A stretch of DNA of 64,000 nucleotides from Gnetum montanum (GCA_015680685.1 MNCI01001903.1:571298-635297); one strand, 5' to 3'. Positions 1-64,000 are shown, counted from the stretch's first letter. Notes: generated by a model not told the origin, from the letters alone. Numbers and translations are program-made.

Positions 1-779
1 CAAGGACAAGCTGTTATGCTAGTTTAATGTCATGACCCAAGGACGAGCTGTGCCAGTTTATAGTCATAGCAGACTAGTGCTTACCTAGCTTGTGTAAGGT
101 GCGATGTTGCATGCATGGTCATGCTGTGTGCTTGCAAGATCCTACAAAAATCAACTAGAAAGAAAAAAAACATCAAGAAACACCTATTGTAAACAAAGTT
201 AAAATGGATGAATGAAAGGAGAGCAAAGCAAAAAGTGATAGTTTTATGCCATTTCGGGTTGTAGGCTAGCTTAAGGCCTTTTCGGGCCATATGATTTTGT
301 TGTTTTTCAAATGTAATGCATAAGCTAAGTAGATGAATGTGTAAACAAAGTAGAAATATGTAAACAAAGCAAAGTAGTATGTAAACTAAGTAAGCAGGTG
401 AAATGTAAATGCATGAACAAATGTAACCCAAGAAAAAACCAACAATGCATGGCCAATGGAGGCAAGGGGTGAGCTGGTGCTCAATGTGTTTTTGGCCAAG
501 GAAAAGTCTTGATCATGTAGTTGCTTCCTAACTGGGCATGGATTAAGGAGTGTGCAAGGCTTAGGATCCTCTAGGAAGCTATTGGCTTCAACCACTCATT
601 TGGGTGTGTTAGCCTTAGGTGCTACATTGGTTGTCATAGGTGTACCACCAAGAAAGAGGAAGTGTTATCACCATGGATGATAACTTGACCACCTTCGTAT
701 GAAAGATGGATTTCTTGGTGGATGGGAGAGGAGATGGATCTTAGTTGGGCTAGCTAAGGCCTGCCTAGAATCATGTTGA

Positions 780-1100
780 AACTTGGCATCTCCTCTATGA
801 TAGTGAAATCTACACTAGTGGGGGATTGCTCTCCTGCCATGAAGGCAAGGTTGATTGTACCCTTGATAGTGACACGTGATCCATTGAAGGATTTTAGACA
901 CGTGATTTTGGTTGACCTAATTTCGTCTACCAGGCCTAGCTTATCGATGATGGAGTACAGGACTACATTTGTTGTTGCACCATCATCGACATGGACTCTA
1001 TGGATGGTACATTACCCAACACGTATGCTAATGGATAATGGAGCTATAGTGACCTCTCCTTGTTTAGGGTTAGCTTTGACTGGATCATCGTGAAAGGCTA
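780..1100 (-). pseudogene. Retroviral-type aspartic protease of element A (stops present)
   Basis: Manual translation APLSISIRVG*CTIHRVHVDDGATTNVVLYSIIDKLGL...KSFNGSRVTIKGTINL, a DxG protease signature. Confidence 0.8.
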
Positions 1101-2139
1101 GAGATGTTGAACCAAATTCATGTGGTGCAGGGAGAAACATCATAGCACGGATGGATGCCTCATCTACACAGATGTCCTCTATAATAGGAATGGAGGGAAA
1201 CATTTGTGCCGAGGCTTGGCGATGAGTAGATGAGTTCATGACCAAGTCGTACAAGCTCAACATTGTATTCTTTTTCTTGAGTATCTATTTCAGCTAGGTT
1301 AGTGTAGCTATGAAGTCCTTGTCATGGTTGTTGTGTTGGCCTTGATTTCCTCCATGTGGCTTGAAAGACAGATTTCTCGGGGAGGGCACTTAGGCTTAGT
1401 TTGCTTGGCTTGCTTGGGGATAGGGGTCCTAGTGTTTAGTTGTTTCTTGTTAGTCATGGCCTTTTCTTTAGCCATGGGGGTTGCAAGGTGCTCATTTGTC
1501 CTCTTGCATGACCATTTGGTGGGCCTACCTAGGTTACTAGTGGGGTCAACCCTTGAAGGAGGAGGGATCGAGATGTTGCCCACTGTTGGGCTTTGGGTAG
1601 GCGAGGGGCCATCACATTGTGGCAACCTTATGATAAAGGGTGGCTTAGGAGTTGTTTTAGGAGTTGTTGTGTGACTAACTCATTGTGGCACCTTGATAAT
1701 GAAAGGTTGCTTAGTGCTTGTTGTTGCTGCGTCATGCCAGTTTAACATCTTAGTGAATGGTTGCTATGGAACCTTGATCACAAAGGGTGTTGTGGGTGCC
1801 TAAGGTGGAACTTTGATAATAAAGAGAGGCCTCTTATTTGTGGAGGCCAAGGGGATCCTTGCCTTGTTAGGAGGCATAGGAATCACAAAAGGTTGTTGTA
1901 CAGGTTTGGGCTTGCCACCTATGCTAATGGAGTTTATGACACATGGTGCATCGTCTGTATTAGATTGGCTCACTGTGTCCAGCACCAATTGGCCCCGTTC
2001 TATCATTCTTTGCAGGTCATCCTACAAAGCACAATAGCTATCTATACTATGACCAGATAACTAATGTTAATGATAGTATTAGTCCAATTTAAAATGTTGT
2101 GGGATTGGGGGCTTGTTTGGGACTACTAAGACAGGGTTC

Positions 2140-3750
2140 CTCAGCAGTTTGTAGTACCTGTCATGTTTTTGTATTGGATTTTCCCAACTTTCAAGAGTTG
2201 CTCCAATAGTTTAGAGGGTTCCATTGGTAGTGGTGTATACTTTGAGCAGTCCTTACATTGAAAGTTGGACCTTGGGGTGGCCCCTTCCAATGTAGGCAAG
2301 TTGGCACTAGAGTTGGCGGTTTTGTTAACTAGGGCATTAGGCTGCTTAGTTGTTGAGCCCCAATTGGTTACTTTTGTGCTCATGGCCATTGTTGTCATTT
2401 TTGTGTTCTACTTACGAGCATGCTGGTTTTTGTAGGCCACATAGGCTAGGTCATTGCTAGTTTGTGCTGCTTCCTCTATGCCTTTTGTTTGGGCAAAGGC
2501 TTGGCTAAGAGACTTTGGGGCTAGATAATACTATTTGGTCTTAATGCAGTCATTTACTGCACCTTTGAAGATGGCCAGTAGATGTGTCTCTGCTAAGGGT
2601 TCATGCATTTCACTCAATGCAGCATTCCAACGTTGGAGGAATTTTGGCACAGGCTCTAGAGGCCCTTGCTTAACTTGCATCATTTGGTCGAGGGTTGCTT
2701 CAAGATTTAGGTTGTACCTGAAGTGTGTCACAAACTAGTTTATGAGATCCTCCAAAGTGGAGATTGAGGCCTTGGGTAGCATGCAATACTAGTCTAAGGC
2801 CTTTCTAGTGAGTGACATGGGGAACATGTGCATGATGGCATGTGGCCAAGCTTGGAGTAGGCACTCAGATTGAAATGTGACCAAGTGTACATTAGAGGTG
2901 GTGAATTGTGGCAGTTGGACCCTAATTGGAAGAGTTAGAGGTGGTACCATAGGACTTATGGGGTCATCTTGGTAGNTAGTTGGACCCTAATTGGAAGAGT
3001 TAGAGGTGGTACCATAGGACTTATGGGGTCATCTTGGTAGAAGTCCACCACCTTGATGGTGTCAGAGGAGGTAGCCTTGAGTTGATTAATCTCCTCCATG
3101 TAGCTTTGGATCAGTTGGAATGCTTGATCTAAGTTTGGGGATGTGCCATTTGGTTGCATTGGTTGGGCTTGTGTTGGTTGCACAACATAGGATTGAATTA
3201 TTGGTTGTGAAGTTTGCTAGTTTAACGTCATAGCAGACGGTTGTTGCCAGTTTAATGTCGTAGCGGACAGTTGTTGCCAGTTTAACATCATAGCAAACGG
3301 TTGTTACCAATTTAACATCATAGCAGACGGTTGTTGCTAGTTTAATGTCGTAGCAGATGGTTGTTGATGTGTTGGCTGAGCAATGGGTACGGTGATTAAA
3401 TTAGGCCACACATGAGTGGGTTGGACGGACATCGCAGACATCAATGAAATAGGCGGGACGTAAGATGCCTAAGTTATTTGGGGCTAGGAGGTGGTCCCTA
3501 CATGATTATAGTGTTGGGAAAATGCATTAGTTGCTTGCGAGGAAGGTTGAATTGGCATGGTCACCACCTTGGAGAGGATGGGTGGACCAAACCGAAGAGG
3601 GGCTATACTAGGGAGTGGTTGTTGGAAGATGGTGTGGAGGGGGCTCTCATGCTTAGAGTGGGCCTCAAACTCATCTTCTTCCTTCTGTGAGGCTTCCTCA
3701 TAGGTTTTCCTTGTATCATGCTTGTTTTCATAGATAAGTTGAGATAACAA
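2140..3750 (-). pseudogene. Degenerate gag of element A
   Basis: ORF fragments 3484-3750, 2956-3183, 2531-2731 and 2141-2398 (KYTPLPMEPSKLLEQLLK is typical of Tat/Ogre gag C-termini); paralleled by 37300-39480. Confidence 0.75.
3219..3366. repeat. 30-bp tandem repeat, about 5 copies, inside gag
   Basis: Unit AGTTTAACGTCATAGCAGACGGTTGTTGCC repeated with few changes. Confidence 0.9.
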
Positions 3751-4254
3751 CTGGTGGTAGGACTATGTGAGTGGGATTATGTCAAACAAGGAGGGGTTGT
3801 ACTCCCGTCTGTTCCGGTGGACTTGTTCATAGTCTTGTTTTGCCTCCAAATCAAGGTAATCCACTGGTAGCCCTACTTGGATTTTGGCACAAACAAAATT
3901 GTATTGTTTATGGCATAGTGCAGCACACTTTGGCTAGATTATGGTATCAAACATGTTAGACATCGATGTGGAAGGTTGACCTATATTCATATTCATAGAT
4001 CAAGTTGTGAGAGTTGAAGTTTGCAGAAAAAGGCTAACTCTGAAAACTACTAAAAAATGACTAAGTCTATCAGTAGTAGAAAAATGTATGAAAATGGTTA
4101 AGTGTAAAAATATAGAAAAAAATGCTAAGTATGAAAACTGTGAAAAATGGCCAACTCTGGTGCTACACTTGCTATGCTGGATCTTGGTACGCTCACTACG
4201 TTATAGTTTGTCATGATTGCTACGCTAAGGAAGACCCTGCTACACTGATGCGGT

Positions 4255-4505
4255 TGCTATGCTACACAGGGCACAAGTAGCGTAACACAGTAGATAGTTT
4301 AGGGACTGCTATGCTGACAGTGTCACTACACTACACAGGATACAGGTAGCATTATGTAGTAATCAGTTTAGAAACCTCTATGTTGACAGTGTCACTACGC
4401 TACACAGGACACAAGTAGCGTAACGTAGTAGAAAGTTTAGGAATTGCTACACTGATAGGGTTGTTATGCTACACAGAACGTAGGTAGCATAACACAGTAG
4501 ATAGG
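4255..4505. repeat. ~69-bp tandem repeat (about 3.5 copies) in the 5' UTR of element A
   Basis: CTACACAGG..CAAGTAGC recurs near 4262, 4331, 4400 and 4469. Confidence 0.8.
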
Positions 4506-4507
4506 TA

Positions 4508-4525
4508 GCCCTCCTTCTTGCACCA
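4508..4525 (-). promoter_or_regulatory. Primer binding site of element A
   Basis: Minus strand TGGTGCAAGAAGGAGGGC, resembling the Tat-type PBS TGGCGCTAGAAGGAGGG, 5 nt inside the LTR edge. Confidence 0.75.
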
Positions 4526-4530
4526 AAAAT

Positions 4531-5767
4531 TGTGATGTTCGAAAACATCGATGGTTAGAACATTGAGAGGTCACCAGGCATATAGCCTAACCCCGAATTC
4601 ATGCAAGGGCCATCTTGGAGAAAATATAAATGGGTTGCCATGAACTATCTTGTCAATCAAACAGGGACTTACATGGTGTTAAAATGACCATGTGCGAGAA
4701 GAGTTTATACTATCTTACGTGCGAGCATCAAGTTCAGCTAAGCTCGAGTGTAGCAGGGTGTCTCGACCTAAGAACAATGATGTGAACATGCAAATATGTA
4801 TGAAAAAGTGAAAAAATACAAGTGTTATGCTAAATGCCAAAGAGGAATGCTTGAGAAATGCAACAGAATTTGAGAATAGTAGTGCAGCACCCCAAAAGAG
4901 GGAGCGTCGCTAATTCACAAAGGGTCTCAAAAGGTACACAGTGTGCAACAGGCGCAATGGGAGTGTAGTCCCAGCCTCGGTGGTGTCCAGCCGTGAAGTC
5001 TTGTGCTCATTGTGATGAACTTTGCCTACTGGGTCAGTAGCCATGGTGTATTGTGCGATGTTGTACAGGGCTACAATGGGGTTGCAATGTACCGTGTGAT
5101 GTAGTTATGCCTCTTTGCCGGTGTAGTGTGCTCTAGGTCTTGTTTGCCCAAAGAGCTAAGTGCCAAATGCCAAATGGAAGTGCCAACTACCTTACTGGTA
5201 AAAAATGGAAGCCAACCCTCTTCCTTCCCCCCTTTTCCCAAAAGAGGACGTAGGGGAATTTATAAGGCTAGTGTTAGCCCAAAATGTGGATTAGGTGCCA
5301 CGTGGCAGTGCGATGGGTGGGACCACGCTTGTCCCATGTTATGTGTAGGACATGGGACGTTGGCTACTGCGCTGGACAGGGTGCTATACTACAGTAGACA
5401 TGGTGCTATGCTACGCAACGTGACAGGGTGCTATGCAGTATGACAGGGTGCTACGTTGCAATAGACATGATGCTATGCTATGCAATGTGATAGGGTGATA
5501 TGGTGCAGTAAACATGATGCTACGTAACGCAGTATGACAGGGTGCTACGTTGCAGTAGACATGGTGCTACGCTACGCAGTGTAACAGGGTGACATGTGAA
5601 TCTACAGAAAGTGCCAACATTCTAACACTTAGAAACATTTTGCAAATATGGCAGTTGAAGCTGGCTACACTCAACACTTGGAAAAAATATGGGCAAAGTG
5701 CCACCGTTTTGACACTTAGTCATATTTGCAATCGCGATGCCAAGAACTGAAATTTTGTGGTATTTTA
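4531..5767 (-). repeat. 5' LTR of element A, with internal GACAGGGTGCTA../AGTAGACATGGTGCTA subrepeats (5373-5595)
   Basis: Bounded by the PBS and by an abrupt switch to chromovirus integrase; TATA-like TATAAA on minus near 5260. Confidence 0.7.
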
Positions 5768-7080
5768 GTGTTAATAGTTATGCTTTTAGAAAAATGATTT
5801 TGGTTGAAAAACACTATGGTGGCATTATAGGCCATATGGGCAAAGATAAGATATTATAGCTTGTGGCTAGATACTATTTTTAACTTGGAATGATTTCTAA
5901 AGTGTCCAAATTTGTGAAGGAGTGTTTGACATATTAGAAATTCAAGGGAGGTAAAGGAGTTAGTAGACATCATATGCCTTTGTCAATTTCAAAGGGTTCT
6001 TGGAAAAGTGTGTCAATGGAATTTGTAAGAGGGATTCCAAATATCAAAAGTTGGAACAATGTTATCTTTGTTATGGTGGACAAAATCTCCAAGATGGCAC
6101 ACTTGATTCTGTGCAAAAGGATGAGTGATGTATCTTATATTTCAAATTTGTTTCCAACATGTTGTCAAGTTACATGGGATTCCCTTGAGTATTGTTAGTG
6201 ATAGGAACTCCAAGTTTACTAGTCATTTTGAAGGTCCCTTTAGACAATTCTTGGGATAAAGTTGAATTTTTCTAGTACATATAATTCATAGACTGAGAGG
6301 CAAACTGAAGTGGTTAATAAATATTTACTAAATATCTTGACGTGTTTGTGTGAAGGACAACCTAATAGGTGGGATAATTTGTTGTGTCATGCTAATTTTT
6401 TCTATAATAATGCTTTTCATGTTGCTATTTGGAAGAGCCCATTTAAGGTTAACTATGGCTTTTGTCCAAAGATGGTGGACAATGTTAGGAGCTTTGAAGA
6501 AGAAACTCAATTGAGTGTTGAGTTTATATAAGAGATAAAGGATCTTCATACTCAAGTGAAGAAAAATCTTGAGAGCAAGATTGAAGAAAGAATGCTAAAG
6601 ATGAATGAGAACAAGAGGAAGATGAAATTTGCTATGGGAGACCTTGTTTGGGTGCACTTAAAGAAGAAGAGGTTGAAAAGTATCAACTTCTCAAAATTGA
6701 AGACAAAAAAGATGGGTCCTTTTAGGATAAAGGACAAAATCAATGATAATGCTTTTGAAATTGACTTACCAAATGATGTGGGCATGTATTTTGTTTTTAA
6801 TGTTATAGATATTATGCATTACCATGTGCTGGTAGATGATAAAATCTTACAAGGTAGCATTGATGAGTTGAAGGGGGCTATTAACAAGTCTAAGCCTTCA
6901 TAGAAGAGGAAGGTTGTTGTACTTAAGAAGAGAGAAGCTTCCCACATGTATGGAATGAAGAAGCATGAGTACTTTATCCATTGGATGGATCAAACTATGG
7001 ATGATGTTGTAAGGGTCCATGAGACCAAACTTTTTGAGTGGGGGATTACTTTTACTCATACTCCATTATTTGCTTGAGTT
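5768..7080 (+). pseudogene. Chromovirus integrase (HHCC, rve, GPF) plus chromodomain; interrupted at its left end by element A
   Basis: EKHYGGIIGHMGKDK; WKSVSMEFVRG..VMVDKISKMAHLI; QTEVVNK; KMGPFRIKDKINDNAFEIDLP; HEYFIHWMDQTMDD. Confidence 0.85.
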
Positions 7081-7106
7081 AACTTTTTGAAGGGTGAAAT
7101 AGTTAG

Positions 7107-7860
7107 TATAAAGACACCTCTTTCAAATCCTTTTTCATCCCTAGAGATGGAAAAATGAAAGTTTTTGGTAGATTCAAAGATGTCTTAGACCTTTATAAAT
7201 GTATTTCCTGAGAGCTATGATGTCATAAAAGATGTCTTGGTGACCTAGAAGATGTCTTACCTAAGAGCTGAGATGCCAAAGATGACATCTTCCTAGTAGT
7301 GTAGATGTCTTTATAGTAGTATAGATTTCTTGTTAGAGATGTCTTATTCTCAAAAGAAACATCTTGTCTTTAGAGAAGATGTTTGGTTTGAATGATGGAT
7401 TTGGTAGAAAGACATCTTATTAAGCCTACAGATATCTTATTCAATCATGGAAAGCTTTGATGTGACAATTCCAATATTGAAAACAAACAAGAATATGAAT
7501 TTTAATATGAAAAATGTTTTCTTAGGGTTATAACTTTGTGTTTAATAAATATTAGATTCATATTGTATGTTTTGACGTAAGAGTAAGTGAGATTCCATGA
7601 GAGTAGTGTGCATCTCAGTGGTTAACTGTGTGTGGTGGTATTTACCATAACTATCAGTGTTTGGATCTTGATCTTGTATGAGGAAGAGATATGAATCAAG
7701 TGCATCTTACATGGAGGTCAATCATGTGTGTGGTTGTAGAGCTTGATGCTATGTAATATTGTTGAGTGAGTGTTGTGATTCTGTGAAATTGTGGTTTCAT
7801 TGTATTTATAATTTTCTTTTAGTTTTAATAGCAGAGAGCTAGCTTTATTATTTTCAAGAA
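7107..7860 (+). repeat. 3' LTR of chromovirus copy 1 (right end approximate)
   Basis: Follows the purine tract GAAGGGTGAAATAG; start TATAAAGACACCTCTTT matches the inverted copy TGTAAGGACACCTCTTT at 12160; AGATGTCTT subrepeats. Confidence 0.65.
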
Positions 7861-7869
7861 ATTAAATTA

Positions 7870-10661
7870 TCTTGCATAAAATCTAAATTTGGTGTCTTTT
7901 GAAGGGTTCAAGCAAATCAGAGTGACCTTGCTCTAGTTCACATACATAATCACATAAATAAGATTCTAGACAATTCACTTAGTTCATGCTATAGGCACTC
8001 AGTGATAAATTCTAAATTTTGGAAAAATAAATTACCAAGGGCTTCACTATACTATGAATAAAAAATAGTGCATCTAATGCATTAGGTAGAAGATATTTAT
8101 AGACATTTCTATTGTACTTAATTTTTTGGTTTTGTAATCACCAAGACTAAGTGTGGATTTAACATTATTTCATCTAAGTTTGAACATCAAAATGGCTTTA
8201 AAACAATGTCATACGACACATTTTCAACCTTTGGAGATGTCTAGGAATCATTTCAGCTCATAACCTAGCATATGAGTAACACTTTTGATGACCTAGAAAA
8301 GTTTGGTAACAAAAACGTTTCTAAGTGTTAAAGGTGAGCATCACTGCTAGATCACCTTGCCCATGTCACCTATGCTAAAACTACTTTTTAATCTTTGTTT
8401 CAACCCCATAAAACCATGAATGACTCATCTATAATAGTCTCAATATGATAGATATCAAATTTTGGTACTTTAGTGAGTTTACCATGGTACCTTGGAAGAA
8501 AAATTTTTCTAAGTACAAAGGTGACAATTGATGCTAACGTGATGTCAACATCTCCATAATCATCATTAACATTAGCTTAGTACTTCTCACTTGCAAAAAC
8601 TAGTATTTTGACTTTATTCTTGGATTATCAAGCCCTTTGGTAACTAGTCAACATCAATTTCAAGGCATCAAATGTTAATTTTGATAGGTTTGAAGGAAAT
8701 CTTAAGGTTCATGACTGAAGATTTTTCTATGTGTAATACATGATAGACTAGTGTTAGTGTTAGTATCACCCTACTTGCATCAACATCATCCTAGGTCACT
8801 ATGATTAGAACTTGATAACATTTCCCAGGTCCATGAGCTTCTCAACATTCTATAAGAGTTATTATGACATAATTTGACATTAGTTTGGACATCTTGGAGA
8901 TTTGGAATTACAATGTGAAAGGATGTTAAAAAAATTTCTATCTCCTAGTTAACACTAAGACTAATGCTAGTGTCAACATTAGTGTTAATGTTAATGTCAT
9001 TACCAAAGTTAGAACTTTTTAGCTCATCATTAGTACTAGAGTTAGAATTTTTTAACTTATCATTAGCACCATAGTTAGAGTTTTCTAGTTCAACATCAAC
9101 ACTAGAGTTAAATATTTTTAGCATCATCAATCTACACTTCATATTCTAATTTTCAAAAATGAACTTTTGATTAATTCCACTCAACTTTGAAGTTGAATTT
9201 GAAATCCTAAGCGTATAAATATGAGATCAAAACCCAAATTCAAGCTAGTTTCTTGATATTGAAAGCACTTTTTTTGGATTTTGAGAGACCAAGAGCATGA
9301 GCATCTACCTCTTTGCATCTTTTGCATGCTCCATGACCATCATAGCTCTACTTAGTAATCTAAGTCCCATGACTTCAATTTGGTGCCTAAGTTCCTAATA
9401 GCGCAAGCACTAACCTTGACACATCATCAACATTAGTTTTATGGTTCTTGTGTCACTACCTTATAGTTAGAAATTTTCAACATTAGCATCACTAATGTAG
9501 CGTTAGACTATTTTTAACTCTAGCATCACCTGCTACACACTTAGTGGAAATAGCCTTGTATTGGGTTCAAATTGATTCTTGACCTACATGAAGCTTTCCT
9601 ACTCACATATTCACTTCCCAAAGGTCAAATTCATCATCTAAACCATCACTTAACTCATAAATTGAGCCTCTATTATCATTTTTTTTCTTATATGTTTTGC
9701 AAAACCACTTGTAGGTTTGGTCCGCAGTATTGAAGATTTGATGTATTCTAAAAAGCTTAACATGCTAGTTTATGTTTATATGTAGTTACACTATGAGCTT
9801 TGGTATACACTATAATGGTGTATAGAACCATTTACAATGTTTTATAATAAGTGTTAAGTTAGTTATATTTAACCAAGTATATTAAATAATAATAGCTAAT
9901 CATTACATCTATTTGTTCCTTGAATGTGACTATTTTATTGTCACTATATAATTATTAATCCTGGTCCAATAAATGTTTAGAACAATAACATTATGTAGCA
10001 TTAAAACATAGCACAATGTGGTATAATAGAGATACTAGGGTTTCTCTTATTTTTTTCTGTTCTTATTAGTTTATGTATTTAACATGTATGACATCATGCA
10101 GATTTAATCTATGTACATGATGTATGTTTGTCTCATTTTTAATAGTCATCAAACTGTCATTAATATCTTCGACTTGGTGATTTAAACATTAAAAAAATTT
10201 AACACATAGGAGGAAAATTTATGTTTAATCAATCAAGCATGATCAATCATTGGAAAGGGAATGCTAAAATCCTGTTCCTTACATCAGTCTCCTAATATAT
10301 TATATTTAAGTCATTCTAATTATAATTTTCATATTGAGATTTTATTTCACATGACTCATAGTTTATCTCTATCCTTATAGTTTTTATTTACATCATTTAG
10401 ATGTTATCAATTCTACATGTAAGCTTATCATTTTCTCATCATTCTCTTGCCATTCTTGGCTTATGAATGGTAGGATAAGTTTGTATTTGACTAGAGGACC
10501 ATTCTCCTTCATTTCATAATTGTTGATATATCAAGAATTATATTGACTTGAAGACCATTTACAATTGCGAGTTAGAGAACTAACATCTAATTCATAGATG
10601 TGTCCTTGCAAGGTTATAGAAAAATAATTTTGCAAAACCATTTTTTGGCACTAGAAGGAGG
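7870..10661 (+). mobile_element. Probable long Tat-type LTR ending at CA 10640, followed by a PBS (left end uncertain)
   Basis: TGGCACTAGAAGGAGG at 10646-10661 after ..AAAACCA TTTTT; TATAAAT near 9214; no coding signal. Confidence 0.45.
9005..9135. repeat. 33-bp tandem repeat, about 4 copies
   Basis: AGTTAGAA(C)TTTTTAGCTCATCATTAG.AC.. at about 9007, 9040, 9073 and 9106; related copy near 9465. Confidence 0.75.
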
Positions 10662-11289
10662 CCTAATATTTTTTTTAGTGTTAGGAACCCATCATCTAAT
10701 AACCTATAGCTCCATTCCAACATAGAATTTTTTACACTCTTAACTCTTTTACTTAGTTTATTTTCCACTTAGCACTTGATCCTTATTTTTGAATATGTGC
10801 AAAAGACATTCTTTAATACCATTTTTGGACAAGGATTTCATTCATCTCGCAACTTCTAGATTCATAAACTAATTGAAATGTAAAAGGATTGAGCATTCAT
10901 GACACACATGAGTAAACATAAGTACAAGATTACATGTATAAAATGGAAGCTTAACATTATGATCACTAAGAGTGAGCTATGAATGTTGGATTCCTATGAA
11001 GCTCTCAAAAACTTGGATTCTTTCCTCAAAAATTTCTATTAGTTTATGGAACCAAAGGAGTATGAGAAAAATGAATTAATGGAATATCTGACCATTAGAG
11101 ATGAAATTTAGGCAATGACTAGTGCTAAAGTTCATTAGAAGTAAAACATGTTGGACTACTTGGTGAACCATCCTAACATCAATATGAGTAGAGCTTATCA
11201 ATATTAAGATCAACATAACAAGAAACTTGGTGACATCAACATCCATGATGATGATGAAGAGGTTCAATCCAATATAAATTAAGCTTTAA

Positions 11290-12160
11290 ATCCACTCACT
11301 TTAAAAATTATGAAAAGATAAATCAATATGCTAGAAAACAAGGAAAGTAGCTATCTTCAATTATTGCAAAGAAGATTACAACAAGGTTTCACAATCCACA
11401 AAACATCCAAATACTTAACCACACTCAAATGATATTATAGAGCATGAGGCTCTTCAACCACATTATAATTGTCCTTAATGCAAGGCATAACTGAAAGAGA
11501 ATCTCTCCTACAACTCAAGATTAATATCTTAGCACACAAGTGAGACATAAAAACACATAAGCTAACACATCACACAATTGACCTTGGAGTTGTAACCACA
11601 CATGCAGTCACTTAATGTGGTCTCTCACACTCTTGCCACACATATCAATTCTCTTATTAATCATACAAACATAAAACAACATTAATATTTATTGGATTTA
11701 GGAGGTAAGAAATCTAAAAATCTTTCCCCAACTCAACTTGAGAATCTTAGGCTATTTTCAAATTTGGAGTGATTATTTCAAAATTTTTTCTAGTCATATG
11801 AGTTATCTTGGGACTTGTAAGGTTCTCTTACTATCAAACTTGAGACATAGGTGCGATGTATTAATTAGGTGTGAGATGTCTCTAGGATAGTTGAGATGTC
11901 TCACCCATGTGAGGGACATCTCCCAATCTATGAGACATCCCAACTATGAATTGAGTCATCTCAGTTAAATCTAGGATGTCTCACCTAGGATGACTATAGC
12001 AAGGTCAAGACATCTCCCCTGAACCTAGTACATCTCTTGGAAAGTGCCTACACTTGGCCTAGATGTCACTTTGATCTTCAAGACATCTCTCTAGCCTATT
12101 GAAACCTACATAAATCATTTTTAGTGTAGAGGAAAGGGAATTAAAAGAGGTGTCCTTACA
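11290..12160 (-). repeat. 3' LTR of chromovirus copy 2 (left end approximate)
   Basis: Starts TGTAAGGACACC on minus after the purine tract GAAGGATGCAAGGGATAA; GAGATGTCTC subrepeats as in copy 1. Confidence 0.65.
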
Positions 12161-12189
12161 TTATCCCTTGCATCCTTCAAAGAGTGAAC

Positions 12190-13739
12190 TCATGTGAATA
12201 AGGGAGTAGGGGTAGAATGATCCCCCACTAATAAAGTTTGATCTCAGGTATCCATATGGCATCATCTATGGATTGATTCTTTCAATAGATTAAGTACTCA
12301 TGCCTCTTCACTCCTTGAGTACTTGAAGCTTCTATTTGCTTGTGTACAATTGCCTTCTTCTCCATTGAAGGCTTGGACTACTCAATAGCCCCCTTCAACT
12401 CATCAATGCTACCTTGTATGGTTTCCTCATCAACTAGGCCATGATAGTGCACAAGATATCTAATATTAAATACAAAAGACATGCGAACATCATTGGAAAT
12501 ATTAAAAGAATTATCATTAATTTGGCCTTAATTCTAAAATGACCCATCTTCTTAGTTTCAACTTGGAGAAGTTAACACCTCTTACTCTTATCTTCTTCAA
12601 GTAAACCGAAACCAAGTCACCAACTGAAAAGTTAGACTTTTGATTACCCTCATTCTTCTTGAGAATACTCTCTTTAGTATTCTTCTCAAGATTTGATTTC
12701 ACTTGTGCATGAAAATCCTTCATCTCGTATGTAAAATTAGCACTAAGTTGAGCTTCACCATCAAAGCTCTTCAAATTGTTCACCATCTTAGATAAGAAAC
12801 CATAATTCACCTTAAATGGGCTTTTACCAATGACAACATAAAAAAATTATTATATGAAGATTTAGCATAACATAGAAAATCTTCCCATTGATTGGGTTGT
12901 TTATCACATAAACACCTTAATATATTCAACAAGGATTTATTCATCACCTTTGTTTGACCATAAGATTATGGATGATATGCACTAGAAAAATTTAACTTTG
13001 TCACTAAAATTTTCCAAAGGGACCTCCAAAATGACTAGTGAACTTGAAGTCTCTATCACTAACAATATTCAAATGAATATCATGTAACTTCACAACATGC
13101 TAGAAAAATAAATTTGCTACATGAACACTTACCTTTTTACACATAATGAAGTGCATCATCTTAAAGAACCTATTCACTATAGCAAAAATTGCATCATTTT
13201 CACTCTTGATCTTTGAAACATCACTCACAAAGTCCATTGACACACTTTTTCATGGACCCTTAGGAATTGACAAAGACATGTAATGTCCATTCACTGCTTT
13301 ACCTCCTTTGAATTTCTAATAAGTTAAAGACTCCATAAATTTTGAAACTTTCATTTCCACACTAGATCAAAAATAGTATTTGACCATAAGATCTCATGTT
13401 TTATCCCTACCCAAATGACTTGCCATGCCACTATAATACTTTTCAAACAAAATATTCTTTCTAGAATTATAATTATAAATACATACCTTTCCATTTTTGA
13501 ATAAAATTTCATCTTAAATATGATAGTCCCTCCATTGGTCTATCCTACTTAATAATGACTTTTTGAGGCTCCTTTAAACCTATCAACAATTTGAATCATA
13601 ATCATATAAATGAGGAAAATCACCCATACCTTCAACATTAGGTACATTGAAATTTATCACATACAAACTTGATAATGCATTAGCCATCACATTCCCTTTT
13701 CCACTTTTGTGTTAAATGATAGAATTAAAATTTTTGGAG
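12190..13739 (-). pseudogene. Chromovirus copy 2: RNase H end, integrase and chromodomain
   Basis: HKSGKGNVMANAL; ORF 12517-12810 is homologous to 6556-6903; nucleotide similarity to 5770-7080 throughout, in inverted orientation. Confidence 0.85.
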
Positions 13740-13868
13740 CTTAAAATTTTTACAAAATTTTAGAATAGATCTCATGCATGAAGGAAAAGAATGGGGAGGC
13801 TGAGAGAAATACTGTAGAAACTATAAAACAAAAAAAAATATTAAACAGAAAGTAATAGAAAGCTCATG

Positions 13869-13943
13869 ACATTGCACAACGTATGTTGTTACACAAAATG
13901 TTTTCGAGAACTTGCACCCCTCATCAATGTGTTTAGGCAATGC
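13869..13943 (-). ncRNA. Degenerate minimal type I hammerhead ribozyme, copy 1
   Basis: Minus: CATTGC-ctaa-ACACA-TTGATGA-GGGG-tgcaagt-TCTC-GAAA-ACATT-T-TGTGT-a-ACAAC-atac-GTTGT-GCAATG; C3>T in the core. Confidence 0.65.
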
Positions 13944-14717
13944 GGCCAGGTAGCCAAAGTTGCAAAGGCGAGGGAATGAGCATGCCAGTACATGTATAAA
14001 TAGGGTCCCAACTTCTAAAATTAGAAGAAACTCCCACTTTAAAATTATAGTGGGCCCCACTCGTCAGAGGCAAGATGGGGGTGGGATGTGGTACTGACAA
14101 AACTATTATAGAACAATATTTCAAAAGTGAACATGAAGCATTCAGCAAATAGGATCTTTTGGCAGAGCCGAAGGGTGTATAGGGTTTAGGGGAACCCTCA
14201 TGTTTAGATGGTGGACATGAGGGGTCTGACACCAAAGAATGTCATGCACGCAAGCGTCTGGCTGAAAAACAACAACAACGAAGAGACAAGCTGCAACGAT
14301 GTTGGAGAAGAAACAACTAGAGGTTGTGATGAAACTAAAGAAAGCTCCTTTAGAAGAAACCACAACCAAGAAGACCAACATAAGCAGAGCAGTGGTCAAG
14401 AAATGGATCAAATAGAAGAAACATGTTGTGGTCTGCAAAAACCTACAACGTGATCAAAACTCGTGGAGAACCTGCAAAAGGATTAAAACCTAACCAAAAA
14501 TAGAAAAAAATATAAAAATGGTTAGAATCTAGAGAATAGCAAAAGATGTTGTCAAGCAAGGCTCAGCAATTCCAAGGTAGCGAGATAGAGAGAAATTTTT
14601 TAGAAAATTTTAGAAATGGATTTGTGTGTCAAGGAAAATAATGGAAAGGTTGAGAGAAATACTGTAAAAATTGTAAAACAGAAAAACTGTTAAACAGAAA
14701 GTAATAGAAAGCTCATA

Positions 14718-14792
14718 GCATTGCACAACATATGTTGTTACACAAAATTTTTTTGGGGACTTGCACCCCTCATCAGTGTGTTTAGGCAATGT
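14718..14792 (-). ncRNA. Degenerate minimal type I hammerhead ribozyme, copy 2
   Basis: Minus: CATTGC-ctaa-ACACA-CTGATGA-GGGG-tgcaagt-CCCC-AAAA-AAATT-T-TGTGT-a-ACAAC-atat-GTTGT-GCAATG; intact CUGAUGA and perfect stem II, G12>A at a CpG. Confidence 0.65.
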
Positions 14793-14864
14793 GGCCAAGT
14801 AGCCGAAGTTGCAAAGGTAAGGGAATGAGCATGCTAGTACAATATAAATAGGGTCCCAACTTCT

Positions 14865-15030
14865 AAAATTAGAAGAAACCCCTTCTTTAAAATTAGAAGA
14901 AACTCTTGCTTTAAATTTAGAAGAAACTCCTGCTTTAAAAGTAGAAGAAACTCCCACTTTAAAATTAGAAGAAACTCTCTCTTTAAAATTAGAAGAAAAT
15001 CCCACTTTAAAATTAGAAGAAACTCCTACT
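14865..15030. repeat. 24-bp tandem repeat, about 7 copies
   Basis: Unit AAAATTAGAAGAAACTCCCACTTT; only about one copy at the equivalent position of the other direct repeat (14017-14047). Confidence 0.95.
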
Positions 15031-15514
15031 GTAGGAATTAGTGATCAAGAAAGGCCCTTCCTAGTTGGCTAAGAATTTGTTTGCATGCTCGCAAACAGCT
15101 TTGAGAACTAAGTCTCCTTCCTTGATCTTTTGCTTATTTAGGTTATGCTGATGTTGTCATTTCTACCTCTTCTAGTACCACTTGACATGAGCAAGCATTT
15201 GCACCCATTGCTCCTACATCAAGTCTAGGCCCATGGTACGCAGCTCCTTGTTTTGTTAATCATTGATAACATTTGATAAAGCTAATTGAAGCAATTACAC
15301 CTATAATTGAAAAGGTAAAACAACTTTAAAACCACAAACTAGGCTATATGGGGTTACATCAATTATCATTTGAAATGTTGTTTGATAGGCCCAAAGTACA
15401 TGGACAAGCCACTCATGCCACTTGTGTTTATTGTTGTTTGGCATCTTCTTGAGTAAGTTGATGATGGCCTTATTACTTACTTCAGCTTGTCCATTGGCCT
15501 AAGAGCAATATGGT

Positions 15515-17231
15515 TATTGCAACAAAAAATGTCAACCATTGGAAAGTCGAGGATTGTCAATCATGAATAATCTCAACCTTGACTCCCTAGGGCCTTTGAG
15601 AAAAATGGAATTCAGGGTGCTTTAGACAATTTGGTAGATCATCCAGGGACTTAGGGGGATGCAAAACAAGGTTGTAAAAAATGTAAAAATTGCAAATCTA
15701 AAACCCAAAATGAATACAAATTGCACAAAAAATGAAACTAGAAACTTTATTAATTAAATAAAGAATAAGTTTGGAGATGTGTACAAAAGTGGAGAGCAAA
15801 AGGGAGGTTCACTTAGGTGGGGGTTCCAACTCTGTTGAAGAAGATAGAATCTACTCCATGATCTAGATGCTCAACTGCTTCCAATGTTTTTGAACCTTCT
15901 TTGTTACCACTCAAGATTTGCAATGTTGATCACTACTGGGGTTGAAAAATGTGAAGGATTAGTGTATCCAAGATGCTTAATGCTAAGATTTGGGGATCCT
16001 ATAGGATAACATTGATACTCCAGGCTCACAAATCTTAAAGAGGGACAAGTAATAGAGGTAACAAGGCTACAATGCTTCTACACTAGTAGGCCCCAAGAAG
16101 CAACATTTCTACTAGAAAATAGGATCTCTTGGATGCCAAAAATAACAAATGCTCAAAATGCAAAGTATGTGCAATTGCCAAGTGTGTGGAACCTTGAAAT
16201 GGTGTGAGGGTTTGGTTTTTATAGGTATTTGGCCATAATTTGGGCTATAAATTTGTTGTAAATTGTTGATAGATTGGACTGTAAATTGGCTACAAATTGC
16301 TACAAATTTCTACCATGTTCATTGGGGTTGGTGTCCAAAATCTTCCCTGGGGGGTAGGGGGTGTTACCATATATGGAAAGTGTTAGATCCCCATGGTCAT
16401 TCCATTTATCAAAAATAGTAATGGGTGTGNNNNNNNNNNNNNNNNNNNNNNNNNNNNNNNNNNNNNNNNNNNNNNNNNNNNNNNNNNNNNNNNNNNNNNN
16501 NNNNNNNNNNNNNNNNNNNNNNNNNNNNNNNNNNNNNNNNNNNNNNNNNNNNNNNNNNNNNNNNNNNNNNNNNNNNNNNNNNNNNNNNNNNNNNNNNNNN
16601 NNNNNNNNNNNNNNNNNNNNNNNNNNNNNNNNNNNNNNNNNNNNNNNNNNNNNNNNNNNNNNNNNNNNNNNNNNNNNNNNNNNNNNNNNNNNNNNNNNNN
16701 NNNNNNNNNNNNNNNNNNNNNNNNNGGTGGTGGTGGGTGCGAAGGTGTCAACATTAAAGAGGATGAGAGATCAACACTAGGGGGTAAAGGTGAAACCTCT
16801 CTAGGATAAGTTAACCTCCTTCTATGTTGGGGGTGGGTGAGATCCACCTCTTGTATTCCTCCATGCTAGCTTTGATGCCTCTATGATGGGAGTAGGTAAC
16901 CCACACCCCCTCTAGGCTAAGTTACCACCTTGTAGGAGTTTTCCAACGTAGAAACGTGTATGCCTACCATAAAATCCATCAAATTTCCATTGTTGAAATC
17001 CCAAAAGTCATTTTAACCCCTCCTAAGCCCAAATATAGACACTAGGTAACTCTTTTCACTCTGGGAATGAGGCTCTGGCGACTTATGGGGCATTTTTTCA
17101 GCCCCAAAAGTATGAAATATGTGATATTGCCTCTTATGAATTACAATCTTCACATTTACAATGAAGTTTAGCCTCGGGTTTCATGGGATGGGGTTACAAA
17201 GGTTACAACATGAAAATTTGGTGGTGTTTCA
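15515..17231 (-). mobile_element. Solo LTR (Tat-type, spans an N-gap) inserted in the integrase
   Basis: TSD ATGGT at 15510-15514 and 17232-17236; ends TA(TG)...CA; removing it restores G I * H S F S S P Y C S * A N G Q A E; similar to LTR 40471-42056. Confidence 0.9.
16430..16725. other. Assembly gap
   Basis: N run. Confidence 1.
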
Positions 17232-20200
17232 ATGGTGATGAGAATGAGTGCTAAATGCCTAGGTCATGATAAAACTTTTTCATTTCTTAGCTACTAAACT
17301 ATGGTCCATTGTCTATGACTATGATCATAGTTATGCCAAAATAGGCTACTATGTTATCAAGTATGAATCTACAGACTTGTTTAGGCATTGTTTTCCTTAG
17401 GAAAATAACTTCAACCCACTTAGTAAAGTATTCGATTGCAGTGATGATAAAACTATGCCCTATAGAAGACTTAGGTATTATAGGTCTAGTGATATCCAAT
17501 CTCCATCATTGAAATGACTGAGTTATCTAAGTAGTTTGTAACTCAGTTGGCAGTATGTGTATGACGTTGCTATGCCATTGGCACATGTCATAAGTTTTAA
17601 CCTTATGGAGAAAATCACTTTCCATATAGGACTAGTAATAGCCTAGTCATCTAACATTAGCAACCATGGCTCTAGGTTTTATATGTCCCCCATATACAGC
17701 CTTGTGAACTTACTCTAGGATTGTGTGGGCTTTGGTTTTACCCAAGCACACTAATAATATGCCATCATAGGACCATTAGCATAATGTATTATCACCTATT
17801 ATGGCATTCTATTTTTATCATTTACATACATTATCCTTTTGAGTAGTAGTTAAGCATTATGAAGGTTCACCATGCATAAGGTAAAACTTGATATCATCAT
17901 ACCACTCCTTTGGAGGGGCAATATGAACTATGACCACAAAGGTATCCTTAGTGCTCTACGTGATGGAAATAGCACAGTTCGTAGTCAATGTGAACAACTT
18001 GCTAAACACATTTGGCATTACACTAAGGGCTAGCATTATTATGGCATTGACTATAGTGTTCTCAGTTCAGGGTACATGTTGGATATCAATGTCTATAAAT
18101 TGTTGCCTTAGTTTCTTTCCTAGGTCATAGTAAGCCTACAAATGTTTGTCTTTACATGCATAAACCTCGGTTACTTGGTTAACCACAAGTTGTGAGTCAT
18201 ATTTGATCATTAATTATTTAATTACTTGATCATGAGCTACCATCCCTCTAATCAAATCCTCATACTCTACTATATTATTGGTACAAAGAAATTCCAAACA
18301 ATAGGCAAAGGATTGGATTTCACTAGATTGGAATGTTATAATAGTAGTGGCATTGGCCCCATGGCTAGTTGAAGGTCCATTTAAGTGCATTACTACCTCA
18401 TAGCCCTCAGGCACATTGCTAACAATGTTGATGTGTTCATCTAGAAATTCAAGTCTATAGTTGCATGGTCTTCTGCCAGTGAAACAATAAGTTGTATAGC
18501 TATAGCTTGATCCTTTGTTGAGGCTTAAGAAACATAATGAAGGTCAAACTCCATTGTTATGGCTTTTCAACAAGCTATTTGGCTACTCTCATAGATGTTG
18601 GTCATTATGGCTCTAAGAACAATATATTTGCAGATGACATTGACTTGACTCCTAAAGAGTTAGTGCCTCCACTTCTTCAATGAGAATACTAGGGCTAGAT
18701 AATACTTCTCCACTTCAATGTATCAGGTCTCATGGGAAACTAATACATGGCTTAAGTAGTATACAGGTAACTCCACTTCATCATCTTGTTTCAAATAGAG
18801 TAGAGAGGCAATAGACATGTTAGATATATCAAGGTAGAAGGTAGATGTAAAATAGTTTATCCTCTTGTGGAGGATATACTATTGGTGGTTGTGTCAACTC
18901 TTGCTTAAGGTTTTCAAAGGTTTCTTGGCATTGAGCCATCCACTCATAATGAACTCCTTTCTTAAGCAAGTATTGCATGGCTTGTAACTTATTCATAAGC
19001 CTAGCGATAAACCTATGGATAAATTATAGTTTGCCTTGCAATCCCCAAAGCTCCTTAAGGTTAGTTGGTGTTGCCAATTTGGATATGTTTTTAACCTTAT
19101 CAGGATTGACACATATTCCCACTTTGGATTTATCGGCCACTTTTTTAATGTCAAGAATCTTACCAATTTTAATGTCAAAGACATACTTTTTTGGATTTAG
19201 CCTAAGCTCATATTTGAGATATCATTTTAACACAAGGTTGAGGTCATGTGTATGGTTATCGGCCACTTTGGACTTAATAGCTATATAGTCTACATAATCA
19301 TTAAGCAAACCTAGAATATAATCACTAAAGATATATGTCATAGCTCTTTAGTAGGTTGCTTCTGCATTATTTAGACCAAAGGGCATCATAGTATAACAAA
19401 AGGTACTCCAATGGGTCATGAAGATTGCACTAAGTTGATGTTCTTGGTTAATCATAACCTAGTTGTATCTCAAAAATCCATTCATAAAGGATAATAAGGC
19501 ATGACCAACTATAGTATTGATAAAGTTGCTTAATACTAGGTAAAGAGAAATCATCCTTAATGGTTGCCTTATTTAGATCTAAAAAATTAATGCAAATGCG
19601 AATACTCCCATTTTTCTTAAGGACTATCACTATGCTAGATACCCATTTTATGTAATCAATAGCTCTAATGAAACCAACCTGATATAGTTTTGTGATTTCA
19701 TCACAAACTGCTTGGGTCAAATCAAGTTTAATCTTATAAACCTTTTTCTTAATCGGTCTAATGCTAAGATTAAGTATGATGTTATGTAGGACTAAATGTG
19801 GGTCTAGACTTGGCATATCTTCATATGACCAAGCAAAGACATTAATGTTATCTTATAGAACAATGGTGATGTTTTAAGCCTATTAAGGTTCTAGTGAAGA
19901 ACTTAGTTTTAGTGTTTTCTGCTCACTAGTGTGTGTTGTGATAGGAACCTCAACTAGAGAGCCTTCGATAATGTTGTTAGCCTCAAGGTCAAGGGTTTTA
20001 ACTAGGTTTTTAGACCATTCTAGAGGTTTTTCTACAGAGGCTATGTAATCCATGAGGCTCTTAGGCTTAAGATCTAGGCAATTACGGTTGATACATCATT
20101 CAACATCACCATGAGGTCCATGTAGGTTCAAAGGTAGGGCAATTTTCTTCAAGGTGTCCAAACTCCAATCTTGCATATCAACCATAAGCACATTAAGTGG

Positions 20201-21549
20201 AACATGGGTAAAAATGAGGAAATAAAGTTAAAATGATATAAAATACCGTAGTAAATATGTGAACACATGCTATTCCAATGTCAAACAAAATGTAAACAAG
20301 ATTAGCCAAGGCTATAAGATGTAGGTGAAGACAAGTAAGATGGAACAAAGGCCAAATATAGGGAAATAAAGGTTAAAACAAGTTGAAGCATCATAAAAAT
20401 ATAAGAAATAAGGCCAAACATAGTCAACTAAGGTTAATTTTCCCATTTTAAGTCCTTGGCAGGTTGTGTTGCTAGTTTAAGACCTTAGCAAGCCATGGTT
20501 ACATGGTGTCAAATGATGGTCAAAGATGGTCAAACCACATCATTTACCACCACTCAACAACTAAACATGGATCAATAGAAGTCATAATAGAGAAAAAAAG
20601 ATAAATGCAATGAAATTAACATGATGTAGAGGTTGGATGAGGTTAACTGATGGTCATGGTGGTCAACAGTATATCCCAAGGTCAAAACAATTCAAAACAC
20701 CATGAAACAAGGTCAAATCCATTAAAATAGAATACATGTGGTAAAACTTGATAAATATTGGTCAAACAAGGTTAGATTTTGCCAGTTTTAGGCATTAGCG
20801 AGCCATGATATGAGGCTACAGTGTTGCTAGGGGAGTTTGGACACATGAGGCGATCATTCTGGGGTTGTCTTGAGGCAAAATTAGCATTTTTCTTGTGACT
20901 ACACTACGCTCTATTGGTGACTATGTTGGCCCAACATAGTCATGCATTTCCTAGCATAGTCAATGCTCATAGGCACTTTCCTAGACTTAATATAGTCACT
21001 TTTGGACTCCTAATGGTCTAGAAAGCTAGTGCAAGGGGTTGGTATTGAAGATTGACAAGTTTTAACACTATTTTCACCTTCCATAAGCTTGAAAATGATG
21101 TTTCCATTAGTGACTACGCTTGGCCAATGTAGTCATGGTAGGCCCCAACATAGTCACATGGAATAAGTGAAATTTTGAGGCTTTTTTTTTTAGAGAGAAT
21201 GTTCGGGTTTGTATTACTGAAAGTTATGGTACACGAGTATACAATTACAAAAGAGGGGGGGACATCAGGGATGGCCCACGCGAGGGCCCCGGATACCCAC
21301 AAAAAATTCAAAACTCGGGGAACACCGAGCTTAACCTTTGAACCACAAAACCTCATAAACCTCAAAAACCCCCAAAGGGGGGGGGGCGCACCCCCAACCC
21401 CAACAAACAGGCAGACGAGACGAAACCAAGAAAGGGGAGGCAGCGGCAGGAGGGGGGGAGCTAGGGGTGAGTCGACAGGTGACGACAGGTACACCGAGGC
21501 CGTTCCAGCTCATGAAGCAGGTCTAGGGTGGCACGATGCTTCTCAGTGT

Positions 21550-22823
21550 CCACGAAGTTCGCGGCTTGTTGGAAGCCCTGCATAAGAGCCTCTCTCCTGC
21601 TCCGGTCGTCCGCAGAGTCCCCCGCATCAGGGTGGAATCTTGCGGACGTGTGTCTGATGTGTCGTCTGAGCTCCCCCCAGGAGCTCTCACAGTTAATGCC
21701 CAAAATGCTATATGGGCAGCGCCCCCCCCCTGAGCCACTGGCGGGCACTGTGCTGATGTGCCTGGTTGAGCTGCCATTGCCGTTGCTCTTCCTCCTCCTG
21801 CAGGCGCTCCTGCTCGTCCTGGGCCTTCGCCTCCTCCTGACGCAACTCCTCCCAGATCCGGTCCCGGAGCTCATCAGTGAGCTGGGCCCGCAAGGTCTCC
21901 ATCATGAGCGTGTGCTGTCGGTTCAGCTGTTGTGCCTATTCTCGAAGCTGGGCTTCGTGGTCGGCGCGCCACTGGGCCAGGGTCTCAGTCCACTTAACCT
22001 CCGATGTCTGTCGCTCGGCCTCCCGAGCAGCAGCAACTGCCTGTTGTAGTTCCGCCTCCCAATTTGGGGGGGCGCTGGGGGGCCAGGTGAGGGGGCGGGA
22101 TTTTGACGGGAGCGGCGTCCCCAGGTGAGATTCAAAGCGGTCTGCCGCCGTTGAGTGGCCGGGGTGGGGGAAGTGGGGGAAGTTGGGGGGGTGGGGGGGG
22201 CATCAGCGAGGCAACCCCTAGGGGGGGCAGAGGACAGGCCCGGAGCCCCTTGCCCCCCCGCCCCCCACTACAAAGCTAAAATTAACCCCGNAAATTAACC
22301 CCGAGTGGCGAACGCGTCGTTTAAGGTGGAGGGCCTCAAGGAAGAACTGCGACAGGTTAACCTGGGTACCGTCCTTCAAGCACCTCAGGAAAGTGAAATG
22401 CAACCCTTGGAGCTTGGACACGTTGTCCGACTGGACGAAAAAGCGTTTCACCAAGGCAGCGGCGTGAGCCCAGAGGCGTGGGAGAGAAGTCCGAGGGACC
22501 TGGCAGCTCTGCGTTCTTGGGGTTAGCCCCTCGAAGAAGGTCGCAGAGTTATGGAGGCAGCGGGAGGTCAGCAGGATGACCTCACCAGCGGCCGGGACCC
22601 CCAAATAGTTGGCCAGGGCGACTTCCGTGAGATGAATTTCACGGCCTTGAAAGTAGGTCTGATCCCCGTGCCAGTTAGTAAAGAATGTGTTGTCAGGAAG
22701 GTCAGGGTCCCCGACCAGCCTCTGCAGCAGGGCGGCCCAGCCACATTGGCAGACCATCAGCCAAAGCTCCTCGTCATCTTGGTAGACGGTGCAGTCAGGT
22801 TCGTACGTCGGCGTCTGTCCCAT
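21550..22823 (-). CDS. LINE-borne extra ORF3: putative plant transposon protein (Transposase_32-like) domain, then Pro-rich and coiled-coil segments (disrupted)
   Basis: ORF 22218-22823 (GWAALL...FFTNW...FQGREIHLTEVALANYLGVP...FLRCLKDGTQVNLSQFFLEAL); 21708-21905 E/Q/R-rich coiled coil. Confidence 0.6.
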
Positions 22824-22890
22824 GGTGTCCGCAAGCTTGCGCCACGCTCTGCAGGTCTGCTGGATAAGTCATTGGGGGGGGGGGGGGTTG

Positions 22891-23172
22891 NNNNNNNNNN
22901 NNNNNNNNNNNNNNNNNNNNNNNNNNNNNNNNNNNNNNNNNNNNNNNNNNNNNNNNNNNNNNNNNNNNNNNNNNNNNNNNNNNNNNNNNNNNNNNNNNNN
23001 NNNNNNNNNNNNNNNNNNNNNNNNNNNNNNNNNNNNNNNNNNNNNNNNNNNNNNNNNNNNNNNNNNNNNNNNNNNNNNNNNNNNNNNNNNNNNNNNNNNN
23101 NNNNNNNNNNNNNNNNNNNNNNNNNNNNNNNNNNNNNNNNNNNNNNNNNNNNNNNNNNNNNNNNNNNNNNNN
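22891..23172. other. Assembly gap
   Basis: N run. Confidence 1.
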
Positions 23173-26154
23173 GGAGGGGGGCATTCTGCATACGCGCCAA
23201 GTGGCGATCATGCAAGGGTAGTCATAAATGAAGTGGGTGAGCGTTTTAGATTTAATGTCGCAGCGTGGACACGTGGTGTCGTGCGTGATGTCGCACTGCT
23301 ATAGTACGGCACGCACGGGGAGTGCAGCAGATTTGATCAACCAGAGAAAGATTTTGACTTTCTCAAGGAGCCGCCCGCGCCAGATCTCCTGCCAGCTGTC
23401 TTCCGGGGGATATTTATGGGTCAGGATGTTGCGCGGCTCGAGGTGGATCCAGCCCATGCTCAGCATCCTCCACACGTGCCGACAAATGGTCTGCCAAGGT
23501 CTTGAATCGTGCGGGCCAGGTAGCCAAAGTGTGTACTTCCGGTGGGCGATGTAGGCCCACTGGCTACACTCCCCCCACGCACGAGTGAGCCGGTGGACCA
23601 GCTGTTACTATCCCATCGTGCACTCATCTTTGAAAGTCGTGACCCCCAGCCCCCCCACCTTACGAGGATGGGCCACACGGTGCCAGTTGACAAGATGGAG
23701 TTTGCTCCTCCTTTTGCCCCCCCGCCAAATGAAGCAGCGGATCATGGCGTTGATCTGGTTGATGATGGCCACAGGGGGCACAGCGACCGCCGCCACAAAG
23801 CATGTAGTGGCCGCAAGGATCCTAGTAGCTACGAGGAGGCGGCCCTTGCGTGTAAGAAAACGGTTTGCCCAGTGGTTGATGTGTTTCTCGAGCTTGGCCA
23901 GGAGGGGAGTCCAAGTATTGTTTCGTCCCCATTGGAATAACGGGATACCAAGGTAGGTATCGGTGAGCTTCCCGGTTTGAACGTTCAGGATTTGTGTAAC
24001 CCGGTGCTGCACCTGCAGGTCTACATTGATGAAGTACGCCGCCGACTTTGTGCGGTTGATTTTTAATCCTAATTCGGCGGCCAATCTGGTCAAAGCCAGA
24101 TTGATACACCGAGCCTGCGGGACCATTGCCTGGCTGAGAAGCATGGTATCGTCAGCATAGTGTTCAACACGGCAATCCACCCCCGCAATGTCCAGGCCCT
24201 TCACCCCCGAGGTGCTACAGTAAGATTGCATGAGGTCCATGGCAATGATGAAAAGCAAGGGGGACAGGGGGTCGCCTTACCTCAGACCTCTACTAGGGGA
24301 GGAAAAGCTCCACAACCGCCCCCCACGTCAAAAGAGAACCCAACGGAGGACTAGATATGCAGACATAATTGGATAAACCCCGGGTCAAAGCCTTTCCTAT
24401 GCATGATGTCATGTAGGGCGTTCCAGCTAAGCGTGTCATATGCCTTTGCTATGTCTAGCTTGAGACACAGACCAGGAAACCCCGTAGTACGGAGGGAATG
24501 AAGGACCTCTTGCATAAGAAGAACCTGATCCTGAAGAGTCCTCCCCTAGACGAAGCCCGCCTGATTACGTCCAACCAACTTAGGCAAGAGGGGTCTCAAC
24601 CAATTGACTAGGAGTTTGGAGAAGATGCGAATGAGAACATTGCACACACCAATGGGGCGAAAGTGCTCTGGGTGGTGTGCATTCAACTGTTTTGGGATGC
24701 AGATAATGCACGAGTAGTTGAGTTCGCGCCGTACTTGTCATTTGGCCAACATGACGTTGAAAGCATCCAGAAGATTGGGTTCCACAATATCCAAGAAAGC
24801 TCTGAAGAACTCCAGCGACCAATCGTCCGGTCCAGGCGCTTTACCTCCCGACATGTTGTTGATGGTGTTGGTCAACTCTGTCCCAGAGAAGGGGGCCAGA
24901 AGATGCTGATTGTTCGCAGCAGTGAGCACATTTTCCATAGGGACGGAGATGGGTTAGGTGGTGTTCTTGGTCCAAATGCGCCCCCAGTATCGTGAGAGCT
25001 CATTGGCGATCCCCTGCGAGTCATCAACCACCACCCTAGCCTAAGTACGGATGCTATGGATGTGGGTTTCGCCACGCGTCTTAGCCATGGCGAAGAAAAA
25101 TTTCGTATGTCGGTCCCCCTCGCGGTTCCATCTAATCTGGGATCGTTGCTGCTAATAGGTCTCCTCCTCGTGGTCTAGACTTTGGAGTTGATGGAGGAGG
25201 TGCATCTCCTCCGTGTGCAGGTCCTCCCTAGTCTTTTATTGTGCCTGGATGTGTCCTAGCCGCTCCCGAACCATCTTGTGGCCAGCCCAAAATGAAAACT
25301 TCTCCCCCACCGGGAGGGCTCGGATGGCCCACTTGAGCCTAAGAAGAGCTTCTTTGAGGAAGGTCCAAGGGTCCATCCGACCCGGTTGGTAATCGGCCCA
25401 GATGTCCTCCACCAGGGGACAAAGCCACGGCTTGGCAAGCCAAGTGGGCTTGAACCGAAAAGGGCGTGGGGCCCGGGGTGGAGGCGGGCCAATGGACACA
25501 ACCAGCGATCGGTGGTCAGAAGCAGCCCGCTCCTGCCCGGTCACGTTGATGGTAGTGCCAAGGAGGAGAGCAGAACTAACACAAATGTGATCAATGCAGG
25601 TGAGGACACGGTGCACCCCTTTCCTCCGGTTGCTCTAGGTGAAGTGGCAGTTTGCTATGGGTAGATCAACAAGAGACGAGCGCTCAAGGAACTCTATGAA
25701 ATCAGGCGCGCCTGGGGGGGGGGGCAGCCCCCCCAGATTTCTCCCAGGGGTACAAACACTGGTTGAAGTCACTGACAACCACCCAGGAGCCGTGATCAGG
25801 CACCAGCAAGGCCACCCGATTCAACTCCTGAAGCCGTGATTCCCAAGCCTGCGCCCCATAGAAGTTGGTCAACCAAAAACCATGGGCAGGGACGTGAACC
25901 ATGATGGTCCATGGGGAGACGTCCATAAGAGTGGTGGCGGGGTGCACAAGAATGGCCAGGCCTCCGGCCCGGCCCTGGCTGGGTTGTAGGTATGTGGTCC
26001 AGCCCGTCCACTGGAGGTGACCGGATTCCGCAGCCTGCAGCTTGGTTTCCTGTAGGCAAACCACATCATAATTCTCCTCTCTGACAATACAGCGTAGGGT
26101 ATTTTGTTTATAGGGGGTACCCTACCCTCTGCAATTCCAACTGAAAATCTTCAT
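23173..26154 (-). pseudogene. LINE ORF2: AP endonuclease, reverse transcriptase, zf-RVT (stops and frameshifts)
   Basis: MKIFSWNCRG at 26154; CLQETK; SDFN; IDH; SDH; KAPGPDD; LR*GDPLSP; YADD; HLVNW..GGLG; KVKIFLW...CPRC...THF. Confidence 0.95.
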
Positions 26155-26159
26155 GCGCA

Positions 26160-27400
26160 ACCAGAGGTGTGGCGTTGGTAGACCTCTCGTAAGGTCTGCT
26201 GTTGGCCCAAGTCGATGTGTCATTGGGTTTGTCGACTTCTGGATCGGGACTCAGTCGAGCGGCCTGGGCGCCCCTCCCCCTTGCGGACCACAGGGGTGCA
26301 GCCAGTTTCCTCAGCTGGGGACTGTGGTGCCTTGCGCTGTCTAGTCCGGGTGCTCCTCCGGACAATGTTGACCCATTCCCCCAGCGGGGGAAGCACTGGT
26401 TCCGGTTCATGTGGTTGTGGTTGGTGGGTGGGGGCTAGTGAGCGGGAGCGGTGGGGTGTCTTAATGGGGGATCTGTGGGTGGTAGTGGGNNNNNNNNNNN
26501 NNNNNNNNNNNNNNNNNNNNNNNNNNNNNNNNNNNNNNNNNNNNNNNNNNNNNNNNNNNNNNNNNNNNNNNNNNNNNNNNNNNNNNNNNNNNNNNNNNNN
26601 NNNNNNNGTGGGTGGGGTGGGTGGTTGGGAAGGGGGCGTAGTCGTCCCTTACAGCCCATAGTGATCCAATTGCCCTCCTCGAAAAGTTGGCGGGCCGAGT
26701 TATTCGATCAGGGCCTGTGAAAGCGACAGTTTGCCTCGCGGTGGCCCGGCTTACCATAGCATCCACATCCGACCGGCTGGTCCGTTCGGGGGACCTTGTC
26801 ATGCAGCGGCTGGTCCCAAGTATCCATGTTTTCATAGGTAATTTGGAGGGATTCCTCCCCCCTGGGAGTTCCAAAACGACCTCCCAGACGAGGTCGATCG
26901 TCGTTAGGTTTCGCCAAACACAGAAACGGGTAGAGCCCATCCGGTCCAGTGACCGTGTGACCCTGTCGAAGGCGATGAAATCGCCGAAGTGCCCTGCCAT
27001 CTCCTGCAAGAACTCAAGACTCCATAACTCCCACGGGATATCGGCCACCCAGATCCAGACTGGGGCGCGGGTAAACAGATTGGGTTCTCTGTGAGCGTCG
27101 GGGCGCCAGGGGGTCAATGCAAGACCATGGGCCCCATAGAACCAAGGCTCGCCAAGAAGGACGGAGTCGTGGGCTTGCAAGGAGGGGAGGACAAAGAGGA
27201 GCAGGTCCTCCGAAAGGCTCCGGACTGTAACGTCCTCGAATTTCCACTGCTCTTTGACCCAGCAGGGTATCAGGTCAAGCCGGGGACGGCTCCCCCGGGA
27301 GATGAAACGGTCGATGAGGCTCCGTTCCATGGTACGAACACCTTCGGTAGGTGGCAGATGCAAAGGCGCAGGGTGTTGTTGGAACGGGAATGAGCCTCCA
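26160..27400 (-). CDS. LINE ORF1 (DUF4283-type RRM-like protein), spans a gap
   Basis: LLLFVLPS...VLLGEPWFYGAHGLALTPWRP...APVWIWVADIPWELWS...MAGHFG. Confidence 0.85.
26490..26607. other. Assembly gap
   Basis: N run. Confidence 1.
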
Positions 27401-27419
27401 TGGTTCTGCCAGGTGCTGC

Positions 27420-27612
27420 GGCCGCGATGTCAGCCGTCGCGATGTCAGCCGTAGTCGCTGTTGTGGTTGTTGTAGCTATAGTCGCTGCCGTGGTTGCTGC
27501 CGTGGTTGCTACTATGGTCGCTGCTGCCGTCGTCATTGCTGCCGTAGTTGCTGCTGCTGTCGTGGTTGCTGCTGCCGTGGTCGCTGCTGCTGTCGTGGTT
27601 GCTGCTGCCATC
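27420..27612. repeat. GCA/ACCACG-type trinucleotide-derived low-complexity tract at the LINE 5' end
   Basis: (GCT)n-GCCGTGGTT units abutting the right TSD. Confidence 0.85.
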
Positions 27613-30600
27613 AAATTTTGAGGCTTTTAGATTGGTATTAGTTCTCTATTAGCTTCCTAGGTCAACACAGGATCATTGGAGGGCTAAATTAGCTATTTGG
27701 AGATCAAATTTGGGTAGCAAAAATGGGTTTTATGGGATTTCCCATTTGACTACGTTGGGCTAGTGTAGTCATGCATGGTGCTAAAGTATTCATGGGAAAT
27801 TTGGTGTTTTCAAGGCTAAAATGAAGTGGAATTGTAGCTAGATGGGGTGAAATAGGGTTCTGAGCTTCCTGAGTCAGTTTTGGGCCATTCTATATGGTAT
27901 ATTGCTAGTTGATGTTGCCAAAAAATAGGTTCCTACTGTGACTACACTGGGCTAGCATAGTCATAGGCCTTCCTAACATAGTCATGCATGGAAAATGAAT
28001 TTTGGTAAGTTTCTTTATCTAATTGACCATGTTAATGAACTCTCGAGGTCACTGTGCTACTAGCTAAGGTTTTAGTGTCAAAATTATTAGTTTTTGTGCT
28101 TGCTTTGGTGCTAGAATGGCCAAATACCTCTTGATTATGCTAGCATGTAATCCCCATCATAGTTAATAGGTTTTGAATGAAAAAAATGGATTTTGGATCA
28201 TTTCCCAAGGTTTCTAGGTCTCATCAGGGTCCACAAATGTTCTGGGTCTTCCAGGGATCGATTTTGACTATTTCTAAGTTGTTTTGGAGTTTTCCATTCT
28301 CTACACTAGTGACTATGTTGTCCCAGTGTAGTCATGCAGTTTCTAGTGTATTCATGAGATTTGGAGTGAAAAATAGTGAATTCTTGCTTAATTCCCCAAA
28401 TCTTATTATTGCAATATGCTCTAGTAAGGTCTTGTAGTTGGAAATGGTGTTCTAATGATTGGATTTGACTTTTTTTGGGTTCTAACATGTGAACTACACT
28501 AGGTAGAACTAGTGACTATGTTGGACCAGTGTAGACCTATATTTTTTAGCATAGTTGACATGTTTAGGATGGATAATGGTAAGTTTATTAGTCTTCATAG
28601 GCTTTAGTTCCAAGGTTGACAAAAAGTGGAATGGGGTTGTGATAAATTTTAACTAATTTTAGGTGGACTACACTGGGCACCACCAGTGACTACACTAGCC
28701 CAATCTATTCACACCATCCCTAGCATAGTTGGGATTGGGAAATGCTAAAAATGGGAAAAAGTGATAAGCTTTTTCTTGGCTTTCAGCTCTACTAGGTTTT
28801 GAGGTTCTTGAGAAGTGGGTTTGATTGGGAATTGACTTATTTCAAGATTTCTAGTTGGACTACACTGGGCACCACGAGTGCTACAATGACCCAATGTAGT
28901 CACCCTTGGGAAATGGGTTTTGGAATGGGTAATGCCTAATTTTTGCTTCTATCTATAGTCTGGTATGTTCCTAAGGTCTTTGGGGGTGGATTTGGGCTTG
29001 GAAGTGATTCATCTGAGGCTTTTGAGTGGACTACACTAGGCACCACTAGTGAGCTTTTGCATGGTTTTTTTGGTGGATTGGTTAGCAATCTAAGGTTACC
29101 AAGGATCTTGGGGAGGTGTGAAGGCTTCAAGATAAAGTTTTGAAAGTCTAGCATGTCATATATGGTTAATTCCACCCATCAACCCTATGACTACGCTAGG
29201 GCTAGCATAGTCACAAACTCCGTCTAGTGTAGTCACATGTTTTCATCACTTTTTGGCCTCATTCAGTGAATGTGACAAAGTTTTGAGGCTACTAAGAGCT
29301 CTAGCCGAGGTTTGAAAGGATGGCAAGAGAATTTGAAGTCGATTGGAGGCTGGGTGAGCTAGAAATGATTTATTCCATCCTTGACTATGTTGAGACAATG
29401 TAGCCATGCACCTACCTAGTGTAGTCACATCAAGAATCTAGTTTGTTACAAGATTTGATGTCATTCTTCTACCTGGTAACTACCAATCCCAACTCCCAAC
29501 TATTAGTATTGGTATAGAGCTTTGTGAGTCAATGTTTAGTGGGAATGGATTTATTAGAAGTAGGGAAATGTCTCACATCCCATTTAACTATGCTAGGCTA
29601 GTGTAGTTAGGCCTTGCATTAGCTTAATCTCATAGGCTACCAAGTTTTTTCATGAATTTGGATGTCCTATGCAACCTAGTTTACCCAAATGTCAACACTA
29701 GCTTGCCCAAATTAGTCATGAGGTTTTTAGCTTGGATGGAGGACTATGGGTTCAGCTTTAAAGGTGAATGGGACATGGCACTTATCCCAAGGATTCCATG
29801 ATTTTCAATCCTGAACGTAGTCAAGCTTGGAAGCCTAAAATCCCAGCATAGTCATGGGATTAAATTATTTTCCTAACGTCTAGTGGGGCCTACATAAAAT
29901 TGAAAATTTTAGAATAGAATGGATTTCTCACACCCAGTGTAGTCTAAGTTGCTAATTAAATCACTAAGTGAAGTGGGAGTTGCACATGGAAACCAGGGTT
30001 ACAAGATGGGCACTAAGGTTTAAGTGAATTTTTTGATGTTCCAAACTTGTAAAAATCATTGTTGCTTCCATCCTTCCTTATTGTTGTGCCCAAGATGAGA
30101 GCTCTATGCCTACCTCTATTGCTAACCCCAACATAGTCATAAGCATCCCATTGACTAGTGCCAATGTAGTTACCCCAGGCTTGTTAGAATCCAAAGGTTT
30201 CCTAGTACTTTCTATGCTAGCTTTCTATAGCATGAAGAACCTTGGAGGAGGTAGATGCAGCTACACATGGCCTATCAAACCTTCCTTGTCCCAAGATTGG
30301 AGAGGGTTCTATTATTTTTTTCCTAAGTACACATGTTTACCTATTTTTCCCATTTATTTCATGTATTTCATTTATTGGGTTTATGTCATGTATACCATTT
30401 CTTAGATCTAGGCTTGTGTGTTGGTTATTTTGGGATTTTGTAAAAATCACATTATAGGTTTATGTCATGTCTACTCATTTTCAATGTTACTTGGATTTTG
30501 GGTTTTTTTTTTCATTGTGGAATAAATGCTATTTTCAATTGATTCCATGGGTTTTTTTTTCTTTTTCTACCCAAAAAAGCAACAATACATGTGGATTTTT

Positions 30601-31699
30601 TCCTAAGTAAATGGATATTGTTTTTAATTTTCTAAGGCTATGGAGTTATTTTCTACAGTTTTATGGTCAATCTAATTTTTGAACTACTTAATTTCATCTT
30701 CCAGTTAATTTTTTATGGTTGTTTCTGTTGGCCTATGTTAAGTGGGTTTTCCATTTTTGGCTATTTTCTAGTGGGAATTTGGTATTTTTTGTATATTAAA
30801 TGGTGATGAATTTTTGAGTTTCAATATTACTAGTGTTTAGTTCATGATGCAAGGATTCCAATGGATGTGGAATCATTGAATTTGGATATATGATTTGCTT
30901 CCGGTGGGTGTTTTTGTTGACTTGCATGAAATGGGGTTATAGTTAGGATGGCCACAGTTAGGTAAAATTTATAATTTTTTCTTAAAAATTGGATGAGATT
31001 TTTTATGTTTTCTTATTATGGGATTTTAGTTCATGGTTTTTTAATTCCAACAATGGTGGAATCATTGAATTTTGTTGAGAGGTTAATGTTTTATGAACAT
31101 TTCCATAAGGTCATGTGAAATTAGGTTTTTAAGGCTATTATGCATTTACCCCTATGAAGATGAACAATGTTAAGACTTTGGAATATTTTTTCCATCAACA
31201 TCCCATGATCTTGTGGATAGGCTAAAGTGTTGGGAAGGGCTTCGAGGTTTTTTTGAGCAAATTAAAATTTTTTTAATATTTTTCCTTTACTACTTATTGT
31301 GATCATCCTCTAAAGTTTTGATGTTGTTGAAATTTGTGGAATTTTGGGTTATGAGCTTAGGTTATGTTTTGAAATTTTTCTAAGTATGAAATTCAACATG
31401 AAAACTGTAATTTTAGTTCTAGACTATCACTTTCATGTTTTTGGTTTAAAACTATCAATTTCATGATTTTAGTTGTAAATAGTCATTTTCACATTTTTGG
31501 TTTTAAATTGTCATTTCTGTTGAGTGTGGAGTATTTCATTTGATATTTTTCCTAAGTGTTGTTTTGCATGTTGAAGTGTTATTTGGTTGTATACATAGGT
31601 TTCCATGGTAATGTAATTGGTAATTGTAATGTTTTTGATGTTATGAAGCCTTAATTTTAGTTTATACAAGGTTATAACAACTATGCGCTAATGGTACAT

Positions 31700-34600
31700 A
31701 GCCTTCTTGAAGCCCATTTTAGTTGTCATAGAACTGGTTGGCATCATGTGTTGCATCCATGTGCCTAGTCCTAACACTCTACCCCTGACATAGAGTGGGA
31801 AAATCATTCACTATGGATCAAACCAAGGGCAAGGGAATTCCTGATCTATCTACTTCAGAACTTTAGTGTGATGATTTGGTAATACTTAGTTTCTAAAATA
31901 GTAGTAGTCATCATTGAGACAATTGTGCCTCGCTCCTCTAGCATGATCATCAAGTTTCTAGTTGAGGATCCTAAGGTTTCTGCATAGGGCAAAGCACATA
32001 ATGACACCACCACTGTGGGCACTCACAAACTATCAAATATTTGGGAGATGCTTAAATTCAGGTAGTACCACATGAATAACACCTTGTTGGTGGGCCATCG
32101 TGTGCACACTTTGTTCCAAAGCCCTCCAAGAACTATCTATCATATAGAGGGATATGCATAGTTGTTTATAATTTGCATTTTTAGTTTTATTTGTTATTTT
32201 TCTTTGGTTATGAAGTTATAACAAATTTTTTTATCTCACCTACCTATAGGTAGAAGGTAAATGATCAAGGATTGATCAAGGGTGACAACCTTTTATCCTT
32301 GGCCCAAACTACAATGGGGGTGTTCACCAAAAGCCCAATCATAAGGGTTGAGGTGATGGACCAATTAAAGGATGAGTTTGATAATTATATCAAATGTCAT
32401 CCTAAGGCTTACTGGAGGTGCCTAGCCAATCAAACCATCCATAGTGGATGGGAAAACCCATCCCAAGATACAAAATTAAATCCATCTCCTAGAGCCCCAA
32501 GGATCCCTTTGTCATTCAAGTAGAGTGAGTATATTATTTTTGTTGATTTTGGTTATCTCTAGTCATCTAGTTATTTAGTTTTTTGGTTGTTTAAATGGCT
32601 ATGGTAGTTCTAATTCTATTATATTTTTTATGTTTTGTATATGATGCACCTATGTCAAGACTAATGGATAGCTTTTGTTATGTGGTAGAAGTTATGCCAT
32701 CAGCTAGAGTGACTATAATCACTTCAAGATGAATTGAGGAGATGCTAATCCTCAAGTTTAGTGAGGTGGAACCTACCCAATATTAGTTGGTAGATCATGC
32801 ACCCAAGGTTGTCCAGGCAAGGATCGTTCATGCAAGTTTACTGAACATCTTCATGGCTCCAAGCCCTATTGTTCCCACTGCAGAAATGATTAACATCATT
32901 GACTCCTTAAGTAACGGAGCCAAGAGGTTCATTACATATGTTCACGATGTGACTATAACCTTGGATGTTAATGAGTCCGCCTTTTCTAACCTCTTTGGTG
33001 TTTCCAATGAGGGTATGATGATTGCCACCAAAGTAGGTAAGGAGGTGGATCACTAGAAGAAAGTTGAGGAGTGGTTAAACACTCATCGTGACCATAAGGG
33101 ATTCTCACTAAGCCAATTCCAAGTTTTAAAGGCTAGAGAGATGTATCCCCTATTTCGATCCCATGCATTTACAAAGTTTATTTCGTAGGGAAAGATAATG
33201 GATGTTGAGGAAGATTGAACTATGAAGAAGATGCTAACCGAGGGCTTCCAATTCAACTGGGCTACTCATTTGGTTTCTGGGCTACAAACTGAAATCCTAA
33301 AGCTCCATGAAATTCTCACAACAAAGTGTCATGTGCATTTTGCACTTTTTACAGCTTATCTATGAAGGTTTGTAGAGTTCCTCATGGTGAAGAAGGATGG
33401 ATGATGGGTGACACAAGATCCATCTCAACTCAATAGGCCTTAGATAAGGGACCTTGTTTAGACCATGCATGCCTAAGACCCATCGAAAGGTGTGGGTGAA
33501 TCACTATCTATCACCATAAAAAACTTTGGTAGGAAATGTTGTGCATCCCCTGATAGCATGGGGAGGGAGCCCCATATTGAGCACAGCAACATGGAAAAGG
33601 CTAAAGTTGTTTGCCAAAGCTGAAGGTTCAGCTAGAGCAAAAGTTACGAGGCCATTGGTTGATGAGACAACACAAGTTGTAGAGGAGCCCTTAAAGAGGA
33701 GACTGATTGTTAAGCTTAACTAGGTACAAGATGGGGTTAGAGGTACATTTTATTTGTTTTATTATTATTTTTAAAGTTATATTTTAAATTATGGCTTTGG
33801 CAAAATTTGCTAACTTATTCTATGTTTTGTGGTTGTTGTTGATGCAAACAAGCAATAGGAGTAACAAGCTGTTATAGCGGTAGCAGTAGTTGAGGTGGAA
33901 TGAAGGCATCAAGAGGTGGCAATAGTAGTTACTGATGTGGAACAAAGGCATTAAGAGAAGGAAGTAGTGAACATCATGAGGATGAGCATCTAGCCCATCC
34001 TCCTATGGATAATTTTGATGCTTTGTTTGAGGATTCACACTTAGTTGAACCTCTTACCATCACTTCGAAGGGCCTTTTAGTTACTTATCATTTTTTTACA
34101 TGTTATTATTTTTGGCCATGGTCATTAATTTTTGATTGCTTATTTTTCCTATTGTAGCTTTAGAGCCTCAAGCTGAAGCTTCCACCTCCACCTTCTGTAT
34201 GTAACCATGGGTGGATACCCTCAATAAGATTAAGTTCATGTAGGGCAAAGTTGAAGATATGATCAATTGGTTCCACTAGATAGCTCCAAAAGTTGGTAAG
34301 ATTTCTAATCCATTTTCCATTTTTGTTTACATGTTCTTGGTTTTTATTTCGTTTTTCATGGTTATATAATTTTTGATATTTTTAGATTTTTAGTTGTTTA
34401 TAGTTTTATGCATCTAATTTTGGGCTTGTTTGTTGTTCACAGTGCATAAGTTGAGATGGGATTTAAGTCATGTTGTAGAAATTGATGTGTTGCCTACTCT
34501 ACCTCCTGATGTGGAAAACATTCCACATAAGTTGTACAAGGGTGTCACTTCATGTGCACTCTCGTGTGCAAAATCTTTGTGGGAATGTAGACCCTCCAAT

Positions 34601-35500
34601 GAGTTCTTGTGGAAACAATTTATAGCACTAAGAAGGGAAAACAAGCAGTTGACTGAGGAGGTAAAGGACCTTAAGGATCGCAAGGAGTTCATGAAGGCCC
34701 AAGTGACCAATAGGAACGCCTTGTGCACCAAGGAGATCACTTGGGCATACTACTAGAACATTATTCATGGCAAGGTTGCCCTTGCTAAAGAGGTAGCAGA
34801 ATAGAAGATGCAGATTGATTTGATAAATCGCAAGGCTAGCAAATGGAAGGACTATTGTGCTTGGGGTCCTTGAGTGGGGCTAAGTACAAAAGGATCACAA
34901 AAGAAAACACAAGGCTAATTAGGATGCTTACCTCAAGTGATTGCAAGATGAATCTATAGAACAATGTTGATTGGAGCTGTTTATGAAGGGGATTGATGTG
35001 AAGGAAGTCTACAAGTTGTTTGTAGATACTATGGTTGTGGCTATCTCGCTTGTTCACCCAATGACTACTGCCTCAGGAGAGGTAACCACTAACACTTTCT
35101 TGCATGAGCCCCCTACATGGAGTGATGTCAACAAGAACAACATCCTCATGGGTGTTAATCTTTGGGACATAGACTAGGCCAACATGATTGAAGACCAACT
35201 TCTCCATTGTATAGAGGTTGGTCTTCAAACTTTCCCCACGTAGTATGCTGCTCTAGAACCCTCTTAGATATGTTTATTTTTAGTCTTGCTATGGTTTATT
35301 CTAGTTTTTATTAAGTTATTAAATTGATTTTATTATGCATTAATTACTAATTGACTTTATGTTATTATGTTACAAGCATCAGGTGATACCAGTAGCCCTA
35401 GCAATGAAGGTGGAAATGTTCCTCTGCCTCCTCCTCGAGCTACTCCCTAGTAGCATCCATTATCTATTTTCAATTGTTCTACTATTAACCACGTTTGATG
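31700..35500 (+). pseudogene. Multi-exon pseudogene antisense to the Tat/Ogre element (transposon-protein-like domain plus coiled coil)
   Basis: Coding-like blocks alternate with T-rich introns: AG 32249, GTGAGT 32525, GTACAT 33743, TGTAG 34157, GTAAGA 34296, CACAG 34442; TLDVNESAFSNLFGVSNEG and FNWATHL motifs; coiled coil near 34600-34900. Confidence 0.55.
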
Positions 35501-36216
35501 TTGATGTTGTTATGGCTAATGTTAGCCAAATATTTAGTTGTGAACAATTTCATTATTTATTTTTTATTATTTAAAAATTTTGCCACACCATGTAGCCATG
35601 GTTATTGTGTTGTAAACATTTTAATTTTAAGTTCAAGTTTCAATTTTGGTCATATCATTCTAGCGTTATGATTTTATTTATGTTATGTTATTATGGTTTT
35701 ATGTTATAACTGTGGTTTAAGGCTATGTTGGCTATCTTGGCTATAACGTTGAAAGATATTGAAACGGTTAGAATAGAAGACTATAGGCTAAAATAGGAAT
35801 AAGGTAAAATGATGTTTGCTAGTTTAAGGCAATGGCAGGCTCCAACAAGAAAAGAGGAATTTTGATCTATTTCATGTTTTATGATTTTTATGGAATTTTT
35901 GGTTTTAAAATATTTATGATTTTTATGTTTAAAGGATTCAAAAGTAAATGGAAAATGAGAGTAAACTCTAGGCTATGATGTTGTTGCCAATTTAAGGCCA
36001 TGGCAGGCCATGTAATAAAGGAAGACTTAAAATTTTTTATGGATTTTTTAAGTTTTAAAATTTTTATATTGTTTTTGTTTTTAAATAAAAAGAAAAGGAA
36101 GGCTTCAAAAGTAAAAATGCAAAGCCAAAATGAACTCTAGGCTAAATGCCAATCTAACTTTTACATAAGGCAAAGGTAAGATGTAAACTAAGCTAAAAGG
36201 TTATAAATACATATGG

Positions 36217-36960
36217 TTACATGATCATAGGTGCATGGGATAAGAGGACTAGGGGTACACATGACTTGTGCAAATGTTTTCTAATATTTAAGAGATTAGG
36301 AAATGTGTACAGTCTATTTTTCATAAGCTTATATTCCCCATCCCCTTCACTAATGATGTTAAAAGGAAGCTCCCTCCATGGTGCACCAACGAGTTCATTG
36401 TTGTTTATCTTGGCCTCTTTCACCACATCAATCTCTTCGATTTTGTGGCCAATAGCACGAGTTTCTTCCCAAAACTCCACTTCAAACTCCTATTCTACAT
36501 CGATGTTATTAACTACTAGGGGGATTATACTATCACCATGAATGATTATTTCACCTCCCTCATAAGGCAAGTGAATCTCTTAGTGGATAGGAGAAGACAC
36601 AACTTGTAATTGAGCTATCCAAGTCATTCCTAGGATAAGATTGAATCCTTATGTTTCCTCTACCACCAAAAAGTTTGTCATTATGGGGAATTGCTCTCCT
36701 ACCACAAAATCTAATAAGATGAAGTTGTCATGTCTTGCATTTGCTCTGTCAAGCCCAAATTCTCAACAATGGTATAAGGTATAACATTTGTCGCTACCCC
36801 ATTGTCAACATGCACCCTATGGACATTATATTATCCAACTCGTATGGTTATGAAAAGGGGTGCCTTGGTTACTTTGCCATTCTAGGGGTATGTCTTGATT
36901 TTTCTATCATGAAACACTAGTGATGTTGGTGTTATTACAACATGAATGGATTCTTAATTA
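36217..36960 (-). pseudogene. Protease region of Tat/Ogre element C
   Basis: RVHVDNGVATN near 36790-36825, LILGMTWIAQLQVVSSPIH; homologous to 780-1100. Confidence 0.75.
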
Positions 36961-37249
36961 GCAAGGATGTCCTTGCCAACAGGGATGAAGATCAACATCT
37001 TAACTAGTGCTTCATGATGTGTAGTAGAAGTCATGACCAAGTCATACAGTTTCAAGGTTTTGTTCTTATATTTCAAAGACTACTTGACCTATTCTATTAC
37101 ACTTAGGAATTTTTTATCATTGACCATGGGCTTGTTACCTCGATTGTGCTTAACTTTCTCCATGCACCTCAAAATGTGTACTTTATGTTTTGGCTACTAT
37201 TGTTATGACTTCTCCTCTTTCCCCTTCCCTTGAGGCCTAGGTTCCTCCT

Positions 37250-39490
37250 GTGATGTATTGGTTGAAGTAGCCTAGGTTGTAAAGGTCATGGGGATGGATG
37301 ATATGGGAGTGGGCTTTGGTGGGCCCACTTCTTTCCAACCCTTCGCCTACTTATTATTATTATTCTTGGCCTATTACATAGGCTTCTTTCACTGCTTAGT
37401 TGGATACTTCTTGTTGTCTTTGTTTGGTTGTGAAGAAGGGGCTATTGCATTAGCTACCATGAAAGGTTGTTGTTTGGCTACATGGGTGGACATAGCTGTA
37501 GGAGGAGGAGGGATCCTAATGACAAAAGGCTCCTTGGGAGGGGTTGGTGATGATACCCTTACAAAAAAGAGGGTCCTTAAGCTAGTAGAAGCTAAAGGGA
37601 CCCTTTTGTTGTAAGGAGAAACTGAAATCATGAAAGATTCTCTCGAAGGTCTTAGATCATGATTAATATTTAACATTGCTATGGTGTATAGCTTGTTATT
37701 GGCATTCAATGGGTCCTTGTACATGTGCATCAACTGATTCTAAGGTTGGACAAGGTTAGAAACATTAAGAAGTAACTCACCCCTATCTATCATCTTTTGT
37801 AGGTCATCCTTCAGTGCAAGGTAGAAGTCAGTGTTGTGACATAGCAAGTAATGATAGTGAAAAAAGTGGTAAACCTTAAAATACCTAGGTACCTAAGGAT
37901 CATTCTTGGTTACTCGAGTGGGATCCTTGGCTATTTCACATAGCCTCTCATGTCTCTTATGGGCATTTTCAATCATTTGCTTGTATTGGATTCTCCCACT
38001 CTTCAATAGTTGATCTACCAGTTGAGATGGTTTCAAAGGTAGCTTAGTGTATTTTGTTTGTTTTTCAGCTTAAAGTTGGGTCTAGAAGTAGTCAATGTAG
38101 TGGCCTTAGATGTTGAACATTGGTTGTTATGGTTGTTAGCAGAGGCCTTAGGTTGATTGGTTCTTGGCCCCTGATTGATCATCATCTTTGTTTTTGGCTA
38201 TAGTTGCCATCATCACATTGTTTTGTCTACTCCTCTCCTTGTCCTTTCATACATGTTGGTTTTTATAAGCCATGTAGGTAGGATTGTGACTAGCCTCCAC
38301 CACATCCTCTATGTTCTTAGTTTGGGAGAAGGCCTAGCTTAGTGACCACAAGTTGAGATAGTATAGTTTTGACTTGATAAAATCATTAATCATCCCCTTG
38401 AGTATAGCCAAAAGGTAACTTTCAGCTATAGGTTCTAGTATCTCATTAATCAAACCATTCTATCATTGGATGAACTTCTACATCGGTTCAAGGGGGCCTT
38501 GCTTAACCTTCATCAGCTAGTCAAGGTTGGTGTTAGACTTCAAGTTATACTTGAAGTAGTTAATAAATTACGAAATCAAGTCATCCAAAGAGGACATGGA
38601 TTCTCTTGGCTAGGCACAGTACCAATTAAGGATCCTAGTTACTGTGTATGATCAAGCTTATAATAACAAGCACTTAGAGTGGAAGGTTATAAGATAAGAG
38701 TTGGGATCACCTTCACTCTTGTACTTTGTAAACTATAGAATGGGGACACCATGGGGACTGTTAGAGGTGGAACCGTAGGACTAATGGGCTCATCTTGATA
38801 GAAGTCCATAACTTTCATGGTCTAGGATTTAGAGGCCTTGAGCCTCTTCAACTCTTATGTAAGGTCTTGGATCATCTAAAAGGCTTGATTGAGGTCTTGA
38901 GGTGGCCCTGTCAATTGTGGGATCTACATGAAAGGCTATAGCATCCATCGGAAGGTCTATGGCCTCACTATTAGTTGCAAAATCGATGGAAGAAGATGTG
39001 TCATCGTGGTGGTCAGTGGTCCAAACAAAGACGTTTGTGCTAGTATCTAGGGCAAAAATGAGACAAAGGGGGTATGTGATCCATGGATTACTCGGAATCC
39101 CATGGTGTACCCCATCTAGGTAGGCAAATGGTTAATGGTTGTCACAACTACCAACGATGGTTGCATAGACTGAGGTTGGGTAATGAATGACATGGAGAAG
39201 GGAAAGGTTGTGGGCTATGGTACCGATTTTGTTTTGGATGCTACAATGATTAGCTTAGGCCAAAACATAGTAGGATAAGGGGGAGATGATGGTTAAGGGG
39301 CATACCTTGTGGAAGAGGCGAGGGGGGTTGAGATGGACAAGGTAGTTTTAAGAGTAGCTTGTTGGAGAAACCCACCTAAGACATTCTCATGTTAAGACTT
39401 GGTCTCAAACTCATCCTCTTCTTCTTGCTACTCATCTGAGCTAGCCTTTCTATCCTCTTCATCCATCTCAATTAGTTGAGATAGGATGCA
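37250..39490 (-). pseudogene. Degenerate gag of element C
   Basis: Nucleotide similarity to element A gag (e.g. DFYQDEPISP; KQGPLEP; YTKLPLKPSQLVDQLLK). Confidence 0.75.
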
Positions 39491-40446
39491 AGTGTAAGTT
39501 TCTATTAAGGATATTTTGTCATATGGGGAAGGAATGTACTCCTTCCCATCTTAGTGATGAGTTTGTACTCCCTTTTGGCCTCTTCTTCCATCCTTGGAAT
39601 CAACATGTCAACCTAAATCTTAGCACAAATGAAGTTATAGTGTTCTCCATTTATGACTAAGAAATTAGGACTTCACCCCCTAAGCCTTAAGGATTGCCTA
39701 CATTCTACTACAGTGGGGTCTTTGGGGTCAAAGACCCTCATGGCCTATTGGCTAGAAGGTGTCTCAGTGAAGTTAAAGGGTAACACAGTCAACTGGATGA
39801 ACAACATATTGAAAATGTACTTTTAGCATTTTTTACTATTTTTAGTAAAAATGTAATAAGTGGGATAATACACTAACATAGTTGACAGAAAATGGAAAGG
39901 TAGTGGGAAATTGCTGTTGTGAAATACTGCATGGTAGATGATCATGTATTGTGCAATAGGCAAGCAATTTTCAACCAACTATGCTAAGTGGTGAAAATGG
40001 AAAAAAAGAGGTTTTCCCAATGAAAATTGGATTTTTAGATGGAAAAAGGATTTTGAAATGAAAAATGGCTTTTAAAATAGAATAAGGCTTTTCAGATGGA
40101 TACTAGGTTATGAAATGAAATACATTTCTAGAAATGGAATATGTTTCCAAAATGGATTTTCTTTTTCAATAGAATGACAAATGGTTTTCGTAATGGGAAA
40201 TGACTTCTAGAATGGAATATGTCTTCAAAGATGGAAAATGTTTTTAGAATGGAATATGGCTTTTGAAGTGGAATATGTTTTAGATTTGAACTAGCAGAAA
40301 CATCCAACTTGATTACCACAACTATGCTAAAGTATGTGGGAAAAGGTTTTGGGTAGCAATGGAATATGTTGGGAGGTTTTGGAGTTGGAAAATGGAATAG
40401 ACTTGGTGTGTGAGAAAGGGGTTTATGGCCATGAATTTGGACAAAG

Positions 40447-40464
40447 GCCCTTTGTTTAGTGCCA
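40447..40464 (-). promoter_or_regulatory. PBS of element C (degenerate)
   Basis: Minus TGGCACTAAACAAAGGGC next to the LTR edge. Confidence 0.55.
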
Positions 40465-40470
40465 GAAAAC

Positions 40471-42056
40471 TATTGGACATGGAAAATTCGGTTGTTGGAA
40501 CAGAAATCGAAATATCCCATGCATCAGAATAGCAAAGGCCTTTGGAAATGAGATTCAAGGCATCCTAGATGATCTAGCCTATCACCCAGGGACTTATGAA
40601 AGTGTCAAAAGACCACATAAATGTATATGGACATGAAAACATAAACATAAATGAAAATGAAAATGTAAGTAGAAATGGAATTGCAGATCTAGGATGGAAA
40701 ATGACACAAAAATGAAAATGTGAAATCAAATTTGCATAACAATGAAATACTACTTTATTACAATAAAAAAAAAGTTGAAAGTTCAAGAAGTACAAATTTT
40801 GTGCTAAGTGCACGAGAAGTCTCTTGAAGGAGTTTGAAGTCCATTAGAACCTACGGTCTGCACTTGAAACTCCACAATCTAGATGCTTCCTAGCTCTAGT
40901 TTCTAGAAACTTTGCATTGGTTTCCATCGGTATCAGTAATTTGTGGTTATAGATTTGTGTTCCACCTTTGGTGCAATGGTATTATGTGGGAGTCACTATG
41001 CCCAATGTAGCTACTAGTTTCTACTACCAAATGGGTTGCAAGGTTGCAAAGGCTCTTAGTTGCAAAATGCTTTTTATGCTATGGAAAATGATAAAAATTG
41101 GGAACCAAAATAAAGTGTCTACATTGGGTTTATATAGGGTTGGAATTGCTTATTTTAGGGCTTGCACATCACTTTCATGATTACTGACAGTATGATGTCA
41201 ATTTGTAGGTGGTAATAGTTACACCTTTCAACGTAGTTGCCATTGATAATAAGCCTAGAAGATACCATAGCCACTAAAGTCATCCATTTACTTTAAATAG
41301 TAAACAGATTTTTGTGACTATGCTAACACCATCCCAACTATGCTAGCCTTGGTGGACTATGCTAAAGTTGTTGGGAAATGTTGGAGAATGTTGAAAATGT
41401 TGGAAAATGTGGAAAATGTTGAAAATTTTGGAAAATGTGGAAAATGTTGGCAACCGCGGAAATTGCTAGAAACTGTGGGAAATGTTGGAAACCATGGCAA
41501 ATGTGGAGATCATGGAAAATGTTATCTACATTGGCCATGCTACAACTGTTGAAGACTTGGGATGACTACGTTGGCCATTGCTAGGAAAATGGAAATGGTA
41601 ATGAAAATGGAAAATGTCACCATTTCCAAAAAATGAAAAATGCTACCAATTCCAAAATGGAAAATCCCATAAGTTCCAACGTTGCATCTACATTGGGTTT
41701 TGTGGTGACTACACTAGGTTGGAAATGGAAAATCCCATCTATTCCATCTACACCTAGGGGTAAATGATTCTAGTGTAGTTGAGGGTATACCCCTAGAAAA
41801 AACCCCATGAAAATGCTAATTTTGGCCATTACCAAGGCATTTTCAGCCTTGCCAAGCCCAAATATAAACATGAGATGCCTTTTTTCTACTTGGGAACTGA
41901 GGCAATAAAAACTTTTGAGGCATTTTTCAACCCCAAAAGCCAAAGTATAAAAGATTGTAGCTCATGGGACTACAAATCTTACATTTACAGTAAAATCATG
42001 CCTCAAGTTGGAAAATAAGGTTATAATTTGTAACATGAAATTTTGGTGGTGTTTTA
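40471..42056 (-). repeat. 5' LTR of element C
   Basis: Both ends align with solo LTR 15515-17231 (CCAGGGACTTA block; ACATTTACA...CATGAAA.TTTGGTGGTGTTT); GGAAAATGT subrepeats at 41370-41520. Confidence 0.75.
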
Positions 42057-44666
42057 AGTACAAGGTGTCCAAAGTGTTCTCTTTCAGTATTTTCTGTAAA
42101 TGTAGATGGTCTAGCCTTGATCATTTTTGCAAGCAAGCAATGAAAGTTTTGACATTAGTCAAAGGGCATACTAGTGCATATAAGTTCTTCTTTAGAGATG
42201 AGTATTTTTATTCAAAAATCTCCTTTGAGCTAAAGTCATTTATGCCTCATGAGTTCCCAAGCTGTGAAGAGGCATCATAGTTAGGGGTGAAGAGACATCA
42301 TAGTTAGGGATTACACTTGAGACATTTGGATCAACCACCAGGAAATCAAATAGTAATGAGGTACAAAGCACTATAGTAATGTCTCATTAGCACAACAAAA
42401 ATAACGTTCGGAAATCAAATGAGCAATTGGAAGGATTTAATGACAACACAGATGCAAGCTAGACAACAAAAATACCAAAATTGAAAAAGCATTCAAAAAT
42501 TTTGCAAAGAATATGCCCACAGATAGAGAGAGTGTTCTTGAACTTGAAAAATATGTTAAGTAGATTGAGTCTAAGTTTTTAATTTCAGAAAATGAAAATG
42601 GTTTGGCAAGTAATAAAAGATTCTCAAGTTCGGATAGCCCTACTAAAAATTAATAACAAAAGCTTTCTACTCAAAAGTGTCGTAGAAAACTATTTATAGA
42701 AGGTAGAGACACAATCCATATTCAATGACTTGATTTTGAAAATCAAATTTATGGTTGTTAAGTGTAACAATGTAACATTTCTTATTTTTTATTTGGAGAA
42801 TGTAATGAAGATAGCCAAGGTTACAACTGGAACTCATCTCCCTCACATTCAAATCTGTAGTAGAATGCCTAGGTTGCATGAAGGAGAGAAGTTTATGATG
42901 TTGGCTGCCTTTAGCCTTAGTTGGAGTGCATAATTCTCTCTATGTTAGTAGTAAAGAGAATTCTCTATATGAGATGCTACAAATTTTGTCTCGAGTTATG
43001 TTATCTCATATGGTAGCCCTATTATGTTTTTTAGTTATACCTTCTTGAACATTTGAATAGTAATTATAAAAGCCAAAATGATTTAAAGAAGTTTCGATCT
43101 ACTGGTGTCTCAATCTACACATATTTGGTTCAATCTACACATATCTTGTCCTATCTACATTGTTCCACTTATTCATATCAAGTTACTGTTATCCTGAGAT
43201 GTCATGTAGGATAATCTAACCGCGAAATTTTTCTGATCTACATATGTTTGCAATTAATTCCTCAACTTCTACGCATCACACATTATTCACATACTAAGAC
43301 TATGATCTGCTATGATCCACATCTTATGTTAGTCATTTAGTTTAACCAGAAATAGAAACTCGGTCTTGACAGTGTGAGCTCTTGCCACATGTTTGTATGG
43401 AATTTCGGTTCGTACTAATTCATGAGATCCGCAGAACAAATTGGGTTTTGCAAGTCGCACATTGTTGACATTCTAATAGTGCAATCTCCTATGATTCGCA
43501 TCTTATTGCTGCTCGCATTTTTGCATGAAACTATTGTTCCCATTATATCATGGGATATGCGCTACAAACTAGAAATTGCAGCAACTCGCACAATGTTGTC
43601 ATTTTAAGCCTGCGATTTGCATAGTTTTTGACTCATAGAATAACCAAAAATAGAAACTTGATCTTCACAGTGTGAGCCCTTACCGCTCGCATTTTAGTGT
43701 GGAACTGCGAATCCCATAATTAACTGCGTCCTGCATATTAATGCTGTAAACTGTGAGTTGAATGCGAACAGCAGTAGGTTGCATCATGCCAAAATATCAA
43801 AAAATAAAAATATGGCTGTTGCAAAGAAAATGACACATTCCAATCGTGCAGCAAACCATAACAAAGAAGAGCACACCGAGAAGGGCAACGCCGTTACAGT
43901 TAGTAGCAAGAGACAACAAGATTCAAAGGCAGTAACGTCAATGACAAGCTCGGTATGTACATTTGCACCCATTTTTTGCACTGTTGTTCTTGTTTTGACG
44001 TGATAGGATTTTTTGTGATGAATTGCGAAAAAATATTCAATTTTTCAAATTTCGATTTGTTCCATTTCTGCAACTTGTCGACTATTTTAGTTCTGGAACT
44101 CACTACCACAATGGCACGAGGTGTGTCATGAGGATATTAAGCTAGAATATGATGGGGATGCACCCTTGTCAACAGTCTGCCATTAAGCATTGTTGGTCTT
44201 TTAATCAAATTGATAAATTTTACCTACGTAAAACCAAAGCAAATGAAATAGAAAGTAAATTCTTCATTTGTTTCCTTTTAGAATTTCAGGGTGATTTCCT
44301 CACATAACTTCGCAATTAGGTTTTAAAGATGATTTAGTAATGGATCTCTTAGAAATGTGATTTAACATCAATTAGCAAAGATATTTTTCTAAAGATATAG
44401 AAATTTTCAGGTTTATTATAGTAGGCACTAAATCATAGTAGTTTGAGTGTAGCATAGTTATGCTTTTTTTCATTTACTAATTTTTTTGGGAGCATTAAAC
44501 ATATGATAATGATACAATTATGTTATTTGCCTTGAAGTTGTTCTCTTATTTTCTATTAATTTATGTCATTTCCATTTGCTTATTTATATTCCTCCTATAA
44601 AACTTGGGTTTTTCTAGTTGAGGTTGTTCCAAGACTTTTAATTCATTAAGTAGGGATATTTCAAGA

Positions 44667-44745
44667 TGGTGAGTGCTACTAAGTACATTGAAGAAATACA
44701 AAAGTTCAATGGAAATAACTACAATCTTTGGAAGCATGCATCATT
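44667..44745 (+). pseudogene. Ty1/copia gag N-terminal remnant
   Basis: MVSATKYIEEIQKFNGNNYNLWK. Confidence 0.55.
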
Positions 44746-45789
44746 GGACTTAAGCCAAAGAACATGATTATTGAAGACTAGAATCAGTTATATTCATACT
44801 TAAGCCTATCTTGTGGTATGTCTTGAGTGGTCTTTCTAAGTTTTATTTGAAGGAATTGGAGGTTGATCTTGCTGCTATTGTTCTAAGCTATTTGTGGCTC
44901 ATTTTGGAGATGGTTGAAGCTTATTCCAAGGACTATCTCTCTTTGTTCTTCCTGTAGGCATTGGTTGCACCTTGTGCTTGCTGTTCTAACCTACTTCTTG
45001 AGGTTGGTGGCTAGGCAAAAATCTAACCTAATTCTTGAAGTTGCAATAACCCAGGCCTAAATTGGTTTTCTCCAAGTTGATCCAATCCTAGAAGTGTGTA
45101 TTCCAAATCTTTGTTGTACATAGATTATCAATGATTGTTAGTTGTTTGGCTTGGACAAGTGAGGATCATATTGTAAGGGCATGTGTGATTTTTTGTGAGT
45201 TGTGAGTCATGCATTTGATTTTTTTGATATAAATGAATTAGGCAAGTAAGTTTGCAATTTCTTTGTGTCATATGCACTTGGTATTTCATGTTTTTATGCA
45301 CTTGTGTCATATGCACTCGGTTAGTAAATTTTTTTAAAAAATCATTATGTATACTTAAGATACAAGTAGATTTTTCTCATATTTTTCTAGAAGGATGGGA
45401 ATCTGCTAGTTTCTCTTGGAAAGCTAAGTTTGAGTGTAGGCATAGTTATGCTTTTGTTCATTTACTAATTTTTTTGTGAGCATTAAACATATGATAATGA
45501 TACATAAGAATACATTTCATTGGAGATTTATTGTTTTTAACAATGTCCAAGGATCTACCGTGTTCTCACTAAGTTATGAAATAAAGGATTAAGGTAATGG
45601 CTAGTTTGATAACTTTGATTTAATCCTTTTATATAATCAAGAATTTCCAAGAATCTAGTGTGTTCTCACTAAAGTTATGCATTAAAGGGTTAAGGTAATG
45701 GCTAGGTTGACAACTTTGATAGATAATGCTTTTTTAGATGATTTTTAGGTTTTAAAATTTTTAATGCTATGTATTTTGTCTTCATAGAG

Positions 45790-47235
45790 AGGTAGTTCAT
45801 AAGCAAACCACTGAAGAAAGTCTAGTAGACTGCAACAACAAGAAAAAAGGAGGCAAACACAAGATCAACAATAGCTTGGCTCCCAAGCTATTACATGAGA
45901 TGCTCAAAGAGAGTAGGACAAATATCATTGGGCTCATGAGCAGCAAGCATGAGAGGAATGCTAGCATCAGGAGGCTTAGTTTAGATCAACCTCGATACAA
46001 GGTCCTAAGGACTTTAGTGCATTGATGCAGCTAGTATGGCCCGAGATACATGCCAAGCTAATTCATCATTGCCTTGGCTTCATCATGAGTGGTGGGATTG
46101 AATATTATGAAGAGTAATCACATCACTTTTACGTGTCATATGTTCAAGGTGCAACATCATTTGTGGTTGTTCACATAGGTGATTCTAGGTTTTTATTAAT
46201 AGAGAAGATCCTACGGGATGCACTAGAAATGGGTGTTGGTACACACAAAGAATTTTTCACTACTACATCTTCAAATAAAAAAATACAAATGCTTACTATG
46301 GTTCCTAAGATGGAGTCAAATGAGACTAGTTGGCCTTACAAGAACTTCACCCCCGAACGAAGAGTTCTTATGAGGGCTATTCACACCAATCTCCTTTTTG
46401 TCACTCATCATACACATGTGATGTCTTTTGCATTGATGGTCCTACTTAACTTGGAAGGAGACTATTCTCTTAACTACTTGCACATTTTACTCAAGAGGAT
46501 AAAAATCCTTACCAAGGCTGCATCAAAAATTCCATTTCCATCAGTTACATCTACTCTTTTTAGGAATTGCAAATTCCACCTCCTAATGATGATGCAAAGG
46601 ATGTGTAGGTGTTTAATGAGGATTAGTTTCCTTATTTGGGATGTGCATTTTATACTCATCGAGTCCCTAAGACTTGTTTTAATGATCTAGTATGGCTTCC
46701 TAGTCCCTGAGTACCAGAGGATGATGGCAAGGCTAGATGGGATGAGTACTCTGGTGAAGGTGATCAACCTCATGTTATCCGTGTTCATCCACTGCAGCAG
46801 CAGCAATTTTGAGATGGGACTACCATTTTTCAATTCTTGAAGGTCATGAAGGCTAGGATAACAACACACATAGATGGTCTTTGTATGAGAATTGATGCAT
46901 TTGAGTATTAGATGCATCAATGCGTTGACCATTTGGAGAGGAGATAGACCTATCTTACCATCAAGTATGAAATAATAGCTAAATATACATTTCAGTAGTT
47001 GAGGGAATTGCATAGAGACATTGATTCATGGGAGCTAGTGGATGACATTCCTAATCTTAAGTTGATGGGCATGGCTACATCGGAGCCCATAGTAGAGGTA
47101 GTACATCAAGTATGGCTCAGATGGCAAATAACCCTATTGAGCAAGTTGATGACACAATGACCAAGGATGATATCATTGACACTAGAGCTACAAAAGCAAT
47201 GGAGGAAGATACCCATGTGGAGGGTGCTCAATAGA
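45790..47235 (+). pseudogene. Putative plant transposon protein (Transposase_32-like) accessory ORF, disrupted
   Basis: ORF 46133-46690: FTPERRVLMRAIHTNLL...HTHV...LNYLHILLKRI...KIPFPSVTSTLF. Confidence 0.6.
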
Positions 47236-50200
47236 GTCATTGTTGACTCTTTTTTTGTTTTTTGTTTTTTTTTTTTAAACCATGTACATTGTTATGGTTT
47301 TTAACATAATCAATAGGGTCTTGATTGACTCTTTGCCATGCTTTTTTGTCATTTGGTGCATCATTTCTGTATAGAACAATTTGGTACATGGTAATTAAAG
47401 TTGAACAGTTCGACCATTTTTGCATTACCTAATATTTATTTTTTCTAATTGCAATCATTTTAAAGATGTCATAAACAATGAAATTACTTTATCATAACTA
47501 AATAAAAGGTTTTCTATATTACTCATTTATAAATTTTGGAGAACAATTTACAATCCAAGTTGATAATATGTGGTGTCTACATTTATTAAACATTGATTTT
47601 GAACATACTACAAGAACATGTGACTCGCATAACCTTGCAGTGTGGATCTCTCTAATGTCATGTGGGTCACATCTTCTCACAACCAAAGATGTGCAATAAT
47701 GCAACTCACAAGGTACTCACATTATGTTAATTGACTAGGAATGCATTAGAATCATGCGGATTACAAATACTCACACTGTCAAAAACTTGTTTCTACTTGT
47801 AAATGTAACTATATGTGTAACGTGGTTGAATGCATTGTGAACTATGACTCAATATTGTCAATTTTAAACATTGATACCATATGTGTTACATCTAGTTGCA
47901 CTATCAAAATGGACTTGTTGTTCTAGACTACAATAGCACGTGTAATGCATGACATCGCAATATCATTACATTCAAACAATCAGCTGACCATTCTACGCCT
48001 TGCATCACCTCATATTGGTAAAAAGTGGTTTCTATTGTGAAATGTGATGACATGCAAATCACATTTATGTACCATAACAATAATGATCTATGGGTCGCAA
48101 GACCTCATATTGAAATAGGTTAATACTACATGTGCATGCAAGTGACAATGGTTTCATAGTCCACCACATTTTTGCAACTCATATAACACCACATCCTTTA
48201 TTTGAAAAGTTGCAATGACATGCACATCACATTGATGTAGCAATTCTCGATTATTATTTTGGTTGTGAGCTGCAACCATTCGCATTGATTCATAACCAAA
48301 CGACATACACATTTATAACATACTGCGAAAGACTACTAATCACATACACTTCCATGTTCATCACTGTCAATGAACTACAATACGCATCGGCTCATAGTTT
48401 ATCATCAAAGATTATATGATAGAGTACAAAATTGATTAACACTTTAAAATTAAGTAACTTATAGAAAGAAGCCTATGAAACACATATTTTGCATAGATAT
48501 TATGAAAAGTTGTTTATTTGATGGAAATGATATTTTGAATACATGTTAAACCTTAAATATTATACACTCCATTTTTTAGATTTCAAAAAATAATAATCAA
48601 ATTATGAAACAAATAAACACCATATATATTTCTAATCAAAAACCTTAAAATAATTACATAGTTGGCCCATGTATAAGAAATTTGACTTTCATTAAAGATG
48701 GCATGCAAGCATTTACATCATTGCATTTTTGTTACATTAGTAATTGGAAATGGACCATGCTCACTATAATCCTCACTTACAAGATGTTGTACACATATCA
48801 ATGTACATGATTAGCATTCAACTATGATTGTTTTCTTGTTTTCTTTGGGAATCATACTTACCATTATTTTCATGCATGATTTTTTCAATGGTGTGTTAGT
48901 GCTTATAGAATTTAGATGATTTTTATCATTTTTGTAGTTTAACATGTTTATGCAAATGCACTTTTCATACATGAGGCCCATGCAAAAATTGATTAGGAGA
49001 TCTTAAGTCTTAATTTATGGAGACAATACCCTTCAACTCCACCTTAAGAACACAAATTTGATCTAGAACCTGAAGGCCCTCTCTTAAATGGTAGATCTAG
49101 TGATAGAAAGATTGTGTTCTTGAACTACAAGTAGTTGATATGCACAATAATCATCAACTGACTATGACCCAAAATATTTATTAGAGATTTTCATTAAGCC
49201 TAAGGCATTTTTAGTTTTACAGGCATGCAAGGGACTCTTCTTGTCAGTTACCACCCTTGCATCCTCTTCTTATAGTGGCAATTTTGTAATGCATCTTGTG
49301 TCAAAGTTATTTTTACATTTATAATTTCTCCACATAGACCTTGTTATGTATCTAGTCCCTATTTTTGTGTTTTAGGTTTTAAAACTATGGAACTTGCTTT
49401 TCTCAATCATATGGGAATGATGAGGTATCCAATGGTATTTTTTATTTCTATTGTAAGCCTTGGACTTTAGAAGTATTTCACATGCCTTGTGTTTGTAATC
49501 CTAGTGTGTTTGGTTAAGGTTTATGTCTCCTAACTTTACACCCTTATTTTCTATGTTATGATTCAACATTTTGTGCATGTTCTAAGTTCCTTAGGATGTT
49601 TCTAGCTTTGTTCAAGCATCCTATGATCCTTTTGGCATGTTTCCTTGGCTTTTAGATTTTAGCCAAAATTGGTAGTTGGAAGTGTGATTTGGAGGATGCA
49701 CTAATTACCCTATGCAACTGAAGAGGTGTTGACACATCCCTTCCTATCCTGGTTTAACCTACTTCACTTGTAGGGTAATCATAATTGGTTTGAATTTCAT
49801 TGATGAACCTATAGTGATACCTAGGCATTGGTAACTCTTTATTATTACATTGTGAGAACTATAAATATCTAGAATGAGCTATCATACATATCTTAAGCAT
49901 AACTTTAATTCCATTTGAGCTTTTGATGTTGGGTTTGTGTGGAGAGCTCTTCCATCCTTTTGTAAGTTGATTGCCTTCCTATTTTATATCTCTATGTTTT
50001 GAGTCATCACTTTCACAAGTGTAACTAGGCTCTGTTAGAGTGCTACATTGTTTATGTAGCCTAGAACTATTTGGTTAATAGAAGTCCAGTGTTTGCACAG
50101 TGAATAAAACTTATGGGTTTTTCTTTGTTTGACATTATTAATATCTTAAAACATAAAACACTAAAAATATTTATTTCATTTCCATTTCATTAAGCTATAA

Positions 50201-50517
50201 TGATTCATCCTTATCCAAAGAGTTCACAACTATATGGCATGGTTTTGGATCATCGAGATTATGACTAAGAATCTTTTATCACTTTTCTTATATGGTGTTG
50301 CACCTATCCCATAAAGGATGGCAACAGATGTAAGCAATTATAAGTATTGTGCTTCCTTATGTATAATTATGATGTGTATGTATTCACTATTGTTTTATTC
50401 TTATATTTATAAAATACATAAAATTATAAATATTTTCTTCTTAACTCTCTACCATTGAAACATAGGTATTCATTGTATTATGTGTACCATATCATCTTTT
50501 ATATTTCTTGAATGCAA

Positions 50518-50641
50518 NNNNNNNNNNNNNNNNNNNNNNNNNNNNNNNNNNNNNNNNNNNNNNNNNNNNNNNNNNNNNNNNNNNNNNNNNNNNNNNNNNN
50601 NNNNNNNNNNNNNNNNNNNNNNNNNNNNNNNNNNNNNNNNN
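50518..50641. other. Assembly gap
   Basis: N run. Confidence 1.

Positions 50642-50688
<47 letters not shown>
50642..50688. repeat. (TC)n microsatellite
   Basis: Direct reading. Confidence 0.98.
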
Positions 50689-50690
<2 letters not shown>

Positions 50691-50815
50691 ATTTAAGAAA
50701 ACAAAAAAAAATAGAAATAAGTATAAACAAAGTAACTAAGCAAATCCGTGCCCATACAAGAAATTCCATTCATGAGAAAAGTTGATTTTTTATTAGTTGA
50801 TATGAAGAGACTTAT

Positions 50816-51634
50816 TGATGGGAGGTGATATCGCATGGGCTTCGATATCACGTACGTGATATCGTGTACACGATATCGCGGTCCACGATATCATGGTCTG
50901 CCACCAAATCTATAAATAAGAGGTAGCTCTCCCTTGTTTCTCATCCTAAGCTTACACTGTAGCAAAACTATGGCAGTTTGATCCCTTCAGAGATAGAATA
51001 TTTTCCATGTGCCCATAGTAGGAGCTCCAAAGTGAACGGATCTTTATTCGAGCAAATATTGTACCTGAACACATGTTTGTGTATGGCAATAAAGACGAAC
51101 TTCTTGGATAAACATTGCAGTGCATGGAATATGCTAAATAGGATTTTATTTACTGTTATTTACTGTTTACCATTTAAATGCTTTATTAGTCATTAAATCT
51201 TCCTCAACTTCTCTCCTAGTTAAGTGCCTCAGTATGACTGCTTCGAGCACGGGCGTTATGCTTGGTGATCCCAGCAATGACTAGCGTTTGGTAACCAAGG
51301 TTGCATTAGTTTAGGGTGTGAACGGTAATTGGGAATGGATGCTAACACTAGGTTAATTTAGAATTAGTTAGTTAGTTAAAGTTAGTAATTAGTCTCTTCA
51401 CCCTTCACCTTATCAGCATAGGAGATAAAAACCGAAAATACATAAAAATAATATACCTCAGACTTACTTAACCATAAAACCGTGACACTACAAGTAAGTC
51501 TGGGAAGACAACGAATAATTAACCTTAAGTGTTCCATGAGGTGTGTAGGCACTTAGTCTGCGGAGTTCGACTAGATCACACGTGCTACACTCGTATTCGT
51601 ATGGTTGAGTGTAGGGGTACCTCGCCACTCATCA
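50816..51634 (+). repeat. 5' LTR of element D
   Basis: Near-identical to 55590-56403; TATAAATA at about 50911. Confidence 0.95.
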
Positions 51635-51635
51635 T

Positions 51636-51653
51636 TGGCGCCGTTTTCGGGGA
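51636..51653 (+). promoter_or_regulatory. PBS, Athila-type (tRNA-Asp-like)
   Basis: TGGCGCCGTTTTCGGGGA versus the Athila-type TGGCGCCGTTGCCGGGGA. Confidence 0.85.
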
Positions 51654-51775
51654 TTAAGTGTTTGTGTGCTAAGTAGAACATAGGAGATCACTCACAGCGT
51701 TGGGAGCTTAAAGAAACCTTAGGGTTAATTAAAAGAAAAATTATATACCGTTAAATAGCACACTGATAAGACACA

Positions 51776-54700
51776 ATGTTTTCTTCTTCTTCTCACAAGA
51801 GCATTACACCACCAAGGGATAATACGAGAAACAGTCGGCAGTCTAAAACACATAACCAAAATCAACTAGTGCCTCAACAATATAGGGTGGTATATACTCA
51901 TCCTGATGAGTATATACCCAATTTTACTTTTATCCTCCATTAGGATGAACAAATACACTGGAGAGACTTGCAAGGTAACATAGTGTTACCTCCAAATCAT
52001 GCAGTCCCCAACATGCTCCTCTGTGCTTTGGCATAGATTGGCATGACTCAGCTCTATGCTGAATACGTTATAGGTGATTTTGACATAAGGGATTACCATC
52101 CCACAAAAGTACAACATCTAAGGGACTCAAGGCAGGAGAGCCACCATACACTGTTGAAGGGCAAAGAAGTCCTACATGTCCTAAGTGAAATTGGAGATGG
52201 TGAATCACTTATAACGGGTTCTCCATCAAATGATGTTTCCCCTCCTAACGAAAGTGAGGTGGGGTATCAGAACCTACGCTCCACGATACACAACCCTGGT
52301 TCTGTTCCTTGTGAACTCCAACTATTCACTGAGGGAACAACAACACATGACAAGGACAGGCACTCAGATCATCATCATGATCGAGACCGAGGCCACAGAA
52401 GAGAAGGTAGGAAACATCATCATGGAGATGGTTCTCCTTCTTCTTTCCCTTCTTCACATCATTCACCCTTCCCTTCCACATCAGGGGTGTAGCCATAGAG
52501 AGCATAACGGTGAGGATAGAGGTAGACAAAATGAGAGACCTTAACAAGAAAGTCGAGAGAGAGGACAAGGGCATGAAAAAAGGGAAAGTAGGGAACAATG
52601 TAGACATCATAGATGTCATGAAAGAGATGATCATGAAGAACCCCTACTAGCCACCTAAAGCATGCTAGATATAATGAAGGCAGTGATAATACCAACAAGG
52701 CATCAAAAAGATAGTTCAATCAAGAGATTGGATATGAACAATATCCCACGCTTCGAAGGGGGATATAACGTGAATCCGCAAAATATTTTATAGGCATTCG
52801 ATGATGCCTGTCCCTTGAAAAACATAGAAAACGAGTGGCAGAAACTAAAGTTATTTCCCAGGACACTCATAAAGGAAGCAGAGAGTTGGTACCGGTCCTT
52901 AGAATTGGAAACCATTAGGAGGTGAAGTACGATGTTAGAACTCTTCGCCGATAAATATCAAACGTACTCCAGAGTGTCTAATTTGCATAAGCAGATCCAA
53001 GGATGGAAACAAGGTAATCATGAATACTTGGATGCTACCATGGACCACTACTATGCATTGTTACATCGTTGCCTGGGCCATGGTTACGCACAACAGGATC
53101 AACTTCGCCATCTTGTAGATGGGCTAAGGTATGAAACTAGGAGAACCCTTGGGACTGATGCCCAAGGGAGACTATCAGAACTTAGATCCCATGAAATTCA
53201 TTGCTTTTTGAAATAAGTAGCCAAAGAAGAAGGGGAGCTACAAAAAAGAGAAAGCACGAAGGAATATAACCGTGATCCTTCCCTCCGAAAGAGGGGAGTG
53301 AGGTTCTGCGATGAAGAGGATGAGTCACCACTCGAAGAGTTGGTGAATAGGAAAACCTTGCTGCTTTAAAAGCTAACAACGGAGGTGGCGACTAAGGTAG
53401 ATCAAATACAGGACTCCTTGGATAGTAGATTTGAACTTGTCCTAAAGATTGTAGAGGAGTCTAAGGAGGAACGAAGTAGTAACAAGAATAAGACAAAGCG
53501 GAGAGATTCAGGCCCTGCACGTGACAAGGGGAAGGGGAAACTAACTATCTCTGATGAGGTTGTGGATTCGGACATAGATAATGATGGTGGATGTGAGATC
53601 TACCAATATGACCATCCTAAGGGATGTTGTCGAACATCTCACATCTACAAGAGTCTAGGGTGTATGCACTCAAACCGAGACTTAACCAACAGCAAGCACC
53701 CCATCAGTTACCTTATCCCCAAGGTAACCCAAGGTAGTTCCACCAACTGTTACTGTACTATCCAAGTGGAACTCCACCATAACCAATTGAACAAAATTAG
53801 CAGTGGCAATACCCATAGTCATGGGGGATGCCACCACCAAAACAACAGTACCCTTACGACAACTAGATCCATATGGATACCACGTGTAGTAGCCGATTTC
53901 TCCAAGTGACTCCATGGGTCACACAACTCCCCAATGTCACTACCAAGTTCGAGAGTTCTTTAGAAGGAATCCTTCTCCTCTGAGAGATGCTCCACACCCA
54001 TACCATCCTCCTAATCCATCCGCACCTCTTCCACCGGTAGTTCCCTTACCTCCTGGTCCAACAATGTAAGGGGAATTCCCCACTCAACCGCAGCAACGTA
54101 ACACTACAAGAGCCGTAACCATTTAACTCGCTGTTGGTTCTGACAACCGCAAAAAGAGAAGACCTTTCTTCAGAACCAAAATCCCAGACAAGCTCTCACA
54201 ACCACAAGCGGTTGAGTCTGCAACACTCCTCCAACATACAAGGCTTCGGAGCACCCTTTAGTCCAATAACAGAGCTTAACGCATATGGTTATGTTAACAC
54301 ATACTGTAACCAATTGGATCAAGGTAGGCCACCTTCCTAGGAAATTATCTGACCCTGGAAGTCCCTTAATCTACCTCCAAGTTGTCGGGAATGAACCACA
54401 TAAGGCTCTTCTTGACTCAGGTTCCGGAGTCAACTTAATCTCACAAGAAATATATCGAGCCTGGAACCTGCCCTAACTCAAGAAAAGAAACATTCAACTA
54501 GAGCTAGCTGACCAGTCCATCACCATTCCCTTGGGATTGTTGAGGACATCGTTACCACTGTGTGTGGTTGGTCATACCCAGCTGATTTCCTTGTGATAGA
54601 AGTCAACAGTAACAACGGGGGCTTCCCAATTATAATGGGAAGGCCATGGCTGAGTACAATAGATGCGTACCTAGGGATCTGCGATCTTTTCTTGGACATA

Positions 54701-54990
54701 TCTAAGGTGAATATTTATGGAAAGATCAAGAAGAAGAAAGTTCCATGCATCACATATAGTAACTCAGAGGGTGATGACATGGAGGAATGCTCAGCATCTT
54801 TTCCATGCAACTGGTGTGCCCAAGAAACACAGATACAAAGGTGCCTATATATAGCAACCACATAAGTAGTGGATACCTCATGGTTGACAGCTACTAGAAA
54901 GAGCAACCCATCAACATGCATGGAATGAACTGGGGGAATAACTCATGCCAACAATGAAGGCATAGATACATTGGAATATGAGCGTTGTCG
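51776..54990 (+). pseudogene. Element D gag-protease with N-terminal extension
   Basis: LKLFPRTLIKEAESWYRSLE; QIQGWKQGNHEYLD; LSDPGSP; ALLDSGSGVNLI; PADFLVI..PIIMGRPWLST. Confidence 0.85.
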
Positions 54991-55589
54991 ACTTCCACCC
55001 CTTAATCTCTTTTTCTCCATATTTCTTGTTCTTTTTCTTTCTCCATTCTCTCACTACCAGAGGTTCTCTCTTAGTCATGGGGGTCCAAATCTAAATTTTT
55101 TTCGATTTTCTCCTAACCCCTACACCTTCGGTAGTCACCACTATGATATCTCCAGATCCATATGAGCAAGGTATCAATTACATTATGATTCATTTACCCT
55201 TGCTAATATAAGACTGTGTTGTGTGTGCAGATGGCAAACATACAACAACGGAGTGGATCTGGAGGGAACACTTGATATGGATCAACGTTGAAGCAACTAT
55301 GAAAAGAACGAGATCGATGGTGCACTTACGGATGGACAACGAAAGGCGCAATCTTGGCGTTGGCAGCAGCAAAACTTCTTTCTCTCTCTCTTTCTCAGCT
55401 ACCAAATGAGGCTTGATGTCAAATTTATAAAGTGTTCACTCTTGTTGTCGTGAACACTAGTTTTGTTTTGTCCTGTAATGATGATCCGTTCACATGTCAT
55501 CCCATTAGTTCCATTCAATCAACAATCCCATATCTTCCCAATATTTTGTAAGGAACTCGAGGATGAGTTTTTATTTAGTCATGGGGGTA

Positions 55590-56403
55590 TGATGGGACAC
55601 AATATCGCATGGGCCACGATATCGCATCCCACGCGATATTGCGTCTTCCCCCACGATATCACGGTCCGTCGCCAAATCTATAAATAAGAGGCTTCTCTCC
55701 CTTGTTTCTCATCCTAGGCTTAGACCGTAGCGAAACTCTGATAGTTTGATCCCTTCAAAGATAGAATATTTTCCATGTGCCCATAGTAGGAGCTCCAAAG
55801 TGAATGGATCTTTATTCGAGCAAATATTGTACCTGAACACATGTTTGTGTATGGCAATAAAGATGAACTTCTTGGATAAACATTGCAGTGCATGGAATAG
55901 GCTAAATAGGATTTTATTTACTGTTATTTACTGTTTACCATTTAAATGCTTTATTAGTCATTAAATCTTCCTCAACTTCTCTCCTAGTTAAGTGCCTCAG
56001 TATGACTGCTTCGAGCACGTGTGTTACACTTGGTGATCCTAGCAACGATTAGCATTTGGTAACCAAGGTTGCATTTGGTTCAGGGTGTGAATGGTAAGTG
56101 GGAACGGATGCTGATGCTAGGTTAATTTAGACTTAGTTAGTTAGTTAAAGTTAGTAATTAGTCTCTTCACCCTTCACCTTATCAGCATAGGAGATAAAAA
56201 TTGAAAAGACATAAAAATCATATACCTCAGACTTACTTAACCATACAATCGTGACACTACAAGTAAGTCTAGGAAGACAATGAATAATTAATCTTAAGTG
56301 TTCCATGAGGCATGTAGGCACTTAGTCTACGGAGTTTGACTGGATCGTGCATGCTACGCTCATATTCATATGGTTGAGTGTAGGGGTACCTTGCCATTCA
56401 TCA
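55590..56403 (+). repeat. 3' LTR of element D
   Basis: Matches the 5' LTR; preceded by the PPT. Confidence 0.95.
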
Positions 56404-58002
56404 CTTATCTATGAAATATGAGGTACAACCATACTTAGTAACTAGAACATTCATGACAACTACCTTTATCAAGGGAAGGGAATTATGATGTTTCCATAAT
56501 CTTGCAATTTATTCCTAAGTTTTTAAACTTAAAATTCTAAATTCTTAACTTAATAATAAGTTAAGGTAATGGATATGTTGTTTCTATTCTTATTAATTAG
56601 TTATGTCAAAATAACATTTTTTCTTTGTTCACATAAATAAAAGACCATAGTTATAGATAGCCTAACAATTAGCCAACCTTGACCAATGATTGACTATTCT
56701 ATACTATAGTATAATATATTATACAATTGTATTATTTGATACCCTAATTGAATAAATTATCATTTTTATTTTAATCCCAAATTGCTAGGATTTTAGTTGA
56801 GATTAGAAAAGGTGAAAGGATGATAATTTCTTCAATAAGTGCATGGTTTTTCTCTAAGAACTTTAGTTTCCTTACACAATAGAAATAAAATTCTTTAAAT
56901 GAAATTAAAATTATAAGATAAGAAATAACTAAAATAATTCACTAAAAAGACAATATCAAATTAAATTTTACATCATCAAATCATTAGATAAGTGAGTTGG
57001 CACCTAGATAATGACATGATTCTTAATAAACTAAGTAATGTTGAGAAACTTCCAACATTTATTTAAACATCTTCATTATAATCATCTAGAAAATCATGAT
57101 GGTGTAAGCTCGAGATCAAGTTAGGGATTGACCATTAGGGTATTGCGTCTCAAATCGCTAAAACTTGAAATAGGATAATCCTAGAGATTATTAGTCAAGA
57201 TCCTAATGCAAAGAAAACCTTGTGAGGTTGTGGTCCTCATTCATATTAGGCCTCATTCAAGTAATTTAATAAGCTACCTACCTTTTTAATCCATTTATAC
57301 CTATAGAAAAAAGAAATGACCACAAACCAACAATGACCTAAGGTATTAGCAAGAATCAATGAGAAACTTCCTATACCTTTAGATTTAGAAGGGAAAAGTG
57401 AAAAAGGAGACATCTCTAGTTATAGTTGGCATAGGAAGGTGCAATGATTAGAGTCCTTTTAAAAATACACAAAAATTACAAATCACTATCCTTTATAAGG
57501 CCAATGATTCCAAGCAACCAATAATGCCAACTTAACACCCAGTAAAGCATTGCTAGATGTGGTTGTGGCGAGGTCAACTAGTGATCACTAATCTTTGGGA
57601 TGTAAGGAAAAGAATTTCATTGACTGTTGCTAATCCTAAGTTAACTAATGATCAAAAATTTTACAAATAAATGAAAATAAAAATGATGTAGATAGAGCCA
57701 CAACAAACACTAATTTGAGGAAATGATTGAAGATGAGGCTATGTCTCTCACACATGATAAGAACTAAAAGCATAAGCTATAAGAACCATCATGCATAGGA
57801 ACTCAAAAGTTATGGAGTTTTGGTATATTTTTCCACCAATTTTTCCTCTTGAATAAGATGTTTTAAGTAATGATGATGTTGAAAACTCACAACAATTATG
57901 GGCTAGTAGGTACTTAAGTCATTTTAGCATTGTTTCACCAAAAGAAGAACACACAAAATAATGTCTAGATCAAGGAAGGGTAATCATCAAATACATGCTT
58001 AT

Positions 58003-61000
58003 TGATGAAACATGTTTATTGTTGGCCTCGATGTTGGGTATGTGATGTCGCATACATGACGTTGGGGTCTTGATGCAATGTCATGTAAGTGATATCAAAG
58101 CATCTACCTTGGGTCCATAAATATTGTGCCTGGGCTCCCGTTTTGAGTCAGTTTTCAATTTAGCTTTCAAGAAGAGTAGCGAAGCTCTTGTCATTTATTT
58201 TTCTCAGAGTTAGAATATTTTCTGAGTGCTCGTAGAAGGAGTCTAAGTGTGTACAGTTCTTTATTCGAGCATTGATGTACCTAAGTGCAGTAGTGTAACA
58301 AGAATAAAATAAGCTCTTTTGACAATCCTTATAACACTAAGAATAGATTAATATGTTCTTTAATGCATTTTACTCTATTCCTTTAATGCATTTGATCAAG
58401 CAATTTATTTCAAGTAGTTAATGAACATGAGCATGACCACTTCAAGCATTCATATAGAACTTGGTAACCCAACAATGCTTAACATTTGGTAGCCTAGCAA
58501 TGCTATATGTGTTCAAGAAAGTGGGGTGGTTACTTGTGTTAGGCTAGCTAGGCAATAGACATTAGTTTTCAATCTACTCTACCTTTATTCTTGTTGTAGG
58601 TAATTACATCCATAAAATATAAAATGACAAAAGTTCATATACCTCAATTACACTTAAACCATACCCTTGATCCTCACAACTGTAGTTGGGAAGACAATGA
58701 ATGTTCTCAATGTCATTTCACTTCTTAGAGAAACTAGTGTACGAGACAACTATAGGTCCACAAAATTTGATTAGATTGCACGTAACGCCTTAGTGATTCA
58801 TATGGTTGGATGTAGGGGTACCTTGCTACTCATCATTGGCATCATTTTCGGGGACCCCTTTTTTGTTTTGTGTGCTATCTAAGACCTATTAAAAGTATTT
58901 AAATTGTTGGAATAAACGTGAGAGTCATATCTTATTTCATAGTTACTATAATAAATTCTCAAAGCACATTGTGATTTTTATTTTGCTAACCAAAAATGTC
59001 TTCTTCTCACAAGAGCACTTCTCCACCCAAGGCTAATAATGTTCATTCGAAAAAGCCTCAACAATACCATATTATCTATACTCACCCCAATAAGTATGTA
59101 CCAAACATCACCTTCATCCTACACCAGGATGAACAATTGTGGTGTCATGACATGGACGGCAACATTGTATTTCCGCCTAATCGTGTTGCTCCTACAATGC
59201 TCTATAAAATTCTTACATGATGTCGTCTTCAAGACTACCATGGGGAGTATAATGTCGAATATGTCGATGCCAGGGATTATCATCCCACCAAAGCACAACA
59301 CCTATGGGATCGGCAACTAGAACAACACTATGAGTTTTCGAAGGGAAAAGGGCTTGACAATCCTCCATTCCTATTATACCAACAAGCTAGTGGAGAATCC
59401 TTCTATGGGGGTTTTCCATACAATGACGATCCTCTCTTTAACTTTGGTAGTGGAGGCCAAAACTAGAATTTGCACTCCACGGTTCACAATCCTGATTCTA
59501 GTAATTAGGGATCCAATGACAACAAAGGATCTAGAAGGGCAAGTCAAGATAGGGATCCAAAGAAAAAGCAAGACTGTGACCATGGTTGCAATCATTGAAG
59601 AGGTAGTAGTAGGCACCGTGATGATGCTGGTTCTCCTTCCTCTTTCCCTTCGTCTTCTTCTTCTTGTTGTTCTTTTGGCTCCAATCGTGACCACAGAAGT
59701 TGAGATCATGATGGAGGTGATCAAAATGAGCACAATGCTTGATGGAACCATAATAATCAAGGGGACCATTGAGACAGGCAAGATCAAGGATGTAGACCTT
59801 CAAGAGAGGTACATCACCATGAATAAAGGGATAGTAGAGGGCATCATACGTACCATGATCAAGGCCTTAATGAGCCTCTATTTGCTACCCAAAGTATGCT
59901 TAACATCATAGAGGCAATTAGAATCCAAATAGGGCATATGAAAGATAGTCAAATCAAATGGTTAGNCCAAATAGGGCATATGAAAGATAGTCAAATCAAA
60001 TGGTTAGACATGAACAATATTCCTCAATTTGAAGGGGGATATAACTCTGATCCATAAAATCATCTTCAAGCTTTCCAAGATGCATGTGCCTTGCAAAACA
60101 TAGAGAACAAGTGGCAGAAATTGAAGTTGTCCCCAAGGACAGTCATCAAACAAGCAGAGAACTGGTACTGGTCCTTAGAAGCAGAATCTATCAGATGATG
60201 GAGTACCATGCTCCAACTATTTAATGATAAGTATCAAATGTACTCCATAATGTCCAACTTAAGGAAGCAAATTCAAGGGTAAAAACAAGGAACACACAAA
60301 CCCTTAGATGTCACCATTGGCTAATATTATGCCTTGATGCACAAATGCCTTGGCCATGGTTATTCTCAATTGGCTTAACTTCACCACATTGTAGATGGGC
60401 TTTGTAATGAAACAAGGAAAACCCTTAGTGTCTATGCCCAAGGGTGATTTTCAAAACTAATTGCCTATCAGGTACAAAGGCTAATAGAGTAGGTTGTCAA
60501 AGAGAAGTGAAAATTAAGAAAAAGAGAAAGTGCAGAGAAGTACACCTATGATCCTTCCATCTGCAAGAGGGAGGCTTGATTCTACAAAATTAAGGACGAA
60601 TCCATATTTGATGAGGGGATGCATAAAAAAGCCTTACCACTTCAACAATTCCAATCTAAGCTTACGGCCAAGGTTGATCAGTTAAGTGACTCCATAGATA
60701 GTAGATTTCAAGCTATCCTTAAAATCGTTGAAGAGTCCACAGAACAAGGTAGTGACTGTGAGTGTAGGAGGTGCAAAGAAGTTGAACGTGTACAATACAA
60801 AGGTAAGGGAAAAATTTTTCTAGTAGAAGAGGTTGCGAACAATGAATCAGATGATGATCATGGATGTGATGTTTGCGAGTATGAACATCCTAAGGGATGT
60901 TTCCTAGTTGTGTCACATTTTCAAGAGTCTGGGGTGTATGCTTTACATCCAAGACTTACACAAAGGAAAACATCCAAAATATTACCTTATCCTCAAGGAA

Positions 61001-63689
61001 ATCTCAGGCAGTTCCACCAGAAACTACCATATTATCCAAATAGAGCTTCACCATAACTGTATGAACAATACTAACAATGGTAGAAACCATAATCATGAGC
61101 GCTTGCACTGCCAAGGCAACAATACCCTTGTTAGTAGCTTGATCCATATGGTTACCATGTGTAGCAACACATGTCTCCACGTGATCCTTCTAGTCACATT
61201 TCTAATATTTGACCTTACTACCATCCTTTTGATTATTATCAAACCCCTTCTGCACATGAAAGAAGGGATGCCACCTCCTATCCTTACCCTCCTTTTGCCC
61301 CTACACACACTCCTCCTCTAGTTGCATAGCTATCACCTACTTCTCCTATGTAGGGTGAACTGCTAGCTCAACCATAACAATGCAATGCTACGAGGGTCAT
61401 TAATCTACAACCAAATCATCAATCAGAGGGGTCGAATTCCTGATCAAAGTAAAGACCTTTTCTTCAACCCCACAGTCCACATAAGTCCTCACCTACACTG
61501 GCAATTGAAAACCCTGCTCCTGCCTCTTCCTCCATATCAAATTCCTTTGGGCCTCCTTCAAACCAAACTCTACCAAGGATCCATACTGTAATGCTCACTT
61601 ATACTATGTCTGATTGTATCCATGTGGAAATCAGTTGATCCTGGAAGTCCTCTTATCTATTTGTAGATTGCTGGGAATGAATCGTAAAAAGCTCTTCTTG
61701 ATTTAAGTTCTGGTGTTAATATGATTTTTCATGAGATATACACTGCCTAGAACCTACCTCCTCTTAAGAAGAGCAACATATGACTATAATTGGTAGACCA
61801 ATCCATTACTATTACATTGGGACTAGTAGAAGACATTATGATCACTATCTATGGGTGGTCTTATCGTACTAACTACTTGGTAATCAAAGTGGAGGACTAC
61901 AAAGGGGACTTCCCAATCATTATGGGCAAGGCATGGCTAAGCATTGTTGATGCAAGAATGGGCATCAAAGATCTTTCCTTGGAAATCTCTAAAGAAAATG
62001 CATTTGAAAAGTTCAAGAAGAAGGGACTTCCATGCATTGTGCACAGTGATAGAGGGTGCAATTGTGTGTAGAAACTTTGGGCCATAAAGAAAGCATCTAT
62101 TTATGCATGTAAACAGTATGTGCTAGAAGCAAAAATTCAAAGGTGTCTGTATGCAACAATCACAAAATAGGAGGGCACCCAATGGCTAATCACTAATTCA
62201 AGAAGTAGCACACTTTGCATGGAACCAACTGAGAGCTTATCATGTGAGTATGTCATGAGCATGGATGAACTTGAGTAACTTCATCACCAACTCTCTGAAG
62301 ATACAAATGATGATACCCACTGGGGAGAGTTAGAAATTCTTGATAAATTTAAGCAAGAGCCCATTGAACTGAAAACATTACCAGCTGGGATGGAATATGT
62401 ATTTTTGAAAAATAAGAAGCTGGTTATAATCAATGCAAGACTTACTCCAAAACAAAAAGAGATGTTGTTGAAGGTAGTTGAAAGATGGTTAGCATCTTTT
62501 GCTTGGTCATATCTTAAACTCACAAGGATTGATCCTAGGATATGCCAGCATCACATTTACACCAACCTGACCATGAAGCCAAAATGACAACCATAGAGGT
62601 GGTTGAACTCCAAATTAAAGAAAATTATCAAAGAGGAAATTGAACAACTCCTCAAGACAAGGTTTATTTATCCCACTGTCGATAGTGAGTGGATTAGCTT
62701 GCTTGTAAGTGTGCCAAAGAAAGATGGAAAGTGGTAAGTCTACATTGATTTCAGGCTACTGAATATGACAACATTCAAGGATCATTTTCTATTGCCATTT
62801 GTTGACCAAGTGCTCGACACAATATTAGGGCATTGCTACTACAGCTTCCTAAATGGTTAACGTGGCTATAACTAAATTCAAATGCACTAGAGGACCAAGC
62901 AAAGACAACGTTCATGAGTCCTTAGGGAACTTTTACATATCCTAAGATGTCGTTTGGTCTATGCAATGCTCCTGCCACATTTCAATGCTTGGTACTAAGC
63001 ATCTTTCAATAGCAGAATGGTAATGGTGTGGAAGTCTTCATGGATGAATTCTCCACCTAGGGAGCTACATTTGAGCAAGCCCTGGACTGCCTTGAGCAAG
63101 TGCTAAAACGGTGTGTTGAAACCAACTTATGGCTTAATTTGTAAAAAAGTCACCTCATAATCTAGGAGGGCGTTGTACTAGGGCATAAACTCTTGCAAGC
63201 AAGAATTGAGGTGGACCTTAGAAAAATAAGGGTCATCTAAGGAATACCCTACTAGCTAGAAATAGTTAGAGATGTTTGGTCATTCCTTGGACACACTAGC
63301 TACTATTGACGATTCATAGAGAATTTCTCTAAGGTGACAAAACTGTTGGTCAAGCTAACAAAGAAAGATGCTCCTTGTTTTGGACCCTAGAATGTGAAAA
63401 AGCATTCCAGCAACTAAAAGAAAGGCTTGTAGAAACTCCAATTCTACAAGCACCTAACTGGTCTAGACCATTTCATATCATGATAGATGCATTGAATTAT
63501 GCCTTGGGAGCTATGTTGATGTAATTAGATGATAAGAAACATCCATACTACATCCACTTGACTAGTCGAAGCATTGTGGGTGCACAATTGAATTACACCA
63601 CCATAGAAAAAGAATTGATGATTGTGGTGTTTTCTTTAGAAAAATTTAGGCACTATGTGCTTGGATATAAGGTGTTTGTGCACACTAAC
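58003..63689 (+). mobile_element. Athila-like element E (relative of D): LTR 58003-58835, PBS, gag, PR, RT, RH; interrupted at 63690
   Basis: TGATG...CATCA LTR; PBS TGGCATCATTTTCGGGGA at 58837; gag/PR homologous to D; VPKKDGKW, KDHFLLPFVDQ, FGLCNAPATFQ, VFMDE, NYTTIEKELMIVVFSLEKFRHYVLG. Confidence 0.9.
62380..63689 (+). pseudogene. RT and RNase H of element E
   Basis: Motifs as above, with multiple stops. Confidence 0.9.
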
Positions 63690-64000
63690 TGTTGGCACAT
63701 TTTTACCATTTCATGGAACAGGTGGACTTATTTGCAAATGGTGAGGTACAGAATCCTAATGAACTGAAACTGTTCAAGGAGGATTATGTTCTTTCTTGTA
63801 AAGAATTCTGCAACAGTTAATTAACCATGAAGTTGGAATAGAAATGAAAATGTTGCTGAATTGAATGTTTTGAAAATCAAGGGATAATGACATTGCAATT
63901 GGGAATGTTGGCATGAGGGTTTATCTAGAGTCAAAAGAAAATGGTGTATCAATTGTAGATATCTCTCTAGCTTATGATAGAGTAGCTCTAGTTACTTTTT
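63690..64000. mobile_element. Probable LTR end of another element inserted in the RNase H of E
   Basis: RH homology stops at VHTN, then TGTTGGCA begins non-coding sequence. Confidence 0.55.

Follow-up and report, generated by a model that had tools for sequence, protein, structure and literature searches.

Our analysis suggests that the segment from 13743 to about 15036 is an old and inactive insertion of approximately 1.5 units, belonging to an abundant, retrozyme-like family of non-coding repeats with a unit of about 850 nt and an ancestral type I hammerhead (we place the probability of this reading at about 0.68). The segment lies within a 64-kb stretch of DNA, which was analysed in its whole length and is referred to here as the window. 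Retrozymes are genome-encoded, viroid-like circular RNAs; those described so far are LTR-type elements with hammerheads of type III in plants, and tandem, Penelope-linked elements with hammerheads of type I in animals. An initial annotation of this DNA had proposed twin hammerhead ribozymes in a retrozyme-like element, and this overall interpretation is partly supported by our results. Particularly, the type I topology stands, whereas the notion of two local ribozymes does not, both cores being mutated and neither matching an Rfam hammerhead model. The locus itself is an ordinary fossil, and its value lies in pointing to the family.

Layout of the repeat unit

Two direct repeats of about 305 nt each, located at 13743-14047 and 14593-14895, show 86.9% identity over 306 alignment columns. 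Their starts are separated by 849-850 nt and both carry a hammerhead-like motif on the minus strand, just as the initial annotation had described. The components of the insertion are as follows:

13743-14047, minus strand: repeat copy 1, forming in ribozyme orientation the 3' end (~305 nt) of the full unit, with a sharp edge of family coverage at ~13747
14048-14592, minus strand: internal, non-repeated part of the 849-nt unit, 545 nt, non-coding, with short ORFs only and a high depth of family contigs
14593-14895, minus strand: repeat copy 2, an upstream partial unit that gives a pseudo-LTR-like arrangement, with family coverage fading at ~14874
14859-15030, no strand assigned: 24-nt minisatellite, 7.1 copies (TRF), at the outer end of copy 2, with ~1.3 copies at 14016-14047

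Read on the minus strand, a partial upstream unit is followed by a full unit, and the ribozyme is located ~150 nt from the 3' end of the unit. The locus therefore amounts to ~1.5 units, whose two motifs are mutated and spaced by 849 nt, and it shows no head-to-tail multimer. Sequence comparison revealed neither a third copy of the repeat within the 64-kb window nor a second copy of the internal part (14048-14592) elsewhere in it. The unit has a GC content of 38.9% and contains only short ORFs; one of 79 aa, which runs across the ribozyme, was searched against 5.8 billion clustered proteins and 1.84 billion representatives, and neither set contains a relative. Searches based on ORFs and protein homologues found no reverse transcriptase (RT) or endonuclease (EN) remnant between the repeats.

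The K2P distance between the two repeats is 0.133, with 27-29 transitions versus about 9 transversions. Conifers accumulate ~2e-9 substitutions per site per year, according to the spruce genome literature, and at this rate the insertion would be estimated at tens of millions of years of age, provided that the repeats were identical when inserted. The ribozyme domain differs between copies at 8 of 75 positions, and the remainder of the repeat at 31 of 230. Because the divergence of the domain equals that of the rest, the locus appears to have been free of constraint and under neutral drift ever since the two repeats arose.

Hammerhead-like motifs and their damage

Both repeats hold the same arrangement of motif and extended domain:

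13891-13932, minus strand (read from 13932 to 13891): hammerhead-like motif copy 1, identified by its sequence, a descriptor match and the family-majority letters at 13927, 13909 and 13899
14740-14781, minus strand (read from 14781 to 14740): hammerhead-like motif copy 2, identified by its sequence, a descriptor match and the family-majority letters at 14748 and 14749
13869-13943, minus strand: extended ribozyme domain copy 1, with a 7-bp distal helix, a 4-nt internal loop, a 5-bp helix I and a side hairpin at 13889-13876
14718-14792, minus strand: extended ribozyme domain copy 2, which matches copy 1 in the architecture of its minimum free energy (MFE) fold

On the minus strand, the domain starts with a 7-nt strand (GCAUUGC in copy 1, with A as the first base in copy 2), followed by a 4-nt spacer, ACACA, a CUGAUGA-like heptamer, GGGG and a 7-nt loop. 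It continues with the 3' strand of stem II, a GAAA-like tetramer, the 6-nt helix III stretch, a U and UGUGU, and closes with a small hairpin and the complement of the initial 7-nt strand. Helix I would thereby comprise 5 bp and continue into the 7-bp distal helix, helix II would have 4 bp and a 7-nt loop, and helix III would consist of two A-U pairs only, around two central nucleotides. In both copies, the descriptor match and the MFE fold show a helix II that is closed by its loop and includes the G10.1-C11.1 pair, together with a helix I that is formed by the flanks. The predicted topology is of type I, since helix I is where both ends of the RNA exit; the helix I hairpin upstream of the core that characterizes type III is absent from both sequence and fold.

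The two copies have been damaged in different ways, which bears out a further claim of the initial annotation. Copy 1 carries C3>U (an A on the plus strand at 13927), G-U wobbles in stem II and AACAUU in helix III, while its G12 is intact. In copy 2, the CUGAUGA heptamer and the GGGG/CCCC stem II are intact; G12 is replaced by A (a T on the plus strand at 14754), at a site that is a CpG and is retained as such in copy 1, and helix III reads AAAAUU. The full invariant core (C3 U4 G5 A6 G8 A9, G12 A13 A14 A15.1, U16.1 and H17) is incomplete in both, and the two local ribozymes are predicted to be dead (C3>U and G12>A, respectively). The cuts that the ancestral motif would make are located on the minus strand between 13896 and 13895 in copy 1 and between 14745 and 14744 in copy 2; the sites previously proposed, after 14745 and 13896, had been placed correctly, 849 nt apart. 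The window as a whole shows a CpG observed/expected ratio of 0.33 and a GC content of 38%, consistent with a heavy, methylation-driven decay of CpG.

Statistical and structural support for the motif

A descriptor with a UH cleavage site, minimum lengths of 5 bp for helix I and 4 bp for helix II, and no more than one core mismatch was applied to both strands of the 64-kb window, where it matched the two motif sites only. First-order Markov resampling of the window (300 replicates) gave 0.01 sites on average, and no replicate contained two (0/300). The two sites count, however, as a single event, because both were copied from one ancestor. Such events are expected about once per ~6 Mb and tens of megabases would contain some chance near-matches, so the local sequence on its own is suggestive, not decisive.

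The covariance models of Rfam retrieved no hammerhead at the gathering score anywhere in the window and, at E<=10, none in 2.8 kb or in two 86-nt slices around the copies; the remaining Rfam matches (miRNA and sRNA) were at chance level and were set aside. MFE folding of the 83-nt domain recovers the expected architecture in both copies, although the fold is no more stable than those of shuffled sequences (z = 0.23 for copy 1 and -0.25 for copy 2). The 849-nt monomer, in turn, reaches z = -6 relative to shuffles, and the complementary strand scores equally. Since both strands score alike, this value is uninformative about a minus-strand RNA and reflects inverted repeats at the DNA level instead of a strand-specific RNA.

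These results bear on the notion that the hammerhead-like string is a chance match within an ordinary plant repeat. With about one match per 6 Mb expected for the one-mismatch descriptor, some are due to appear in ~60 Mb, and both the silence of the Rfam models and fold z-scores close to 0 fit such an origin. The 7-bp distal helix and the side hairpin that accompany the motif in both copies argue against it, and so does the wider family described below, whose majority nears a perfect core and palindrome at each damaged position listed. We consider a chance match to be very unlikely.

A high-copy family in public DNA data

Logan contigs of two public DNA runs with different organism labels were aligned to 13700-15100 (1,401 letters) at a likeness of at least 80%, which placed ~10,700 and ~9,300 contig pieces, respectively, on this region. 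Between ~13747 and ~14874, summed word depth ranges from thousands up to tens of thousands, about 100-fold higher than in the left flank bin (about 50-100). Because contig depth is far above that of the flank in both runs, the entire 849-nt unit, its internal 545 nt included, is a very high-copy repeat with sharp edges. Family depth peaks at 14687-14780, in the ribozyme domain of copy 2. Over the minisatellite (14859-15030) it falls to ~50-700, and the growth of this array is an expansion specific to the locus, since family contigs barely cover it.

The letters that the family carries at five of the damaged positions are, with the share of depth in each of the two runs:

13927, plus strand: A>G, restores C3 (64% and 84%)
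13909, plus strand: A>G, restores a G-C pair of stem II (93% and 94%)
14749, plus strand: T>G, restores AACGUU in helix III (81% and 64%)
14748, plus strand: T>C, restores AACGUU in helix III (68% and 47%)
13899, plus strand: T>C, restores AACGUU in helix III (72% and 22%)

Among the damaged positions listed, the family majority always shifts toward the perfect core and the palindrome. The restored helix III stretch forms, together with its flanks, the 10-nt palindrome AAAACGUUUU. In this regard, the palindrome AACGTT, which the initial annotation had put forward as the ancestral helix III from the two local copies, is actually observed in the letters favoured in the high-copy family at 13899, 14748 and 14749.

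Joints within the DNA contigs, with skips of ~837-872 and go-backs of ~836, were considered as evidence of tandems or circles and dismissed, as they arise from alignments that switch between the two local copies. Anchored-pattern searches for further copies of the family gave 0 matches in collections of metagenome, genome and viral contigs.

RNA reads

The RNA data comprised an oligo-dT run, of which 26% was read, and a run labelled as 'transcriptomic other', of which 2% was read; both libraries are ill-suited to non-polyadenylated circles. The reads aligned numbered 99 and 233, from both strands and mostly less than 90% alike, and none in the portions read of either run (26% and 2%) was at least 99% alike to the locus. 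No back-joints or circle junctions appeared in these two partly read runs, which constitute a weak test for circles devoid of a poly-A tail, nor were there pile-ups of read ends at 13896 or 14745, where the test is equally weak. Loose poly-A ends at 13818-13861 in run X16 were rejected as polyadenylation of the element, since they correspond to an A-rich stretch.

The failure to see circles and cut ends, within the limits of so weak a test, would also be expected if the hammerhead were a mere relic and the unit were the terminal part (pseudo-LTR or 3' UTR) of an autonomous Penelope-like element, or a satellite, with no ribozyme-dependent circular RNA involved. Such a unit would have multiplied by unequal crossing-over, by segmental duplication or as deleted Penelope copies. 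The repeat-unique-repeat organization with a ribozyme ~150 nt from the 3' end has the look of a partial-tandem Penelope insertion (PMC8557442), the internal minisatellite has expanded locally at the DNA level, and the minimal hammerheads of Penelope elements are poor cleavers in vitro with an unknown role (PMC4209133; PMC7761336). This explanation is at odds with the high copy number of the full 849-nt unit, internal 545 nt included, with searches in which no RT or EN remnants were found inside the unit, and with the ribozyme domain being the best-kept stretch of the family. On balance, we judge it unlikely, and favour the retrozyme-like family with an ancestral type I hammerhead.

Comparison with known hammerhead elements

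The canonical type I motif of metazoans has a helix II of 4 bp, a helix III of 1-2 bp and a palindromic loop of 2-4 nt; in tandem repeats it works as a double hammerhead (PMC4209133). Non-LTR retrozymes have a GC content below 45-50%, and plant LTR retrozymes one above 55% (PMC7229834). Penelope-like elements are known from Pinus and Picea (PMC8557442; PMC9033089), with both the EN+ 'Dryads' and the EN-minus type in Pinus taeda and Picea abies (PMC9033089), and a preprint makes the case that the retrozymes of animals derive from Penelope-like elements as non-autonomous forms (10.64898/2026.07.22.740005).

On paper, the family would resemble a non-LTR retrozyme or a Penelope satellite, in a plant. 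This animal-type class is favoured because the motif is of type I and dimer-type, the GC content is low, and the unit is non-coding and lacks family-conserved LTR ends, PBS or TSD. Its likeness to metazoan non-LTR retrozymes (Cervera & de la Pena 2020, PMC7229834) lies in a type I motif with a weak, palindromic helix III in each unit, in a putative head-to-tail arrangement, in a low GC and the lack of LTR, PBS, PPT and coding capacity, and in the proposed dependence on Penelope-like elements (PMC7229834; bioRxiv 10.64898/2026.07.22.740005). Those elements, however, inhabit animals, whereas the present one is found in a conifer-like seed plant, and its unit of 849 nt is 2-5 times longer than their ~150-450 nt, outside the size range of the class. 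Further differences are that helix I here enters a three-way junction, that the locus holds 1.5 units with both ribozymes mutated, and that no circular RNA was seen in the two partly read RNA runs.

Penelope-like elements with hammerheads in their pseudo-LTRs, including the Dryad and EN-minus elements of conifers (PMC4209133, PMC8557442, PMC9033089), share with the present element the repeat-unique-repeat partial tandem, the location of the ribozyme near the 3' end of the unit and a dimer-type helix III, and such elements occur in Pinus and Picea. In contrast to them, an ORF for RT or GIY-YIG is missing between the repeats described here, and so are adjacent reverse-complement telomeric repeats. 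Moreover, the minimal hammerheads of Penelope lack helix III, whereas the motif studied here has a tiny but real helix III and a 4-bp helix II, which brings it nearer to the 'canonical' metazoan type I. A short helix III extended by the pairing of two copies is also a feature of the double hammerheads of newt satellite 2 and ASBVd (Forster et al. 1988, as cited in PMC4209133); activity has been shown experimentally for those, while pairing is suggested here by the palindrome of the family majority.

Plant LTR retrozymes (Cervera et al. 2016, PMC4918200) likewise have a ribozyme in each of two direct repeats (~300-350 nt) that bracket a non-coding RNA of ~700-850 nt in a plant host. They have, however, type III motifs, LTR ends and a tRNA-Met PBS and a PPT on the ribozyme strand, none of which is present here, the PBS- and PPT-like strings of our element being on the other strand; they are also flanked by 4-bp TSDs and exceed 55% GC, whereas no TSD was found here and GC is 39%. 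The initial annotation had set the element apart from plant LTR retrozymes on account of their type III motifs; the type I topology, the low GC, the lack of coding capacity and a PBS that is not conserved in the family agree with this distinction.

Those plus-strand strings invite, in turn, the view that the element is a plant LTR-type retrozyme or TRIM read on the plus strand, with a TATA-like box, a tRNA-Met PBS-like site and a purine tract. A TATAAATAGGG box is kept in both repeats (13995-14005 and 14843-14853, plus strand, opposite to the ribozyme), TGGTACTGACA is located at 14089-14099, after the first repeat, and a purine-rich stretch (14575-14592) lies ahead of the second. In spite of these likenesses, the ribozyme occupies the opposite strand and is of type I rather than type III. 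The repeats have neither a TG start nor a CA end, and no 4-bp TSD flanking the element was detected; the only recurring string, TTAAAATT, was dismissed as a TSD because it is of low complexity and belongs also to the minisatellite. The PBS-like TGGTA (14089-14093) is ~40 nt away from the repeat end, and its TGG is not the family majority, which reads AT and not TG at 14089-14090 (14089 T>A, 14090 G>T). A GC content of 39% likewise falls short of the >55% of plant LTR retrozymes (PMC7229834). Strand, topology, ends, PBS, TSD and GC largely refute an LTR retrozyme or TRIM on the plus strand, which we regard as extremely improbable.

A model for the ancestral family

Coming back to a retrozyme-like family of the non-LTR kind, we consider it very probable, from the sequences of the locus and of the family, that its ancestral unit bore a complete type I hammerhead of the dimer type. 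In this model, helix I would have had 5 bp, extended by the side hairpin and the 7-bp distal helix, helix II would have had 4 bp and a 7-nt loop, and helix III would have had 2 bp capped by a palindromic CG, reading AACGUU. In intact members, neighbouring ribozymes within multimeric minus-strand transcripts would pair with each other via AACGUU and give rise to a double hammerhead, in which each ribozyme would cleave after UUU and release monomers of ~849 nt. The monomers would be circularised by a host ligase, and a Penelope-like reverse transcriptase would copy them and insert partial tandems. The family would thus be a non-LTR retrozyme-like, non-autonomous retroelement. We infer cleavage, circles and mobilising enzyme for the family as a whole, and the locus described here would be one of its decayed copies.

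Going one step further, conifers might host still-active, high-copy non-LTR retrozymes, with circRNAs of ~850 nt, type I double hammerheads and Penelope-like mobilisation. We put forward this extension tentatively, as it is more doubtful than probable; if it applied, the mobilising elements would possibly be the Penelope-like elements thought to be of arthropod origin. No published description of such a family in conifers was found in the searchable literature, whose reach does not extend to Lin et al. 2016. An active conifer family would overturn the rule that assigns type III LTR retrozymes to plants and type I non-LTR ones to animals, and would imply that a ribozyme/circRNA system crossed kingdoms along with its retrotransposon.

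A dimer-type hammerhead of type I in a repeat this abundant, and in a conifer-like genome, would carry the animal-type class over into seed plants, and would supply the Penelope-like elements of conifers with a candidate non-autonomous partner. The resulting prediction is that circular RNAs of ~850 nt occur in conifer tissues.

Genomic surroundings

The hammerhead repeat sits between two different retrotransposon remnants. Directly to its left (13150-13720, minus strand) there is a degenerate fragment of a Ty3/gypsy-type pol gene with several stops, in which a motif of the RNase H end (GKGNVMANALS-like) is followed by the zinc-finger/N-terminal region of an integrase. Directly to its right (15040-15520, minus strand), a second gypsy-type fragment corresponds to the C-terminal core of an integrase (NGQAEVSNK...LWAYQT-like). 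A single gene split by the insertion was considered and rejected, because the order of the two fragments does not fit, which is the reason for regarding them as different remnants. Both DNA runs also show a very high copy number for 15038-15090.

A Pfam search of the ten longest ORFs of the window revealed no Penelope-like RT; LINE-type RVT_1 and DUF4283 domains were found elsewhere. ORFs on the minus strand at 23611-24258 and 26464-27363 gave two matches: one to RVT_1, weak and short of the cut-off (E 7.8e-5), and one to DUF4283, which is clear (E 7e-19). They belong to a plant LINE-type element in a GC-rich block at 20-28 kb, not to a Penelope-like RT. The window is interrupted by runs of N at 16430-16725, 22891-23172, 26490-26607 and 50518-50641.
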